Shown piece after piece: positions 1 through 64,000 of a DNA stretch of 64,000 nucleotides. Position numbers and translations under genes: made by a program. Location of the stretch: assembly GCF_049075655.1 (NCBI RefSeq), contig NZ_CP157522.1, positions 832,001 through 896,000 of the forward strand, in the 5' to 3' direction. Position 1 is the stretch's first letter; every line of letters starts with the position of its first letter. This stretch comes from Methanothermococcus sp. Ax23. Its GTDB lineage: Archaea; AGJL01; Methanococci; Methanococcales; Methanococcaceae. The notes beneath the pieces are model-generated. The model saw nothing but the letters and a program-made list of their open reading frames with translations, was not told the origin of the DNA and ran no database searches.

Positions 1-66
1 CATTACTGTAAAATCTTTTATTGTCCTTCCCAAAGGGTCTTTCCCAATTACAGGCAAATCTTTCAT
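1..66 (-). CDS. N-terminus (partial) of a probable 4Fe-4S ferredoxin-family protein
   Basis: GGTGA RBS then ATG at 66; translates MKDLPVIGKDPLGRTIKDFTVM and runs off the window edge; family call from recalled resemblance only. Confidence 0.4.
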   Translation of the reverse strand, partial: MKDLPVIGKDPLGRTIKDFTVM

Positions 67-431
67 TATTTCACCTTTTTTTATTTTATAATATTTATTT
101 GACTATTTAATTTTAGATTGATATTCACAAATATATTAAATAGAAATTGTCATATTTAAACTTTTCGATATATTGATTAATTTTAATATATTTTAAATAG
201 TTTTATATATATGATTATATAAATATACAATTATATAATTATATTGCCATCAACATATGATGCTAAATTAAAATATTAAAATTTTGAGAATTGTAATATA
301 TACATACATTTTAAATTATGTGAGCTATACTAACACTAATATATATTATTTTCTACTTGACGTTAGAAGAATATTATATATAATATTAAAACAAATGTGA
401 TAATGACTCACATCAATAAAAAGATGACATC

Positions 432-899
432 ATGCCAGAACATATACTCTCAGGGATTAAGGCAATAGTAGCAATGAAGCTAAAAAAGGAAGGAAAATTA
501 CAGAGAGAGATAGCAGAGTATCTAAAAATGGATAGGTCAATAATTTCCCATTATATACATGGAAGACACCCATCAGATAAAGTCATGAGAGTTTCAGAGG
601 AAATAGTGAATTTACCAGTGGAATATGGCATTAAAATCATAAATTCAATGAGTGATGACAGAGAGCTCACAAAAAAAATCATAGAAAATATCTATCAAGT
701 AAAAATCGAAATTGAAAGGAATAAGTGTATTCTCTGCGGAGAATGCCTTGAATGTTCTTATAATGCTATTTTTAGAGATTCCGAGCATTTAGTGAAAATA
801 GATGCTAATAAATGTGTATTGTGTGGAGAGTGCGTATCTATTTGCCCAGTAAATGCTTTAAAATTAAAAAAATTCTTACCAAATAAATTGGAGGAATAA
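432..899 (+). CDS. fwdH: FwdH: HTH domain plus 2x[4Fe-4S] ferredoxin
   Basis: N-terminal HTH (LQREIAEYLKMDRSIISHY), CxxCxxC motifs, first gene of fwd operon. Confidence 0.85.
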   Translation: MPEHILSGIKAIVAMKLKKEGKLQREIAEYLKMDRSIISHYIHGRHPSDKVMRVSEEIVNLPVEYGIKIINSMSDDRELTKKIIENIYQVKIEIERNKCILCGECLECSYNAIFRDSEHLVKIDANKCVLCGECVSICPVNALKLKKFLPNKLEE

Positions 900-901
900 C
901 A

Positions 902-1969
902 ATGACAATTGATGCAAAAAAAGAAAGATGTAATGGTGCCATCCAGATAGTAAGGGATGGAACTGTGGAAAGCAGAGTTCTAAACTGGAACGACAGTCCT
1001 TGTGTTGGATGCGGTATTTGTAGTGATATCTGTCCTGTTGGAGCAATTGAAATGGGGCCATTGGGGGCTATTTTTAAAGGTGATATTGAGGCTCCAAAAT
1101 TGGACATTGACAATACAAAATGTGTATTGTGTGGAATGTGTGCATCTGCATGTCCATTCGATGCCATGGATTTGGAAATAAACGGAACATCTATAAAGGA
1201 GCTCCCACAGTATCCAAAGATAAAAAGAGATATTACATTAAATCAGGATGCTTGCGTATTGTGTGAGCAGTGTGAAATTGTATGTCCTCAGTGTGCAATA
1301 GAGGTTGAAAGGGAGCTCCCTGAAAGAAAAACAATGGTATTGGGAGAAATTGGAATAAATAAAGAAACCTGTGTATTGTGTGGTATCTGTGCAGAATACT
1401 GTCCAGCTGATGCTATTGAGCTTATACCTAGTGAAATGAACGCTTTAAACTTGAATCCATACAAAGACATTGTAGTGGATACTGATGCCTGTGTATATTG
1501 TAAGGTCTGTGAAAAGGCATGTCCTCACAATGCCATAGAAGTAATTTGTTATAAATGTCCTCTTGCAAACAGAATTAAAAAGCCAGAATTATATAAGGAA
1601 ATCACTGGAAAAACAACAATTGACAAAAATCTATGTGTATCATGCAGTTGGTGTGAAAAGATATGTCCAGCTGATGCTATAGTGGTGGAAAAACCATTTG
1701 AAGGAGAATTGCTCGTAGATGAGGATGCATGTAATGCCTGCGGTGCATGTATTGCAGTATGTCCATGTAATGCATTGGTATTCCCAAAATCAGAAGGTCA
1801 GGCACACAAGGCTTCAAAGATTGCCGTAAATCAAGATGTATGTGTATTGTGTGGAGCATGTACTCACGCATGTCCTGTTGATGCATTGAAAGTTAAAAGA
1901 ACAAAAATAAACATGACAGAAGCAAATGCACCTGCATGGAAGAAAGCATTTGGAAAATTGTTAAAATAA
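902..1969 (+). CDS. fwdF: Formylmethanofuran dehydrogenase polyferredoxin subunit F
   Basis: Eight CxxCxxCxxxCP-type motifs, operon position. Confidence 0.93.
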   Translation: MTIDAKKERCNGAIQIVRDGTVESRVLNWNDSPCVGCGICSDICPVGAIEMGPLGAIFKGDIEAPKLDIDNTKCVLCGMCASACPFDAMDLEINGTSIKELPQYPKIKRDITLNQDACVLCEQCEIVCPQCAIEVERELPERKTMVLGEIGINKETCVLCGICAEYCPADAIELIPSEMNALNLNPYKDIVVDTDACVYCKVCEKACPHNAIEVICYKCPLANRIKKPELYKEITGKTTIDKNLCVSCSWCEKICPADAIVVEKPFEGELLVDEDACNACGACIAVCPCNALVFPKSEGQAHKASKIAVNQDVCVLCGACTHACPVDALKVKRTKINMTEANAPAWKKAFGKLLK

Positions 1970-2027
1970 GTATTGAACATCATAAAAAAATAATATGGTA
2001 GTAAAAACCCAAATGGTAGGTGGTTAA

Positions 2028-2267
2028 ATGTATAAATTGGAAGTATATCCTGAAAAGTGCCACGGATGCGGAAATTGTGTGGTTTCATGTCCTGTAAATG
2101 CAAGAGACCCAAACACATATGGTGGAAAAGGACCAGAAGATGAGAGCATCATAATTATTAAGGTTATAAATGGTGTAGTTAATATCATAAACGGCGATTT
2201 ATGCGGTGGATGCGGTGCATGTGTTGAAGCCTGTCCAGTAGATGCTATAAAACTCGTTATAAAGTAA
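2028..2267 (+). CDS. fwdG: Formylmethanofuran dehydrogenase ferredoxin subunit G
   Basis: 79 aa, two 4Fe-4S motifs (CHGCGNCVVSCP, CGGCGACVEACP). Confidence 0.9.
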   Translation: MYKLEVYPEKCHGCGNCVVSCPVNARDPNTYGGKGPEDESIIIIKVINGVVNIINGDLCGGCGACVEACPVDAIKLVIK

Positions 2268-2294
2268 AATGGAATAAAAAAAGGATTCGGTGAT

Positions 2295-2687
2295 ATGATG
2301 AAATTCAAATTAAACACTGGTAGAACCATATGGCAGGGAGAAGCAATCGAAGCCGGTAAAAATCTTGAAATGTATAGAAAAGCCGCAGGAGTTTGCTACC
2401 TCAACGAGGATGACATGGTAAAATTAGGAGTGGAAGATGGAGACGCTGTGAAGGTGACGTCTGAATATGGGGATGTTGTTGTAAGTGTAAAAAAGGCAAC
2501 TGAACCAATGCCTGAGGGTATGGCATACATACCAATGGGACCTTGGGCAAACTGTGTAGTTATTCCAGAAACTGAAAGTACGGCAATGCCTTCCTATAAG
2601 GGACCAATTGATGTGGAGATTGAAAAAACAGATGAAGAAGTTCCGATAATGATGGAGTTAATGAGGAAAAAATACATTGAGTGTTAA
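2295..2687 (+). CDS. fwdD: Formylmethanofuran dehydrogenase subunit D (molybdopterin dinucleotide binding)
   Basis: LNTGRTIWQG, IPMGPWAN motifs. Confidence 0.92.
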   Translation: MMKFKLNTGRTIWQGEAIEAGKNLEMYRKAAGVCYLNEDDMVKLGVEDGDAVKVTSEYGDVVVSVKKATEPMPEGMAYIPMGPWANCVVIPETESTAMPSYKGPIDVEIEKTDEEVPIMMELMRKKYIEC

Positions 2688-2711
2688 TAGGATTATCATT
2701 GAGGTGATTTC

Positions 2712-4415
2712 ATGGAATATATTATAAAAAATGGGATTGTATATGACCCATTGAATGGAGTCGATGGAGAAAAAATGGACATCTGCGTGAAGGATGGAAA
2801 AATCGTAGAGTCCGTTTCAAGCGATGCTGTGGAAATTGATGCAAGTGGATGCGTTGTAATGCCTGGTGGTGTAGATTCCCACTCTCACGTTGCTGGTCCA
2901 AAGGTAAATACTGGTAGGCTAATGAGACCTGAGGATAGTAAGAAGGACACATTTAATAAAAAAGGACTTAGAAGCGGAACAGGGTTCTCAATACCATCTA
3001 CATTTAAAACAGGATACGAATACTCTGAAATGGGTTATACCACAGTAATTGAGGCGGCAATGCCTCCACTGACGGCAAGACACGTCCATGAGGAATTCAT
3101 GGACACCCCTCAGATTGATAAAGCAGCAATGCCTGTAATGGGAAATAATTGGATGGTAATGGAATATTTAAAAGAAGAAAATTATGAAATGTGTGCAGCA
3201 TATGTGGCATGGCTTTTAAGGGCAACAAAAGGTTATGCTATAAAAATTGTTAACCCTGGTGGAACAGAAGCATGGGGATGGGGAAAGAATGTTCATGGTC
3301 TTGACGACCCAGTTCCATACTTTGGAATTACAGGTAGGGAAATTGTAAGAGGATTAACCATAGTAAATGAAATGCTTGGATTGCCTCATTCAGTGCATGT
3401 CCATCCAAATGATTTAGGTCATCCTGGAAACTGGGAAACTACAATTGAAACAATGGACTGTGCTAAGGATATTGAGGCAAAGCCAAGATATGGGGAAAGA
3501 GAAACTGTTTATTACAACACGCATGTTCAGTTCCACTCTTACGGTGGGAGCTCCTGGAAGGACTTCATGAGTAAAGGTGTTGAAATTGCTGAGCATGTAA
3601 ATAAATCAAGCCACATAGTTGTAGATGTTGGACAGGTAACACTTGATGAAACAACAACAATGACCGCAGACGGTCCAATGGAATATGACCTTCACATGAC
3701 AAATGGTTTGAAGTGGGCAAACTGTGATGTTGAGCTTGAAACAGGTTCAGGAATAGTTCCATTCATTTATTCACCAAAGGGACCAGTTTATTCAGTTCAG
3801 TGGGCAATTGGATTGGATGTATTCTTAAATATCGACACCAATAAGGTTCTTTTAACAACAGACCATCCAAACGCAGGACCATTCACAAGATATTCAAGAG
3901 TAATAGCATGGTTGATGAGCAAAGAATACAGAGACGACTGGTTAAACAACAAAGTTCATGCATGGGCTAAGCAAAAGTCATTTGTTGCAGACAGCGATAA
4001 AGAATATTCAATGTATGAAATAGCAAAGGTAACAAGAGCAAATCAGGCAAAAGTATTAGGTTTGAGTGCAGAAAAAGGTCATTTAGGTGTTGGAGCTGAT
4101 GCAGATATTGCAGTTTATGAAATAAATCCAGAAGAAAAAGATGGAAAAGTAATTGAAAAAGCATTTAGATATGCAAAATATGTGTTAAAAGGCGGAGAAT
4201 TAGTAGTTAAAGCTGGAAATGTTGTCAAGGAAGTATTTGGAGACACAATATATGTAAATGCAAAAGTAGATGAAGCACTTGAAGAGGAGCTCCTGAAAGA
4301 CCTCAGTGCAAAGTTCAAAAAATACTATTCAGTCAATATGGACAACTATCCAGTTTCAGACCACTATGCAAACAGTTGGAAAGTAATTAACATCGATGCA
4401 ACAGACATTAAATAA
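2712..4415 (+). CDS. fwdA: Formylmethanofuran dehydrogenase subunit A (amidohydrolase)
   Basis: GGVDSHSH metal motif, KIVNPGG, TTDHPNAGPF. Confidence 0.96.
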   Translation: MEYIIKNGIVYDPLNGVDGEKMDICVKDGKIVESVSSDAVEIDASGCVVMPGGVDSHSHVAGPKVNTGRLMRPEDSKKDTFNKKGLRSGTGFSIPSTFKTGYEYSEMGYTTVIEAAMPPLTARHVHEEFMDTPQIDKAAMPVMGNNWMVMEYLKEENYEMCAAYVAWLLRATKGYAIKIVNPGGTEAWGWGKNVHGLDDPVPYFGITGREIVRGLTIVNEMLGLPHSVHVHPNDLGHPGNWETTIETMDCAKDIEAKPRYGERETVYYNTHVQFHSYGGSSWKDFMSKGVEIAEHVNKSSHIVVDVGQVTLDETTTMTADGPMEYDLHMTNGLKWANCDVELETGSGIVPFIYSPKGPVYSVQWAIGLDVFLNIDTNKVLLTTDHPNAGPFTRYSRVIAWLMSKEYRDDWLNNKVHAWAKQKSFVADSDKEYSMYEIAKVTRANQAKVLGLSAEKGHLGVGADADIAVYEINPEEKDGKVIEKAFRYAKYVLKGGELVVKAGNVVKEVFGDTIYVNAKVDEALEEELLKDLSAKFKKYYSVNMDNYPVSDHYANSWKVINIDATDIK

Positions 4416-4489
4416 AACAGTAAAAATGTAATTAAAAATATTTTATTTAATTTTTAAATTTTAAAATTATATTACTAATAGGTGATAAA

Positions 4490-5305
4490 ATGGAACTTAT
4501 TCTTACATTAAAGGAAGAAATCATAGTTCCTGTGGAAATGGATAAGGTGCTTCCAGAAAAAGTTCAGGATTTGTCTGAGGAAGAGATAAAAAGCATCGAA
4601 TTGCCACAGGGAAGAACAACAATTACAGTTGGAGAGCTCTTCGATGTTGAAGTAAAAGAAAGTGAAACACCAAAATTGGTTATAAAAAACTCAACGGCTA
4701 AATTAAAGAGAATCGGAGAAAAAATGACAACAGGGGAAATAGTCGTTGAAGGAGATGCTGGAATGTATGTCGGCGTAGAAATGAAAGGTGGAAAGATAGT
4801 TGTAAATGGAAACGCTGACAGCTGGGCTGGACAGAACATGAAAGGTGGAGAAATAATTATTAAAGGAGATGCTAAGGATTATGTTGGTTCTGCATACAGA
4901 GGAGATTGGAGAGGTATGAGCGGTGGAACTATAATTGTTGAAGGAAACGCAGGAAATGAGATTGGAGAATATATGAAAGGCGGTAAAATCCACATAAAAG
5001 GAAACGTCGGATTGCTTGCGGGAATCCACCTAAGCGGAGGAATTATAATAATTGATGGAGACGCTGAGGCGAGAGCAGGAGGAGAAATGATAAAAGGTGC
5101 AATAGTAATAAACGGAAAATTGGAAGGAATACTGCCATCATTTAAATTTGAAGGAATTGTTGAAAATCCAGTTATAAAATTAAGTAAAAAAGACGCTGGA
5201 ACACCATTAACAGGCAAATACTATAAATTCAGCGGAGATTATGCAAATAACAAACCAAAAGGACAGCTATATGTGTCAGTTGAAAACAATCCTGATTTAA
5301 GATAA
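4490..5305 (+). CDS. fwdC: Formylmethanofuran dehydrogenase subunit C
   Basis: GXGXG beta-helix repeats (MKGGKIVVNG), YRGDWRGM. Confidence 0.95.
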   Translation: MELILTLKEEIIVPVEMDKVLPEKVQDLSEEEIKSIELPQGRTTITVGELFDVEVKESETPKLVIKNSTAKLKRIGEKMTTGEIVVEGDAGMYVGVEMKGGKIVVNGNADSWAGQNMKGGEIIIKGDAKDYVGSAYRGDWRGMSGGTIIVEGNAGNEIGEYMKGGKIHIKGNVGLLAGIHLSGGIIIIDGDAEARAGGEMIKGAIVINGKLEGILPSFKFEGIVENPVIKLSKKDAGTPLTGKYYKFSGDYANNKPKGQLYVSVENNPDLR

Positions 5306-5468
5306 TATACTGGGATTATTATATTTTTAACTTATTTTTTATATTCTTTTTTTAATTTTTTGGATTTATTTTTAATAAACATATTTTCAATAAATTATAT
5401 AAAATAATAAATGACATTATAATTATCATTTTAATAATTAAATAAACATAAAAATTTAGAGGAAAACA

Positions 5469-5975
5469 ATGATTTTAGAGTTAAATGGAATATACGCTGG
5501 ATTAAGATTTGCATCAGCACATATTGTATTTGGACACGACACATGCGGAGTAATTCATGGCCATTCGTATTATGTGGATGTTAAAGTATGCGGAGCTCCT
5601 TCTGGGGAATTCGGTTTTGTCTGCGATTTTAAGGCATTAAAAAAGATAGTAAAAGATATATGTGAAAAACTTGACCACAAGCTTTTAATTCCTGAAAATC
5701 ACCCTAATTTAAAATATAATATAGTCGATAACTCCATAAACTTCACATTCTGCAAAGGGGAGAAAATAAAAGAATACAAAATCCCACTGGAAGACGTTGT
5801 TCTTTTGCCATTGACAGGCACCACAGCAGAGGAGCTCTCAAAGTATTTTGCAGAGCTCATTAAAAAAGAATTATATTCATTAAATTTAGATGATAGTATT
5901 GATTGGATAGAGGCTACTGTGAATGAGGGTATAGGACAGGGGGCAACATACAGAGTCATTTTTGAAAATAAATAA
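5469..5975 (+). CDS. queD: 6-carboxytetrahydropterin synthase / PTPS family (QueD-like)
   Basis: FASAH...CGVIHGHSY, LDH, TTAEELS motifs. Confidence 0.8.
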   Translation: MILELNGIYAGLRFASAHIVFGHDTCGVIHGHSYYVDVKVCGAPSGEFGFVCDFKALKKIVKDICEKLDHKLLIPENHPNLKYNIVDNSINFTFCKGEKIKEYKIPLEDVVLLPLTGTTAEELSKYFAELIKKELYSLNLDDSIDWIEATVNEGIGQGATYRVIFENK

Positions 5976-6056
5976 AAATAAAGTTAAAATGAAAAGATAT
6001 AAATAAATTGTAAATATAATAAATAATATAGTTATACTCCTATTATTGGTGATATT

Positions 6057-6623
6057 ATGGAAATTAATGTAAGTGTAAGTGAAGCTATGAGTAGCCCTGT
6101 GGAGACAGTGAATTTAAATACTACGGCATATGATGCAGCAAATATTTTGAAAACAAAGGGCATCGGCTGTTTGGTTGTTGTAAATGATTTAATGAAACCA
6201 GTAGGACTTATCACAGAGAAAGACCTGGTTTTAAAAATTGTTGCAAGGAATTTAAAATCAAAAGAGGTTTTGGTTAAAGAGATTGTATCTCCAAAACTTA
6301 TCTATATATCTCCAAGGGCAACCCTGATGGATGCTGCAAAAATAATGGCAGAGAAAAATATTAAGAGGCTTCCAGTAATTGAAAACGATGAGCTATTGGG
6401 TATAATCACAGTTAGTGATATAACCACAATATCTCCAAAATTATTTGATATAATGGTTGAAGTTTCCAACATAAGAGGGGAAGGAGATTATCAAACTATT
6501 ATTAGCAAAGAGGAGGAATATACGGAAGGCATATGTGAAATATGTGGAAGTCAGGGGAGGGTAAGATATATTGATGGAAGATATGTGTGCGACAATTGCG
6601 TAGATGAGGAAGAAAATATTTAA
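6057..6623 (+). CDS. CBS-pair protein with C-terminal Zn ribbon
   Basis: Two CBS motifs, C-terminal CEICG...CDNC. Confidence 0.85.
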   Translation: MEINVSVSEAMSSPVETVNLNTTAYDAANILKTKGIGCLVVVNDLMKPVGLITEKDLVLKIVARNLKSKEVLVKEIVSPKLIYISPRATLMDAAKIMAEKNIKRLPVIENDELLGIITVSDITTISPKLFDIMVEVSNIRGEGDYQTIISKEEEYTEGICEICGSQGRVRYIDGRYVCDNCVDEEENI

Positions 6624-6793
6624 ATTAAATATTTTTTCTTTTGCAGTGATGTATCTAAAAAATCTTTTTATATAGAAATATAATTTTTTATTTTATTTTG
6701 CCATCTCATAACATATAAATAATAAAATTATCATAATTAATAATGTAATTATTAAAATATTTTAGATATCACTTGCGAAGTAAGTGAGGTTAA

Positions 6794-6840
6794 TCGAAAT
6801 CTTTGATTTCGAGCAATGAAACGCTTCGCATTTCGTCTAA
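6794..6840. repeat. 47-bp double-hairpin element (TCG..CGA-GCAA-GAAA..TTTCG-TCTAA family)
   Basis: TCGAAATC-TTT-GATTTCGA GCAA TGAAACGC-TTC-GCATTTCG TCTAA; same scaffold and length as the insert at 62095-62141. Confidence 0.7.
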
Positions 6841-6865
6841 TATAATAATCCTCAGAGGGGATAAT

Positions 6866-7702
6866 TTGAAAATAAAAAATATAGTTGAAGGGAAAGAAGC
6901 TGTTAAAGTATATCCAACAACAACCATACGAGACGCATTAATTACAATGAATGACGATGGCACAAGAAGAATTACTGTTGTAGATGCCGGAACAAATAGG
7001 GTAGTGGGAATTATAACTTCTATGGATATAGTAGATTTTATGGGAGGAGGTTCAAAGTATAACCTTGTAAAATCAAAACATAATCATAATCTTTTAGCAG
7101 CAATTAATGAACCTGTAAAAGAAATTATGACTAATGAGGCCGTATGTGTAAAAGAAAATGCAATATTAAAAGAAGTTATACACTTATTTATAGAAAAAAA
7201 TGTTGGTGGTATGCCTGTTGTAGATAAAGACCATAGATTGATATCTACAATAACCGAAAGAGACATAATTAAATTCTTAAAAGACCATATAGACAAATCT
7301 GAGAAAATAATTGATTATATGACTGAAAACCCAGTTGTGGCTACATCAGGGGAGAGATTAAAGGATGTTGCAAGAACTATGTTGAGAAATGGATTTAGAA
7401 GGTTGCCAGTAATTTCTGAGGGCAAATTAGTAGGTATGATAACATCCACAGATTTTATAAGACTTTTAGGTAGTGATTGGGCATTTAATCATATGCAAAC
7501 TGGAAATGTAAGGGAAATAACAAATGTCAGAATTAAAGATATAATGATGAAAGATATCTTAACTGTTGAAAAGGACACTTCATTATATGATGTTGTGGAT
7601 ATAATGACTAAAAATAATATAGGAGCTCTTCCAGTAGTTGATGATGGAAAATTGGTAGGAATAATAACTGAAAAAGATGTAGTGTCTTATTTCAAAGAAT
7701 AG
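6866..7702 (+). CDS. Four-CBS-domain protein
   Basis: Four CBS motifs; start moved to TTG 6866 after GAGGGG RBS. Confidence 0.85.
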   Translation: MKIKNIVEGKEAVKVYPTTTIRDALITMNDDGTRRITVVDAGTNRVVGIITSMDIVDFMGGGSKYNLVKSKHNHNLLAAINEPVKEIMTNEAVCVKENAILKEVIHLFIEKNVGGMPVVDKDHRLISTITERDIIKFLKDHIDKSEKIIDYMTENPVVATSGERLKDVARTMLRNGFRRLPVISEGKLVGMITSTDFIRLLGSDWAFNHMQTGNVREITNVRIKDIMMKDILTVEKDTSLYDVVDIMTKNNIGALPVVDDGKLVGIITEKDVVSYFKE

Positions 7703-7809
7703 TTAAAAAAATTAAACGAAAACCATTTTTAGTCCCCCACATTTCTATAATTATATAAAATATCTTTTTTAGTTTTATTTTTATGTATATTTTGATTATT
7801 GGTGATTTT

Positions 7810-8670
7810 ATGAATGGCGATATTGAAAAAATTTCCAATATTGTGGTTGAATTATTTAAAGAGGCGGCAATAACCCTTCCACATGATGTTAAAAATGCTT
7901 TAATCGAATCAATTGAAAAAGAAGAAAATGAATTATCTAAAAATACATTAAAGGCAATTGTTGAAAATATAGAAATTGCAGAGGAAAAAAATATCCCGAT
8001 GTGTCAGGATACCGGCGTTCCAATAGTGTTTTTAAAAATAGGCAAAAACATCAATTCATCAGACATAGAGGATATAATTGGCAAAATCAAAGAAGGAGTA
8101 AAAAAAGCGACTGAGGAGGTTCCTTTAAGACCTAATGTTGTTCATCCACTTAACAGGGAGAATTTAAAAACAAATGTTGGTCTCGGAGCTCCCTTTATAA
8201 ATTTTGAATTTGATGAAAATTTAGACAGAGAAATGGAAATAACAGTTTTCCCAAAAGGTGCAGGAAGCGAGAACATGAGTGCTTTAAAGATGCTAACTCC
8301 TGCTGAGGGAATAAAAGGTATAAAGAACTTTATCCTTGAAACAGTTGCCAATGCAGGTGGAAAACCATGCCCCCCAATACTATTAGGTATAGGTATTGGC
8401 GGAACTGCTGATTTGTCATTAAAACTTGCAAAAAAGGCACTTTTAAGAAAAATAGGTGAAAGACATAAAGATGAAGATATAGCAAAGTTGGAAATGGAAC
8501 TCTTGGAGGATATAAATAAATTAGGCATTGGAGCCATGGGACTTGGTGGAAATATTACAGCACTTGATGTGTTTATTGAAGTGATGGGGTGCCATACTGC
8601 ATCATTACCAGTTGGAGTATGTATTCAATGCTGGGCGAATAGGCGAGCTCGGAGGATAATAAAACTATAA
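7810..8670 (+). CDS. Fumarate hydratase class I / tartrate dehydratase alpha subunit
   Basis: PMCQDTG, KGAGSEN, GKPCPP, CHTASLPV, CWANR; GGTGA RBS before ATG 7810. Confidence 0.88.
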   Translation: MNGDIEKISNIVVELFKEAAITLPHDVKNALIESIEKEENELSKNTLKAIVENIEIAEEKNIPMCQDTGVPIVFLKIGKNINSSDIEDIIGKIKEGVKKATEEVPLRPNVVHPLNRENLKTNVGLGAPFINFEFDENLDREMEITVFPKGAGSENMSALKMLTPAEGIKGIKNFILETVANAGGKPCPPILLGIGIGGTADLSLKLAKKALLRKIGERHKDEDIAKLEMELLEDINKLGIGAMGLGGNITALDVFIEVMGCHTASLPVGVCIQCWANRRARRIIKL

Positions 8671-8697
8671 GTAAAAAAAGATATAAAGAATAATCGA

Positions 8698-9798
8698 TTA
8701 AGGTTTCAAATAAAACAAATGGCTTTTACATTTACAGTCGGAGCTCCCAAAACCTTCAACAAAATCAAACATTTTCATCAAATCCCTTGATATATTACAC
8801 TCAACAGGGTTATTTGATATGTAAATCTCCTTTATAGGCCCGTGTTTTAATAAATAATCAATATGCCAGTGCATTTTTTTATCATCTCTTAAATGTCGCC
8901 CTATTCTTCTTTTTAAATTATTGGAGCTCCCCATTGCAGAGCCAACATAAAAATAATATCCTTTTTTAAATCGTTCTATTCTGTTTTTTCCAAAGGTTAT
9001 ATTTTTTGAATTATTTAATTTTATTTTTAAAATATAGGTTCCTTTTTCCTCTGGAATTTTATTTTTTGAAACCTTCTTAAAATTATACTGCTCTAAAATC
9101 TCGCTAAAATATCTTAATTTTTCATAATATGGACAGGTTTCTTTAATTTCATTAAAACATTTATCACATTTTGGAATTGGGGAGCAAACTTCCCTTCCAT
9201 AAACCACCAATAGATTATTTATAATTTTCCAATATTTTTTTGGAAGTTTTTTTCTCAGTTCCATTTCCGTTTCATCAGGATTTTCAGTATTTACATACTC
9301 CCATCTGTTGCAAATCCTATGAACATGGGTATCTACGCATATCCCATAATCATCAAATGCGAGAGTAATTACTAAATTTGCTGTTTTTCTCCCAACGCCA
9401 GGAAGTTTTATTAAATCTTCCAATTTGTTGGGTATTTTTCCACCATATTCATTTTTTACAATCTTTGCTAAATCTTTTAAATATTTTGCCTTAGTTTTGT
9501 AAAATCCAACTGGATAAATAATTTTTTCTAATTCATTTTGGTCTATATTTAGTAAATCATTTATGTTTTTTATTTTTTTAAATAATCTCTCTGAAACCTC
9601 TGATGTAGTTTCGTCCTTTGTTCTTGCACTTAAAACAGTAGATATAAGAACTTTAAATGCCTTAGTTTCTGCATCTTCAACCTGCTTTGATATTTCTTCA
9701 ACCACAGGGTTTTTGTTTAATTTTTTATATAATATATCTAAAAATCTCTGGAAATTTGAGATATCGTCCCTATTTTCAATATTGTAACTATTATTCAT
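8698..9798 (-). CDS. nth: Endonuclease III (HhH-GPD, FeS) fused to a C-terminal DUF123/GIY-YIG-like domain
   Basis: [18 protein letters not shown], CxxxxxxCxxC; C-terminal [32 protein letters not shown]. Confidence 0.88.
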
Positions 9799-9883
9799 AT
9801 TGTCACTTTATATTAATGTCCTAAAATAGATATAATAAAATGTATATGAATAACATATAAAAAAGAAAGTAATTAAAGAATAG

Positions 9884-10432
9884 TTATCTATATGCTTTTA
9901 TTTTTTTCAGAACTTCTTCGTATTCACTATGATTTAGGATATGGTATTTTATTTTACATATTTTATTTCCCTTAGCCAAATACCCATTTTTCGTCCTAAC
10001 CGCTACATAATTAAAGCCCGCTTTCTTCCCCATAACCTCAAATAACATTGGCAATGGACATCCATCACCATCCAATTCAGCTCCTCCGATATTTTTTGGA
10101 CAATACGTGCAACCCATGGTTTTGCAATGTATATTGATTTCAAGAGTGCCATTATTATTTGTGATTACATCTAATTTATCACAAATACCCAACGCTTTAT
10201 TAATATCTAAAATAAACTCTTTGAAATCAAAATATTTGTCTTTTATATGCCCTCCAGATTTCAATACCTCGTATAGATTGGGTCCAATAACTTTTGCCAC
10301 TACATCTATGATTTCTTGTGGTTCAGTTATGAATTCTGCTATCATACCCAACAATGAAGCACAAATAAACTGCTGAGGTGATATATCACTATTAATGATT
10401 TCATCTATGGCATTTTGGTCAAGAATTTTCAT
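9884..10432 (-). CDS. Hypothetical Cys-containing protein, possibly V4R-like fold
   Basis: ORF with CxxxxCxxCP...CP...C; start set at ATG 10432 after GGGGGT RBS; fold call is weak. Confidence 0.55.
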   Translation of the reverse strand: MKILDQNAIDEIINSDISPQQFICASLLGMIAEFITEPQEIIDVVAKVIGPNLYEVLKSGGHIKDKYFDFKEFILDINKALGICDKLDVITNNNGTLEINIHCKTMGCTYCPKNIGGAELDGDGCPLPMLFEVMGKKAGFNYVAVRTKNGYLAKGNKICKIKYHILNHSEYEEVLKKIKAYR

Positions 10433-10651
10433 GATTACCCCCAAACTATCATTTCTTTTACATTTATTTTGATATATGTAGTAATTAGGTGTAATTACAT
10501 ATGTATACGAATATACAATCGTATATGTATGTAACATATAGTGTATATTAAACCATATACTTATATATAATTTATGACATAAATGTTATTAAAAAAATTA
10601 AATGTGGCTATTAATTAAATTAGACGATAGTTATTTAGTTAATTGTTATAA

Positions 10652-11674
10652 TCATTTCATTAATCCCATAGCTTTGTTTGTCATTTCAATGGATTTCATA
10701 TTGTCATCTTCCATCTGCAACATTGACCTTATACAGTCTATATTTTCAGGAATTACATCACTTTCTTGATGGACTGCCTGCATCAAGAACAATTCATTAC
10801 CTACTACATTTATACTTTCTTCCCATATTGGAATCTCCCATAAATCATACCTAGGTCTCCCCAAATCTCTTGCAAATTCAATTATTGTGGCAGTTGAGTT
10901 TAAACCATCTTCTGCACTTACCGTAAATACCCTTGGAGTTTTCTCAATAGCATCAATTATATCATCTCTTGTTGTTCCTGTGGTTTCCACCATTAAAGAA
11001 TGCATGTGCATCAGTGTTGTAGGAACTATTACCGCGGAAGTAATTATTTTATCCTTGAACTCTGGAACCACAGAAGCCACATCTGGTCCGTGATGTGATG
11101 GAACAGTTGGTGGATTTGGAACTATTGCATTTATTGGTCCTCTTTTTGCATCGTTTGGGTCTGCCCCCCTTCTTATTAAAACAACCCTTGCTTTTACGAT
11201 GTCGGTGGTTGAATTTATGGCATATAAAGTTCTACATAATCCTGTGGTGTTGCAGGATACTGCTCTTATGTAATCCTTTCCATAACATCTATCGTAGCTC
11301 CAAAGTGCGTTAAAATTATCTTCCACATATTGTGCTTTTTCACCACCTTGAAGTATTGCCTTTACTTTATATTTTTTATATATATTTTCCAAATTATCTT
11401 TTCCTACCCCCCCTGGGGCACAATCTACCACAATATCTGCTTCCTCTATTACATCAAAAATTGTTCCCTCAATTTCGATTCCCTTTTCCTCAAACAAGGA
11501 TTTTCTCTCAGGAATGGCAGCGTATAACTTATATCCTTTATCGACAGCCATTTTTGCTTCAAAGTTAGGTTTTGTTTTTGTAACACCAATTACTTCCATA
11601 TCTTTCTGTTTTGATACAGCGTCTGCTACTCTTTTACCTATTGAACCATAACCATTTATCAGAACTTTTACCAT
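10652..11674 (-). CDS. gap: Archaeal type II glyceraldehyde-3-phosphate dehydrogenase
   Basis: [36 protein letters not shown]. Confidence 0.95.
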
Positions 11675-11830
11675 AACTATCCTCCCAAGATTTTTATTAT
11701 TTGATAAATAAAATTATATAAACATGAATATATAAACATTATTTATTATTTTGATTATATAATACTTTTGATAGCAATGTTAATTAATATATTGATTATG
11801 GGATTATAAGATTGAAAATGGTGGTGCAAT

Positions 11831-12688
11831 ATGTTATCCACATTAAAAACAGCTTTGCTAATGGCATTATTGACGGGTTTGTTATATGGAGCATTCCTGC
11901 TTTTCCATATTCATCCATTAATTGCAATAATGCTTGCATTAATACCAAACCTTATAGCTTATTTTTACAGTGATAAAATCGTATTGATGAGTTATGGTGC
12001 AAAAATTGTAGATGAAAGGGAAGCTCCCTCTCTTCATAGGATTGTTGAAAATGTGGCAAGTCGGGCGGGGATTCCAAAGCCAAAGGTTGCAATAGTAGAT
12101 ACCCCAACACCAAATGCCTTTGCAACAGGGAGAAATCCAAAACATGCAGTGGTTGCAGTCACAACAGGTATATTAAATATATTAACTCCACAGGAGCTCG
12201 AAGGTGTTATTGCTCATGAGATAAGTCATATAAAACACAGGGATATATTGATAAGCTCCATTGTTGCTGTAATGGCTGGTGCTATCGTATATCTTGCAAA
12301 TATGCTTCAATGGGGGCTATTGTTCGGATTTGGTGGAGATGATGAAGATAATCCACTGGCATTCATAGGCTCAATATTATTTATGATATTGGCACCTATT
12401 GCTGCAACTCTCATACAGTTTGCAATTTCTAGGCAGAGGGAATTTTATGCTGATGAGGGTGGTGCAAAATATTCAAATCCTGTATATCTTGCAAATGCCC
12501 TAGCAAAGCTTGAAAGAGGAGTAAGCCTCTACCCACTGGAACACGGAAATCCTGCAACAGAACACATGTTTATTGTAAATCCATTTAGGGGGAAAAGTTT
12601 AATGAAATTGTTTTCAACACACCCTTCAACAGAAGAAAGAATAGAAAGATTAATGGAGATGGCAAGAAATCCAAGATATTTAGGATAA
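11831..12688 (+). CDS. htpX: HtpX zinc metalloprotease (M48)
   Basis: [27 protein letters not shown]. Confidence 0.95.
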
Positions 12689-12741
12689 TACAAATTTAGG
12701 ATAATACAAAACATGTATATAAATCTAAAAAAGGTAAAAAC

Positions 12742-13395
12742 ATGGAAATTGGACTGACTGTTGTGGTAGACAATAAAGTAGGAGTTTTACATAAATTAAC
12801 AGGCGTTATTTCAAAATTAGGGGGAAATATATTATATACTCAGCAATTTATAAAGGATGATAATACAGGATTAATTTATATGGAAATAGAAAATATAGAT
12901 GATGAAAAAACACTTATAGATACAATAAAATCAATGGACTGTGTTAAGGAGGCTGAGCTCCACAACACACTTAAAAAAATATTTGGTAAAAGAATAATTA
13001 TAATAGGCGGGGGAGCTCAGGTTTCACAGGTTGCACTTGGAGCAATAAGCGAAGCAGACCGACACAACATAAGGGGAGAAAGAATAAGTATCGACACAAT
13101 GCCCGTGGTTGGAGAGGATAATTTAGCCGATGCAGTTTCATCTGTTGAAAATCTTCCAAGGGTTGGACTTTTGGTTCTTGCCGGCTCTCTAATGGGTGGA
13201 AAAATAACGGACGCAGTAAAGAGACTTAAAGAAAAAACAGGTATATATGTTATATCCTTAAATATGTTTGGAAGTGTTCCAAAAGTAGCTGATTTGGTGA
13301 TTACAGACCCAGTTCAGGCTGGGGTGATTGCTGTAATGACAATTGCAGATACGGCAAAATTTGACATAAATAAGGTAAAGGGAAGGGTCATTTAA
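12742..13395 (+). CDS. ACT domain plus DUF5612-type methanogen protein
   Basis: N-terminal ACT (NKVGVLHKLTGVI), GGGAQVSQVA, EADRHNIRGERIS. Confidence 0.75.
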   Translation: MEIGLTVVVDNKVGVLHKLTGVISKLGGNILYTQQFIKDDNTGLIYMEIENIDDEKTLIDTIKSMDCVKEAELHNTLKKIFGKRIIIIGGGAQVSQVALGAISEADRHNIRGERISIDTMPVVGEDNLADAVSSVENLPRVGLLVLAGSLMGGKITDAVKRLKEKTGIYVISLNMFGSVPKVADLVITDPVQAGVIAVMTIADTAKFDINKVKGRVI

Positions 13396-13458
13396 CAGAA
13401 ATCTATTTATACAACCTTACAACATAAAATTTATTAAATTAAATTTATGGTGAAAAAA

Positions 13459-13875
13459 ATGGGAAGCATAGTAGGTATATTAATATTAGTAGGAATTGGA
13501 CTTATTATTGGATATTTGCTATTTGGTAGAAAAAAGGAAAAGGTAGTATATATGCAAAATGCCCCGGGAATTCCAAGTGGTAGAACAGTTGGAAGTGGTG
13601 GGGCAATTGGTGGAGGACGGAGCTCCTATGGACACAGCAGGGGAGGTTCAGGAGGTTCAGGCAGTAGCATGTTGGGAACAGCAGCAGCGGTTGCAGGAGG
13701 GGTTGTTGCAGGGGAATTAATTGCTGATGCAGTGGATGACATGATGGACGGAGATGTTATTGATGGAATACAGGAAGGGATAGATGATGCAGTAGATTAT
13801 GTAGGGGACGCTATTGAAGATGCAGGAGAATTTGTTGAAGATGTAATTGATGATGTCGGAGACTTTGATTTTTAA
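13459..13875 (+). CDS. Small single-TM protein with Gly/Ser-rich linker and acidic C-terminus
   Basis: Hydrophobic N-terminus, GGSGGSG, D/E-rich tail; GGTGA RBS. Confidence 0.7.
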   Translation: MGSIVGILILVGIGLIIGYLLFGRKKEKVVYMQNAPGIPSGRTVGSGGAIGGGRSSYGHSRGGSGGSGSSMLGTAAAVAGGVVAGELIADAVDDMMDGDVIDGIQEGIDDAVDYVGDAIEDAGEFVEDVIDDVGDFDF

Positions 13876-13928
13876 TTTTGTATAATTTTTATTTTTTCAT
13901 TTTTATAATTTTATTGATTTATTTTTGA

Positions 13929-15053
13929 TTATTTTTTATTTTTATTATATTCACAAATCCATTCAACAACATCAACAACTTTTGCGTCAGTTTTAATGCC
14001 GTTTGGATTGTAATGAGTTCTTGATACTTTAAATCCGTTCTGTTTTAACCCATCCATTAAGTCATTTATTGGTGGCACGAGCTCTTTTATAAAACTACAA
14101 ATTTCATGAATATCGTAGCACCCGATTTGATTTATTTGGCATTCCTCGGATATGGTTTTTATAATCTTTCTACTCCTCTCTGAGTAGTTTCTATCATCTG
14201 CAACTTTTAATGCACCATTTACAATATTTAAATCGTTTATCTTATCTAAATAAAACAATCCTCCAAATCCTTTTTCAAATCCTTCTTCACGGATCTTTAT
14301 AATCTTTTCTTCATTAACATTTTTTATATATCCCAACTTCTTGACTGCCTCATCCGCTTTTTTTGCCCCTCTCTCAGTAATTAAGAATGTTCTGGCATAA
14401 TGGTCTGTAATATGCGAGAATATGGGTCTAAGCCCTACATCGTATTTAGATGCTACCCTTATGGCGTATCCGATTAATAACCTTATAGCTACTTCCTTAT
14501 CGCCTTTAAGTGGAATGGCGTCGTAATTTCTAATGCATGCCTTTTTATATGCTCCGCACAAAACCGCCGTATCTGTGGCAGTCATGCATAAAATCCCGTT
14601 TTTTGTAATGCAACTTCGCACCGCACTATCGATATATGGATTGGGGGAACCGAAGGGGTCTAAATCCACTACATTGAATGTTCTGAAATTCTCTGAAAGA
14701 AGAACATTGGCATCCTTATGTATGATTTCCACATTATCCAGTTCATTTACTTTTAGGTTTTCCTTTGCCAGTTTTACAGCATTGGGATTTATATCTCCAA
14801 TTACTACTTTTACAGTTCCAGAAGGGTTTTTTAACTCCTTGGCATATCTTAATCCTCTTGCACCGCTTCCACCTAGTGGGTCACATATTATAAATTCATC
14901 CCTTTTGTAATTGTTTAAGAAACTCTGAATTACTGAAACAGAGATGTCCCTGTTAATTTCCATTATTGGATTGTAAAATATTTTATCCTTTTTTGACAGT
15001 GTCCTATCCTTTGGAACTTTTAATTTTGTGTTTCCCTCGGTAATGATTTTCAT
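13929..15053 (-). CDS. trm1: tRNA (guanine26-N2)-dimethyltransferase
   Basis: FYNP...NRD, SGARGLRYA, DLDPFGSP, TATDTAVLCG. Confidence 0.93.
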   Translation of the reverse strand: MKIITEGNTKLKVPKDRTLSKKDKIFYNPIMEINRDISVSVIQSFLNNYKRDEFIICDPLGGSGARGLRYAKELKNPSGTVKVVIGDINPNAVKLAKENLKVNELDNVEIIHKDANVLLSENFRTFNVVDLDPFGSPNPYIDSAVRSCITKNGILCMTATDTAVLCGAYKKACIRNYDAIPLKGDKEVAIRLLIGYAIRVASKYDVGLRPIFSHITDHYARTFLITERGAKKADEAVKKLGYIKNVNEEKIIKIREEGFEKGFGGLFYLDKINDLNIVNGALKVADDRNYSERSRKIIKTISEECQINQIGCYDIHEICSFIKELVPPINDLMDGLKQNGFKVSRTHYNPNGIKTDAKVVDVVEWICEYNKNKK

Positions 15054-15181
15054 GAGCTCACCAATATATTTCCTTTAAATATAGTATATATTAAATATAA
15101 GTTTATGAAATGATATTTGGTAATTTAAATTAAATAAATAATATTGTTATTTTTATATATAATCATCTTATTGGTGAAAAT

Positions 15182-16162
15182 GTGATACTTGGAATAGATA
15201 TTGGAGGAGCAAACACAAAAATAACAGAATTAAAGGACAACAGCTATAAAATTCACCATATATATTTCCCAATGTGGAAAAATAGTGAAAAACTTACGGA
15301 GCTCCTACAAAAATATAACAATGAAAATATAAAAAAAGTGGCAGTAGTGATGACTGCTGAGCTCGCGGATGCTTATGAAACTAAAAAGGAAGGTGTGAAT
15401 GATATATTAAATTCCGTTGAAAAAGCATTTCCAAATAAGGAAATTTATGTTTTTGATGTTGATGGAAATTTTTTAACAACCGATGAGGCAAGGAGAGAAT
15501 ATTTAAAAGTTTCTGCATCCAACTGGACAGCTACGGCAAATTTTGTGTGCAACAGCATAAACAACAACTGTATACTTGTTGATATGGGCTCTACAACAAC
15601 GGATATAATTCCTATAAAAAATGGAAGCATAATGGCAAATAAAACAGATTTAGATAGATTGATGAATAATGAGCTGGTTTATGTAGGAGCTCTTAGGACT
15701 CCACTGTCATTTTTAGGAAATACTGTATTGTATAAAGGAAAAGAAACAAATATATCTTCGGAATACTTTGCAATCACAGGGGATATAAATGTTATTTTAG
15801 ATAAAATTACACCAAAACAATATACCTGCGACACCCCCGATGGTGCATCTCCCGATAAAAAACATAGCACAATAAGAATATCGAGAGTTTTATGCGGTGA
15901 TTTGGAGCAGATAGATGAGAAGGAAGTAATTGACATAGCAAACCAGTTCTACAACAAACTTTTAAATCTGATAAAATACAATGTTGATAATGTTTCTGAA
16001 AAATATGGTTTAAATGATATTGTAATTACAGGACTTGGAGAGGAGATTTTAAAGGATGCATTAATGGATTACAATATTATTTCAATTAAAGAAGAATATG
16101 ATGAGGATGTATCCCTTGCCACCCCAAGTTTTGCAGTAGCCGAATTACTCAGCAATAAATAA
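15182..16162 (+). CDS. mfnF: Methanofuran biosynthesis MfnF (hydantoinase A-like)
   Basis: GIDIGGANTK, MTAELAD, SASNW, DMGSTTTDIIP, ELVYVGALRT. Confidence 0.8.
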   Translation: MILGIDIGGANTKITELKDNSYKIHHIYFPMWKNSEKLTELLQKYNNENIKKVAVVMTAELADAYETKKEGVNDILNSVEKAFPNKEIYVFDVDGNFLTTDEARREYLKVSASNWTATANFVCNSINNNCILVDMGSTTTDIIPIKNGSIMANKTDLDRLMNNELVYVGALRTPLSFLGNTVLYKGKETNISSEYFAITGDINVILDKITPKQYTCDTPDGASPDKKHSTIRISRVLCGDLEQIDEKEVIDIANQFYNKLLNLIKYNVDNVSEKYGLNDIVITGLGEEILKDALMDYNIISIKEEYDEDVSLATPSFAVAELLSNK

Positions 16163-16276
16163 AAATAAAAATGAGATGATACATTAACCATAATTATAAC
16201 TCAATAAATTATCATTAACATAATCTTAATAATCTTAATTTTAAAATAGGATAATATTTTTTATTAATTTTAAAAG

Positions 16277-16346
16277 GTGATAACAATCAGGCGAAATAAA
16301 AAATTTCGCTACTGTTATCACTAAAAAAAGAGAAAGCGTGATAACA
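16277..16346 (+). promoter_or_regulatory. argG leader with alternative base pairing over the RBS/start codon
   Basis: GTGATAACA at 16277-16285 and again at 16338-16346 (includes the A of ATG); complement TGTTATCAC at 16313-16321; inner hairpin GCGAAAT/ATTTCGC. Confidence 0.45.
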
Positions 16347-17548
16347 TGACAGAAAAGGAAAAAATAGCAGTTTTGGCATATTCAGGAGGACTTGACACAA
16401 GTTGCTGTTTAAAATTGTTGGAAGACAAATACAATTATAAGGTAGTTTCAGCATGCGTTGATGTTGGACAGCCAGAGGAAGAATTAAAAGAACCAGAAGA
16501 AAAGGCAAAAAAATACGGCGTTTATGCACACTATACAATAGATGCTAAGGAAGAATTTGCAAAAGACTACATATTCAGGGCAATAAAGGCAAACGCAATG
16601 TATGAAGGCTATCCATTATCAACTTCATTAGCAAGACCCCTTATAGCTTTGAAATTGGTTGAATTGGCTAAGGAGTTAAACGCTGATGCAGTAGCACACG
16701 GATGCACTGGAAAAGGAAATGACCAATTCAGATTTGAAACAATAATTAGGGCAAAAGCACCAGATATGGAAGTAATTGCTCCAATTAGGGATTTAAACTT
16801 AACAAGAAATGAAGAAATTGAATATGCAAAACAGCACGGTATTCCAATACCTACTGAAAGCAAAAAATACAGTATTGACGAAAACCTTTGGGGAAGAAGT
16901 ATTGAAGGTGGTGTTTTAGAAGACCCAATGTTTGAAACACCAGAAGACGCATTCGCATGGACAAAAAACCCAAAGGAATGTAAAGAAGAAGAATATGTTG
17001 AAATAGAGTTTGAAAATGGTGTTCCTGTCAAAATAAATGGAAAGGAAATGAATCCTGTTGATATAATAAGGGAAGCAAATAAAATAGCGGGAAGAAACGG
17101 CGTTGGAAGAATAGATATAATCGAAGATAGGATATTAGGCTTAAAATCAAGAGAAAACTACGAATGTCCAGGTGCTGTTATGCTTATAACTGCACACAAG
17201 GCACTGGAACAATTGGTTCTCACAAGAGAAGAATTGAAGTTTAAGGAAATGGTGGATTCTATTTACGCAGATTTAATCTACAAGGGACTTTGGCATGAAC
17301 CATTGAGAGAAGATTTGGACGCATTCATTGATAAAACACAGGAAAGAGTATGCGGAAAAGTTAGATTAAAATTATACGCTGGTTCAATGAGAATAGTAGG
17401 AAGAGAAAGCCCTTGTGCATTATACAGTCAGGAGCTCGTATCATTCGAAGATAAAGATTTAGACCAAAGGGAAATTGTTGGAATGGTTAAATTCCACGGA
17501 TTGCAGGCGGCACTTTACGAAGCTGTGAAAAACAAAAATAGAAAATAA
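16346..17548 (+). CDS. argG: Argininosuccinate synthase
   Basis: [35 protein letters not shown]. Confidence 0.97.
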
Positions 17549-17688
17549 GAATAAATGAAAATAAGAAATATAAGAACTTTTTATTTATTTTTTATCATTA
17601 TAATTTTTTATTTTTTTTAACTAATTTATTTTAATTATTTTCTAATTATTATTTTAATTTCTAATTATTATTTTAATTATTTTTTATT

Positions 17689-18318
17689 TTAAATAAAATA
17701 CTCCAATAGTGGATGACTTATTGTATATATGCCAATTAACAGGATTATAACACCACTTATTAATGGAAGTTTGTTTATGTCTTTACTCTGAACATATTTT
17801 TCTATAAACTGTTTACCCCTTACAAATAGTGCCGATAACAGAGATATACTCAGTGCAAGCCCCAAACTAAATATAAACACATAAACAAGTCCATCGTATA
17901 GATTACCACTTGTTATGCTAAACAATAGTACAGCAAGAGCCGCAGGACATGGAACAAGTCCCGCAGAAAGACCTACTGCCAAAACTCCTTTTTTTGTGTC
18001 TATTTTATGCTCGTGAGGATGGAAATAATTTTTTAAAATCCAAATTCCCACAGTGAGTAATATCCCACCACCAATCATACTCATTATATCATGAGTCATC
18101 TCTGAGCTCATAGTTCCAACTAGATATATTGAAAGAATGCCCAATGCAAAAACTATTGAGGTATGAGATACCACCACTGTTAGACCAAGAAGCAGTGCAT
18201 CTTTTAAACCTGCTCCCGTTCCCATAATATAAGCCGCCATAACTGATTTTCCATGTCCAGGTTCAAGGGCATGCATGAAACCAAGTGTGAATGCAGTTAG
18301 TATCCATAGGAGCTCCAT
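17689..18318 (-). CDS. RcnA/NicO-like nickel/cobalt transporter
   Basis: GFMHALEPGHGK, GLVPCPAAL, multiple TM segments. Confidence 0.85.
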   Translation of the reverse strand: MELLWILTAFTLGFMHALEPGHGKSVMAAYIMGTGAGLKDALLLGLTVVVSHTSIVFALGILSIYLVGTMSSEMTHDIMSMIGGGILLTVGIWILKNYFHPHEHKIDTKKGVLAVGLSAGLVPCPAALAVLLFSITSGNLYDGLVYVFIFSLGLALSISLLSALFVRGKQFIEKYVQSKDINKLPLISGVIILLIGIYTISHPLLEYFI

Positions 18319-18526
18319 AAAAATCACCGTAATATTAACTATTTAAATAAATTAAATATATTATTACCTAATAATACTAAATTGTGATTGGTATATAAAT
18401 ATGTTATTACTAAAAAAAGTAAATTGTTGAATATTAAAAATGTCTTTAATTGAAAATTTTAATAAAATATATGAAAAATAAAAAAATGATATTAATCAAT
18501 AAATTGTTAAAATTAGAAAATAGAAA

Positions 18527-19468
18527 TTAAATATCTTTAACTTCATTCCAGCAATTTTTTACAACTTCAACAGAGTGTTTAAATGCATTAAATTCATCAT
18601 CGCTTATTTTTATAGGAACTACTTCTTCTATTCCATTTTTTCCAACTTTAACGGGAACTCCAATACATACGTCTTTTATCCCATCTATTTCTCCATCCAA
18701 ATAGGCGGAAAGTGTCAATAGTCGTTTATCATTGTTGGTTATGCATTTAACAACATTCACTATGGCAGATGCTGGACCATACTCAGAACCTCCTTTTAAT
18801 TCTATTATTCTTTTCCCCCCATTTTTTACGAAATCAACTGTTTTTTGGTATGGGAAATTTTCAAAACCGGGCAATCGAGTTATGGGAATACCCCCAATTG
18901 CTGTGGCACTTAACAATGGAACCATGGTGTCTCCATGCTCTCCAATTATTCTTGTTCTAACATCACCAATATGCACTCCGAAATATTTTGCAATTGCCAC
19001 CTTAAATCTCATGGAATCTAAATGGGTTCCCAATCCAAAAACTTGATTTTTTTCATAGCCGCTTTCAACCAATGCCTTTTGAGTCATTACATCAACGGGA
19101 TTTGTTACTATAAACAATTTTGTGTCGCAGGTTTTTGAAATACCCCTCACATAGTTTTTAATGATTTTTGCATTTTCTTTTGCCAAATCAAGTCTTGACA
19201 TTTTATTATTTCTTGGAACGCCTGCTGGAATAATGGTAATTTCACTCCCATCCACCACTGAAAGGTCTTTCTCACTATGGACTTCAATTTCTGCATCCCT
19301 TCCCTCAGCTGCAAGAGCGTCATATATGTCCATTTTTATTCCCTTTAATTTGTTCAAGGATTTCTCTCTCGATATTAAATTTATATGCTTTATAGAAGAT
19401 TCTTTTGCAAGTAAAAAGGATACTGCTGACCCAATTCTTCCAGAAGCCCCAATTACGGACACCTTCAT
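18527..19468 (-). CDS. mdh: LDH-like malate dehydrogenase
   Basis: GASGRIG, AGVPR, TNPVD, HLDSMRF, GEHGD. Confidence 0.92.
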   Translation of the reverse strand: MKVSVIGASGRIGSAVSFLLAKESSIKHINLISREKSLNKLKGIKMDIYDALAAEGRDAEIEVHSEKDLSVVDGSEITIIPAGVPRNNKMSRLDLAKENAKIIKNYVRGISKTCDTKLFIVTNPVDVMTQKALVESGYEKNQVFGLGTHLDSMRFKVAIAKYFGVHIGDVRTRIIGEHGDTMVPLLSATAIGGIPITRLPGFENFPYQKTVDFVKNGGKRIIELKGGSEYGPASAIVNVVKCITNNDKRLLTLSAYLDGEIDGIKDVCIGVPVKVGKNGIEEVVPIKISDDEFNAFKHSVEVVKNCWNEVKDI

Positions 19469-19714
19469 AATCTCACCTTGGATTTATATTATTAAAAAAA
19501 ATTTGATTAAATATTAAACCATAATCTATATATATGTTAAGATTTGTAATATTTATAACAAATTTATTATTAATAAATGTTATAAAATATGTGGTATTAT
19601 TACTAAATTTAAAATAAAAAATTATAAATATGGATTATATACTATTAAGATTTAATTTAACAAATATAAAATTTATTTTAATTAAGGTAGGATAATTTAT
19701 TTGAGGTCGGTGCT

Positions 19715-19939
19715 ATGAAAAAATTCAACATGGAAGATGTGGATGAAATAGATGAAATAGATAAACTGGCAATAAACATATTAATAAATGCCCCTCTAAT
19801 GTCAGAACATGAGATGAAATATGCAATAAACAGGCTAAAAAGGATAGCAAAGAAAAAAAAGAACAATGAACGAAAAAAAGTAAATGATATATTGGATTAT
19901 TGGGCTAACAAAGCTTATGCTATTTCAATGAAATCCTAA
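19715..19939 (+). CDS. Small hypothetical protein
   Basis: 74-aa ORF with GAGGT/GGTG RBS. Confidence 0.6.
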   Translation: MKKFNMEDVDEIDEIDKLAINILINAPLMSEHEMKYAINRLKRIAKKKKNNERKKVNDILDYWANKAYAISMKS

Positions 19940-20089
19940 TTATTTTTAAATCCTACTATTTTTATTTTTTTATAGTTGGACATAATATATGATATTATCG
20001 GAGCTCCGCAGTATTCGAAATTTACTTTTTATAGATGATTATTTAAATATGGCATTTCAATATTTTTAAAAAATACTAACTGTGATTGT

Positions 20090-21649
20090 ATGATATTAGG
20101 AATCCACGACGGACATAATGCAAGTGCCTGTTTGATAGATGGTAATAGCATAAAATATGCCATAAGCGAAGAAAGATTTACAAGAAAGAAAAATCAAAGA
20201 GGATTTCCAAACTATTCTGTAAATTATATTTTAAATGAGATAAATGATACAATAGACTTAATAACCGTAGGAGGCATGTTTAGAAAAGGAAATAGATTAA
20301 AAGCATTAAAAAGTTTTCAAAAAGAAATAAATGTTCCTATGGTTTATTTTAACCATCACCTATGCCATGCTTCATTATATAAATTATCGGATTTCAAGGA
20401 GTGTTTGGTAATTACAATAGATGGTGGGGGCGATTCCCTTTCTTCAACAGTATCAATAGGAAATAAAAAAGGTTTGGAAGTTATTGCTCAAAGTGATTTA
20501 ATAGATTCTGTTGGTGATTTCTATGCATCTATTACGGAGGTTTTAGGATTCAAACCTATGGAAGATGAAGGAAAAGTAATGAGTTTGTCCAGTTATGACT
20601 GTGCAGATGAATCCCATATCGATTTAAAAGTTATTGATTATGATAGTAAAAGGAAATCCTTTGAGAATTATCTTGGTGTTGTTGGGTATGAAGCTACAAA
20701 GGCATTAAAAAGGATTTTTGATTTAAAAGATAAAAATATAGACTTTAAAAACAAAGTGTTAATTTCAAAATATGCTCAAAGAACTCTTGAAGATGTTGTT
20801 TTAAAAATGATAAAAGATTTTTCAGAAGAAACTGGTATAAATGATATAGTTTTTAGTGGTGGAGTAGCACAGAATGTGCGATTAAATAAAAAAATAGCGG
20901 AAAATTATAATTTATATGTTCCACCATTTATGGGGGATGAAGGGCTTTCTGTTGGTTCTGCATTGCTTTTTAATGATAAAAAGAACAAAAAAACCAAAAA
21001 TAAAGATATAACCTTAAAAGATACATATTTAGGATATGAAATTAAAAATGAGAATGTAGAGCTCCTACTCAATAGCAACGATAATATTTGCAAAAATTAT
21101 AAAATTACATATTTGGAAGAGGATGAGCTCCCTGAAATTATTGGAAATTTAGTAGTAAATAGTAAAATTGTCTGCATTTGTAGAGATAAAATGGAATTTG
21201 GACCTAGGGCATTGGGAAATAGAAGTATAATATCACTACCTAAACGGGAAAATGCAAAAAAGATTAATAGAATGTTAAAACGGGATGAATTTATGCCTTT
21301 TGCACCGACAATGCTTTATGAGCATATTGATGATTATTTAATTAATCCCATATACAGCCCGTTTATGACTATGCTGTTTGATGTGAAATCTGAAAATAAG
21401 GATAAAATAGATGGTGTTGTTCATGTGGATAATACTACCCGAGCTCAGACATTAAAGAGAGAATTTAATAAAACCTATTACGATATAATAAATTATGTTT
21501 ATGAAAATATGGATATTCCCGCAGTTTTAAATACAAGTTTCAATTTACACGGCGAGCCAATTGTTTGCAATGAACAGGATGCTTTAAAATCCTTTAAGTC
21601 GGTTGGTGATGCCTTATTATTGGGAAATTGGTTAATTGAGAAGATTTAA
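20090..21649 (+). CDS. NodU/CmcH-family carbamoyltransferase
   Basis: HDGHNASA, SEERFTRKK, HHLCHA, EGKVM, EFGPRALGNRS, LNTSFNLHGEP. Confidence 0.9.
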   Translation: MILGIHDGHNASACLIDGNSIKYAISEERFTRKKNQRGFPNYSVNYILNEINDTIDLITVGGMFRKGNRLKALKSFQKEINVPMVYFNHHLCHASLYKLSDFKECLVITIDGGGDSLSSTVSIGNKKGLEVIAQSDLIDSVGDFYASITEVLGFKPMEDEGKVMSLSSYDCADESHIDLKVIDYDSKRKSFENYLGVVGYEATKALKRIFDLKDKNIDFKNKVLISKYAQRTLEDVVLKMIKDFSEETGINDIVFSGGVAQNVRLNKKIAENYNLYVPPFMGDEGLSVGSALLFNDKKNKKTKNKDITLKDTYLGYEIKNENVELLLNSNDNICKNYKITYLEEDELPEIIGNLVVNSKIVCICRDKMEFGPRALGNRSIISLPKRENAKKINRMLKRDEFMPFAPTMLYEHIDDYLINPIYSPFMTMLFDVKSENKDKIDGVVHVDNTTRAQTLKREFNKTYYDIINYVYENMDIPAVLNTSFNLHGEPIVCNEQDALKSFKSVGDALLLGNWLIEKI

Positions 21650-23443
21650 TTATTTTCTGCTCAATCTTCTTCTAAGTGCGATATAGAGATTACCTAATAA
21701 AATTAAAGATATTACTCTTATAAGCGGTTCCCAGTTTTTCATAAAGTGCTTATAATTATCAGTTCCTTCTATCATTGCATCATCAATTTTTAATTGAAAA
21801 AATGCTGTAATTGTATCCCTTATCAGCAATGGATATTTGGTATATAAATAATAACCATAATAAATTATCAATGCTGACCAAAATATTACTGGAACATATA
21901 ATAATATAAAGTTTTTAATTTTACTATTCATGTTTAATTTAATTTTTTTATCCTTAACTATTTGATTTATGAGCCAATTTGAAAATAAAATTATGAAAGG
22001 TAGGAAAAACAAAAAACATTCATATTTATGACTAAAATGATAATTGTATGTTAATGCACCTAACGGAAGTAAAACAATGGCTAAACAGATACATAAAACT
22101 GATATTTCCACCGATTCCCCGCAATTTGATACTAAATTATAAAACCATATGGCTAATTTTTCAAAATTGTTTTTTGAATATTTCTTTTTAAACTCCATTT
22201 CCATTTTATAAAGATTTGATGCTTCTTCATAGGTCATGTTGTCTTCAACAGATATTCTTAAATTTCTATATTCTGCAAGGACTGAATTATAATTTATGTC
22301 CTCAATAAGTTCATTGAAATAGAAATAACCCCTATTTTTTAATATGTGATAATATGTTTTATTCTCATTTTCCGTTTTTTCATTATCCTTGCTTTCATCT
22401 GGTTTATTTTTATTATCCCTACTTTCTTTTAGTTTATTTTCAAAAAGCATATGGCTCAATATTTTTTCTTTTTTAATGTCGCATAATAACATTATTTCCC
22501 TAACATCCGTCATTAAAAAGGATGTTTTAGATAATTGAAAATTTTTTATTTTGGAATGTTTGTTTAAAAACTGAGCATTGTTAAATATCGCCAAACTATA
22601 TTCAATTGTATTTGATATTAATTTTGCCCGTAGTTTATCTTGCCTTTTTACATAATATCGATTATTATACCATTCATATTTTTTAAATCTAATCCGTCCT
22701 TTTCTAAACTCTGCCATGCCTTTAAATGTGCAATCTACAAAAGATAATATACCAAAATAAATGTCTCTAAAATATGCAACATCTTCAAAAGTCGATTTAT
22801 CAAATTCTAATTTACCACTTATTGTATTTTTAAAGTCCGCATCTTTTTCAAATATTGCGTGGTTAAACTCAGCATGTTTAAATATCGCACTACTAAAATC
22901 AGCTTTTCCTTTAAATATGGAATTCATAAAGTGAATCCTAAATCCAACCACTGAATTATTAAACTGAGCTTCTCCCTCGAATATTGAATATCTAAATTTG
23001 ACACTACCTTTATCCCCAAATTTAGAAAGCCAAAATACAGCATCTTTTTTAAAAATCGAGTAGTCAAAATTTGCACCCTTTTCAAATGTTGAATTTGTGA
23101 AAAAAGCATTTCCACCAAATATTGTGCGAATATTTGGTTCTTCAAAATTTGTTGAATAACACATTTTAAATTCGCCTTTAAATTTAACTTTAACCATATA
23201 TACATTTATATTAATTTTTATGATTATCTTATAGTCTTTCTTTTCAAGCGTAGCCCCTTTTAATTCTTCATCTTTAATATTTTTAATCCTTTCATAGATT
23301 TCCTTAATATCAATATTCCCCTCAACAACTGCATCATATATTTTAAATTCATCTCCGCTTTTTAAACATTCAATAAATTTTTCATAAAACTCTTCATCTT
23401 CTTCTTTTTTAGGATTATTGTATTTAATTATAGCTTTTCCCAT
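21650..23443 (-). CDS. Pentapeptide-repeat protein with C-terminal membrane domain
   Basis: A(D/N)F..S.F 11-residue periodic repeats, hydrophobic C-terminal segments. Confidence 0.75.
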   Translation of the reverse strand: MGKAIIKYNNPKKEEDEEFYEKFIECLKSGDEFKIYDAVVEGNIDIKEIYERIKNIKDEELKGATLEKKDYKIIIKININVYMVKVKFKGEFKMCYSTNFEEPNIRTIFGGNAFFTNSTFEKGANFDYSIFKKDAVFWLSKFGDKGSVKFRYSIFEGEAQFNNSVVGFRIHFMNSIFKGKADFSSAIFKHAEFNHAIFEKDADFKNTISGKLEFDKSTFEDVAYFRDIYFGILSFVDCTFKGMAEFRKGRIRFKKYEWYNNRYYVKRQDKLRAKLISNTIEYSLAIFNNAQFLNKHSKIKNFQLSKTSFLMTDVREIMLLCDIKKEKILSHMLFENKLKESRDNKNKPDESKDNEKTENENKTYYHILKNRGYFYFNELIEDINYNSVLAEYRNLRISVEDNMTYEEASNLYKMEMEFKKKYSKNNFEKLAIWFYNLVSNCGESVEISVLCICLAIVLLPLGALTYNYHFSHKYECFLFFLPFIILFSNWLINQIVKDKKIKLNMNSKIKNFILLYVPVIFWSALIIYYGYYLYTKYPLLIRDTITAFFQLKIDDAMIEGTDNYKHFMKNWEPLIRVISLILLGNLYIALRRRLSRK

Positions 23444-23474
23444 AATCTCCCCTAAAATTATAAAAAAATAAAAA

Positions 23475-24140
23475 TTATAAATATTTCAAATAATCATTAA
23501 AATATTTCTTTATATAATCCCTATCCCTATCCACATAAATATGCATACTTACCGCATGATGAACATAACCGCCATAATCAACGCCGACTTTTTCCGCTAC
23601 CATTTCCCCCAAAGCTATTAAACCGATGGCATTTGCGTGATAAGCAACCATTAAATCGTTGCTTCTGAATAAAACGGTCTGATACAGTTTATTATCTCTT
23701 ATAAGAAACTGCACAAATTGAAGACATGGAACGCTCCCCCTATCCTTTTTACTCACTTCAATATCTATATTTGGTTGCCATGTGATAGCCACACAACGCC
23801 TTGAATTTCGCTGTTCTTTTAATTTCTCAATAATAAAATCTATCTGGTTTATTTTGTCATCATTTAGGGGATATTCAAATAATCTACCGTGATAATCGTA
23901 GGAAAACACATTTTCAGAGCCATATAGCAAGTTATTAGTATATTGCTCAACTGCCTTTTTTCCAAGGGGATATTTAGGACTTATACTTTTCAATTTTGGA
24001 TTTGTAATTTCTATTACTGTGTCTCGGAGCTCCCTACATTTTTGCCCATCTTCAGTGGTCATGTCTTCTCCGTCTTTTAATATCTTCTCAACTAAATACT
24101 CATAACTCGCCCTTACTGATGGTTTTTTAATACAAAGCAT
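23475..24140 (-). CDS. thyA: Archaeal thymidylate synthase
   Basis: SRRCVAITW, VPCLQ, FRSND, SMHIY. Confidence 0.88.
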   Translation of the reverse strand: MLCIKKPSVRASYEYLVEKILKDGEDMTTEDGQKCRELRDTVIEITNPKLKSISPKYPLGKKAVEQYTNNLLYGSENVFSYDYHGRLFEYPLNDDKINQIDFIIEKLKEQRNSRRCVAITWQPNIDIEVSKKDRGSVPCLQFVQFLIRDNKLYQTVLFRSNDLMVAYHANAIGLIALGEMVAEKVGVDYGGYVHHAVSMHIYVDRDRDYIKKYFNDYLKYL

Positions 24141-24246
24141 TTTATCACTATGGTTATTTTTTATATTTTTAATAACATTGGGTATTAATGTAATATATAG
24201 ATTGTTTTATATAGATTGTTTTTAGTTTAGATTTTCGGGTGAGCTC

Positions 24247-25431
24247 ATGAACACAATATATATAAAATCAAATTTTTTATATGGGAGTGAATTTGAATAT
24301 AAAAAAGGTATTTTAGTAATCGAAGATGGGATAATAAAAGGATTCACAAAGGAAGATGTTAAAAACTATATAAAATACGATGGGATAATAATACCGCCCC
24401 TTATAAATGCTCACACCCATATCGGGGATAATATCATAAAAGACATGGGAATAAACAAAACTCTTGACGAGCTCGTGAAACCACCAAATGGATTGAAACA
24501 TAAATTTTTAAATACCTGTGATGATAAAGATTTAATACATGGGATGTTGGATGGATTGCATGAGCTCCGTAATAATGGAATAAAATATTTCTGTGATTTC
24601 AGGGAAAACGGATTAAGGGGCATAAATCTTTTTAAAGAATCTTATGAATTGTTTAAAAAATCATTTGAACCCAATGAACCTAATAATCTTAACAATGATA
24701 GTATTGACCCAATAAAACCCATAATATTGGGAAGACCCACAAAATCCAACAATGAAGAATTAAAAAAGGAAATAATAAATATTTTAAAAAATTCCGATGG
24801 AATAGGATTGAGCGGATGTAATGAATATACTGACAAGGATTTAAAATTTATTAGAAGTCAGGATTATAAGATTTTTTCAATACATGCAAATGAGCATAAA
24901 GGTTCCGTTGATTACTCAAAGAAAACCTATGGAAAAACCGAAATAGAAAGGATAATTGATTTAAAGCTCAATCCAAACTTTATAATACATGCAACCCATG
25001 CAACATCTCATGAAGCGGAGCTCCTATATGAATACAGCATACCTGTTGTAGTCTGTCCAAGGGCAAACGCATCATTTAATGTGGGATTACCCGATATAAC
25101 TAAACTTTTAAAAAATAATGTGCTTGTTGGGCTTGGAACAGACAATTTCATGGCGAACTCCCCATCTTTGTTTAAGGAAATGGATTTTATCTATAAATTA
25201 TACCACATCGACCCAAAAGAGATATTGAAGTTTGCCACAATAAACAATGGTAAAATTTTGGGGCTCAAAGATGTTGGATTGATTGATGAAGGCTATAAAG
25301 CCACATTTACATTTATTAAAAAATCACCTTCAATAAAATACTCCAAGAATATCGTAGCATCAATTATAACACGATGTGAAAAAGGAGATATTGATACCAA
25401 TTTCAGTGAAAAATTGCTAAAACTCATATAA
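24247..25431 (+). CDS. Amidohydrolase-family protein
   Basis: INAHTHIGD, HANE, IHAT, GLGTDN. Confidence 0.85.
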   Translation: MNTIYIKSNFLYGSEFEYKKGILVIEDGIIKGFTKEDVKNYIKYDGIIIPPLINAHTHIGDNIIKDMGINKTLDELVKPPNGLKHKFLNTCDDKDLIHGMLDGLHELRNNGIKYFCDFRENGLRGINLFKESYELFKKSFEPNEPNNLNNDSIDPIKPIILGRPTKSNNEELKKEIINILKNSDGIGLSGCNEYTDKDLKFIRSQDYKIFSIHANEHKGSVDYSKKTYGKTEIERIIDLKLNPNFIIHATHATSHEAELLYEYSIPVVVCPRANASFNVGLPDITKLLKNNVLVGLGTDNFMANSPSLFKEMDFIYKLYHIDPKEILKFATINNGKILGLKDVGLIDEGYKATFTFIKKSPSIKYSKNIVASIITRCEKGDIDTNFSEKLLKLI

Positions 25432-25516
25432 TATAGGTATTTCGATATTAATGTTCTAAATTAACAGTTTTAATTATATTAAAATATTAAAAAATTAAAA
25501 TATATAAGATGATAAT

Positions 25517-26785
25517 ATGCCAATAATTAGATTTCACGGAGGATGTCATCAAATAGGAATGTCCTGTGTAGAGATAGATACGAAAAAATCAAAAATATTG
25601 CTGGACTGTGGAATGAATCCATCAGATAACAGCCTGCCAAATATAAATCCAACCGATATAGATGCAGTAGTGCTATCACACGCTCATTTGGACCATTGTG
25701 GTGCAGTTCCTTATTTTAATTTTAAAAAGATATACTGCACTGCACCAAGCATCGATTTGATGTATATCATCTGGAAGGATATAGCAAAACTTTCAAAGAC
25801 CTATGGTGAAGAAGATATAAAACGAGCCATGGACGCCATTGAGACATTAAACTACCGAGAGGAGAAAAAAATAACAAGCGATATTTCTATAAAATTGCAT
25901 GATGCTGGGCATATCCTTGGGAGCTCTTCAATATATTTAGATGTAGATGGAAAAAAAGTGTTATATACGGGAGATATTAACGAAATAGAAACTAAAACAC
26001 TGCGTCCTGCGGATACTGATATTGATGAAATAGATACATTAATTATAGAATCAACCTATGGTTCTCCAATGGATGTAAAGCCAGCAAGAAAGGTTTTGGA
26101 AAAACAGCTTGTAGAGGAGATTTCAAAAACTATCGAAAAAGGGGGAAAGGTAATTATCCCCGTGTTTGCAGTGGGAAGAGCTCAGGAGATTATGGCCATA
26201 ATAAGCAATTACATGAGAAGTGGATTATTGGAAACCGTCCCTGTTTATGTGGATGGTTCATTGATTCACGCCACTGGCGTATATTTGAGTTATTCAAAAT
26301 GGTTAAATCCAAAGATAAGAAATGGTCTTGAAAACAGGATAAATCCATTTGGTGATGTGAAGAAAGCAAATAAGCAGGTATTTAATAAAAATGATTCCTG
26401 TATTATAATATCCACATCAGGAATGGTTCAAGGAGGTCCTGTTTTGCAATATTTAAAACTTTTAAAGGACCCAAGGAATAAGATTATATTAACAGGATAT
26501 CAGGCAGAAGGCACATTGGGACGGCAACTTGAAGATGGAGCAAGGGAAATAAGTCCATTTAAAAACAAACTACCTATAAATGGAGAAGTTGTTAAAATAG
26601 AATTTTCCGCCCATGGAGATTATAATTCTTTGATAAGATATTTAAAAAAGATACCAAAACCAAAAAAAGTCTTTGTAATGCATGGAGAGAGGTATCAGGC
26701 ACTATCCCTTGCTATGAATATATGGAAGAATTTCAAAATTCCCGCAATGGCACCAACAGTAGGAAGTGTATTGCCGTTGTTTTAA
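25517..26785 (+). CDS. Metallo-beta-lactamase / beta-CASP ribonuclease (no KH domains)
   Basis: SHAHLDHCG, AGHILGS, YTGD, ESTYG, FSAHGD, HGE. Confidence 0.88.
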   Translation: MPIIRFHGGCHQIGMSCVEIDTKKSKILLDCGMNPSDNSLPNINPTDIDAVVLSHAHLDHCGAVPYFNFKKIYCTAPSIDLMYIIWKDIAKLSKTYGEEDIKRAMDAIETLNYREEKKITSDISIKLHDAGHILGSSSIYLDVDGKKVLYTGDINEIETKTLRPADTDIDEIDTLIIESTYGSPMDVKPARKVLEKQLVEEISKTIEKGGKVIIPVFAVGRAQEIMAIISNYMRSGLLETVPVYVDGSLIHATGVYLSYSKWLNPKIRNGLENRINPFGDVKKANKQVFNKNDSCIIISTSGMVQGGPVLQYLKLLKDPRNKIILTGYQAEGTLGRQLEDGAREISPFKNKLPINGEVVKIEFSAHGDYNSLIRYLKKIPKPKKVFVMHGERYQALSLAMNIWKNFKIPAMAPTVGSVLPLF

Positions 26786-26981
26786 GCATTGCATTATATT
26801 TAATTTTCTTTTTTTTGGTTATCACTATTTTAATTATTTTTATTAATTAAATAATAATTGACTAACTTTTTTTAGGATTTAAAAAACTAAACACCCTTAT
26901 TTGAATATTTAAAAAGATATTCCTTTATATAATGCCACTAAAAAAATATATTATAACTATTCCATTTTGGAGGTGACTCAT

Positions 26982-28211
26982 GTGGCAGAAACAATAAAAA
27001 TTACTCCAACCACAAGGCATGAAGGGCATGCTAAATTGATATTGGAAGTAGATGATGAAGGAATTGTAAGTAAAGCATATTATCCAAATACAACCCCAGT
27101 TAGGGGATTTGAAACAATGTTAAAAGGAAGACCTGCGAGTTTTGCACCTATTGCAGTTATGAGAATTTGCGGTATTTGTCAGGCAACACATGGTATAGCA
27201 TCCTGTGAGGCAATTGAAAATGCAATTGACTGTGAAATACCAAAAGATGGTATGTTATTAAGGGAGCTCGTAGGTTTGGGAAATAGGATGCACTCCCATC
27301 CACTGCACCACCTACTAACTGCTGACGACTTTATAAAGCCTGATGAAACTGATTTAAGAACTGAGGCTATAAAACTCATTCAGAGAATGAGAAAAGTTGG
27401 ACAATTAATAGTAGATGTTGTAGGGGGAGAGGGAATACATCCACCAAACATCGTAATAGGTGGTATGAGAACAAACATCTCTGAAAGGGCGAAATCAAAA
27501 TTATACTATGCATGCAGACAGTATGAAAAAGATGCTCAAACAATGTATGAAATCTACACAGGATTAATCGAAAGATACCTTGAAGAAATAGGAATACCTG
27601 ATTTAGGAGCTCATGAATTCCCATACATAGCATCCCACACAACCTATGGGGATAGGAATGCTATAAACTGGGATGATGTTGCAGAAGTTCCTGCTCAAAG
27701 ATATTATACAAACGCAGAAGTTGCTCAAACCACAACGGTGCAAATACCATTCTATGCAGGAGTTCCAGCAGAGGGGGGACCAAGAGCAAGAATGATTAAG
27801 TTTGGAAATTTCAGAGAAGGCGGAAGTGCCATGGATATAAACATTGCAAGAGCTCAGGAAAACTTAGGGGCAGTTTATAGGGCATTGGATATTCTTGATG
27901 AATTAAATATCAATGGAAAAACAAAGGTAACTCCTGAATACAAAGACGGCTCAGGAATTGGAGTTCATGAAGCACCAAGGGCAATGAACACACATTATGC
28001 AGAAGTCGGAAAAGACGGAAAGATTAAATCTTACAATATCATAGCAGCATCAACATGGAACTTCCCAATAGTTGAAAAGGCAATTGAGAAATACCCACAT
28101 CAATATGCGGAAGTCATAATGCGTGCCTATGATATATGAGCTTCATGTGCAACCCACGTCATCGTAAAAGATGACGAAACAAAAGAAGTAATTGAAGTAA
28201 GAAGAATTTAA
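26982..28211 (+). CDS. fruA: Selenocysteine F420-reducing [NiFeSe] hydrogenase large subunit; TGA 28137-28139 read as Sec
   Basis: RICGIC N-terminal motif; AYDI-TGA-ASCATH completes the UxxC..H motif; frame stays open to TAA 28209-28211; SECIS follows. Confidence 0.93.
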
Positions 28212-28224
28212 ATGGAATAAAGAC

Positions 28225-28255
28225 GCTCAAAGGGAACCCATTGGGACCTGAGAGC
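28225..28255 (+). promoter_or_regulatory. Archaeal SECIS element in fruA 3' UTR
   Basis: GCTC-AAAGG-GAA-CCC-ATT-GGG-A-CC-TGA-GAGC: GAA/A internal loop plus 3 G-C apical pairs, 14 nt after the fruA stop. Confidence 0.88.
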
Positions 28256-28274
28256 AACCACTCATTATGTTAAA

Positions 28275-28874
28275 ATGTTGGAAATTATTTTCAACAGAAA
28301 ATTTGCGGTTGATTATATGGATTTAGAAATTGCCAAAAACATGGAAAATAGTGATGATACAATAGATACAATAGAATGTGATTTAACCTTATCTTACTTT
28401 AAGGAAATAATGGTTTTAGCCTGCGGAAATATTTTATTTGCAGATGATGGATTCAGCGTTCATGTTATTGAGAGGCTTCATGATATATTAACTGAGGAGG
28501 AAAAAGAACGAGTGTCTCTTATAGATGCTGGTGCAGGAGCTCCCCAGCAAGTTCTTTCATTGATGGATGAAACTTCAAAGACTAAAAAAATAATAGTAGT
28601 TGATATAATCGATTATGGTTTGAAGCCAGGGGAAATAAAAATACTTGAAAAGGAATATTTGCCAAATCCTGACCATACTAAATTGGATATTCACGACTGG
28701 CCACTTTCAAGAGCATTGAGGGAAGTGTGTGATAAATTTGATATTGAATTAAAAGTTGTAGGATGTCAGGCAAAATATGTTTCTGAACCTGAAGTGGTGC
28801 TTGAATTAAGCAAGGAAGTTGAGGAAGCAGTGGATAAGGCGGTGGAAATAATATTGAATGAGATAAGAAAGTAG
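28275..28874 (+). CDS. fruD: Hydrogenase maturation endopeptidase (start uncertain)
   Basis: [24 protein letters not shown]. Confidence 0.85.
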
Positions 28875-28916
28875 GTAATATGAATAATTTTTTTAAAAAA
28901 ATAAGGAGGAGAAATC

Positions 28917-29603
28917 ATGGTAACTGTGGCACATGTGCAACTAAGTAGTTGCTGTGGGTGCTTAGTTTCATTGGCAGACACCTACGAAAAGCTTTTAGAT
29001 GTTTTAGGTGCTATTGATTTAGTATATTGTCAGACCTTGGCTGATGCAAGGGAGATTCCTGAGGCAGATATTATTTTATTGGAAGGTTCCGTATGTTTAG
29101 ATGACCATCATGCAATGGAAATAGCTCAGGAAGTTAGACAAAAAGGAAAAATTTTGGTTGCATTGGGAGCATGTGCGGCAACAGGTGGAGTCACAAGGTT
29201 TTGTAGAGGGGGGCAAATGTCAAAACCTGTTCATGGTTCGTTCTCATCACTAACAGAAGTTGTTAAATGTGATTTGGCAATTCCTGGATGCCCACCATCA
29301 CCAGAATTGATAGTTAATGTAATTACAGCAGCATTAAATGGAGATATGGCTTATTTGGAACCATTTGCAGAATTTGCTCAGAACAACAAAGAAGCCTGTG
29401 GATGCGATGTAATTGTAAATGTGGTAAATAAATCCCTTTGCATGGGATGTGGCTCATGTGCTTCTGCATGTCCAACAAGGGCAATTGAGATGGTTGAAGG
29501 AAGACCAAATATATTGAATGAAGTATGTATAAAATGCGGTGCATGTTCATTCCAGTGCCCAAGAATTAGGCTTCCAGAACAGGTTAAGGAGTTAGAGGAA
29601 TAA
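28917..29603 (+). CDS. fruG: F420-reducing hydrogenase gamma (small) subunit
   Basis: [20 protein letters not shown]-terminal ferredoxin. Confidence 0.9.
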
Positions 29604-29628
29604 ATAATAAAATCCTAGGGGTGATTAA

Positions 29629-30477
29629 ATGGATGCTTTTGGAAAATATAAAACAGTAATATCTGCAAGAGCAGCAGATAAAAAAATATTGAAAAAATCC
29701 CAAGATGGAGGGATTGTATCTGCTGCATTTATCTATGGATTGGAGAACAACCTTTTAGATGGTGTAATAGTAGCAGATAAAGAAGATGAGTTTAAGGCAG
29801 TTCCTAAGGTTGCCACAACACCAGAAGAGGTTTTAAACGCTGCAGGAACAAAATATACCGTATGTTCAAATCTAAGTGTTTTGAAAAATGCTATCAGAGA
29901 ATACGGCTGTGAAAAACTTGGAGTTGTAGGAACTCCTTGTCAGGTAATAGCTACAAGAAAAGCCATAAAATATCCAGTAGGATTTAGACACATGCCTGAT
30001 AAAATTGCATTGATTGTGGGAATCTTCTGTATGGAAAACTTCCCATACAATGGTATGAAAACCATAGTTGAAGAACACTGCGGTGTGAAAATAGAAGATG
30101 TTGCTAAATTGGACATTGGAAAAGGTAAATTCTGGGTATATACGAAATGGGGAGAAACAAAATCCATCAAGTTAAAAGAAACCCATCCTTATGAACAAAT
30201 AGCATGTCATGTATGCACCGACTATACAGCAGAATTGGCTGATATTTCAACAGGTTCAGTAGGTAGCCCTGATGGTTGGAGCTCTGTATTTGTAAGGACT
30301 GCAAAAGGAGAAGAATTTATTAACAAAATGATTGATGAAGGATATTTAGAAACCAAACCAATAGATGAAGGTAAATTTGGTTTAGGAATACTTGAAAAAC
30401 TTGCATTACTTAAAAAAGATAAAAACGCAAAAGAAATCGAGCATAGGAAGGAAATAGGATTACCTGTTCCTTATTAA
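29629..30477 (+). CDS. fruB: F420-reducing hydrogenase beta subunit
   Basis: [46 protein letters not shown]. Confidence 0.92.
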
Positions 30478-30539
30478 TTAATATGTTAGTTTCTATTTTT
30501 TAAAACTGCCCTAAAAAAATAAGAAAATAAGAAATGGTT

Positions 30540-30992
30540 TTATTCTTCTTTTTCTTTTTCCATCATTTTTACAAGGAGCACCGGACAGTGAGCTCCTTTG
30601 CTAACTTTTTCAGCAACACTACCCAATAATAATTTATCAAGACCAGTTTTTCCAGTAGTCCCCATCACTATTAAATCTACCTTTTTTCTTTCGGCATAAT
30701 CTACAATCTCTTTTGCAGGACTGCCTTCAAGAATTTCGGATTTTATATCAACCCCCATTTCTTTTGCTTTATCTTCTATTTTTTTAAGGGCTTCTTTACC
30801 TTCTTCCTCTAAAATCTCCTTCATACTTTCCCATAATCCTTCTGTTGGAAGTCCAATAAATGGAACAATATCCACAACATATACGGCATATACTCTGGAA
30901 TTCATAGCCTTTGCTATTTCAAGAGCATGCTTTGCAGCTTCCATTGATACTTCTGAACTATCCGTTGGTATTAAGATTTTTTTATATATCAT
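30540..30992 (-). CDS. Universal stress protein (UspA family)
   Basis: ILIPTDSS, DLIVMGTTG, LLGSVAEKV. Confidence 0.92.
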   Translation of the reverse strand: MIYKKILIPTDSSEVSMEAAKHALEIAKAMNSRVYAVYVVDIVPFIGLPTEGLWESMKEILEEEGKEALKKIEDKAKEMGVDIKSEILEGSPAKEIVDYAERKKVDLIVMGTTGKTGLDKLLLGSVAEKVSKGAHCPVLLVKMMEKEKEE

Positions 30993-31084
30993 AATCACAC
31001 CCGTTATTTTTGATTAATATAAATATTATTTTGGATAATGAGGTATATATTATTTATTAATTTATTATTTATTAGTCTTTAATT

Positions 31085-32284
31085 CTATTTCATTTTTTTT
31101 CTCTTAATCATTTTGAATTTTTTCCCGCCGCATTCACAGGTTAAATTTTCTATTCTAACGGTTTTACCATCAATTTCATAAGTTTTACCACAATTTAGGC
31201 ATTTATAATACCTAATTGTTGGTTTTACCTCACCAGTGTATAACTTGCCTAAATCGATTTCGCCCTCTTCAAATTTTTTTAAGTTTTTCCCAATCAATCT
31301 GGCCAAAAATGTGGTATTTCCTATTATCTCAGAACCTTCATATGTGTTAAATCCTGGTATGAGCTCATATATAACAAACCCCATGCTGTTGATAATTCTT
31401 TGGAGCTCCAAATATTCATCTATCGGCTTGTGAGAAAATGCGAGGTATAATGCACCCCCTCCACCTTCTCCCAATCCTTCAACACCACGGGATAGGAACA
31501 ATTTTAATCCTTCCAAGGTATATGGAGGGTCTGTAAAAATTGTATCAAATGCTCCCATATATTCGTTTTTTATCGAGTTTCTAAAATCATGTTTAACTGT
31601 TTTGATGTTTAAATCTTCCTTTTCTGAGATTTCATCTATCAAATTTAATAACCTATCGTCTATATCCATAACAACAACTTCATCGCATAAACCACTCATT
31701 GCCGTAGGTATGGATGTTAAGTCGTCATCTCCAACAAACAAAATCTTTTTTCCTTCTAAATCGCCCCTATCTGCCATAAACGCTGCTCGGTATGTGGCAG
31801 TTTCAGGGGTGGCAAAGGACTGGTCTATTGATGTATTTACAGTAGGTCTCATTTTTGCATACTTTTTATGCTTTTTAAGTATGTCTTCAAAGTATTCATT
31901 GAGAATTATGCCTTTCCCATTGCATATGGGGCATTTTAAATCATGATTTAATTTAAGTTTTAAATTTTTTTCAATGAGGTTTAGCCCCTCCTCTGAATAT
32001 AGGGCTCCTCCTTTTTCCCTATATAATATTCTGTTTCTCTCTAAAATTGTCCTTACCTTTGCAATTATTGGCAGGGGCAATTTTGTATATTGGGCTATTT
32101 TTTTTGTTGAAATTGGCTGATTTCTATATATGCACCTTAATATATCTTCAACTGCTTTTTCTCCTTCTGCTATTTTTGCATCTTCCGCTATTTTTATTAA
32201 AAGAGATTTAAAATTAATCTTATCCGATAATTTTGATTCACTTATTTCTTTTGAGCCTTTTCCCATTTTTCCAATTACTTTCAT
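31085..32284 (-). CDS. Branched-chain polyamine synthase (BpsA/DUF43) family
   Basis: GDLEGKKILFVGDDDLTS, DIDDRL, TDPPYT, LFLSRG; Zn-ribbon motifs. Confidence 0.8.
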   Translation of the reverse strand: MKVIGKMGKGSKEISESKLSDKINFKSLLIKIAEDAKIAEGEKAVEDILRCIYRNQPISTKKIAQYTKLPLPIIAKVRTILERNRILYREKGGALYSEEGLNLIEKNLKLKLNHDLKCPICNGKGIILNEYFEDILKKHKKYAKMRPTVNTSIDQSFATPETATYRAAFMADRGDLEGKKILFVGDDDLTSIPTAMSGLCDEVVVMDIDDRLLNLIDEISEKEDLNIKTVKHDFRNSIKNEYMGAFDTIFTDPPYTLEGLKLFLSRGVEGLGEGGGGALYLAFSHKPIDEYLELQRIINSMGFVIYELIPGFNTYEGSEIIGNTTFLARLIGKNLKKFEEGEIDLGKLYTGEVKPTIRYYKCLNCGKTYEIDGKTVRIENLTCECGGKKFKMIKRKKMK

Positions 32285-32490
32285 AATACTACCTAATTAT
32301 TTTATTTTTTATTATTTTTATTGTATATTCATTTTATGTTTTTACTGACTCATATATTATTGTATATTTTTGTTATAATATATATCTACATATACTTATA
32401 TTATATGTTCAAGTATTTTATTTGATTAAATTAATGATTTATTAAATGATTTATTAATGCTGAATTATTACACTGTATTGGTGATATATT

Positions 32491-33438
32491 ATGATATTGG
32501 ATGTAAATATTGTTATGAGCTCAGCTAAAATAGCCTTACTATATACGATGAAAATATCCATTATTGTGTTAATTTCAATGTTTGTAATGAATTATATAAT
32601 AAACACCGGCATAATGAAAAAATTTTCGGAGCTCATGGAACCTATTACAAGACATTTAAATATGAATCCCCTTTCAATATCTTCAATTTTAGTATGTTTT
32701 TTTAGCCCCACAGTTGGATATTCTATATTGGCAGAGGGATTAAAGGATAAAAAATTGAATGAAAGGGAAATAATCGGAACTTCTCTTGCAAATTCATTCC
32801 CATCTGTCCTGTCTCACACAATTACATTTTTTATACCTGTTGTTATTCCAATACTGGGGTTAACTGGATTATTATTTGTTTTAATTAGATTAGGCGTAGC
32901 ATTTGCAAAGAGTATAATTGGGACTATATATTTGAGCATTATTTCAAAAAAAGCAGATTTTGAAGTGCCAGAAATTAATAAAATGGATAAAAAAGAAAAT
33001 TTGGAAAAATCATTAAAAAGCACTTTAAGGTTTTCAAGAAGATTGATTCCAGTTATGCTTATTACTATGTTTTTGGTCATCTATTTGTCTAAAATTGGGG
33101 CTTTTGATTATCTAAATAATTTAGTCAGTCCAATAACAAATATTCTTGGTTTAAATCCAAATGTTGGATTAGTCTCATTAACTGAAATAATGAATGTTCA
33201 GGCAGCTATTGTAATGGCTGGGGGATTTCTAAACGAAAATATTTTAAGTTCAAAGGAGGTTTTGATAGGGCTTATTATTGGAAATGTATTGTCATTTTCA
33301 ACAAGGTATGTTAAGCACTCCTTACCATTACATGTTTCCCTATTTGGAACAAAGCTTGGAACGAAAATTGTAATGATTAATGCTGCAATTACTCTATTAC
33401 TGGATATTATGATAATTGGGGGATTGTTAATACTATAA
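32491..33438 (+). CDS. Nucleoside recognition (Gate) domain membrane protein
   Basis: Multi-TM ORF, FFSPTVG, NSFP motifs. Confidence 0.7.
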   Translation: MILDVNIVMSSAKIALLYTMKISIIVLISMFVMNYIINTGIMKKFSELMEPITRHLNMNPLSISSILVCFFSPTVGYSILAEGLKDKKLNEREIIGTSLANSFPSVLSHTITFFIPVVIPILGLTGLLFVLIRLGVAFAKSIIGTIYLSIISKKADFEVPEINKMDKKENLEKSLKSTLRFSRRLIPVMLITMFLVIYLSKIGAFDYLNNLVSPITNILGLNPNVGLVSLTEIMNVQAAIVMAGGFLNENILSSKEVLIGLIIGNVLSFSTRYVKHSLPLHVSLFGTKLGTKIVMINAAITLLLDIMIIGGLLIL

Positions 33439-33480
33439 TTATGATATAAGTTTATTTTATGGAATATTCTATGTGATAGC

Positions 33481-33692
33481 ATGAAATATTAATATTAAAA
33501 ATAACAAATCGATGCAATCTAAATTGCATTTATTGTTATGCAAATCCATGTCCAACATTGGAGGGATATTTTTATATGGGGAATATAAATAATTCTAATG
33601 GTAAAGAAAAATTAATCTTATTTAAAATTAAATGTGATTATTGTTTTGCAAAAAAGTTTTTTAGGGATAGATACGATATTTTGGTGGAATAA
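33481..33692 (+). pseudogene. Internally deleted, frameshifted radical SAM/SPASM-type gene remnant
   Basis: ATG 33481 followed by a 1-nt shift, then ILKITNRCNLNCIYCYAN (CxxxCxxC) joined in frame to PCPTLEGYFYMGNI...CDYC..., TAA 33690-33692 overlapping the next ATG. Confidence 0.75.
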
Positions 33693-34453
33693 TGAAAATT
33701 GGCGTATCCAGTAGTATCTTTTTAGATTCAGATAAAAATTTGCGATATTCGTTGGAATTTTTAGAAAAAAAGGTTAGATATGTTGAGTTAGTTTGTGATG
33801 GTAATATAAATACCATGGGGAAAGAAAATATTGACATTCCCCAGTCCTATGATTTAAATTACACACTGCACTGTCCCTTAACTGATTTAAATCTATCTTC
33901 TTTTAGGGAAAAAATAAGAAATGCCAGTTTAGATTTTGTTAAGGATATTTTGAAAACTGCTGATAGAACTAATGCAAATTTGGCTGTTCTGCATCCTGGT
34001 TATTGTATTTTTAAATATGATTATAAAAAAGCATCAAATGCACTGATAAAATCTTTAAAAGATTTAAATGATATTCAAAATGAATATTCTATAAAAATAA
34101 CCATTGAAAACATGCCGTCGTATAACATGTTTATGTTTAGAGAACCAATAGATGAAATTATGGATAATTTAGGAGATTTGGACATTACTTTTGATATCGG
34201 ACATTCTTTTTTAAATAAAAATATTGATAAGTTTTTAGATGATGAATTAATTGAAAGAATATCGCACATCCATATTCATGATAATAATGGAGAGCTCGAT
34301 GAGCATCTATGTATTGGAAAGGGCAAAATTGATTTTAAGAAGTATGGAGGTAAAATCAAAAAAATAAAGTGCATAAAAATGATTGAAATGCAGAACAAAA
34401 GCCTTGGTGATTTGGATTTGTGCATTGAACGATTAAAAAATTTATTAATTTAA
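33692..34453 (+). CDS. Sugar phosphate isomerase/epimerase (AP endonuclease 2 TIM barrel)
   Basis: LHCP..DLN, HPG, IENMP, FDIGH, HIHDN...EH. Confidence 0.85.
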   Translation: MKIGVSSSIFLDSDKNLRYSLEFLEKKVRYVELVCDGNINTMGKENIDIPQSYDLNYTLHCPLTDLNLSSFREKIRNASLDFVKDILKTADRTNANLAVLHPGYCIFKYDYKKASNALIKSLKDLNDIQNEYSIKITIENMPSYNMFMFREPIDEIMDNLGDLDITFDIGHSFLNKNIDKFLDDELIERISHIHIHDNNGELDEHLCIGKGKIDFKKYGGKIKKIKCIKMIEMQNKSLGDLDLCIERLKNLLI

Positions 34454-34817
34454 TATTTATTCCTTCAAATATATTATATCCCATTATTCGAATTTAAATT
34501 AAATTATATATTGAATTAGATAAAGTAAAAAATAATAAATAATGGGGGGCGTATATTTCACCAATATATTATTGAATAATTATTATCGTATGATTAATTA
34601 TAGTTATTGTATGAATATGTATGATTGTATGGTTATCAATTAAATAATTTAACTAAATAATTTATTAGTTATATCCATTATATTTTAATATACAATTACG
34701 TACAATTGCTTCACGAAATTCGCACCTTTTGTAAAAAAATTGGGCGAAAAATGAACCGCAATCGTTATATGTATATGACTGTTTTTATGTTGTTGATAAC
34801 ATATTTCTGGTGATTAA

Positions 34818-37124
34818 ATGATAAGTAGTAAAAAATATAGCAATTTTAAAATAGAAGTCATTAAAAAAGACGGGGCAAGGGAAAATTTCAATGTCAATAA
34901 ACTGGTTAAATCTCTTTTAAATTCTGAGGTGGATTACGAGCATATAGATTCAATTATTAGTGTTGTTTGTGGCAAGATTTATGATAAAATTTCCACAGAT
35001 GAAATAAAGCGTATTGTATGTGAGGTTCTTAAAGAAATAGATAATCAAAAAGGAACGAAATATGCAAAAAACTATCAGTTTAAAAATGTCTTAAAGGTCA
35101 GAACTTCAAAAAATGAATTTCAGCCATTTGATAAAAACAGTATAATAGCCACACTTGTGGATGAAACAGGTTTAGATAAAAAAACTGCTGAAAAAATCAG
35201 TAATGAGATTGAAAAGGAAATAAAAAAATTAAATTTAAAATATCTTACCGCACCAATGATAAGGGAGCTCGTAAATGCAAAACTAATTGAACATGGGTTG
35301 GAGGAGTTCAGACAAAAACACACAAGATTAGGAATCCCTATATATGACATTAAAAAACTCATAAATCAAGGAAGTAGAGAGAATGCAAATTTAATGCACA
35401 ACCCAGAATCAATTCATAAGTGGGTGGCAGACGAAACAATGAAGCAGTATGCCCTATTGGAGGTATTTCCAAAACATATAGCCGATGCACACATGAAGGG
35501 AGACATACATTTGCATGATTTAGAATACGCTGCAATAAGGCCAGTTTGCTGTCAGCATGATTTAAGGAATTTCTTTATGCATGGTTTAAAGGTTGATGGG
35601 ACAGGAAGGCACACAAGTGTTTCAAAGCCTGCAAAACATGCTGAGGTAGCAATACAGCATGCTGCTAAGGTTTTAAGTGCGGCACAATGTGAAATGAGTG
35701 GAGGACAATCCATAGATGAATTTAACATATGGCTTGCTCCATATATGAAAGGATTACCTTATGATAGGATAAAACAGCTTATGCAGATGTTTATTTACGA
35801 AATGAACCAAATGTATGTGGCCAGAGGAGGTCAGACAGTTTTCAGTAGCATAAATTTGGAATTGGAGGTTCCAGAGTTCTTAAAAGATAAACCAGCAGTG
35901 ATTGCAGGAACAACAAGGGGAACTTATGGGGAATATGAAGAAGAGGCTAAGATGATATTGGAGGCATTGGTTGATGTAATGATGGAAGGTGATGCAGTTG
36001 GAAAGCCATTCTTATTCCCAAACTTCATCGTAAAATTAAGGGAGAAAGCGTTTAGCGATGAAAATAAAGAACTGATGATAAAACTCCACAAATTGAGCAG
36101 TAAATGGGGATTGCCATACTTTATAAATATGCTTCCAGACTGGCAGGCAAACAACACAAATGCCATGGGATGTAGAACCAGATTAAGCGGAGATTGGACC
36201 GGAGATACTGAAAACGATACCCTTAGAACTGGAAATATGCAGTGGTATACCCTTAACCTTCCAAGAATTGCCTATGAAGCAGGCGGGGATGACGACAAAT
36301 TGTTTGAGATAATCGATGAAAAATTGGCAATACTTGTTGAAGCTCTAAATATAAAGCACAATACCACCATGAAAATACTTAATGATAGAATAATGCCTTT
36401 CATGACTCAGAAATTTGGCGATGAACAATATTATAGATACGACAGCACCACAAAGACCTTTGGATTTGTCGGATTAAATGAAATGTTAAAATTCCATTTG
36501 GGAGAGGAATTACACACGTCAAAAGATGCGGTGGTATTTGGGGAGAAGGTTATCCAGCATATTAGAAGTTATGCGGATAACTTGAAAAAAGAAACAGGTT
36601 TAAGATGGACAGTAACTCAAACACCAGCTGAGAGCACAGCAGGAAGATTTGCAAGACTGGATTACAAATACTACAAAGATGAAACAAAATCTGTGGTAAA
36701 TGGTGATTTGACAGATGAGCTCACTCTATATTATACAAATTCATCACATGTTAAAGTTAATTCACCAACTACACTTGGTGAAAAAATAAGAATTGAGGAA
36801 AAATTCCACCCGTTGTGTAATGGTGGGCATATAGGACATTTCTGGAATGCTGAGGCTTATGCAGACCCTGAGGTTCTGATGGATATAACAAAGAAAATAG
36901 CAGAAAAATCCAACATTGGATTCTGGACTTACACGAAAAATCTTAGCATCTGTGAAAACTGTGGTAAGGGCATGGCAGGATTAAGGAACAACTGTAATCA
37001 GTGTGGGAGCTCCGATGTTCAAAAGTTCAGCAGAATCACAGGATATTTACAAAATGTTTCAAACTGGAATAGTGCAAAACAGCAGGAATTGATGGATAGG
37101 AAAAGTAATATTCCTAGAATTTAG
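34818..37124 (+). CDS. nrdD: Anaerobic (class III) ribonucleoside-triphosphate reductase with two ATP cones, no intein
   Basis: VIKKDG and VRTS ATP cones, IHLHDLEY, MGCRT, PAES, YTNS, CxxC..CxxC, RITGYL glycyl-radical motif. Confidence 0.95.
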   Translation: MISSKKYSNFKIEVIKKDGARENFNVNKLVKSLLNSEVDYEHIDSIISVVCGKIYDKISTDEIKRIVCEVLKEIDNQKGTKYAKNYQFKNVLKVRTSKNEFQPFDKNSIIATLVDETGLDKKTAEKISNEIEKEIKKLNLKYLTAPMIRELVNAKLIEHGLEEFRQKHTRLGIPIYDIKKLINQGSRENANLMHNPESIHKWVADETMKQYALLEVFPKHIADAHMKGDIHLHDLEYAAIRPVCCQHDLRNFFMHGLKVDGTGRHTSVSKPAKHAEVAIQHAAKVLSAAQCEMSGGQSIDEFNIWLAPYMKGLPYDRIKQLMQMFIYEMNQMYVARGGQTVFSSINLELEVPEFLKDKPAVIAGTTRGTYGEYEEEAKMILEALVDVMMEGDAVGKPFLFPNFIVKLREKAFSDENKELMIKLHKLSSKWGLPYFINMLPDWQANNTNAMGCRTRLSGDWTGDTENDTLRTGNMQWYTLNLPRIAYEAGGDDDKLFEIIDEKLAILVEALNIKHNTTMKILNDRIMPFMTQKFGDEQYYRYDSTTKTFGFVGLNEMLKFHLGEELHTSKDAVVFGEKVIQHIRSYADNLKKETGLRWTVTQTPAESTAGRFARLDYKYYKDETKSVVNGDLTDELTLYYTNSSHVKVNSPTTLGEKIRIEEKFHPLCNGGHIGHFWNAEAYADPEVLMDITKKIAEKSNIGFWTYTKNLSICENCGKGMAGLRNNCNQCGSSDVQKFSRITGYLQNVSNWNSAKQQELMDRKSNIPRI

Positions 37125-37921
37125 GTTCCAAAACGAACGAAGTGAGTTTTGGACTTTTGATGCAACTTTTTTTTAAAAGTTGCGTGGGAAACAGCAGGAA
37201 TTGATGGATAGGAAAAGTAATATTCCTAGAATTTAGGTTCCAAAACGAACGAAGTGAGTTTTGGACTTTTGATGCAACTTTTTTTTAAAAGTTGCGTGGG
37301 AAACAGCAGGAATTGATGGATAGGAAAAGTAATATTCCTAGAATTTAGGTTCCAAAACGAACGAAGTGAGTTTTGGACTTTTGATGCAACTTTTTTTTAA
37401 AAGTTGCGTGGGAAACAGCAGGAATTGATGGATAGGAAAAGTAATATTCCTAGAATTTAGGTTCCAAAACGAACGAAGTGAGTTTTGGACTTTTGATGCA
37501 ACTTTTTTTTAAAAGTTGCGTGGGAAACAGCAGGAATTGATGGATAGGAAAAGTAATATTCCTAGAATTTAGGTTCCAAAACGAACGAAGTGAGTTTTGG
37601 ACTTTTGATGCAACTTTTTTTTAAAAGTTGCGTGGGAAACAGCAGGAATTGATGGATAGGAAAAGTAATATTCCTAGAATTTAGGTTCCAAAACGAACGA
37701 AGTGAGTTTTGGACTTTTGATGCAACTTTTTTTTAAAAGTTGCGTGGGAAACAGCAGGAATTGATGGATAGGAAAAGTAATATTCCTAGAATTTAGGTTC
37801 CAAAACGAACGAAGTGAGTTTTGGACTTTTGATGCAACTTTTTTTTAAAAGTTGCGTGGGAAACAGCAGGAATTGATGGATAGGAAAAGTAATATTCCTA
37901 GAATTTAGGTTCCAAAACGAA
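37077..37921. repeat. Perfect tandem array: 7 full 112-bp units plus a 61-bp partial
   Basis: Units start at 37077, 37189, 37301, 37413, 37525, 37637, 37749, 37861; unit = last 48 nt of nrdD including TAG plus a 64-nt double palindrome; no spacers. Confidence 0.95.
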
Positions 37922-37960
37922 TGAATCGGGACTTAATTTTTTATAATTTTTTTATTTTAC

Positions 37961-38329
37961 GATAAACCGCCGAGAAAGCCAACGATTTTAATCGTTATAC
38001 AAAACATAGTTTTGTAAAATCTCTTATGAGATTGGATTAGAGGCGGACATTATAATTAGTCAGTAGTAAAACATAAATATTTGAAGTTTCATAGTGAATA
38101 ATGCTACCAGTCCAAGTATCTATGGGTAGGGTTAGTAAAAACTCTACCGCTGGTAGTGGTTGGAAGTGCATAGCGTAGCCCTGAACCCATTAATGGGTAG
38201 GGGTAGTGGGCTTGGCCACCCTTGTAGGGTTAAACCCTGCTAAAATTAGACGAAATCACTTCATGATTTCGTTGCTCGCTTACTACCGTAAGCGAGAACC
38301 CCACGACTTCAGTCGTGGGAGTAGGTCAG
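37961..38329 (+). mobile_element. Non-autonomous IS200/IS605 mini-element, sibling of 61023-62541
   Basis: Preceded by TTTAC; left end GATAAACCGCCGAGAA..GAGGCGGACAT and right end CCCCACGACTTCAGTCGTGGGAGTAGGTCAG match the ends of the tnpB element. Confidence 0.9.
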
Positions 38330-38343
38330 AGATCAAGTTTTTT
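38101..38343 (+). ncRNA. Putative stand-alone TnpB omega-RNA (reRNA) with guide
   Basis: TATA-like ATAAATAT at 38073-38080; stacked hairpins homologous to tnpB-internal and tnpB 3' blocks; right end at 38329, then a short flank and T6 at 38338-38343. Confidence 0.5.
38246..38295. repeat. 50-bp double-hairpin element within the mini-element right arm
   Basis: Reverse complement of 61057-61106 with one difference. Confidence 0.85.
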
Positions 38344-38361
38344 AACATGTATATTATTGAA

Positions 38362-40005
38362 TTATTTTTGTTGTCTATCTCTCAGTATATCTTCAATAAG
38401 AGATTTTATCATAATTTCATGGGATAATTTATACACTTCCGCTTCATTTTTATTATATATTTCAACAATATTCAATAATTCATTGGATAATGGAGTTTCC
38501 ATGCAGGAGTCCTTAGGTAGAATATATACTTTTTTACCATCTTCTAGTTCAACTTCAACGCACTCTGATTTCAAAGCTACAATTACAGGGGGTCCGTCAT
38601 ATCCTTCTATTTTTATTTCAGGTCTTTTAATACCATCTACATTACTATTTTGGATAAATTCTTTCTTTTTTTCATCAATTAGACTTAATATATCAAGTAT
38701 GTTCATGTTTTTATTGTGGTTGGATGGATTTAATTTTTTGATTTCAGCATATAATCCATCTAATAGTTCGGATGGATAATATTCTATAACTTCTTTTAGA
38801 AAACGCATATTATTTGCATCATTTAGGTTGCGCACCGCATTTAAAATCACATTTAATACTTTTTTATCGATATATCGACCTTTTATTAATGCCAATGTAG
38901 CTTCATGACATAGCTCGGAATTGTTTAATTTTTCTTTAACTAAATCTAAACACTTTGTAAGATATTTTTGATTATATAGTCCCAAGTTTCCAATAATTCT
39001 CATGGCATTTTTAACAACCCAATTATCATTATCATTTAGTAGATGGCAGATTTTGTCTGAAATGAGTATTGCAGACGGATTAACCATTGATAAATTATGA
39101 AGTAAATACATTGCTGATTTTTTGACATCATCATTGTTTAGGAGCTCATCCAGTTTTAAACCTTCAAACTTTTTAGGCTCTAAATAACATAATCTTCCCA
39201 ATGACAGTAAAGAATATGACTTTAACATATCGTCATTTGAATTTAGATTATTTATTAAAGGACCTATTGAGTCTTTAAAGTATTCTGTATTTTTTTTGCT
39301 TAGTTTCCATATTGCATATGCACAATATTTTCGGAGCTCTAAACTTCCATTTAGATTTTTTATAATGTTGTATGCAATTTCTTTATTGAGGTTTATGTCT
39401 TCAATGTTCCCCAATATTTTAAGAACGTTGATTTTTATAACGTCGCTATCATCATCAAGAAATTTTAATATCTCATTTAAATAGTTTTTTACGATATTTG
39501 GCTGCACTTCACTTATGTTTTTAATAATTTCGACTAGTAGATATTTGTTTGTTATTTTTTTTATGGTATAATCTATTAATTTTGATTTATTTTTACACTG
39601 CGGGTTTAAAGTAATTTTTGTAATTGAATATGCTGCTGAGCACACCACCCCAGGATTAGGATCTTCCAATTTGCACAGAATATTTTTGATATAATTTTTC
39701 ACCATGTCGAATTTTATAAATCCGATATTTCCAATAATATCCAAGGTATTTTTCCTAATTCTCCAATCTTTATCATCTAATAATACAATTATATCTGGCA
39801 TGATTTCTTTGAGAATTTGTGGATTTGATATTGAAATTAATGATAGAGAGTTGAGTAATGATAATTTTACTTTGAAATCTCCACCAATGACTGCTGCTTT
39901 AAATTTTGATATTGAATGGTGCATAGTTAGATCCGTAAGAAAATTAGAATTTTGGCTGATCGGATGTTCAAATCGTTCCTGGTCGTTAAGTAATTTTTTC
40001 ATCAT
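38362..40005 (-). CDS. HEAT/ARM-repeat protein
   Basis: Repeated LLDD.D..VR..AL..LG-type units; divergent from the fla operon. Confidence 0.8.
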   Translation of the reverse strand: MMKKLLNDQERFEHPISQNSNFLTDLTMHHSISKFKAAVIGGDFKVKLSLLNSLSLISISNPQILKEIMPDIIVLLDDKDWRIRKNTLDIIGNIGFIKFDMVKNYIKNILCKLEDPNPGVVCSAAYSITKITLNPQCKNKSKLIDYTIKKITNKYLLVEIIKNISEVQPNIVKNYLNEILKFLDDDSDVIKINVLKILGNIEDINLNKEIAYNIIKNLNGSLELRKYCAYAIWKLSKKNTEYFKDSIGPLINNLNSNDDMLKSYSLLSLGRLCYLEPKKFEGLKLDELLNNDDVKKSAMYLLHNLSMVNPSAILISDKICHLLNDNDNWVVKNAMRIIGNLGLYNQKYLTKCLDLVKEKLNNSELCHEATLALIKGRYIDKKVLNVILNAVRNLNDANNMRFLKEVIEYYPSELLDGLYAEIKKLNPSNHNKNMNILDILSLIDEKKKEFIQNSNVDGIKRPEIKIEGYDGPPVIVALKSECVEVELEDGKKVYILPKDSCMETPLSNELLNIVEIYNKNEAEVYKLSHEIMIKSLIEDILRDRQQK

Positions 40006-40096
40006 AATGCCGCCCACTTAACTTTTTAAATTATAATTTTTAAAACTTTATCCCTTTAAAAAATAATGCACTCAATAATATATTAATATTAAAGGG

Positions 40097-40151
40097 TATG
40101 TCAATTTACAGGTTTTTATGTAGGTATGTCTTAATTTAAAAAACTTTATTT
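40097..40151 (+). promoter_or_regulatory. Probable fla operon promoter with EarA-like TATGT(A/C) boxes
   Basis: TATGTC 40097, TATGTA 40117, TATGTC 40125 upstream of an A-rich BRE and TTTATTT; TACATA is the reported EarA site in M. maripaludis. Confidence 0.5.
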
Positions 40152-40351
40152 TACCTACACAAAGAGCTGCAAAACCGCATGCAGTAAAGGATACAAAAAA
40201 AGCTTTTATTTAATGAAATAAACATAATATAGTGAAATAATTAAAATGAGGTGAGAGCAAAATATCCATACTATCGATATGGAATATCGAAATCAGAATT
40301 GATTGCCAAGAGCCTGCGACAATGAAATGACAAATACAGGAGGGAGATATT

Positions 40352-41344
40352 ATGAAAATAAAAGTACTTGAATTTTTAAAGAACAAAAAAGGTGCCATGG
40401 GAATTGGAACTTTAATAATATTCATTGCTATGGTATTAGTTGCAGCAGTTGCAGCAAGCGTATTGATTAATACAAGTGGATTCTTACAACAAAAAGCATC
40501 ATCCACAGGTAAAGAAAGTACAGAACAAGTTGCTAGTGGATTGTTGTGCAGTGGAGTAAGCGGACATATTTTTAAATACGACAATAAATACTACGATTTA
40601 GATAAAATGGTAATGTATATATCACCAAACGCTGGAAGTGCTCCAATTGACTTAAAACAGGCTAAATTATTCTTAACATACGATGGTCAAAGCGTAGTAT
40701 TGAAGTATGGAGGTAAAATATCTGCTACGGATGGAAGCCAGGATGTATTCAATTTAAAACATGATATTGTATTTAACACATCAGACTACAGTGGAATAAC
40801 TGCTACATTAATAGACAACGGTGTAGATAGTAAATATATTGTATTAGAGGCTAGTGATAATAAATCAATAGCATTATTGAAAAGTTTGTGGAATGGTGAA
40901 GCTATAACTAAGTTAGAGTATAATGATGGTTCTTCCACAACAACAGCGACTGCTCCTTCTGTTAATTCAACAGGTGTTTATGACGCAGATGCTGGAACCT
41001 ATACTGTAACTATAACAACAGGTACTGCATCAACAGGTACTGCATCATCAACACCATTAACCTGGGTATATATTAGTGACGATGATGCTATCTGGGGAGG
41101 AGCAAACGACAAACAGTTCTTAGTAGCTCCATTACAAGACAACGACGGTTCAGTAACAAGTGCTGGAGTTATCAACAAAGGAGATATAGTAGCTATATTG
41201 GTAAATTCACAGGCAGCATTTAATGCAGAAATTCCTGAAAGACAAGCTATATCAGGTAAGTTGCAGCCAGAGTTCGGAGCTCCTGCGGTTGTTGATTTCA
41301 CAACACCAGTTGCATACACCAAAGAAGTTATGGAATTACAATAA
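40352..41344 (+). CDS. flaB1: Archaellin
   Basis: Class III signal [24 protein letters not shown]. Confidence 0.95.
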
Positions 41345-41375
41345 TTACCTAAATACCTTTTAGGAGGGAGATATT

Positions 41376-42038
41376 ATGAAAATAAAAATACTTGAATTCT
41401 TAAAGAACAAAAAAGGTGCCATGGGAATTGGAACTTTAATAGTATTCATTGCTATGGTATTAGTTGCAGCAGTTGCAGCAAGCGTATTAATTAACACAAG
41501 TGGATTCTTACAACAAAAAGCGTCAGCCACAGGTAAGCAAAGCACAGAACAAGTAGCTAGTGGTATACAGGTATTACAAGTTATGGGTATGCATAACACA
41601 TCCAACATAAATAAAACTGTAATATATATTTCACCAAACGCTGGAAGTGCTCCAATTGATTTGAGTCAGGCTGTTGTTATGGTAAGTGATGGTTCTACAA
41701 AATTGGTTGCAAAATACAACATATCAAATGCAAATACCACAGATACTCAAATCAAAGATGGAGGTTCAGTATTTGATAGTGGAGTATGGGGTAATATCTC
41801 ATCAACAGAATTTGGTATTATAGTAGTTCAAGATGCAGATGGTTCATGCACTGCTAAAACACCAGTTATCAACAAGGGAGATATTGTAGCAATAGCATTA
41901 AATACCACAGGATTAAAAATGGGTCCAAGGTCAGATATAACAGGTACAATACAGCCAGAGTTCGGAGCTCCTGGTGTGATATCATTCACAACCCCTGCAA
42001 CATACATAAATGGTTCAAGAGTAATACAGCTTCAATAA
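41376..42038 (+). CDS. flaB2: Archaellin
   Basis: Same archaellin N-terminus; PEFGAPG C-terminal motif. Confidence 0.95.
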   Translation: MKIKILEFLKNKKGAMGIGTLIVFIAMVLVAAVAASVLINTSGFLQQKASATGKQSTEQVASGIQVLQVMGMHNTSNINKTVIYISPNAGSAPIDLSQAVVMVSDGSTKLVAKYNISNANTTDTQIKDGGSVFDSGVWGNISSTEFGIIVVQDADGSCTAKTPVINKGDIVAIALNTTGLKMGPRSDITGTIQPEFGAPGVISFTTPATYINGSRVIQLQ

Positions 42039-42072
42039 ATTATTAAATTCTCTATTTTTTTGAGGTGAATTT

Positions 42073-42930
42073 ATGTTGGAATTCCTTAAAAATAAAAGGG
42101 GTGCTATTGGTATTGGGACCTTAATTATATTTATTGCCCTAGTATTAGTTGCAGCAGTTGCAGCAGCGGTAATTATAAACACAGCTGGAAAATTACAACA
42201 CAAAGCATCTACTGTTGGTCAGGAAAGCACTAAACAAGTAGCAAGTGGTATTCAGGTTATCAAAGTTGCAGGATATGCAGATGTTAATTCTACGGATTCT
42301 TTTATAGTTATAAACACAACATCCAATGAGACCATAATAAACAACTCTGCATATCGGAATACAGTGGATAGCTCCCAGTATGGGTATATAAAAGGTATGG
42401 CCATATTTGTAGGGCCAAATATTGGCGATGATATAGATTTAACATCTACAATAATTACCGTGTCAAATGAAGATAAAAAGGTATCATTGGTATACTCCGG
42501 CATTATCAAACATGCTGATACAAATGGTACTGAGGATATATTCAAGGGATTGGTTCTTGAAGGGGCTAACGATTCAGTTAATACCACTGTGGTAAATACC
42601 ACTGAAGGAGAACATGTTAATGGAAGCTATATTGTAATCAGAAATTCAAATGAAATTACCGTAGGAAAGGATGGATGGGTATTAAACAACGTGCCTAAAT
42701 TTGGAATAATCGTTTTACAGGATTCTGATAAATCTACATACGGAGCTCACCCTACGGTTAACTATGGGGATAAAGTTGTACTTACAGTAAATACTGGTGC
42801 CATATTTAATCCTGGCGTGGCTACAAGAGATGTAATATCTGGGGAGGTAATCCCAGAATATGGTGCATCAGGAATAATCGAGTTTAGAACACCATCAGTA
42901 TTTGGTGGTAAAGTAGTAGCTCTTCAATAA
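42073..42930 (+). CDS. flaB3: Archaellin (FlaB3-type minor)
   Basis: [24 protein letters not shown]. Confidence 0.92.
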   Translation: MLEFLKNKRGAIGIGTLIIFIALVLVAAVAAAVIINTAGKLQHKASTVGQESTKQVASGIQVIKVAGYADVNSTDSFIVINTTSNETIINNSAYRNTVDSSQYGYIKGMAIFVGPNIGDDIDLTSTIITVSNEDKKVSLVYSGIIKHADTNGTEDIFKGLVLEGANDSVNTTVVNTTEGEHVNGSYIVIRNSNEITVGKDGWVLNNVPKFGIIVLQDSDKSTYGAHPTVNYGDKVVLTVNTGAIFNPGVATRDVISGEVIPEYGASGIIEFRTPSVFGGKVVALQ

Positions 42931-42941
42931 TGGGTGAAAAA

Positions 42942-43498
42942 ATGCCAAACATATCTGAAATAATTGACGAAATAAAAAAAAAATAGCATTTGGTAAAAAT
43001 AAAGGAGGAGGTAGTGAAGCGGAAGGTCTTGATGATGAATTCATGCTTGATGAAGATGACATGCCTGAATCAGGGGATGAATTAGCTGCTGCAAATGAGG
43101 AACTTCTTGCTAAAATTGGAGAGCTTGAATCAAGATTTCCAAAAATAGAAATGATGATTACAAATCTAAGGAAGGAAAATGAAACTCTAAGAGATAATAT
43201 CAATAAAATAAATGAGAACTTTCAAGACATAATGGCACTCTACGAAGTGGTCTCAAATCAAGTAAATCCATTTATAGGGATTTCAAAAATTACTGCAACC
43301 AGCATGGAAAAAATGGAAAGATTAGAATATGAAGCAAACGCCCTTAGAAAAAAAGTTGATGAGTTACAAAGGGATGTCGTAATTCTTGCGGACATATATC
43401 TAAAACAGCACGATATCGATTTAGATGGTGTCATCAATGATATACTTGCAGAAGAAGAAATCTCCAAAGTAATATCAGGAGAGGATTCAAATGGTTAG
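42942..43498 (+). CDS. flaC: Archaellum accessory protein FlaC, frameshifted in an A10 tract (42974-42983)
   Basis: GGTGA RBS plus ATG 42942 gives MPNISEIIDEIKKK*; one extra A joins it in frame to the ORF containing IMALYEVVSNQVNPF. Confidence 0.8.
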
Positions 43499-44492
43499 TG
43501 AAACAGAATTGTATTCTTCCACAATGGAAGATTATTTAACTGAGGATGAATTGGAGGAATATCTAGAGAATTTAAAAACTAAAATTCCTTCATTTATTGT
43601 TGAGCTGTTAAAAAATAATTTGAAAAACAGAAAATTAACAAAAAACCAATTAGATAGGATAGTGAATAGGGTCACTGACCTTTATTTGGGTAAAAAACCA
43701 GAGGATAAAAAAGCAGAAGAATTAACCGCTAAAATCAATGATTTGAGTAATAAATTGGATGCACTGATGAAAGTTGCGGCAATATCTTCCGCAACAAAGG
43801 TATCTGAGGATATTAAAAGAGAATTATCTAGTTTAGAAGAAGATGAAAAGGTGGAGTCGGATAAACCGGAAGGTTTAGTAGAAATCAATGAAAATGCAGA
43901 CAATGCAGACATAATGGAAGAAGAAAAGGAAGAAAGCGAAGTAATTACAGAAGAGTTGGATGTGGAAGAACACAAACCTGAAGAATTGAAAACCCTGGAG
44001 AAGAAAATCGAGAAAAAAGAGGAAGAACCTATTGTGGATGAAATAGAAACTGAAAATTCAAAAAATGTTCCGATTATTGAAGAGGAGGTCATTGATATGC
44101 CAACCGATTTAACAGGAGTGCATGATAAAAAGTATAATCTTGAAGAATTACCTGAGGATACCCTATCCACTATGTTAGTCTTTAAATGGCTTGAATTTTT
44201 AATAAGTAGAGTTGGATTGAGTAATTTAATTGATATTTTAGATTATTATTATAATTTGGGGTGGATATCTGAAAAGGTAGTTAATAGATTGATAAAAATA
44301 TCAAAAAATATGAAATATCTCAATGAAGAATTCAGGAAGCCCATGGATAAGATGATATCAGAGGACCATATAGTTTCCTTACTTTATATTGAAAAATTAG
44401 CAGGTAGGCCAATACCTGTGGATGAATTAGAAAGTATGGATAGGGAAATAAACAGAATAAGGAAATGGGCAGAAGAATTGCAAAGTATATAA
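43491..44492 (+). CDS. flaD: Archaellum accessory protein FlaD
   Basis: Acidic linker; KWLEFL, LDYYYNLGWIS, DHIVSLLYIEKL. Confidence 0.9.
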   Translation: MVSETELYSSTMEDYLTEDELEEYLENLKTKIPSFIVELLKNNLKNRKLTKNQLDRIVNRVTDLYLGKKPEDKKAEELTAKINDLSNKLDALMKVAAISSATKVSEDIKRELSSLEEDEKVESDKPEGLVEINENADNADIMEEEKEESEVITEELDVEEHKPEELKTLEKKIEKKEEEPIVDEIETENSKNVPIIEEEVIDMPTDLTGVHDKKYNLEELPEDTLSTMLVFKWLEFLISRVGLSNLIDILDYYYNLGWISEKVVNRLIKISKNMKYLNEEFRKPMDKMISEDHIVSLLYIEKLAGRPIPVDELESMDREINRIRKWAEELQSI

Positions 44493-44522
44493 ATTATTAA
44501 GACATTGCAAGGAGGGATTATT

Positions 44523-44927
44523 ATGGATACATCAACATTATCTTCAATACTGTTTGAAGCACATAAACCAGCCAAATTGGAAAAAATTCCAGAAGATCCA
44601 ATGTCAATAATATTCACTTTCAAATGGTTGGAATATTTGTCAGAAAGAGTAGGTTATTCAAATATTGCTAATACATTGGAATTCTATTATAATTTAGGCT
44701 GGTTATCTGATAAGGCAGTATTGGATTTATTAAAATACCTGAAAGGAATCAAACCAGGAGCAGAAATAGACGAACCTTCTGGCAATCTTACAATTGCTGA
44801 CCACCTGGTTTCATTATTATTTATAGAAAGATTAAATGGTAAAAAAATTTCCAGTGAAGTGCTTGATAGGATAGAATGGGAAATAAGGAGAATAAAAAAG
44901 GGGGTTGAACAATACTATGGGGTTTAG
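44523..44927 (+). CDS. flaE: Archaellum accessory protein FlaE
   Basis: KWLEYL, LEFYYNLGWLS, DHLVSLLFIERL. Confidence 0.9.
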   Translation: MDTSTLSSILFEAHKPAKLEKIPEDPMSIIFTFKWLEYLSERVGYSNIANTLEFYYNLGWLSDKAVLDLLKYLKGIKPGAEIDEPSGNLTIADHLVSLLFIERLNGKKISSEVLDRIEWEIRRIKKGVEQYYGV

Positions 44928-45324
44928 TTCAACTGCTGGTTTGATAATTATATTATCAACAGTATTGGTTTGTTCTATATACATATATAGTTCAGTGGAT
45001 TTAAATACTGTTAAGATAAATAACGCATATTCTGAGTATATAAATCATTTAAACAATAAAGCAAATGAAAAATTGACAATAGTATCTGCTGTAAATTCAA
45101 GCGATACCATAAATATAACACTTTTAAATAATGGCTCATTGACTCATGAACCCCATAAATGGACAGTAATGTATAATGGCACACCAAAAAACTTTGAAGT
45201 TAATCCGGATGTGACGTATTTAACTCCACTGAATAATATCACAATTATTATAAATGCCACTGCTCCAGCAAGAATATGTGTGGTTTCGGAGTATGGGAAT
45301 AAGTATTATTGTAATTTAAATTAG
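44917..45324 (+). CDS. flaF: Archaellum accessory protein FlaF
   Basis: MGFSST N-terminal TM, NNGS, operon order. Confidence 0.85.
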   Translation: MGFSSTAGLIIILSTVLVCSIYIYSSVDLNTVKINNAYSEYINHLNNKANEKLTIVSAVNSSDTINITLLNNGSLTHEPHKWTVMYNGTPKNFEVNPDVTYLTPLNNITIIINATAPARICVVSEYGNKYYCNLN

Positions 45325-45406
45325 GTTACTACAAAATTATAAATTATAATAAGAATACTTTTAACCTTTTTATGTTTGTTATTGTTGATTATTATTAGGT
45401 GATTTA

Positions 45407-45859
45407 ATGGCATCCAATGTGTTCTCAGAAATAATTATATTCGTCAGCGTTTTAATAATTGCTGCTGCTGTTTCTGGGATTCTAGCAACCACTACTCATA
45501 AACTATCTCTTGGGATGAATAATAAGGGAGATATACTTTCGTCAAAACTATCTCAGGATTTCGAAATAATTAATGACCCTGGAGATGTCCCAAGGAATCA
45601 GTCAACAGGCATTATTTCCATATATATAAAAAATACTGGAAAAACGCCAATAACATTCAATAAGGGAGTTTTAACAGTTCTCATTGATGGAGAAGTTAAA
45701 TCTATAAATTCCACGGCGATAGTGGATAGTACATCAGAGGTATTAAATCCATCAATGGTTGGTAAAATTGATGTTAATTATAACACAACAGGATACCATA
45801 GAATAAAAGTGGTTTCTGAAAATGGAGTAGCTAGGACATTGAAGGTAGAGATTCAATGA
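45407..45859 (+). CDS. flaG: Archaellum accessory protein FlaG
   Basis: MASNVFSEIIIFV, IINDP, YIKNTG. Confidence 0.9.
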   Translation: MASNVFSEIIIFVSVLIIAAAVSGILATTTHKLSLGMNNKGDILSSKLSQDFEIINDPGDVPRNQSTGIISIYIKNTGKTPITFNKGVLTVLIDGEVKSINSTAIVDSTSEVLNPSMVGKIDVNYNTTGYHRIKVVSENGVARTLKVEIQ

Positions 45860-45880
45860 CGGCATATATCTGGTGATTTT

Positions 45881-46573
45881 ATGAAGCTTGCAAGAATCGA
45901 ACTTAGTAGGGATGATATTCATAAAAGGTTGGGTGGGGGCATCCCATACGGGAGTATAATCCTTATTGAGGGGGAAGAATCTACTGGAAAATCAATAATT
46001 GCTCAAAGATTAGCTTATGGTTTTTTACAAAACGCTCACTCTGTTACGTATATTTCAACACAATTAACAACATTGGAGTTTGTAAAGCAAATGATGTCAT
46101 TAAATTACAATATAAATAAAAAACTTTTGAGCGGAGTTTTACTGTACATTCCAGTATATCCATTAATATCTGATAATCTTCAAAAGGAAGATTTTATAAA
46201 AAAACTTATGGAAACAAGGACATTTTATGAAAAAGATGTTGTAATATATGACACCATATCATCCCTTATAGTAAATGATGCAAGCGATATTAAGGTGAAT
46301 GATTTAATAGCTTTTTTTAAAAGAATAGCAGCTATGAATAAGATTGTAATTTACACCATAAATCCAAAAGAACTACCTGAATCTGTTTTAACATTATTTA
46401 GAACAGCTGCTACAATGGTATTCAAAACTGAAATTTACACATTTGGAGGGAGTGTTAAAAACCTTGTAAGAGTTGAAAAATACAATTTAGCAAGGGGCCC
46501 ATATCAAAAAACCATGGTATTCAGAGTGGAACCTAATTTAGGTATTGCAGTAGAGATATCATCCGTAGCATAA
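45881..46573 (+). CDS. flaH: Archaellum RecA/KaiC-like ATPase FlaH
   Basis: RLGGGIP, GEESTGKS Walker A, FRVEP. Confidence 0.93.
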   Translation: MKLARIELSRDDIHKRLGGGIPYGSIILIEGEESTGKSIIAQRLAYGFLQNAHSVTYISTQLTTLEFVKQMMSLNYNINKKLLSGVLLYIPVYPLISDNLQKEDFIKKLMETRTFYEKDVVIYDTISSLIVNDASDIKVNDLIAFFKRIAAMNKIVIYTINPKELPESVLTLFRTAATMVFKTEIYTFGGSVKNLVRVEKYNLARGPYQKTMVFRVEPNLGIAVEISSVA

Positions 46574-46636
46574 AACGTATGATTGTATGGCTATATAACA
46601 ACAGTAATTTAGTATTATAAATATAAGGTGATAGAA

Positions 46637-48271
46637 ATGGCAGATGAGTTTAAAACCAGTATGGAAAGAAATCCTCATTTGCGTAAGTATGTGGATAACT
46701 TCAAAAAAACCTATTTAAAAATGCCTGAGTTCATGGTGAGCTTATCGAGGGATTTAAAAGAACTTAAATATCCAAATATTCTTTATCCGATTGGTGATCC
46801 ATTATTTATTCATATATTTGGAACCCATGATGTTAAGACAAAGTATATAGTTATAGAGCCGAGGTTGGAAACCCTAGATGAAAAATTAACTTATAAAATG
46901 ATAATGGATAAACTTTTAGAATATGCTCCTTATGCGGATTCTCCTGAAAGTGATGAAGAATTTGGAAAAATACTAACCGACTTATTTAACAAAACAACCA
47001 AGGTCGTCGAGAGTAAAAAAAAGGGCAAAAAATTCTTTAATTTTCTAAATGCTGGAAAAATTGAAATTACAAAACCTGAAAGGGATAAATACTTATATTT
47101 ATTAAAAAGAGATTTGATAGGATTGGGCGTGCTTGAACCTATTAAACGAGACCCTTATATCGAGGATATACACGTAATAGGCTCAAATGGCTGTCAGCTT
47201 GTTCATAAGATATTCGACATGCTCCCTACAAATATTAGGTGGGAAAATGACATCGAACTTTCAAACTATTTAAAAAATATGTGTGAAAGGATAGGACGAC
47301 CAGTTTCTGATGCAAACCCTGTTGTTGATGGTTCCCTTCCAGACGGTTCGAGGATAAATATTATTTATTCAACAGACGTTTCATTGAAAGGTCCTTCATT
47401 CACTATTAGGAAATTTACAGACGTTCCAATAAGTATTACTCAAATTATCAGCTGGGGGACAATGTCTGCTCAAACTGCGGCATATTTATGGCTTTGCTTG
47501 GAATATGGTATGAGTATCTTTATTTGTGGGGAGACTGCATCAGGTAAAACCACAACATTAAATGCCATATTACCATTTATTAAACCAAAATCGAAGGTAT
47601 TTTCTTGTGAGGATACTGCCGAGGTTAAACCACCTCAGCCAGTATGGCAACAGCTGCTGACAAGAGAAAGAGGGCCTGAAGAAAGTAGAGTTACACTGTT
47701 CGATTTATTGAGGGCTGCACTGAGGTCTAGACCTAACTATATTATTGTTGGGGAGATAAGGAGTGTTGAAGGTGCAGTGGCATTCCAAGCAATGCAGACA
47801 GGACACCCGGTATTATCAACATTCCACGCTGCAAATGTTAGGAAAATGATTCAAAGATTGAATGGGGACCCAATTAATATTCCACTAACATTCATGGACA
47901 ACCTCCATGTGGCATTATTTCAGCTCGCAGTATACAGTAGAGGTAAGTTTTTAAGAAGAGTCGTAAGTATTGAAGAAATTGAAGGTTATTATAAAGAAGT
48001 AGATGGAGTAATAACAAGAGGGGTATTTGAATGGGACCCTCAAAATGATAAACACAACTTTACAGGACTTAACAACAGTTATATTCTTGAAGATAAAATT
48101 GCAAAGGTAGCTGGCTACGATGACCCAAGGGAGATATATGATGAATTAAATTTACGGACCAGAATACTTGAAGAAATGATAGCAAGAGGCATGTTTGGAT
48201 ATTATGAGGTTTTAGATGTAATATGGAATTTTTATGAAAAAGGATTGGAGGGGCTCCCATTCCCTATCTGA
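46637..48271 (+). CDS. flaI: Archaellum motor ATPase FlaI
   Basis: GETASGKTT, LRSRPNYIIVGEIR, QTGHPVLSTFHA. Confidence 0.95.
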   Translation: MADEFKTSMERNPHLRKYVDNFKKTYLKMPEFMVSLSRDLKELKYPNILYPIGDPLFIHIFGTHDVKTKYIVIEPRLETLDEKLTYKMIMDKLLEYAPYADSPESDEEFGKILTDLFNKTTKVVESKKKGKKFFNFLNAGKIEITKPERDKYLYLLKRDLIGLGVLEPIKRDPYIEDIHVIGSNGCQLVHKIFDMLPTNIRWENDIELSNYLKNMCERIGRPVSDANPVVDGSLPDGSRINIIYSTDVSLKGPSFTIRKFTDVPISITQIISWGTMSAQTAAYLWLCLEYGMSIFICGETASGKTTTLNAILPFIKPKSKVFSCEDTAEVKPPQPVWQQLLTRERGPEESRVTLFDLLRAALRSRPNYIIVGEIRSVEGAVAFQAMQTGHPVLSTFHAANVRKMIQRLNGDPINIPLTFMDNLHVALFQLAVYSRGKFLRRVVSIEEIEGYYKEVDGVITRGVFEWDPQNDKHNFTGLNNSYILEDKIAKVAGYDDPREIYDELNLRTRILEEMIARGMFGYYEVLDVIWNFYEKGLEGLPFPI

Positions 48272-48289
48272 GGTAATTGAGGTGATTTT

Positions 48290-49969
48290 ATGTTCCTAGA
48301 TATTCTATCCCGTGTGGGATTAAAGCCTAGAGATTATTTATTAAAATATGTCCTGCCTTCAATTATTCTCTCCATCATTTTAGTAGCCGTGGGAATAACT
48401 TATTTTTCAGGATACATACGATTGTTAGTATTGCTTATTCCAGTATTAATTTTGGGCAGTGCCATAGGTTATCCCTATATAGAATTAGATAACCAAAAAA
48501 ACCAGATAAACGAAAAACTCCACATATTTATAACAAAATTCGGTGTCTTATCAATAACTGATTTAGACAGAAAGGAGCTCATGAAAATTCTTGCTAATGA
48601 AAAGGAAGAGCTCGGACAATTAGCCAATGAATCGAAAAAAATATATGTATTAATAAAAAGATGGAATCAATCACTTGCTGAAGCTTGCAGATTCTTAGCA
48701 CATAGAACTCCAAGTAGTGAGTTTTCAGATTTTTTAGATAGGATGGCATATTCAATAGATAGTGGTGAAGAGCTCAAAGATTTCTTAGCAAAGGAGCAGT
48801 CCATAGTTATGAATGATTATGCTGCATTTTATAAGAGGTCATTATATTCATTGGACATGTTTAAAGAAATGTATATTAGTGCAATTACATCTCTTGCATT
48901 TTTTGTAACTTTTGCAGTTATCGCTCCGTTCATAGCACCTTATAATTTTGTGACTACGGTCACTATGGCATTGTTGGGATTTATTATAGCAGAGGTATGT
49001 TTGGTGTATATTATTAAAAGTAAAATGCCCGCAGATAGATTATGGCATACTGGTGAGAAGCCAACTCCTGTGGATTTAAAACTTAGGAAGTATTTGATAA
49101 TCTCAATAATTTTAACCATAATAACTCTGGGCGTTCTTATTTGGGGGAAATATTTTGCAGGAATTCCAAAAATAGCTGCAATTCCATATCAGATAATATT
49201 TGCTGCTGGATTTACACCACTTCTAATCGGCGGATATATCGCTAAAAGAGAGGAGAGTTTGGTTATAAGAAAAGAATATAACTTTCCAGATTTTTTAAGG
49301 TCACTGGGTGATTCAGTCAGTGCAAAAGGCGGAGGTATGGAGGATTCTTTAAAGTATTTGTCATCACATGATTTTGGTCCATTGACAAAGGATTTAGAAC
49401 GACTTTATAAAAGGATATCTATAAGAATCGATAACAATAAAGCATGGAGACTTTTTGGTTTTGAAACATGTAGTTATTTGATACAGTTGTTTTCCGAAAT
49501 GTTTGAAAGATGTACATTTTTGGGGGGAGACCCTGGAAAAGCTTCTGAAATCATAGGAAATAATTTTCGTAAAATAATTAATTTAAGAAAATCAAAATAT
49601 CAAAGTGTTGAACAATTTACTGCTATAATGTATGGATTGGGAGGAGGTCTTGCTCTTGCATTATATACCTCTTATGGAGTAGCACATATGGTAAATAGCT
49701 TATATACTTCTCTTGAAATCCCTGAGGCGATGATTAGCGTTATAAATATTATGGCACCCGGTGATTTATCGATAATATCCTATCTAATGTATGCTTGTCT
49801 GGCAATATATGCTTTAATTTCAGGATATATGATAAAAATAATGGATGGCGGACACCCACAAGTTATGTTGATGCATTTTACAATAATACTCTGGATAGTT
49901 TCTATTGTGTCATATGTCACTGAGCTCATAATAAATAAAGTATTGGGTGTAGGTATCCCATTGTTCTAA
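48290..49969 (+). CDS. flaJ: Archaellum membrane platform FlaJ
   Basis: Multi-TM, T2SS F-like, last gene of the fla operon. Confidence 0.93.
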   Translation: MFLDILSRVGLKPRDYLLKYVLPSIILSIILVAVGITYFSGYIRLLVLLIPVLILGSAIGYPYIELDNQKNQINEKLHIFITKFGVLSITDLDRKELMKILANEKEELGQLANESKKIYVLIKRWNQSLAEACRFLAHRTPSSEFSDFLDRMAYSIDSGEELKDFLAKEQSIVMNDYAAFYKRSLYSLDMFKEMYISAITSLAFFVTFAVIAPFIAPYNFVTTVTMALLGFIIAEVCLVYIIKSKMPADRLWHTGEKPTPVDLKLRKYLIISIILTIITLGVLIWGKYFAGIPKIAAIPYQIIFAAGFTPLLIGGYIAKREESLVIRKEYNFPDFLRSLGDSVSAKGGGMEDSLKYLSSHDFGPLTKDLERLYKRISIRIDNNKAWRLFGFETCSYLIQLFSEMFERCTFLGGDPGKASEIIGNNFRKIINLRKSKYQSVEQFTAIMYGLGGGLALALYTSYGVAHMVNSLYTSLEIPEAMISVINIMAPGDLSIISYLMYACLAIYALISGYMIKIMDGGHPQVMLMHFTIILWIVSIVSYVTELIINKVLGVGIPLF

Positions 49970-49995
49970 TACCTTTTTAGTTTTTTAGTTTGCGT

Positions 49996-50835
49996 TTATT
50001 TTAGAATTGAACCTATAATAAAGCACAAAAGCACCAAATTCATTATGTATTTTATATTTTTTGATGATTTTTTAGCACCCTCTTTTGAAGGAGCTCCCAA
50101 CAATTTAACAATCGAGTATATAAACAGTATATCGCATAAAATTATTCCAAATAAATAAACATCCCCAAAGATTCCCATAATGTATGGCAATGGGCTCAAT
50201 ACAACAGCCGTAATTAAAAAAATACCTGCAACATATAGGGATTTTTTGCCGTATTTTATAGGGAGGGACATCACTCCTTCTTTTAAGTCTCCTTCAATAT
50301 CTTCAAAATCTTTTATTATTTCTCTGCTCCATGTTGCAAACATTGCACATAGGAATAAAATTAATGTAATTCCAATATTATTAACTGAGGCACCACCAAA
50401 TACAAATACTGAGCCAGTGAGGTATGCAACTATTAAATTCCCAATTATTTTGTTTCTTTTGTATTTTTTAGCATACAGATACAATGCAAGTGCGTTAATA
50501 ATTGCTATAACAAAACATACTTTATTGAACATTGAAAGCAATAAGCCGATAGCCACCAACAACCATGAAAATATTTTTGCATTTTTTAAGGATATTTTAT
50601 TTGATGGAAGTGGTCTAAATGGTTTGTTTATTCTATCGATTTCAATATCGTATATATCATTAAGTGCATTTCCAAATCCGCAGATTAAAAACACAACCAA
50701 CGATGCAGTTAAAATATAATGAATCAAATCAAAGTTAAAACCCGAAGCTATTAAACCACCAGCAACAGTTCCAAAAGATGCGGTTAAACAATTTTTTGCC
50801 CTTACTAATTCCATATAATATTTTAAATTTTTCAT
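49996..50835 (-). CDS. UbiA-family prenyltransferase (digeranylgeranylglyceryl phosphate synthase)
   Basis: NDIYDIEIDRINKPFRPLPS, REIIKDFEDIEGD. Confidence 0.88.
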   Translation of the reverse strand: MKNLKYYMELVRAKNCLTASFGTVAGGLIASGFNFDLIHYILTASLVVFLICGFGNALNDIYDIEIDRINKPFRPLPSNKISLKNAKIFSWLLVAIGLLLSMFNKVCFVIAIINALALYLYAKKYKRNKIIGNLIVAYLTGSVFVFGGASVNNIGITLILFLCAMFATWSREIIKDFEDIEGDLKEGVMSLPIKYGKKSLYVAGIFLITAVVLSPLPYIMGIFGDVYLFGIILCDILFIYSIVKLLGAPSKEGAKKSSKNIKYIMNLVLLCFIIGSILK

Positions 50836-50928
50836 ACTACCACAAGTTTATTTAAATAGTTTTGTTTTATTACTAATCATACTAAACTACATAACATTAT
50901 CTTGTTTTATAAATTTTTATGTGATATT

Positions 50929-51759
50929 ATGTTAAACTTTGGAACAGCTGGAATACCAATAAATGTAAAACCAAGAACTACAAAAGGAGCCTTTGATTTT
51001 TTAAAAAAGATAGCCTTAAATGCTATGGAAATAGAATTTGTAAGAGGAGTTAATATAAAAGAGGAAAAAGCAGAGGAGTTAAAAAATTATTCAAATGATA
51101 TAATATTAAGTGTTCACGCCCCATACTATATAAACCTAAATGCAAAGGAGCAGGAAAAGATTGAAAACAGCATTAATAGAATAGTAAATTCGGCAAAGAT
51201 AATAAGCATCTTTGGAAAAAACTCTCAAAAAAATAAAAATGTGGTTTTTCATCCAGGATATTATCTTAAAATGGATAAAAATGAGGTATATAAGACTATG
51301 CTTAAAAACATTGGTAGAATGGTAGAATACTTAAATGAAAATAAAATAAATGCAATGTTGAGACCAGAGACCACTGGAAAGATAAGTCAGTTTGGGAGTA
51401 TTGAGGAGCTCCTATCATTATCAGAAGAACTAAGTATATTGCCGTGTATTGACTTTGCACACATATATGCAAGAAGTTTGGGAAGAATAAACGACTATAA
51501 TTCATTTTATAAGATAATGGAAAATATGGAGAATAAATTGGGAAAAAGAGCAATAAACGACATGCACATCCATATATCTGGAATTGAATTTGGAAAAGGA
51601 GGGGAAAAGAACCATCTGCCATTGGATGCTTCTAATTTTAATTATAAGGAGGTTTTAAAAGTATTGAAGGATTTCAATGCAAAGGGAACTGTTATATGTG
51701 AAAGTCCAAGGATGGAGTATGATGCACTGATTTTAAAGAGAATGTATGGTGAGCTCTAA
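50929..51759 (+). CDS. nfo: Endonuclease IV
   Basis: HAPYYINL, VFHPG, ETTGK, CIDFAH, HIHISG, ICESP. Confidence 0.85.
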   Translation: MLNFGTAGIPINVKPRTTKGAFDFLKKIALNAMEIEFVRGVNIKEEKAEELKNYSNDIILSVHAPYYINLNAKEQEKIENSINRIVNSAKIISIFGKNSQKNKNVVFHPGYYLKMDKNEVYKTMLKNIGRMVEYLNENKINAMLRPETTGKISQFGSIEELLSLSEELSILPCIDFAHIYARSLGRINDYNSFYKIMENMENKLGKRAINDMHIHISGIEFGKGGEKNHLPLDASNFNYKEVLKVLKDFNAKGTVICESPRMEYDALILKRMYGEL

Positions 51760-51791
51760 CTTCACCTGTCAAAAAGTATAAAAATTTTAAT

Positions 51792-53654
51792 TTATTCAAC
51801 TGTGACGCTCTTTGCAAGCCCTCTTGGTTTATCCACATCTCTACCGAGCTCCACAGCTTTATAGTATGCCAACAGCTGACAGGCGGGGGCATAAACAAAA
51901 GGACTTACCTCTTCCATCACATCAGGTATTTTTATTAGGTAGTCAACTATATCAACATTTACAGGAGATATTCCTACAACTTTTCCATTCCGTGCCTTTA
52001 TCTCTTCAATATTTGAGATTACTGAATTAAACAGGTTTGAATTTGATGGAGGAACAAGTGCAACAGTATCCATATTTTCATCGATTAATGATATTGTTCC
52101 GTGTTTCAAAAATCCACTACTCATGCCCTCAGCATGTAAGTATGTAATTTCTTTAAATTTCAGAGCTCCTTCCAATGCATTTGGTAGATTTATCCCCTTC
52201 GATATAAAGAGGTAGTTTTTAGCGGTTAGGTTTTTGGATATATTTTTTATATTCTCCCTTTCATTTTCATTTATAACTTCTTTTATATATTCTGGAATAT
52301 TTTCAAGTTCTTTTCTATATATGCCCATGTCTTTTCCAATTACCTCCCCATACTCAATAAATAATCTATACAATATCATCAATTGAGACATGTAGGTTTT
52401 TGTTGCACAGACCGATATTTCAATACCTGAGCCCATCATAATAGTAATATCTGCCTCCCTTGTTGCTGTGGAACCTAAAACATTTACTATTGTAGCAGTT
52501 TTTGCCCCCTTTTCTTTTGCATATTTTATTGCTTTTATCGTGTCGTATGTTTCACCGCTTTGAGTAATTCCTATTACGAGGGTGTTTTCATCAACTATAC
52601 CTTTTATTAGAAACTCCGATGAATCACAAGGTATTATCAATTTATTTAATTTTGAAAACCAGTATTCTGCAACCATTAAAGCATGAAGTGAAGTCCCCAT
52701 TGCAATGATATATATTTTATCGTGATTATGTAGTGCTTTTGCGAGCTCTTTTATTTCATCATTGCATATTTTGGATGAGTTTTTAATTACCTCCGGCTCC
52801 TCCATAATCTCTTTTAACATAAAATGCTCGTATCCCCCTTTTTCTGCACTTTCAATATCCCATTCTATTATAGTTTTTTCTCTTTTGTCTGTAATGTCTT
52901 CATTGTTGTTGTATATGGTGTAGGATATTACATTATTATTTTTATTTTTAGTTTTATCTTTATCCTTATCGTTATTATTACCTTCTTTTCTTAAAACTAC
53001 CATATCTCCATCTTTCAAAGGTATAATTTCCTTTGTCCATTCTAAAAATGCCGAAATGTCGCTTCCCAAAAAGCATTCATCCTCCTTTACTCCAAGAATA
53101 AGTGGGTTTTCGTTTCTTAATCCAATAAGCAAGTTTGGGAAGTTTTTATTTAATATTAAAAATGCATAAGTGCCGTCCAATTTTTTTATGGCATCTTTAA
53201 TAGCATTTATATAATCTTCTTCTGATGGGCTTTCATATTTTTTTAATTCCTCTTCAATTAAGTGAGGTATTACTTCGGTATCAGTCTGTGATTTAAACAC
53301 ATGCCCTTTTTTTATCAGCATATCCTTTAATTCTTTGTAGTTGGAAATTATTCCGTTATGAACAACACAGATTTCATTTTTACAATCAGAATGAGGATGG
53401 GCGTTTTCTTTTGATACATTCCCATGTGTTGCCCACCTATTATGACTTATAGCGACACATCCATCCACTCCCAAAAAATCCTCCTTCTTAGCAACCTCCT
53501 CCACTTTTCCAATATTCTTTTTTATAATTAAATTATCATTGTCAATTATTCCAATACCACAGCTGTCATATCCCCTATATTCCAATCTTTTTAGTCCTTT
53601 TAATAATATTTCAGACGCCATTCTGTTTCCAATATATCCAATTATGCCGCACAT
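51792..53654 (-). CDS. glmS: Glutamine-fructose-6-phosphate aminotransferase, no intein
   Basis: MCGIIG, RLEYRGYDS, RWATHG, QSGET, PRGLAKSVTVE. Confidence 0.96.
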   Translation of the reverse strand: MCGIIGYIGNRMASEILLKGLKRLEYRGYDSCGIGIIDNDNLIIKKNIGKVEEVAKKEDFLGVDGCVAISHNRWATHGNVSKENAHPHSDCKNEICVVHNGIISNYKELKDMLIKKGHVFKSQTDTEVIPHLIEEELKKYESPSEEDYINAIKDAIKKLDGTYAFLILNKNFPNLLIGLRNENPLILGVKEDECFLGSDISAFLEWTKEIIPLKDGDMVVLRKEGNNNDKDKDKTKNKNNNVISYTIYNNNEDITDKREKTIIEWDIESAEKGGYEHFMLKEIMEEPEVIKNSSKICNDEIKELAKALHNHDKIYIIAMGTSLHALMVAEYWFSKLNKLIIPCDSSEFLIKGIVDENTLVIGITQSGETYDTIKAIKYAKEKGAKTATIVNVLGSTATREADITIMMGSGIEISVCATKTYMSQLMILYRLFIEYGEVIGKDMGIYRKELENIPEYIKEVINENERENIKNISKNLTAKNYLFISKGINLPNALEGALKFKEITYLHAEGMSSGFLKHGTISLIDENMDTVALVPPSNSNLFNSVISNIEEIKARNGKVVGISPVNVDIVDYLIKIPDVMEEVSPFVYAPACQLLAYYKAVELGRDVDKPRGLAKSVTVE

Positions 53655-53765
53655 TTTTACACCATATAATAAAAAATTAAATTAAATAAAAATAACTATA
53701 TTTTTATAATATATTCTTTAAATATTTACATTATTTTTTAGTATTATATAATTTTTGGTGAGATT

Positions 53766-54224
53766 ATGAAAAAAAGGATTACATTAATTGGTAGTAAAAT
53801 AGCAAAAACTGGAAATGAATTTGTTTATTATGGTTTATTAAAAGAATGCGAATCATGTAGATTCAAAAAAATTTGCCATGATGGGATGGTAGTGGGGAAG
53901 AGGTATAAAATTGTTAGTGTGAGGTCAGCAAATCATCCATGTGAGATTCATGAAAGTGGGGTCAAAGTTGTGGAGATAGAGCCTGCAAAGGATATTGTTA
54001 TGTTGGTAGAGTCAAGAAAAGCATTGGATGGTCTTACACTATCCCATAGGGATATACAATGTAATAATATACTCTGTGAGAATTATATGTTATGTCATCC
54101 AGAGGGCGTCTATAATAAATATAAAATATTAAAAGTATTTGATGAAAAGATAAAATGTCCAAAAGGATATTCATTAAAAAAAGTGACGGTATCGCCAATT
54201 GATGATGGCAATCATGAGGAATAG
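53766..54224 (+). CDS. UPF0179 family protein
   Basis: ITLIG..LA-type N-terminus, CxxC..C, HPCEIH. Confidence 0.75.
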
Positions 54225-54284
54225 TTCTACATTTATATCCCTTTTTTATCTATTTTCTATTTTCATATCAGTTATAAATCAGAT

Positions 54285-55529
54285 TTATATTCCTTTTTTT
54301 AATATATCTATCGTATCCCCATAAATTACATTACTATTGCAAAAATTGGGGAGGTATTTTGCAGCTTTTCCAGAATTGGTGGCAATATTTTTATAACCCA
54401 TATCCTCAACTGGTGCCACAACCATACAAGTATCACATACGATTTTTCCACCGGCATTTTCTATAATATCTGTATATCCCATCCTATCGGCTATCGATTT
54501 TATATGAATTGATGTGCATATCCATAAATCACATTTAAATCTATTATTTTTATTTAGGTTATTTTTTAATATAAAATCTACAACTTCCGTTATCTCTTCT
54601 AAACTACAATGTGGGCATCCTATACATATTAAATCAGGGCATTCAGCAGAATTTAGAGATTCGTATTCATTTTTAATATCATCATCTGTTATGGTTATTT
54701 TTTCGATTTCTTTATAGTTACTTTCTTCAATTTTTCCCATTACAATTTTAGCCTCTGGTGTAATGTTCTCGACATGATACAGTGCAACACCACCACTTGC
54801 AGCAAGGGATGCTCCAAGGCCTTTTAATTTGTAGGATTTGTATGAGCTCACATCATCAATATCCAATTTTTTAAATTTAAAGTATGGAACTCCATTTTTT
54901 ACAATCTTTCCAACGATAGAGCCCAGAGCTCCGTAATCGGATAGTTTTGTTATTTCCGCATCCACCTCAATTATATGTGTGGGAATTCTATTTTCATCAA
55001 GATGGTATCCATAATATGGGGTTTTTCCAAGTATGGCAGAAGCCAGTGCAGATGGTCCTCCCTCACGGTTTGTCCGAGCTCCGATAATTGAATTTGCATA
55101 GGATACCGCAGAGGATTCAGCCCATGAAATGTGGGAACCAAATATGGGAACATTTCCAGATAAATAAGGTGTGCATGTGCATCCTATTTCTATGCTCATT
55201 TTTTTAAAGCACTCAATCACTTCAAGTTGTTTTTTTGCAAACTCTTTTGGGAATCCGAGCTCTACATATTTATCTAAATCCATGCCCGCAGGGTTTAGTG
55301 TTGTGGGGACGGATACTTTAATGTTGCTATTGGACATATCTTTCAGGAATTCTAAACCTTTTTCCCCTATTGTTTTATAGGATACACCAGAAACCTGTGC
55401 CGATGAGATAGGTATAAGTTTCTCTGCACCGTATATGTCTCCCAAGGACACTAAAAGGTTCATGCAGGTTTCAAGGATTTCCCCATATTCTCCGTTATAT
55501 ATTTTTTCCTCTTCTTTTGTGAGAAACAT
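54285..55529 (-). CDS. Aconitase X large subunit (phosphomevalonate dehydratase-like)
   Basis: SGVSYK, TCTPY, WAESSA, GARTN, IGCPHCS, DTCMVV, TNSGK. Confidence 0.88.
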   Translation of the reverse strand: MFLTKEEEKIYNGEYGEILETCMNLLVSLGDIYGAEKLIPISSAQVSGVSYKTIGEKGLEFLKDMSNSNIKVSVPTTLNPAGMDLDKYVELGFPKEFAKKQLEVIECFKKMSIEIGCTCTPYLSGNVPIFGSHISWAESSAVSYANSIIGARTNREGGPSALASAILGKTPYYGYHLDENRIPTHIIEVDAEITKLSDYGALGSIVGKIVKNGVPYFKFKKLDIDDVSSYKSYKLKGLGASLAASGGVALYHVENITPEAKIVMGKIEESNYKEIEKITITDDDIKNEYESLNSAECPDLICIGCPHCSLEEITEVVDFILKNNLNKNNRFKCDLWICTSIHIKSIADRMGYTDIIENAGGKIVCDTCMVVAPVEDMGYKNIATNSGKAAKYLPNFCNSNVIYGDTIDILKKGI

Positions 55530-55564
55530 TATTTCACCGTTTATTATGTATTTTTAATAACTTT

Positions 55565-56548
55565 TTATTTTTTATATGACCTACTTTTTAATTTTCTCAT
55601 GTAAAATATATTATTGTCATACTCCAATTTTATCAATTTATCCTCTTTTATTAATCTTTCTACAATATCCCAGCCAACATTTGCCTTATTTATCAGCTCT
55701 TCAACGGCTTCCTCCCTCATAGGATGAACAGAAGTAATAGACAGTAAATCCTCCTCGATATTTCCAGAATATGCGAATTCGTTGCCCTCATAACCTATTA
55801 GATACTCGATTTTATCCAATCCAATAATTTTGGAAAATATTTGAAATACTCTGTTTATGGTTTCTTCATTTGCAGGTTTGATTTTTTCAGCAGGGGGTCT
55901 TATGGGGATGCTTATATAACATTTATTTGGAGACAGTTTCTTTAAAAATCTTGCAGTATCTTTTATCACTTCGTCAGTGTAGTTTATTCCGTCCAATAAC
56001 ATGGTTTCAGTTATTATTTTTCCCTTAAACTCTTTTTTAAACTTCAATATTCCTTCAAGAATATCATTTAGATTTAAATCTTTGTGGGGTCTATCAATTA
56101 TTTTCCAGAGCTCTCCATCAACAGCATTTATTTTTAAAGAAACTAAATCAAAATCCATTAAGTCCTTTCTGACATCTTCCCTATACATTAAGGAGGTATT
56201 TGTGATTATGGCAATGGGAATATTTAATTTTTTTAACTCCTCAACTTCTTTTTTTAGATTAATATCAAGGGTAGGTTCTCCGTCTGGGACATATGTAATA
56301 TAATCAATTTTCTCATTTCTATTTTTTAGATTGTTTATTCTTTTTTCAACAGATTGAATTATATCCTCTACTTTATAAAATGCTCGTCTTTTTATGGTTT
56401 TATTTAGCGTTCTCCCCACTTGGCAGTATATGCAGTCATAACTGCAAAATTTATTTGGAATGTTGTTTATTCCCAAACTTTTTCTAAGTCTTCTTGATGG
56501 AACAGGTCCAAATGCTATTTTGTCCTTATCAGCTTTGAAATATTCCAT
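55565..56548 (-). CDS. Radical SAM protein
   Basis: FGPVPSRRL, CSYDCIYCQ, GEPTL. Confidence 0.88.
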   Translation of the reverse strand: MEYFKADKDKIAFGPVPSRRLRKSLGINNIPNKFCSYDCIYCQVGRTLNKTIKRRAFYKVEDIIQSVEKRINNLKNRNEKIDYITYVPDGEPTLDINLKKEVEELKKLNIPIAIITNTSLMYREDVRKDLMDFDLVSLKINAVDGELWKIIDRPHKDLNLNDILEGILKFKKEFKGKIITETMLLDGINYTDEVIKDTARFLKKLSPNKCYISIPIRPPAEKIKPANEETINRVFQIFSKIIGLDKIEYLIGYEGNEFAYSGNIEEDLLSITSVHPMREEAVEELINKANVGWDIVERLIKEDKLIKLEYDNNIFYMRKLKSRSYKK

Positions 56549-56623
56549 AGTTTTCCTTTTATTTTTTAGTTTTTATTTTTATTTCTTATTTTATGTTAAT
56601 TTTTATTATGGCTTTTGTTATAT

Positions 56624-57838
56624 TTATTTCGTTTTATTTACTATTTTTCCGTTAATCTCGCCAACGACCTTTAAAACACTTAAAGCAACGCCTTCAACTT
56701 CAATTCCTCCTTTCCCTTTAACCCCATCTCCAACAAGATATAGTTTATCATTAACAATAGGATTTAAATCTGTTCCATTTGAAGCATGATTCACAGGTAT
56801 TTCATCTCTGTATGATTGTATGTGGAGAATTTCATAATTATTTATATTATTTTCGCTGAATAACTGTTCTATGTCATTTAAAACAATATCTATTTCATTT
56901 TTAACATTATCTTTAATCTGCGTCGCATGAGCCATTATTAAATTATATCCTTCTTTCGCAAGGTTTTTATCAACATTTGATGGACAGTTTAAACCGTTTA
57001 TTCTTTCACACTCTGGCGTAAATAAAACTCCATTATGTTCTATAAATTTTTCTTTACATCCTATGGATACTTTTATGCCCTTTGAAGGGATGGGTTCCTT
57101 TCCGTTTATTATTTTTATATTGGATATATTTTCTGTTAGTTTTGGTGATAAATTGCTTATTATTATGTCAAATTCCTCGGAGTCAATATATCCTTTGTCG
57201 TTATCAATTTCTATCCTTTTAACTTCATAATTTGTAATTATTTTTCCATTATTGTTTTTTATCACTCTCACGAGCTCATCAATCACCCCCTTGCACCCAC
57301 CAATGGGCATTCCAGGACCTCCAAATTTATGATAGTTCTGAGTTATTTCAAGTATTTCTTCCATTGGGGTATCATAGGCGTTTAAACTTAAAGCCCAACC
57401 TGTGAATGAGTTTCCAATATCCAATGCCAGCGGAATGTCCTCTAAAAATTCCCCAAATGATATATTTTTATCCACCCTCCCAATTTTCAAGTTGGCAGCC
57501 ATTTTTAGACCTTTTATCTTATCCTTTAATCCTACGAGATTAAATATATTCTTGTATGGATGATTCTTTTTATTTACTCTAAAAAGACCATCGGGATTGG
57601 AATTCACAATATTGACATTACATCCGGCTTTATTTAACAGCTGTGCCAAATATCCATCTGCCCCGTGTGGTATCATGTGTAGAGCTCCTGTGGTAAGTTG
57701 ATACCCTTGATATTCGATATTTGTAAATCTTCCACCAACAATGGGTAATTTTTCATAAATAACCACTTCGTTTTCTTTTGAAAGTAAGGCTCCTGCCAAT
57801 AAACCGCCTAATCCTGCTCCAACTATTCCTATTTTCAT
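56624..57838 (-). CDS. FAD-dependent oxidoreductase (phytoene desaturase-like)
   Basis: GAGLGG, EK...GGR, TTGALH, VGD. Confidence 0.8.
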   Translation of the reverse strand: MKIGIVGAGLGGLLAGALLSKENEVVIYEKLPIVGGRFTNIEYQGYQLTTGALHMIPHGADGYLAQLLNKAGCNVNIVNSNPDGLFRVNKKNHPYKNIFNLVGLKDKIKGLKMAANLKIGRVDKNISFGEFLEDIPLALDIGNSFTGWALSLNAYDTPMEEILEITQNYHKFGGPGMPIGGCKGVIDELVRVIKNNNGKIITNYEVKRIEIDNDKGYIDSEEFDIIISNLSPKLTENISNIKIINGKEPIPSKGIKVSIGCKEKFIEHNGVLFTPECERINGLNCPSNVDKNLAKEGYNLIMAHATQIKDNVKNEIDIVLNDIEQLFSENNINNYEILHIQSYRDEIPVNHASNGTDLNPIVNDKLYLVGDGVKGKGGIEVEGVALSVLKVVGEINGKIVNKTK

Positions 57839-57929
57839 ACTATCGCCCATATTATTTAAAAAAGTAAGAAAACAATAAATAAAATAATATTAAAAATAAT
57901 ATTAAAATCAAAATAAGATAAAGAATTTT

Positions 57930-58057
57930 ATCCCAAAACAGATTGGGTTCATATAAACCTATCGAACCGAATATTTACAATGAAACTTGATTTCGTCTAT
58001 TTTTTAGTTTTGGGATTTTGTAGTAAAGCGGAGACTTAAAACTTCGGTTTAGTCTAA
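57930..58057. repeat. Composite nested palindromic element
   Basis: ATCCCAAAAC (57930)/GTTTTGGGAT (58007) enclosing an imperfect ATTGGGTTC/GAACCGAAT stem and CAATGAAA..TTTCGTCTA; followed by AGACT..AGTCTAA. Confidence 0.6.
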
Positions 58058-58068
58058 TTAATATATAT

Positions 58069-59295
58069 TTAAGCATACATCACATGTAATGGTGGTGCGT
58101 TTGCTCTGTCATCTTTCTTTTTAGCCCATACTTTTTCAATGGCTGTTAAGAAGTCGTCCATCGTTACATATTCTCTTCCGTCCCTTATGGCAAACATACC
58201 AGCTTCCGTGCATATTGCTTTTAAATCTGCACCAACACAACCTTCTGTCATTTCTGCTACCTTTTTTAAATCCACATGCTTTAAATTCATGTTTTTTGTA
58301 TGGATTTTTAAGATATCCAACCTTCCCTCTTCGCTTGGTGCGGGAACCTCGATTATTCTATCGAATCTACCGGGTCTCAATATGGCAGGGTCAAGTATAT
58401 CAGGTCTGTTTGTAGCGGCTATAATCTTTACATCGCCTTTTGATTCAAATCCATCCATTTCAGCAAGAAGTTGCATGAGTGTCCTCTGAACTTCCCTATC
58501 TCCACCAGTTAATGACTCTGTTCTTCTGCTTGCTACTGCATCTATTTCATCAATGAATATGATACATGGTGCTTTTTCCTTGGCTAACTTGAATACATCC
58601 CTTACAAGTTTTGCCCCCTCGCCTATGAATTTTTTAACGAGCTCGGAACCAACAATCTTTATAAATGATGCATTAGTTTCATGAGCAACTGCCTTTGCAA
58701 GAAGGGTTTTACCTGTTCCCGGAGGTCCATATAATAAAACCCCCTTAGGTGGTTCAATACCTACTTTTTCGAATAATTCGGGGTGTGTTAACGGGAGCTC
58801 TACAACTTCCTTAACTTCTTTTATCTGTTCTTCCAATCCCCCTATGTCGCTAAATGATATATCCGGTCTTTCATCAACTTCCATTGCCATTGCCCTATAA
58901 TCTTTTTCCTTAGGCAAGACATCCACAACAGCCAGAGTTTGCTGATTTAAACAAACTCTTGCACCTGGAACAATTTCATCTTTATTTACGAACTGTGAGA
59001 TGCTTACAAGGAAACTTGGACCTGTCGAGCTCTTTACAACTACCTTTCTATCATTTACTTTATCAATTACTGTTCCAAGTATTAATGGTGGAATTCTGAG
59101 TTTATCTAATTCTCTTTTAAGAATCTCGTTTTCTTTTTTCAACTGTGCATTTTCTCTATTTAAATCTTTATTTTCCAATTCCATCCTTAATACTTTACTC
59201 TCTAACTCCGCAATATATGTCTTTTCCTTAAATTCTTCAATATTTATTTCATTTTTCTCTTCAACATCGTCGTTCTCGTAGCTTGGAAATACCAT
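58069..59295 (-). CDS. pan: Proteasome-activating nucleotidase
   Basis: Coiled coil, [27 protein letters not shown], HbYX tail MYA; GGAGGT RBS. Confidence 0.95.
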
Positions 59296-59524
59296 AAGAT
59301 ATACCTCCATGTAAATAATAATCATGATATAATTTAAATTAATATGGTGAATAGATAATAATTATAATTATTAATAAATCAATGAAGATATATATATGTA
59401 ATGGTTGAAGGCAATTACCTTCCTTTCTAAATATTATTTTATATATTTCATTAAATTAATATATCGGTAGGTATTTATAATTAATGGATGGTTATGTCAT
59501 CATTATTTAAATTAGGTGAGTATT

Positions 59525-60004
59525 ATGCAGTGTGAATTATGTGGAAAAGAAGTCAATAAACTTACACCTGTAAGGATTGAAGGTGTAGAAATGCAAGTAT
59601 GTGATGAATGTGCTAAGTTTGGAGTAGCTCCAAAGAGTTATTCAAGAAAACCTAAAACAGTTCTTGGAAGGGGAGCTCCTCAAACAAAAAAGACTAATCG
59701 ACCTAAAAGAGATTTATTTGATAGTTTAAAAATAATAGTAGAAGATTATGGGGATGTCATAAAAGAGGCAAGGATGAAAAAAGGAATGGATTTAAAAGAA
59801 CTGGCAAAAAGGGTAGGTATCAAGGAATCAACACTTCACAAAATTGAAAGAAACGAACTGGAACCAGAAGAAAAATATGTAAAGAGATTGGAAAAAGAAT
59901 TAAATATTTCATTATATGAAGAGGGAGAGCAGGATTATAATGCGAGCTCTTCAAGGGATGAATTCACATTAGGGGATTTTGTGAAGATTAAAAAAAGAAA
60001 GTAA
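59525..60004 (+). CDS. Archaeal multiprotein bridging factor 1 (Zn ribbon plus HTH)
   Basis: CELCG..CDEC, HTH, TLGD C-terminal motif; divergent from pan. Confidence 0.88.
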
Positions 60005-60030
60005 TAATGGATAATAATTATCTTATTATC

Positions 60031-60819
60031 TTAATTAATTTCTGTTCCCCTAACCTCTCCAATTAATGCACTATATATATTTCCTTTTTTATTTCCATTG
60101 AAGATTATTGTTTTAATACCTGAGTTATAAGATTCCATGACTTTTAAATACATTCCACCAGTGATATCGTTTTTATCAGATGGTTTTAGGTATTTTAAAA
60201 CATTGTTAATATTTTCTGAATTGATTTTTTCTATAACATTGTTGTTGGAATCAAGCACGCCATCCACATCAGAAGCATGAAGGCTTAGGTTTGGTTTTAA
60301 TTTTTTTGTTAGATAAGGCAGTGCATGGTCTCCTGAAAATATTTTATAATTACTCTCACCATCTAATACTATATCGCCGTGAATTACAGGAATCAAACCT
60401 CTTTTAATCATACCCTCTATTGCATAAGTGTCAAAATGGATTTCGCCTTTATCAAATGCTATAAATGAAGAAGGCTGTATAGAAACTGCTGGAATGTCAT
60501 AATCATGAAGATTGTTAATTACAATATTGTTGAATTTTCTCATGGCTTTTTGAATGTCCCAGAATCCTTTTTCCATATTGTAAAATTCTTTTTTATTATT
60601 ATTTTTATTATCTTTATTTAGATATTTCTTTGCGACGGGATGACCAAAAGAACCTCCGCCGTGTATAATGATTAAATTTAATTTATCATCGTTAGTATCA
60701 TAATAGTCAATAGCATTTCTTATTTCCATAGAAATTCGTTCTAAATTATCCCATTTAATAGAAAAAGGAACGTTCTTATCGCATAAAATACTTCCGCCAA
60801 GTTTAAGAATCGCAAGCAT
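60031..60819 (-). CDS. ipk: Isopentenyl phosphate kinase
   Basis: LKLGGS, HGGGSFGH, HGD, SGD, DITGGM. Confidence 0.9.
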   Translation of the reverse strand: MLAILKLGGSILCDKNVPFSIKWDNLERISMEIRNAIDYYDTNDDKLNLIIIHGGGSFGHPVAKKYLNKDNKNNNKKEFYNMEKGFWDIQKAMRKFNNIVINNLHDYDIPAVSIQPSSFIAFDKGEIHFDTYAIEGMIKRGLIPVIHGDIVLDGESNYKIFSGDHALPYLTKKLKPNLSLHASDVDGVLDSNNNVIEKINSENINNVLKYLKPSDKNDITGGMYLKVMESYNSGIKTIIFNGNKKGNIYSALIGEVRGTEIN

Positions 60820-61056
60820 GGTATCACGTTTTAGGTCATGATGTAATAGCTGATTACCATATAATTATAAATTCGTTTGTAAGAGAATTCGATACTCTAA
60901 TGTGGGTATTATCAAAAAATTATGGACTTGTTCATCAAATAGTATAATAGTCAGTTGTAATGTCATGACCACGTTTTATTTTGATAGTAAGTTGATTAGT
61001 TTTATATTATAGTATAACCATACTGACATACTCCCACGACTGAAGTCGTGGGGTTC

Positions 61057-61106
61057 TCGCTTACGGTAGTAAGCGAGCAACGAAATCACGAAGTGATTTC
61101 GTCTAA
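61057..61106. repeat. 50-bp double-hairpin element between tnpB stop and the right-end hairpin
   Basis: TCGCTTAC-GGTA-GTAAGCGA GCAA CGAAATCAC-GAA-GTGATTTCG TCTAA. Confidence 0.85.
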
Positions 61107-61108
61107 TT

Positions 61109-62373
61109 TTAGTAGGGTCTAACCCTACATGGGTTGCCAAGCCCACTACCCCTATCTCCGTTTAGGAGATTTAGGGCTACGCTACATGAAAATACTTTTT
61201 TCAAAATATTTAAAGCAGCATTCACATCAGCATTCAAAACCATACCACACTCACTACAAACATATAATCCTCTAAACTTCCTATTACTTTTCCTAACAAC
61301 TCCACAATTACTGCAAGTTTGAGAAGTATAAGCTTCATTAACCTGTTCTACTGTTATTCCCTTTTCCTCTGCCTTATACATTATCATACTTACTAACCTA
61401 CCAAAAGGTATCCTATGCAGTTTCTCATTGTTCTTTCTACCAATATCAATACTTGAAATGCCTTTGTTTAACTTGCCGATTACAATCCTTGAAACTTTGT
61501 TATCCACTGCAAAATCAACAATCATCTTACTAACCTTATGCAAATAATCCTTAGTATAATTCTTTTCTCTTACTGTTAAGCATGATAATCGTTTATTATT
61601 CTTTAACTGTTTCCGTGTTAGTTTGGGCTGTAGTTTTCCCTTTGTTTTAGCAAACCATCGGAATTTAGAAATTAACTGTCTCCCATCGTAGATTACTGCA
61701 CTGCCCGTATTGGTTACTACTGTTGCTAAATTCTTAATTCCTAAATCAATACTTAGTATATTACCTTCTTTGATAGGTTCTTGAATTACTGGTTTCTTAT
61801 GGATTAAGTGAAGTATGTAGTAGGTTATCCCATAGATGGTCTGCGGAACTATCTCAACTTCTTTAACCTGCGTGGTATCAAGCGGTAGAGTTTTCGATAA
61901 ATCTACCCATAAGTACTTGGACTTGATAACATGCTTTTCTTTGAGATAGTTTTTAGTTTGTTTTGATAGGGATAACCTTAACTTATTGCCTATGATTTTG
62001 AAACCTTGTTTCTTCCATTTTACTGGAAAGTGTCCATCTTTTGGTTGGTATCGTGGTCTTTTAGTGTGCTGTTTGAAGTAGTTTTGCCATGCTATCGCTT
62101 GCGTAGCAAGCGAGCAACGAAAACCGAAGGTTTTCGTCTAATTGAGAGTTTTTGACATACTGCCTGTGCTGATTGTGAGTGTAGGTTTTTAAACCAGAAG
62201 TTATCCTTCATTTGAACATCTATTTTATTTGGTTCAATGTTTTGTAGTATTACTTCATAATTGGATGTATTCCAGAGTTTTGATGCTGAGTAGGTTAAAT
62301 GGTTTATGATTGTTAATTGTTCATTGGTTAGTTTTCTTGTTAGGTTTATTGTCAGCACTCTGGTTACTTGCAT
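61109..62373 (-). pseudogene. tnpB: TnpB (405 aa when restored), interrupted by a 47-bp insertion
   Basis: Removing 62095-62141 restores ...QKLSIAWQNYF... and a single ORF with ILSIDLG, NEAYTSQTCSNC, CSECG, NADVNAALNI. Confidence 0.92.
62095..62141. mobile_element. 47-bp double-hairpin insertion in tnpB
   Basis: TCGCTTGC-GTA-GCAAGCGA GCAA CGAAAACC-GAA-GGTTTTCG TCTAA; exact excision restores the frame; no TSD. Confidence 0.88.
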
Positions 62374-62661
62374 GGAATTCACCAAATTTATATATATGCC
62401 ATTATTCTAACTACACTCATATATTATATAGGGAGCATATAAAAAAATGATGTCCGCCTCTCATCCAATCTCGTAAGAGATTTTACAAAACCTTGTTTTG
62501 TATAACGATTAAAATCGTTGGAACCTTCTCGGCGGTTTATCGTAAATATATAATTAAGTATTACTTTAACGAAAATAAAAATTATAATAAAATAAAATAA
62601 ATATAAAACAAAAAAACAAAAATGTGAGATAATATAAGGGAATGTAAAGAATGGTGAAAAT

Positions 62662-64000
62662 ATGTTCATAAACGGAGAATGGGTTTTAAGGGATGATTTA
62701 AAAGTAATAAATCCATACACTCTTGAAACCATTGGGAATATCACTTCACTAAGTAGAAAAGAGACAAAGGAAGCAATTAAAATAGCCGAAGAACATAAAT
62801 CAGTTATGAAAAATCTTCCCCCATCGACCAGATACAGCATTTTGATGAATATAGCATCCGAAATACAGAAAAATAAGGAAAAACTGGCAAAAATTATATC
62901 CGTAGATGCTGGAAAGCCAATAAGGCAATCCATAATTGAAGTAGATAGAACCATTGGCACATTTAAATTTGCAGCATTTTATGCAAAGGAGCTCAGGGGG
63001 GAAACAATACCATTGGAAAATGGCATCATACTAACAAAAAGGGAGCCAGTGGGACTTATTGGAGCAATTACTCCTTTTAATTTCCCACTGAATTTAGTAG
63101 CTCATAAGGTAGCTCCCGCAATAGCAACAGGAAATAGTTTAGTTCTTCATCCATCATCAAAGGCTCCAATGGCGGCAATTGAATTAACAAAGATTATCGA
63201 AAAGGTTTTAAAAAGTAAAAATGTTCCATTGGGAGTATTTAACCTTTTAACTGGAATGGGGGATGTTGTAGGGGATGAAATAGTAAAAAACGATAAAATA
63301 AACATGGTTTCATTTACTGGAAGTGTGGAAGTGGGAGAATCCATTACAAAAAATGCAGGATTCAAAAAGATAACCTTAGAGCTCGGGGGCAATAATCCGA
63401 TGATTGTTTTAAAGGATGGAGATATAAAAAAGGCAGTTAAATCATGTGTTAGAGGAAAATTCTTAAATTCCGGGCAGGTTTGTATATCTGTTGGAAGGGT
63501 GCTTGTTGAGGATGAAGTTGCAGATGAGTTTATAAAGGGGGTAATTGAAGAAACAAAAAAATTAAAGGTTGGCAATCCGTTGGATAGGGAAACAGATATT
63601 GGGGCACTAATAACTCCTGAAAGTGCTGAAAGAGTGGAAAATTTAATAAACCAGTCTGTTGAGGAAGGAGGAAAAATACTGTATGGTGGGAAAAGGGAAA
63701 AATCCGTCGTTTATCCAACAATTATGGATGTAAATCACGATAACATATTATCAAAAATAGAGATTTTTGCACCAGTTTTGCCTATAATTAGAATTAAAGA
63801 TATGGATGAGGCATTACACTATGCAAATAATACAAAATATGGTCTTCATGCAGGTGTATTTACCAATGACATAAATAAGGCATTTAAACTTGCAGATGAG
63901 CTCGAATATGGAGGGGTTCTTATAAACAACAGCCCAACATTTAGAAGGGACAATATGCCATTTGGAGGAATCAAAAGAAGCGGAATGGGTAGAGAGGGTG
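62662..64000 (+). CDS. Aldehyde dehydrogenase (lactaldehyde dehydrogenase-like), runs off the window
   Basis: GGTGA RBS; MFINGEW, ITPFNFP, FTGS, LELGGN, SGQVC, EIFAP, PFGGIK. Confidence 0.88.
   Translation, partial: MFINGEWVLRDDLKVINPYTLETIGNITSLSRKETKEAIKIAEEHKSVMKNLPPSTRYSILMNIASEIQKNKEKLAKIISVDAGKPIRQSIIEVDRTIGTFKFAAFYAKELRGETIPLENGIILTKREPVGLIGAITPFNFPLNLVAHKVAPAIATGNSLVLHPSSKAPMAAIELTKIIEKVLKSKNVPLGVFNLLTGMGDVVGDEIVKNDKINMVSFTGSVEVGESITKNAGFKKITLELGGNNPMIVLKDGDIKKAVKSCVRGKFLNSGQVCISVGRVLVEDEVADEFIKGVIEETKKLKVGNPLDRETDIGALITPESAERVENLINQSVEEGGKILYGGKREKSVVYPTIMDVNHDNILSKIEIFAPVLPIIRIKDMDEALHYANNTKYGLHAGVFTNDINKAFKLADELEYGGVLINNSPTFRRDNMPFGGIKRSGMGREG

What the first reader, a model, noticed from the sequence alone, without database searches (positions are those of the whole stretch)
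37961..38343. IS605 mini-element joins an internal tnpB RNA module to the omega-RNA: possible bipartite or stand-alone TnpB guide RNA
Seen: the 369-bp element shares both ends and the TTTAC 5' flank with the tnpB element at 61023-62541. It keeps only two internal blocks. Block A (38101-38157) matches the middle of the tnpB CDS (minus strand of 61874-61932). Block B (38171-38329) matches the tnpB 3' end and right end. A 13-nt linker replaces about 690 nt between them. The differences preserve pairing: TATCAAG/CTTGATA becomes CTACCAG/CTGGTAG (compensatory substitution plus paired 1-nt deletions), GGTAGA..TCTACC becomes GGTAGGGTT/AACTCTACC, and ATCTCC/GGAGAT becomes ACCCAT/ATGGGT. CCAAGT in block A can pair with GCTTGG in block B in both copies. 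A TATA-like ATAAATAT lies about 21-28 nt before block A, and a T6 run follows the right end. Established: TnpB omega-RNAs overlap the tnpB 3' end and right end, with the flank as guide. Inference: in this lineage the guide RNA also needs a module embedded mid-CDS (tracrRNA-like), and the mini-element is a compact, independently transcribed version that acts in trans.
Basis: partly seen in the sequence, partly recalled or inferred. Interest (0 to 1): 0.85.

Follow-up and report, generated by a model that had tools for sequence, protein, structure and literature searches.

The report
Guide-RNA mini-transposon with extra conserved hairpin
This is one copy of a protein-less mini-transposon that carries its own promoter and a TnpB guide RNA, preceded by a second, strongly conserved RNA hairpin that also sits in the middle of the tnpB gene and whose role is still unknown.

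Summary
Window 37961-38329 is a 369-bp IS200/IS605 (IS1341-type) mini-element, one of 28 copies in this 1.66-Mb Methanococcales genome. It shares both ends and the TTTAC flank with ten tnpB-only elements.

Block B is an ordinary TnpB guide RNA (omega-RNA). It gives weak Rfam matches to sot0042 and HgcC. Its pseudoknot, between the CUUGG-containing loop and the tail before the guide, covaries.

Block A is a real conserved hairpin.
- About 91% of cells pair, and 11 of 22 pairs (MAFFT alignment) or 16 of 22 (model-fitted alignment) change on both sides.
- It is one of only two stretches of tnpB with excess synonymous conservation.
- It occurs in every orthologous tnpB found, in 8 genomes including this one.
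- It sits right after a TATA box in same-architecture mini-elements of 8 other genomes.

The proposed A:B pairing (CCAAGT/GCTTGG) is not supported. That loop is used by the pseudoknot, and block A's A-to-C change is uncompensated.

Best reading: a stand-alone guide-RNA element (a known kind, PATE) whose transcript starts with an autonomous accessory hairpin, probably a protein-binding site, possibly for TnpB. Its function is inferred, not shown. Novelty: new variant of a known kind.

The parts
37956..37960 (+). TTTAC transposon-adjacent motif (TAM), 5' flank of the left end
   Evidence: TTTAC precedes 23 of the 28 mini-elements with a recognisable left end and 6 of 9 full elements. ATTAC precedes 4 and 3; CTTAC precedes 1.
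37961..38055 (+). Left end (LE) with subterminal hairpins. It includes an optional 37-nt double hairpin that 6 copies lack.
   Evidence: Mean pairwise identity 0.964 among 27 copies.
38073..38080 (+). TATA-like box (ATAAATAT) of the mini-element promoter
   Evidence: A TATA box (TTTATATA type) aligns at the same place in the mini-elements of 8 other genomes. Its 3' end lies 22 nt before the hairpin. The start site is inferred from archaeal promoter geometry (recalled).
38103..38157 (+). Block A hairpin. Outer stem 38103-38111 with 38149-38157; 13-nt bulge 38112-38124; inner stem 38125-38133 with 38140-38148; apical loop 38134-38139.
   Evidence: Fold: (-23.4 kcal/mol, z -3.85). Covariation. 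Model R1 matches.
38158..38172 (+). Linker between block A and the omega-RNA. Its sequence varies (contains GGTTG); its length is roughly kept.
   Evidence: It has the lowest identity in the family, 0.79.
38173..38329 (+). Block B, the TnpB omega-RNA scaffold ending at the right end. H1 38178-38204; H2 38206-38219; H3 38224-38240; right-end hairpin 38297-38320; tail 38321-38329.
   Evidence: 91% identical to the tnpB 3' end and right end. Fold: (z -6.97). Homologous mini-elements match Rfam sot0042 (37 bits) and HgcC (32 bits), both below the gathering scores. HgcC gives 24.5 bits here.
38213..38217 (+). Pseudoknot strand in the H2 loop (TGGCC). It pairs with 38324-38328 (GGTCA).
   Evidence: Three covarying versions of this pairing across elements and genomes.
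38247..38296 (+). Optional 50-nt double-hairpin module inserted in the right end. It is absent from 10 of the 28 copies.
   Evidence: Related copies lie inside tnpB reading frames and at 8 solo sites.
38330..38343 (+). 3' flank, the presumed guide (8 nt) followed by a T6 run (38338-38343)
   Evidence: The flank differs in every copy. The guide role is inferred from TnpB biology (PMC10055086).
61023..62541 (-). tnpB-only IS element of the same family. Its reading frame is split by a 47-nt insert.
   Evidence: Pfam OrfB_IS605 and Cas12f1-like_TNB match the intact paralogue P0001.
61870..61934 (-). Block A hairpin inside the tnpB reading frame (codons about 131-155 of the intact paralogue). It is weakened in this copy.
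   Evidence: -16.7 kcal/mol here against -31.8 in intact copy L003. Model match: (88.7 bits).
61023..61184 (-). Omega-RNA scaffold and right end of the tnpB element
   Evidence: Pseudoknot version TGGCA/TGTCA.
62099..62145 (-). 47-nt double-hairpin insert that shifts the tnpB frame (boundaries ambiguous by about 4 nt)
   Evidence: It is identical in 7 copies.

Best explanation
Window 37961-38329 is one member of a protein-less IS200/IS605 (IS1341-type) mini-element family, i.e. a PATE or MITE.

Anatomy: left end, its own archaeal TATA promoter, a 55-nt hairpin (block A), a short variable linker, and a complete TnpB omega-RNA scaffold (block B). Block B ends at the right end, so the flanking DNA supplies the guide.

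Proposed working:
- The RNA starts at or within a few bases of the hairpin and runs through the scaffold into the flank.
- It is loaded by TnpB made in trans from the few intact tnpB-only copies.
- As in other IS605 elements, it would direct cleavage of the emptied TTTAC-flanked donor site so that the element is copied back.

Block A is an autonomous, selected RNA module. Its two helices covary, its 13-nt bulge is sequence-conserved (CCA-GU...AUG), and its apical loop is free. This is the pattern of a protein-binding site. The same hairpin is embedded at codons about 131-155 of every orthologous tnpB found.

My preferred mechanism is that TnpB itself, or a host RNA-binding protein, binds the hairpin. 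In the mini-element that would help capture or stabilise the RNP. In the tnpB mRNA it would couple the protein to its own message. It does not act by base-pairing with block B.

Shown: the family, the anatomy, the covariation, the synonymous constraint, the retention across genomes, and the canonical pseudoknot. Inferred: the transcription start, loading by TnpB in trans, and what binds the hairpin.
For: - Family and ends: 28 mini-elements and 10 tnpB elements in the genome, with TTTAC/ATTAC flanks and no shared flanks.
- Intact TnpB: three copies have open frames; 7 are frame-shifted by one insert.
- Block A covariation: on the MAFFT alignment A1, 90.9% of cells pair, 11 of 22 pairs change on both sides, and the score is 0.359 against 0.165 in shuffles (0 of 500), with slid controls at most 0.095. 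On the model-fitted alignment A3, 16 of 22 pairs change on both sides and the score is 0.479 against 0.214.
- Strand: mismatched-looking stem positions are G-U on the sense strand. G-U is the commonest pair at col 14/68 (15 of 30 rows) and col 41/54 (18 of 30).
- Synonymous codon identity across 8 tnpB sequences (two paralogues of this genome and six orthologues from five other genomes): 0.62 overall, 0.78-1.0 over block A, 0.82-0.95 over block B, and 0.44-0.75 everywhere else.
- Distribution: model R1 hits 12 of 40 Methanococcales genomes. I read 16 of the 19 hits outside tnpB in other genomes. All 16 show left end, TATA, block A, a linker (about 13-20 nt in 15; longer in G011) and omega-RNA.
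- Free apical loop: it tolerates inserts of about 44 nt in six genomes and a 45-nt in-frame insert in one tnpB.
- Conservation within the family: block A 0.944, against 0.79 for the linker.
- Block B as an omega-RNA: weak sot0042 and HgcC matches, a covarying pseudoknot, and a scaffold size like the 116-nt ISDra2 core (PMC10097598).
- RNA libraries: in four vent metatranscriptome runs of one study, summed contig word-depth per bin is 0 in the bins next to the element and 0-13 further upstream. It is 76-275 over the left end and promoter (3-7 in X12), 216-1705 over 38113-38213 (10 in X12), and 412-5263 over 38214-38314 (23 in X12).
- PATEs that encode omega-RNAs used in trans are described in PMC10055086.
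Against: - No 5' end has been measured. The RNA data are contigs, which cannot show starts or strand.
- The left end, upstream of the promoter, is also covered in the RNA libraries, so DNA carry-over or read-through may explain the depth over the 5' half, block A included.
- Nothing shows what binds block A.
- In full elements block A lies about 690 nt from the scaffold. That fits poorly with a simple role as a 5' domain of the guide RNA.
- For ISDra2 the omega-RNA 5' region is dispensable for cleavage (PMC10097598).
- No Y1 TnpA (PF01797) was found in this genome, so present-day mobility is unproven.
- G039 and G002 hold such mini-elements but no close tnpB orthologue at E <= 1e-20.
- The mini-elements form one lineage: they share CCAG/CTGG at the foot of the bulge. 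Their retention of block A is therefore not many independent events.
Confidence: 0.6

Rival explanations
1. First reader's model. Block A is a tracrRNA-like half of a bipartite guide. It pairs with block B (CCAAGT with GCTTGG) and is needed for TnpB activity, in cis in the mini-element and in trans or over a long range in full elements.
For: The complementary pentamers exist in both copies in the window. CCAAG at the block A site is the only CCAAG shared by all orthologues scanned. Split omega-RNAs are a known route to Cas12 (TranC; review passage read in PMC13565253).
Against: The loop is used by the covarying canonical pseudoknot. The bulge reads CCACG (CCAUG in one G013 copy) in the mini-elements examined in G039, G017, G013, G007, G002 and G038, with no change in the loop. 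One block A type is combined with two scaffold types. Five base pairs would not hold two RNAs together in organisms from hot vents.
Confidence: 0.07
2. Block A is an RNA stability or processing element unrelated to TnpB binding. A 5'-terminal hairpin would protect the mini-element RNA from 5'-to-3' exonucleases. In tnpB mRNA it would mark or protect a processing product that carries the omega-RNA.
For: In 16 of 16 mini-elements read, the hairpin begins about 22 nt after the TATA box, at the expected start site. The outer stem reaches the first transcribed bases.
Against: The sequence-conserved 13-nt bulge is not needed for simple protection. A mid-reading-frame position 690 nt upstream of the omega-RNA is an odd place for a protective cap. 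No processing site has been mapped.
Confidence: 0.2
3. Block A works as a hairpin in single-stranded DNA of the transposon's top strand. It would act as an accessory site for TnpA-mediated excision or integration, or for the single-stranded circle, and so is kept by every mobile derivative.
For: The sense strand is also the IS605 top strand, since TTTAC lies 5' of the left end on it. IS200/IS605 transposition uses DNA hairpins (PMC10055086). The hairpin is kept in both full and mini-elements.
Against: Two positions are G-T in more than half of the sequences. Such pairs are weak in DNA at high temperature but normal in RNA. The fixed spacing from a TATA box points to RNA. Known TnpA sites are subterminal, and block A does not resemble the left-end or right-end hairpins.
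Confidence: 0.1
4. Block A is a functionless internal fragment left between two deletions when the mini-element arose.
For: Deletion derivatives often keep random internal pieces. All the mini-elements descend from one ancestor.
Against: Compensatory changes occur within the mini-element lineage and within tnpB. There is synonymous constraint in tnpB. Block A is better conserved than the linker and promoter.
Confidence: 0.02

Closest known systems
PATEs: protein-less IS200/IS605 derivatives that encode omega-RNAs (Meers et al. preprint PMC10055086; the PATE-derived RNA VNG_R0052 in Halobacterium, PMC4615843)
   Same: Left and right ends of an IS605-family element with no reading frame. The element carries the guide-RNA scaffold, is present in many copies, and would need TnpA and TnpB in trans.
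   Different: This element has its own conserved TATA promoter and an extra covarying hairpin taken from the middle of tnpB. The passages I read of those papers do not mention either feature. Their supplements and figures were not seen.
TnpB omega-RNA / sotRNA (Rfam sot0042, RF02656) and HgcC RNA (RF00062)
   Same: Block B overlaps the tnpB 3' end and the right end. It has the two-part first hairpin, a second hairpin whose loop forms a pseudoknot with the tail, and the right-end hairpin with a UUYA-type loop.
   Different: Scores are below the Rfam gathering thresholds: 37 against 88 bits, and 24-32 against 50 bits. Block A matches no Rfam family on its strand at E <= 10.
Cas12f tracrRNA/sgRNA and TranC split guides
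   Same: By sequence the TnpB here is nearer to solved Cas12f-like proteins (E 1e-16 to 1e-19) than to ISDra2 TnpB (5e-6). The mini-element RNA of about 200-250 nt has extra 5' structure, as Cas12f guides of about 200 nt do (abstract of PMC12255294, search listing).
   Different: There is no repeat/anti-repeat pairing between two RNAs and no CRISPR array. Block A and block B lie on one transcript in the mini-element.
MJRE-type palindromic repeats of Methanocaldococcus jannaschii (Suyama, Lathe, Bork 2005; only the reference entry was seen, content recalled)
   Same: Small GC-rich palindromic modules that also sit inside reading frames. They resemble the 47-50-nt double-hairpin modules seen here.
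   Different: Block A is not such a module. It has no solo copies outside tnpB and the mini-elements, and it is a single bulged hairpin.

Membership tests
IS200/IS605-family non-autonomous element (PATE/MITE) | Shares left-end and right-end sequences, with subterminal hairpins, with a tnpB/tnpA-bearing element | tested here: met
   91% identity over both ends. Hairpins in the left and right ends.
IS200/IS605-family non-autonomous element (PATE/MITE) | Inserted 3' of a short target motif, with no target duplication and no terminal inverted repeats | tested here: met
   (T/A)TTAC precedes 27 of 28 mini-elements and CTTAC precedes 1. The flanks are otherwise unrelated.
IS200/IS605-family non-autonomous element (PATE/MITE) | No protein-coding capacity; multiple dispersed copies | tested here: met
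   369 bp, 28 copies. The only reading frames of 60 aa or more that touch it are GTG-started frames that begin in its GC-rich 3' part and run out into the flank. No copy-conserved frame is possible, because the flanks differ.
IS200/IS605-family non-autonomous element (PATE/MITE) | A Y1 TnpA in the same genome that could mobilise it | tested here: not met
   PF01797 found 0 matches in G000, which is 98.9% complete. It is present beside the orthologous tnpB in G014, G007 and G038, and broken in G017.
TnpB omega-RNA (sotRNA/HgcC kind) | Overlaps the tnpB 3' end and ends at the right end, with the flank as guide | tested here: met
   Block B equals the last 90 nt or so of the reading frame plus the right end. 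High synonymous constraint there.
TnpB omega-RNA (sotRNA/HgcC kind) | Pseudoknot between an upstream hairpin loop and the bases just 5' of the guide | tested here: met
   Three covarying Watson-Crick versions, with 3 exceptions among about 30 distinct loop/tail combinations. The architecture follows PMC10097598.
TnpB omega-RNA (sotRNA/HgcC kind) | Reaches the Rfam gathering score of a curated family | tested here: not met
   No gathering-level hit in the window. HgcC 24.5 and 32.2 bits (threshold 50); sot0042 37.2 bits (threshold 88).
TnpB omega-RNA (sotRNA/HgcC kind) | Bound by TnpB and directs TAM-dependent DNA cleavage | not testable with these tools
   Needs biochemistry.
Bipartite (tracrRNA-like or TranC-like) guide | Conserved, covarying base-pairing between the two RNA parts | tested here: not met
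   The proposed CCAAG/CUUGG pairing is uncompensated in six genomes, and the loop is engaged in the pseudoknot. An all-against-all column scan was too noisy to reveal another pairing.
Structured functional RNA element (block A) | Covarying helices beyond the controls, and constraint at synonymous sites | tested here: met

The most novel reading that the evidence does not exclude
In this Cas12f-near clade of archaeal TnpB, the functional RNP needs a second RNA domain, the block A hairpin with its conserved bulge. TnpB would bind it directly, for example as the docking site for a second protomer or as an assembly and thermostability handle. The genome encodes this domain discontiguously in full elements (mid-reading-frame plus 3' end) and contiguously in the mini-elements. 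The mini-elements would then be streamlined, higher-affinity guide-RNA genes that compete for TnpB.
Probability: 0.15. Interest if true: 0.85.

Novelty: new variant of a known kind. Interest (0 to 1): 0.6.

Why it matters
Omega-RNA scaffolds are thought to lie wholly at the 3' end of tnpB. The overlap between RNA and protein coding is thought to avoid functionally important regions.

Here a second selected RNA structure sits in the middle of the gene. It has been carried for a long time by guide-RNA mini-elements across at least three genera of hydrothermal-vent methanogens.

If TnpB binds it, several things follow:
- It would be an accessory guide-RNA domain in a TnpB lineage close to the Cas12f ancestors.
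- It would bear on how tracrRNA-like parts arose.
- It would matter for engineering thermostable compact editors.
- The tolerated insertion sites (the apical loop of block A, the H1 loop, and the site between H3 and the right-end hairpin) map surfaces that can be modified.

If a host factor binds it, that would show a new way in which transposon RNAs plug into archaeal RNA metabolism.

Tried and rejected
- Long-range helix or bulge-helix-bulge between the 3' flank of block A and the 5' flank of block B in tnpB mRNA. RNAduplex on two copies gave weak, dissimilar AT-rich pairings (-12.8 and -14.1 kcal/mol). The script then crashed on the third copy and I did not pursue it. This was a low-power test.
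- All-against-all column covariation on the mini-element RNA alignment. It was swamped by the two-clade structure of the data and was not informative.
- TnpB homodimer prediction (two copies, 7-row alignment). Verdict 'no answer', score 0.03. This is neither for nor against binding.
- Genome-contig scan for more orthologues. Only 4 loci came back, all Methanococcales-type or a probably mis-binned MAG, so it added nothing new.
- 'Phylum' scope in the genome search returned the same 40 genomes as 'order'.
- A K-turn in block A was considered by eye and rejected. There are no tandem G-A pairs, and only one unpaired base lies on the 3' strand. The motif is recalled, not tool-tested.
- Metatranscriptome contigs. 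They cannot give the 5' end. Contig boundaries at 38103 and 38122 coincide with variant branch points. Parts without cover are not evidence.
- In one search the fifth sequence (L076:1418-1486) was a wrong range. It covers block B, not block A, and is disregarded.
- Literature. I found no description of the mid-tnpB hairpin in searches. The library is limited and supplements are closed. The supplements and figures of PMC4615843 (HgcC figure) and PMC10055086 (PATE figure) may bear on this and were not seen.
Full report
**What is at the coordinates**

Window 37961-38329 (+) is a 369-bp element preceded by TTTAC. I compared it with the reverse complement of the tnpB element at 61023-62541.
- The left end matches 97/107.
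- The tnpB 3' end plus right end (block B) matches 147/162.
- A 64-nt internal piece (block A) matches 49/64, E 2e-9.
- About 697 nt between A and B in the full element are replaced by a linker of about 13-15 nt.

In an ungapped MAFFT alignment the outer-stem differences stay in register. They therefore read as double substitutions rather than paired deletions.

**Family**

The assembly has 1.663 Mb plus a 7.7-kb contig and 31.9% G+C.
- It holds 39 copies of the block A core.
- 28 are in mini-elements, 1 is in a decayed fragment, and 10 are in tnpB-only elements.
- The mini-elements are bounded by (T/A)TTAC on the left and end in GGTCAG. Their flanks are unrelated.
- Variants differ by an optional 37-nt double hairpin in the left end, an optional 50-nt double hairpin in the right end, and, in 4 copies, about 30 extra nt after block A.
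- Three tnpB copies have open frames. The intact 404-aa protein P0001 matches Pfam OrfB_IS605 and Cas12f1-like_TNB.
- Seven copies, including the one in the window, are frame-shifted by the same 47-nt insert.
- No Y1 TnpA (PF01797) was found in this genome. In G014, G007 and G038 one lies directly upstream of the orthologous tnpB, and in G017 a broken one does.

**Block B is a canonical omega-RNA**

Homologous mini-elements match Rfam sot0042 (37.2 and 34.9 bits; gathering 88) and HgcC (32.2 bits; 24.5 bits in the window; gathering 50). These are weak matches to the families known as the 3' sense RNAs of IS1341-type tnpB (PMC4615843, passages read).

The loop of the second hairpin pairs with the bases just 5' of the guide.
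- The G000 mini-elements (plus two tnpB copies of this genome) have UGGCC with GGUCA.
- Most tnpB elements, and the G007 and G038 mini-elements, have UGGCA with UGUCA.
- The mini-elements of G014, G039, G013, G002, G011 and G017 have UGGCGG with CCGUCA. One of them has a G-U to A-U change.
- Three loop/tail combinations are exceptions.

This is the pseudoknot seen in the ISDra2 TnpB structure. There a 116-nt scaffold suffices and the 5' region is dispensable (PMC10097598, passages read). Without the optional 50-nt module, block B is about the same size.

**Block A is a real, selected structure**

In intact tnpB copies it folds as a 13-bp outer helix, a 13-nt bulge on the 5' strand, a 9-bp inner helix and a 6-nt loop (-31.8 kcal/mol, z -7.7). 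In the mini-element the outer helix is 9 bp (-23.4, z -3.9). In the window's own tnpB copy it is weakened (-16.7).

TnpB orthologues of 61-71% identity occur in seven other Methanococcales genomes, and all carry the hairpin.

Covariation counts:

| Alignment | Distinct rows | Cells paired | Pairs changed on both sides | Covariation score vs shuffles | Best slid control |
|---|---|---|---|---|---|
| A1 (MAFFT; 18 tnpB + 29 mini-element rows) | 30 | 90.9% | 11 of 22 | 0.359 vs 0.165 (0 of 500 as high) | 0.095 |
| A3 (46 matches, other genomes included) | 42 | 90.8% | 16 of 22 | 0.479 vs 0.214 (0 of 500 as high) | 0.154 |

A3 was fitted to the model, so its counts lean towards the structure.

Non-Watson-Crick positions are G-U on the sense strand. 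That places the structure on the sense RNA or on the transposon's top DNA strand.

Across 8 tnpB sequences (two paralogues of this genome and six orthologues from five other genomes), synonymous codon identity is 0.62 overall.
- It rises to 0.78-1.0 over codons about 131-155 (block A, G+C 0.31-0.48).
- It rises to 0.82-0.95 over codons about 379-404 (block B).
- No other window exceeds 0.75.

The apical loop is free. A 45-nt in-frame insert sits in it in the G015 tnpB, and inserts of about 44 nt sit in it in the mini-elements of six genomes.

**The same mini-element architecture elsewhere**

A covariance model of block A (R1) hits 12 of 40 Methanococcales genomes. Nineteen hits in eight other genomes are not in tnpB. 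I read 16 of them. All 16 show a left end after (T)TTAC, a TTTATATA-type box, block A about 22 nt after it, a linker (about 13-20 nt in 15; longer in G011) and an omega-RNA ending in GTCAT.

Their block A copies share CCAG/CTGG at the foot of the bulge, whereas tnpB copies have YRAG/CTYR. The mini-elements are therefore one old lineage, not many independent deletions. Within that lineage the helices still changed by compensation.

The G007 and G038 mini-elements combine this block A type with the local tnpB-type scaffold. The others carry a different scaffold type.

G039 and G002 have such mini-elements but no close tnpB orthologue at E <= 1e-20.

**The proposed A:B pairing**

CCAAG at the block A site is the only CCAAG common to all orthologues scanned. 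Three facts argue against the pairing.
- Its proposed partner is engaged in the pseudoknot.
- The bulge reads CCACG, or CCAUG, in six genomes, with the loop unchanged.
- Two scaffold types serve one block A type.

I found no other covarying partner. My scan for one was not informative.

**Expression**

I laid four vent metatranscriptome runs of one study, all kept as contigs, on 36800-39800. The figures are summed contig word-depth per bin.

| Region | Depth in X1, X7, X11 | Depth in X12 |
|---|---|---|
| Bins next to the element | 0 | 0 |
| Further upstream | 0-13 | 0 |
| Left end and promoter bins | 76-275 | 3-7 |
| 38113-38213 | 216-1705 | 10 |
| 38214-38314 | 412-5263 | 23 |

The excess over block B is far above what 38 DNA copies would give. 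The depth over block A and the left end could partly be copy number, DNA carry-over or read-through. Contigs cannot show ends or strand. Transcription of the scaffold is therefore supported, but the 5' end is not measured.

The position of the TATA box predicts a start at about 38103, the first paired base. This rests on archaeal promoter spacing, which I recall rather than tested.

**How it most likely works**

The element is a PATE-like guide-RNA gene. Such elements, needing TnpB in trans, are already described (PMC10055086, passages read). It would use TnpB from the intact copies to cut the emptied TTTAC-plus-flank site and be restored by recombination.

Block A has covarying helices, a conserved bulge and a free loop. 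It behaves like a binding site for a protein. TnpB is the only partner common to both contexts, so I favour it, at modest odds.

Rivals are a 5' protective or processing hairpin, a top-strand DNA hairpin for transposition, and the bipartite-guide model. A chance leftover is excluded.

By sequence, P0001 is nearer to solved Cas12f-like proteins (E 1e-16 to 1e-19) than to ISDra2 TnpB (5e-6). That keeps open a Cas12f-like need for extra guide-RNA structure.

**Novelty**

The mini-element as a stand-alone omega-RNA carrier is a known kind. The mid-gene hairpin retained at the 5' end of its RNA is, as far as my six searches of a limited library show, not described. I rate it a new variant of a known kind.

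Noticed in passing
window 62099-62145 (-); also C1 copies at 1504254, 1499712, 1075905, 130477, 1124975 and 1278852: Seven tnpB copies carry the same 47-nt double-hairpin insert, which shifts the frame. The insert is identical in all seven apart from its ambiguous first bases, while its 300-nt flanks are 94% identical. The 314 codons downstream show dN/dS 0.12-0.26 at dS 0.12-0.35 between these copies. So either the frame is still under selection (insert removed or bypassed?) or the insert spread recently between diverged copies.
   Followed up: partly
window 38247-38296; C1 solo sites near 1012381, 1276528, 1048246, 1214762, 475886, 1541075, 1419580 and 1263378: A family of double-hairpin modules of about 47-50 nt (41 BLAST hits: 33 inside IS or mini-elements, 8 solo) whose hairpins covary. 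It occurs in the right end, at three sites inside tnpB reading frames (two of them in frame), in the left end and H1 loop, and in the apical loop of block A in other genomes. It resembles the MJRE palindromic repeats reported for M. jannaschii (recalled; only the reference entry was seen).
   Followed up: partly
whole genome G000: No Y1 transposase (PF01797) was found, although there are 38 IS605-type elements, some 99% identical to each other. The mobilising TnpA is absent from the assembly, or lost.
   Followed up: partly
C1 mini-elements at 314965, 363132, 993319 and 1457107 (loci L035, L036, L046, L057): Four copies have about 30 extra nt after block A. These include a 16-nt stretch complementary (antisense) to the tnpB reading frame about 120 nt upstream of block A (19/21 match, E 0.006). 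Its meaning is unknown.
   Followed up: no
G039 and G002 (loci L070, L079, L072): Mini-elements with block A and an omega-RNA are present in complete genomes that have no close tnpB orthologue (E <= 1e-20). They may be relics or users of a distant TnpB.
   Followed up: partly
window 38330-38364: The guide flank of this copy runs into the 3' end of the converging gene 38362-40017 (-). A T6 run 8 nt after the right end may cut the guide short.
   Followed up: no
C1 513935-514455 (locus L040): A decayed relative of the mini-element: the outer stem of block A is broken and the ends differ. A matching variant also appears as a contig in a vent RNA library (loose end at 38106 in run X1).
   Followed up: no

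Follow-up and report, generated by a model that had tools for sequence, protein, structure and literature searches.

In the genome of Methanothermococcus sp. Ax23 (hereafter G000; assembly 98.9% complete), a tnpB gene is split by a 47-bp insert that folds into two hairpins. The locus raises the question of what this insert is, whether it moves by itself, and whether the gene that carries it is really broken. The DNA analysed is a stretch of 64,000 nucleotides (contig NZ_CP157522.1, positions 832,001 to 896,000), referred to here as the window, and its relevant features are listed in Table 1.

Table 1. Double-hairpin units and associated features in the window.
Feature	Position	Strand	Remarks
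Solo composite in spacer	6766..6840	+	Extra hairpin (TCACTTGCGAAGTAAGTGA), then GGTTAA, then 47-bp unit 6794-6840
Gene-less miniature IS-I derivative	37956..38329	+	Site C unit at 38245-38295, reverse orientation
Decayed half unit (CAATGAAA..TTTCGTCTA)	57978..57999	+	Second hairpin and tail; below model threshold
tnpB-only IS200/IS605 element IS-I	61023..62541	-	From alignment of 10 copies
51-bp unit, site C	61057..61107	+	Between tnpB stop and right-end hairpin
tnpB frame	61109..62373	-	Split by 47-bp unit; 405 codons after unit deletion
47-bp double-hairpin unit, site A	62095..62141	+	Antisense in tnpB; identical in 7 G000 IS copies
Degenerate 37-nt unit-like double hairpin	62469..62505	+	In 3' arm of left-end hairpin

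The interrupted tnpB and its IS element

The element that carries the interrupted gene, IS-I, adjoins the 3' side of TTAC (GTAA on the plus strand, 62542-62545). Its left end begins with GATAAACC, while its right end closes with GTATGTCAG after the hairpin CCCACGACTTCAGTCGTGGG. Homologues of IS-I that encode both TnpA and TnpB are present in genomes G024, G032 and G015. The tnpB gene is matched by PF07282 (TnpB zinc-ribbon/RuvC family) at C1:893205-893405, which corresponds to 61205-61405 of the window. As the gene stands, a TAG created at the edge of the unit ends translation. An earlier note on this DNA had claimed that exact removal of the 47 bp restores an intact TnpB of 405 aa, and that the insertion duplicated no target sequence. 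In-silico deletion of 62095-62141 indeed joined the two minus-strand frames into a single open frame, with its end at 61109, and the insert-free paralogues at C1 431k and 1300k revealed no target duplication, with a junction ambiguity of 1-3 nt. The insert is also carried in the assemblies of two further public runs, X1 and X2.

Architecture, folding and covariation of the unit

The unit is composed of a hairpin, GCAA, a second hairpin and TCTAA(T), in this order, and has a length of 45-53 bp. At site A it reads TCG-stem-CGA GCAA CGAAA-stem-TTTCG TCTAA. Both hairpins are perfect, with stems of 7-9 bp and loops that are mostly GAA or GTA closed by C-G. They fill the whole length of the unit, and its termini (TCG.. 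and ..TCTAA) form no inverted repeat. The linker and the tail are strongly conserved, and the G+C content is 49%, versus 32% for the genome. Folded as single-stranded DNA, the 47-bp unit has an energy of -16.7 kcal/mol (z = -5.8).

It had been remarked in the earlier note that the stems differ between copies yet stay paired. This is borne out by compensatory changes: covariation is found in both stems, and the observed pairing or covariation was reached by none of 500 shuffles. In hairpin 2, where pairing is 99.6%, GC/AU and AU/UA/CG swaps occur, and two-sided changes affect seven of the eight pairs of hairpin 1. Among hairpin 1 stems with a single mismatch, G.T occurs eight times and A.C never. 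C-G-closed triloops suit folded DNA more than RNA, and this and the excess of G.T give a hint as to the strand that folds.

Copy number and distribution

A strict pattern of the unit gave 38 matches in G000, whereas the reversed pattern, used as control, gave none in all 41 genomes. This difference, along with the folding z and the 500 shuffles, excludes chance. With a covariance model, 73 copies were found in G000, and copies were present in 21 of the 41 Methanococcales genomes, G031 having only nine matches and the seven Methanococcus genomes searched having none. The genome-wide search proposed in the earlier note thus turned up many more copies than the few it had listed. Those listed are genuine, being matched by the model at 61057-61107, 38245-38299 (reverse) and 6790-6841 with E-values from 2e-9 to 9e-5, and "degenerate" was a fair description of the half unit at 57978-57999.

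IS-I holds 35 of the 73 matches (7 at site A, 3 at site B, 23 at site C, and 1 plus a second, partial one at site A'); hitch-hiking alone accounts for many copies. The 47-mer itself (at most one mismatch) occurs in 14 copies in three of 40 genomes (G000, G017 and G034), all of them within IS genes and at three target sites. Outside G000, the copies lie in an rve-type (DDE) IS of two other genera. The 47-mer is antisense to the IS gene in every case, and 10 of 11 insertions of units into IS elements are antisense. Relative to host genes, solo units favour neither strand (5 sense and 3 antisense in eight cases). A preference for IS605 elements had been suggested at the outset. A bias for IS elements does hold, but since the 47-mer is also found twice in the rve-type IS, it is a bias for IS genes in general.

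Units and tnpB are both present in 16 genomes, units alone in five, tnpB alone in three and neither in 17. The core pattern had no match in viral contigs. The literature searched contained no description of this unit, the MJRE text of Suyama 2005 being outside that search.

Filled and empty sites

Mobility is shown by clean filled and empty sites; the evidence is wholly comparative, no event having been observed in progress. In IS-I, six sites occur in filled and empty form, namely A, A', B, C, a site in the left-end arm and a left-end site of G015. The last is filled in G015 and empty in G024 and G032. At site C, where the TnpB guide RNA is expected to be encoded, 23 IS or miniature copies have the unit and nine cleanly lack it, and runs X1 and X2 contain a joint that omits 51 bases there. 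The 37-nt insert of the left-end arm is missing in the IS copy at C1 431k and in metagenome contig L087. The rve-type IS of G017, which is unrelated to IS-I and shares no sequence with it, has two 47-mer sites (R1 and R2) that are filled in two copies and empty in three.

Host DNA provides filled and empty cases in one gene and one spacer, both empty in sister species. A TPP-enzyme gene is filled in G000, while its 90%-identical ortholog in G003 is empty and lacks the 16 residues. The whole stretch of the spacer composite at 6766-6840 is missing at the orthologous spacer in G003 and G012. Empty sites and many further copies therefore both exist; the earlier note, which had called for such a comparison with relatives, would have dropped the idea of a mobile unit had neither been found.

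No target duplication was found at 11 filled/empty sites (ambiguity 1-5 nt). On the IS sense strand, TCAA precedes the unit in three of the four flank versions of the 47-mer; other insertion sites are preceded by CTAA, GAAT, TAAA, GGGC or ATCG. A single target word common to all sites is not apparent, and the unit boundaries slide by 1 nt. Several simple rules of insertion were rejected. A 2-3 bp target duplication (AT, AAT) fails at site C, the G015 left-end site, R1 and R2. Microhomology of at least 2 nt between the flank and the unit end is seen in only 6 of 40 canonical units, fewer than chance would give with AT-rich flanks. A serine-recombinase (IS607-like) crossover needs two shared bases everywhere, and most sites share one. 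A link with replication direction was discarded as plus and minus IS-borne units, judged by eye, are interleaved along the chromosome.

These sites also bear on the idea that the unit is not self-mobile but forms a structural part of the IS200/IS605 ends or the TnpB guide RNA, and owes its spread between IS copies to gene conversion, recombination and horizontal transfer, solo units being decayed IS ends. A second tnpB family, IS-II, has double hairpins that resemble the unit immediately inside its two true termini. The co-occurrence of units and tnpB across genomes would also suit a module of this kind, as would the failure to find a mobilising enzyme (see below). IS-I copies are mosaics, conversion being therefore frequent, and all filled site A alleles share one linked downstream haplotype. 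However, site A is filled on two distinct immediate flank haplotypes, and the position of the unit relative to the left-end hairpin of IS-II differs between copies. Moreover, the boundaries of the 47-mer are identical at three targets that are unrelated to each other, two of them lying in a DDE-type IS without homology to IS-I, and no IS sequence surrounds the insertions in the host enzyme gene and the spacer. A mere structural module is thus unlikely.

Fate of the interrupted reading frames

The frames of IS genes are broken by the 47-mer because 47 is not divisible by three. In G000, the units located in host ORFs are in frame and stop-free in five cases out of five, and in other genomes units are also in frame in an ATPase gene and an eIF-2B-like gene. 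As the host-gene units are all in frame, units normally remain in the message and are translated. Deletion of the unit restored a long two-sided frame in none of the 33 other (non-IS-I) matches.

The seven interrupted tnpB copies contain no further stop or frameshift. Their pairwise dS reaches 0.33 and their dN/dS is 0.13-0.24, as in uninterrupted copies, while the 47 bp have no variable site in the seven copies, against 236 of 1452 positions in the bodies of the same IS copies. These features would be expected if the 47-mer were not inactivating but were removed from the RNA, or passed by a -1 shift or a hop, giving full-length TnpB, perhaps at a reduced and regulated level. In-frame units are tolerated in other, otherwise intact tnpB copies, with 45 bp at site A' (27 bp downstream of site A) and 48 bp at site B (near mid-gene). 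From base 6 of the insert onward, the -1 frame runs without a stop into the frame that follows. A shift may take place at G GUU UUC, 5 nt ahead of the second hairpin, although this slippery site is non-canonical. A hop may lead from AUU to AUU or AUA at the far edge of the 47-mer. Re-initiation cannot rescue TnpB since the 183 codons downstream of the insert include no in-frame start codon.

One contig of RNA run X10 passes from 62092 to 62147 via seven letters, which is the exact empty site, and its flank haplotype is the same as that of the filled X10 contig (depth 9.8 versus 33). X10, however, derives from a mixed natural community, so that this contig may represent an insert-free strain or DNA carry-over in the library, and its shorter side has only 23 bases. 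A metagenome scan for the flank haplotype returned one record, which is filled; that scan hence yields no empty allele at the DNA level for the QNY haplotype. The intact frames are equally well explained by a recent spread of the unit into copies that had already diverged. Furthermore, one transposase gene of G017 contains two 47-mers and would need two recoding events, and the units in host genes, all in frame, are normally kept in the message. No bulge-helix-bulge could be drawn at the unit edges by inspection, and an archaeal intron of this type was rejected, its exon flanks differing between sites and being unable to pair with the unit. Taken together, a bypassed or removed 47-mer appears quite improbable.

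The unit in the ATPase gene is kept at the orthologous site in four Methanocaldococcus-group genomes despite divergence of the flanks. This retention, and the conserved linker and tail, could point to a functional motif (a protein-binding site, a transcript stabiliser or a terminator) that arose or was recruited repeatedly and was spread by host selection, not by transposition. RNA contig depth in X10 is 4734 over the right-end unit versus 10-60 over the gene body, but such depth adds up many loci and does not measure expression. Position and strand relative to genes are inconsistent, IS genes are broken by the unit, and Rfam covariance models gave no match at E up to 10 at positions 60900-62600. 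Identical 47-mers whose boundaries are exact at unrelated sites are not explained by selection either, and we regard a functional motif of this origin as very improbable.

Search for a mobilising enzyme

Y1 transposase (PF01797) had no match in G000, G017 and G034, and is present in seven of the 41 genomes. G000 also had no Y2 and no reverse-transcriptase match. The end hairpins of IS-I (CCAACGAT.., CCCACGAC.., CACCGCCC..) are unlike those of the unit, and the unit-like modules of IS-II lie inward of its true termini. The earlier note had pictured a REP/PATE-like hyper-parasite that is mobilised in trans. The view of a moved repeat family was retained, but the likeness to REP and PATE elements suffered from the lack of a Y1 match and from hairpins that differ from the resident IS ends.

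As in PATE-like elements, the unit has a hairpin close to each end, lacks a terminal inverted repeat and duplicates no target. It nevertheless departs from a PATE-like element moved by Y1 on two points, as its ends are unlike those of the resident IS and the genomes with the 47-mer have no Y1 match. The REP/RAYT (REPIN) system does not fit either: G000 has no Y1 gene, many copies are intragenic, and the motif-flanked tnpA/RAYT gene that the earlier note proposed to look for was not found at the single inverted pair examined (G028), which flanks a membrane protein and no transposase. A MITE moved by a DDE transposase would call for terminal inverted repeats and target duplication, neither of which is seen. 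The rve-type (DDE) IS has no single-strand intermediate. A 7.7-kb second contig was discarded as a source of HUH Rep, its large ORFs resembling a primase-helicase by eye.

Proposed explanation

We hold it fairly probable that the repeat family is mobile now or was so recently, that it moves as a folded single strand, and that an HUH enzyme is the best candidate for moving it. The proposal builds on the observed structure and covariation, filled and empty sites, orientation bias, in-frame filter and distribution of the units. In this view the units are non-coding repeats of 45-53 bp that move, or recently moved, as DNA in thermophilic Methanococcales. A unit enters as a precisely bounded block (within 1 nt), with no duplication, usually 3' of an A-rich 3-4-mer. 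The youngest variant is the invariant 47-mer, which has entered genes for TnpB or a transposase in two IS families that are unrelated to each other, in antisense orientation in every case, and which then multiplies by riding on its IS. Older, diverged units would persist in spacers, and in host proteins, in frame, if their length is a multiple of three. We infer that the unit, as a folded single strand, is cut and rejoined by a nuclease/ligase that acts in trans and recognises hairpins, the best candidate being an IS200/IS605 TnpA-like HUH enzyme. Such HUH-type mobilisation is our best mechanistic guess and, if it is right, the enzyme would be missing or unrecognised in the genomes that now hold young copies.

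Relation to known elements

MJRE1-3 of Suyama 2005 reportedly comprise 141 elements with an average of about 100 bp. To our knowledge, neither IS targeting, nor filled and empty sites, nor an invariant 47-mer has been described for them. Repeats of the MJRE kind in M. jannaschii and Rickettsia palindromic elements (RPE) are both cited in PMC2229807. MJRE are like the unit in belonging to the same archaeal order, in being short hairpin-forming repeats and in including some in-frame fusions to protein genes, and RPE resemble it as palindromic repeats that survive as in-frame protein insertions. The unit shares with both the occurrence of in-frame, stop-free hairpin repeats in protein genes. RPE are bacterial, measure 100-150 bp and form a single long palindrome, whereas the unit is made of two separate short hairpins with conserved single-stranded linkers.

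The double-hairpin elements (DHEs) of fungal mitochondria (PMC10085805, citing Paquin et al. 2000) are also similar in form. They are tens of bases long, consist of two adjacent stem-loops, are G+C-richer than the genome, lie in spacers and genes, and are presumed mobile, with no mobilising enzyme known for them. DHEs belong to another domain of life, no sequence relation is expected, and the likeness is one of form only. We know of no targeting of transposase genes by DHEs. The related "byp" elements of Magnusiomyces are said, after Lang et al. 2014, to be skipped by ribosomes.

PATEs and REP/RAYT repeats, reportedly the subject of Dyall-Smith 2011, Nunvar 2010 and Ton-Hoang 2012, resemble the unit in being hairpin-based, in having no terminal inverted repeats or target duplication, and in their strand-specific behaviour. 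The unit (45-53 bp) is however far smaller than PATEs and, unlike either group, it is also intragenic, flanks no RAYT at the inverted pair examined, enters DDE-type IS and has no Y1 match alongside its young copies.

If our reading is right, the 47-bp unit would rank with the smallest DNA elements for which comparison gives direct evidence of movement, and would prey on other transposons across archaeal genera with no recognisable mover in the genome. This would raise the questions of what the minimal substrate of hairpin-guided single-strand transposition is, whether hosts or the elements themselves gain from silencing or throttling IS genes, and how short repeats become new protein loops. 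Should the 47-mer be bypassed or removed, it would be a portable archaeal cassette for recoding or splicing that throttles both TnpB and an rve transposase, which would explain the seven open frames and the X10 contig lacking 47 bases. The matter also concerns TnpB research: in 23 copies a unit occupies the expected guide-RNA stretch, and seven tnpB genes that seem broken may not be. Annotation pipelines will label the interrupted tnpB copies as pseudogenes and overlook the repeat family.

Structure of the unit and its host element

In silico deletion of the 47-bp unit fuses the flanking pieces into a single open frame of 405 codons, which confirms the claim of the earlier note that a 47-bp insert breaks tnpB. 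The interrupted gene lies on the minus strand and matches PF07282 (TnpB zinc-ribbon/RuvC family), and the unit is inserted antisense to it. The host element, IS-I, is located 3' of TTAC, and the terminal sequence GTATGTCAG follows its right-end hairpin. Folded as single-stranded DNA, either strand of the unit forms exactly both hairpins, with a folding energy of about -16.7 kcal/mol. Shuffles give -6.0 kcal/mol, and 0 of 200 folded as well.

Features of the 47-bp unit, its host elements and its sites in insertion sequences
Feature	Position	Length	Description	State
Hairpin 1 of the 47-bp unit	within window 62095-62141		stem/loop/stem TCGCTTGC GTA GCAAGCGA	
Linker	within window 62095-62141		GCAA, between the two hairpins	
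Hairpin 2	within window 62095-62141		CGAAAACC GAA GGTTTTCG	
Tail	within window 62095-62141		TCTAA, after hairpin 2	
IS-I	window 61023-62541	1519 bp	tnpB-only IS200/IS605 element; contains the interrupted gene	
Site A	window 62095-62141	47 bp	the insert in tnpB	7 filled, 2 empty
Site A'	27 bp downstream, in a 72%-identical paralog	45 bp	different stems	filled in that paralog
Site B	mid-gene	48 bp	variant	3 filled
Site C	between stop codon and right-end hairpin	51 bp		23 IS/miniature copies filled, 9 empty
Left-end arm site	left-end hairpin arm		degenerate 37-mer	missing from one copy and metagenome contig L087
IS-II copies	C1 199570-201007, 336057-337959, 1308517-1309834		second tnpB family	

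A family of structured repeats

The strict pattern of the unit (hairpin, GCAA, hairpin, TCTAA) has 38 matches in the 1.67-Mb genome, and the reversed pattern, serving as control, has none across 41 genomes. A covariance model from an alignment of 45 different units of 14 genomes gave 73 matches in this genome (E <=0.05) and, at E <=0.01, matches in 21 of 41 Methanococcales genomes and four of six genera; the same search found no unit in seven genomes of one genus or in the outgroup. All four copies that had been named in the window match, whereas the degenerate one proposed at 57978-57999 is a half unit below threshold.

Pairing of hairpin 2 reaches 99.6% across the 45 aligned units, with swaps from GC to AU (five sequences) and AU/UA/CG, and hairpin 1 has both-sided changes in seven of its eight pairs. 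The observed pairing or covariation was matched by 0 of 500 shuffles, and slid controls collapse. Pairing of hairpin 1 is low in this alignment (64%) because MAFFT misaligns several stem classes; a stem-by-stem listing gives perfect alternatives, including TCGCTTGC, TCACTTAC, TCGAAGC, TCGAACC and TCACCAAC, among others.

Two 53-bp units stand head to tail with zero spacer at locus L034 (G013:C1:1310780-1311160), where the first module of these units belongs to the GAGCGAAGCGAA class and includes the GCGAAGC mini-hairpin. Some units (C1 910419, 1263372, 1541075 and 1424304) are preceded by a recurring hairpin, TAAAACC TAC GGTTTTA, with a GTTKT word, and RGTTT precedes many units. Several modules may be combined in these repeats, which would make them mosaics in the manner of bacterial BIMEs. 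An 18.8-kb scaffold assigned to a Bacteroidales MAG has a perfect canonical unit at its end (L128, JASGMZ010000002.1, 18626-18775), which reflects either mis-binning or a copy outside archaea. The 7.7-kb contig C2, which is without the unit, has overlapping ends and a large ORF that is primase-helicase-like by eye, and is probably a circular plasmid.

Filled and empty sites in insertion sequences

Ten full copies of IS-I were aligned. Units occupy five places of this element in the present genome, each cleanly missing from some copies (Table). At a sixth site, in genome G015, a relative of IS-I with both TnpA and TnpB carries a 49-bp unit after its left-end hairpin; G024 and G032 have the empty form of this site. 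Assemblies of two other public runs (X1 and X2) contain the site A insert, plus a right-end allele skipping 51 bases.

In the second tnpB family, IS-II, two different left-end positions and one right-end position hold unit-like modules. These double hairpins lie just within both ends, inverted relative to each other. The left-end module precedes the end hairpin in one copy, whereas in another it follows that hairpin, behind ATGAAT, which is where the G015 insertion lies too.

In G017, which belongs to a different genus, two sites of an unrelated rve-type (DDE) IS, R1 and R2, are both filled in two copies and both empty in three, and both inserts are the identical 47-mer of site A. When locus L027 of G034 (G034:C1:863220-863540) was compared with L096 of G017 (G017:C1:154994-158359), the G034 unit proved to be flanked by R2 downstream and R1 upstream sequence. 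These mixed flanks suggest recombination of two direct 47-mers; the rve core seems to have been deleted in this way, leaving a miniature IS. Gene-less IS derivatives may arise through units.

The invariant 47-mer and the intact tnpB genes

The 47-mer (<=1 mismatch) occurs in three of 40 genomes of the order, namely this one, G017 and G034, which represent three genera and two families. Its 14 copies occupy three target sites, all within IS genes, and none lies in a spacer of the 40 genomes. Among the seven IS-I copies bearing it, 236 of 1452 sites are variable (mean 7.7 per 47-base window), none of them inside the 47-mer. Only five of 1405 scanned windows have zero variation; one of them is exactly the unit and three more overlap it. 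Flanking positions (-5, -4, -3 and +2) vary and define two flank haplotypes.

No further stops or frameshifts are present in the seven interrupted tnpB genes, and no in-frame start codon is found within 183 codons after the site A insert. Their pairwise dS reaches 0.33, and their dN/dS (0.13-0.24) is the same as that of two uninterrupted copies. This leaves two readings: very recent spread of the unit into copies that were still functional as they diverged, or an insert that does not block production of the protein. In the first case the route would be insertion at one site on several occasions or conversion over short tracts, and linkage to a downstream haplotype speaks for one origin of the local segment around site A.

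Continued production of the full protein, by recoding across the 47-mer or by its removal from RNA, is improbable. The -1 frame is open from insert base 6, G GUU UUC lies 5 bases ahead of hairpin 2, and in one haplotype AUU is found at both insert edges. One contig of X10, a hydrothermal-vent RNA library, is an exact empty junction with the flank haplotype of the filled contig (depth 9.8 vs 33). However, this contig could derive from an insert-free strain or DNA carry-over, its shorter side is just 23 bases, and the sole DNA metagenome record with its flank haplotype is filled. In the same library, contigs covering the IS right end with its unit (window 61006-61173) reach depths of 750-4700, versus 10-60 for tnpB. 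An abundant TnpB guide RNA would account for this, although contig depth adds up many loci.

Anatomy of insertion and mobilisation

All sites give the same unit boundaries to within one base, and the inserted block reads (A)TTAGAC...GCG(A) on the IS sense strand. Filled and empty sites show no target duplication; just 1-5 bases (A, AT, ATT, ATTAG or T) can be assigned to either side. Flank-unit overlap as a general rule was rejected, at least two shared bases being found in just 6 of 40 canonical units. On the IS sense strand, the flank ahead of the 47-mer ends in TCAA in three of four versions; other sites have CTAA, GAAT, TAAA and words less like it, which makes for a loose target preference. 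Ten of 11 IS insertions run antisense to the gene of the IS; only the weak unit-like module at the IS-II right end departs from this. Since the rve IS has the same antisense bias, the attractive model in which units insert into the single-strand circle excised by IS200/IS605 elements can be no more than part of the explanation.

Hairpins, no inverted termini, no duplication and strand bias are the form of HUH single-strand transposition. Single mismatches of hairpin 1 comprise 8 G.T and 0 A.C; together with the GAA and GTA triloops closed by C-G, this imbalance points to one folded strand. The HUH mechanism proposed in the earlier note held for hairpin form, lack of duplication and strand bias, but not for the enzyme: PF01797 had no match in this genome, G017 or G034, and was present in just 7 of 41 genomes. 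PF04986 (Y2) and PF00078 (reverse transcriptase) had no matches in this genome, and no unit was found in viral contigs. Units and tnpB occur together in 16 of 41 genomes, units only in five, tnpB only in three and neither in 17, a distribution confounded by kinship and hitch-hiking. Given the HUH-like form, yet no enzyme match and hairpins unlike the IS-I ends, we consider the unit very probably a DNA-level mobile repeat; its mobilisation by an IS200/IS605-type TnpA is rather doubtful, and the remaining probability is assigned to an unrecognised enzyme.

Comparison with known repeats

The nearest described repeats are the MJRE repeats of M. jannaschii. Other known systems of comparison are Rickettsia RPEs, REP/RAYT and PATE elements, and the double-hairpin elements of fungal mitochondria, the last being the closest match in form (PMC10085805). 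By description the unit is both a 'double-hairpin element' and a 'palindromic element with coding potential'. It does not qualify as a DDE MITE, a REP/RAYT system, a bulge-helix-bulge intron or a member of any Rfam family. The earlier observation stands, and its interpretation is supported in part. New relative to the literature found are the two-hairpin consensus conserved over four genera, the 11 filled/empty sites, an invariant 47-mer found solely within genes of two unrelated IS families, the antisense rule for IS insertions and the lack of a recognisable mobiliser. If MJRE2 is this unit, the family is already known and only these behaviours are new.

Units in host genes and spacers

A thiamine-pyrophosphate enzyme gene of this genome carries a unit that is missing from its 90%-identical ortholog in G003, and the corresponding spacer of G003 and G012 lacks the 75-base composite of window 6766-6840. 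In older units the stems have diverged, and these copies are located in spacers or in frame within host genes. All five units within host ORFs of this genome are stop-free and a multiple of three in length, and an in-frame unit occupies the same site of an ATPase gene across four Methanocaldococcus-group genomes. Deletion of the 33 other (non-IS-I) matches never restored a long frame on both sides, and the same test detected site A. Host-gene units are sense in five of eight cases and antisense in three. This pattern of young and old copies is that expected from DNA-level insertion followed by selection; only dispensable IS genes retain frame-breaking copies.

Between the orthologous in-frame units of an archaeal ATPase gene in G032 (L004) and G031 (L020), the hairpin 2 loop is GAA versus TTC on the same stem, an inversion of the kind expected of template switching across a DNA hairpin. 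A unit also directly precedes the start codon of a NifH/CfbC-like gene (C1 1043315-1043368), and a second species of the genus, G003, has one at the same place (L009, contig C9).
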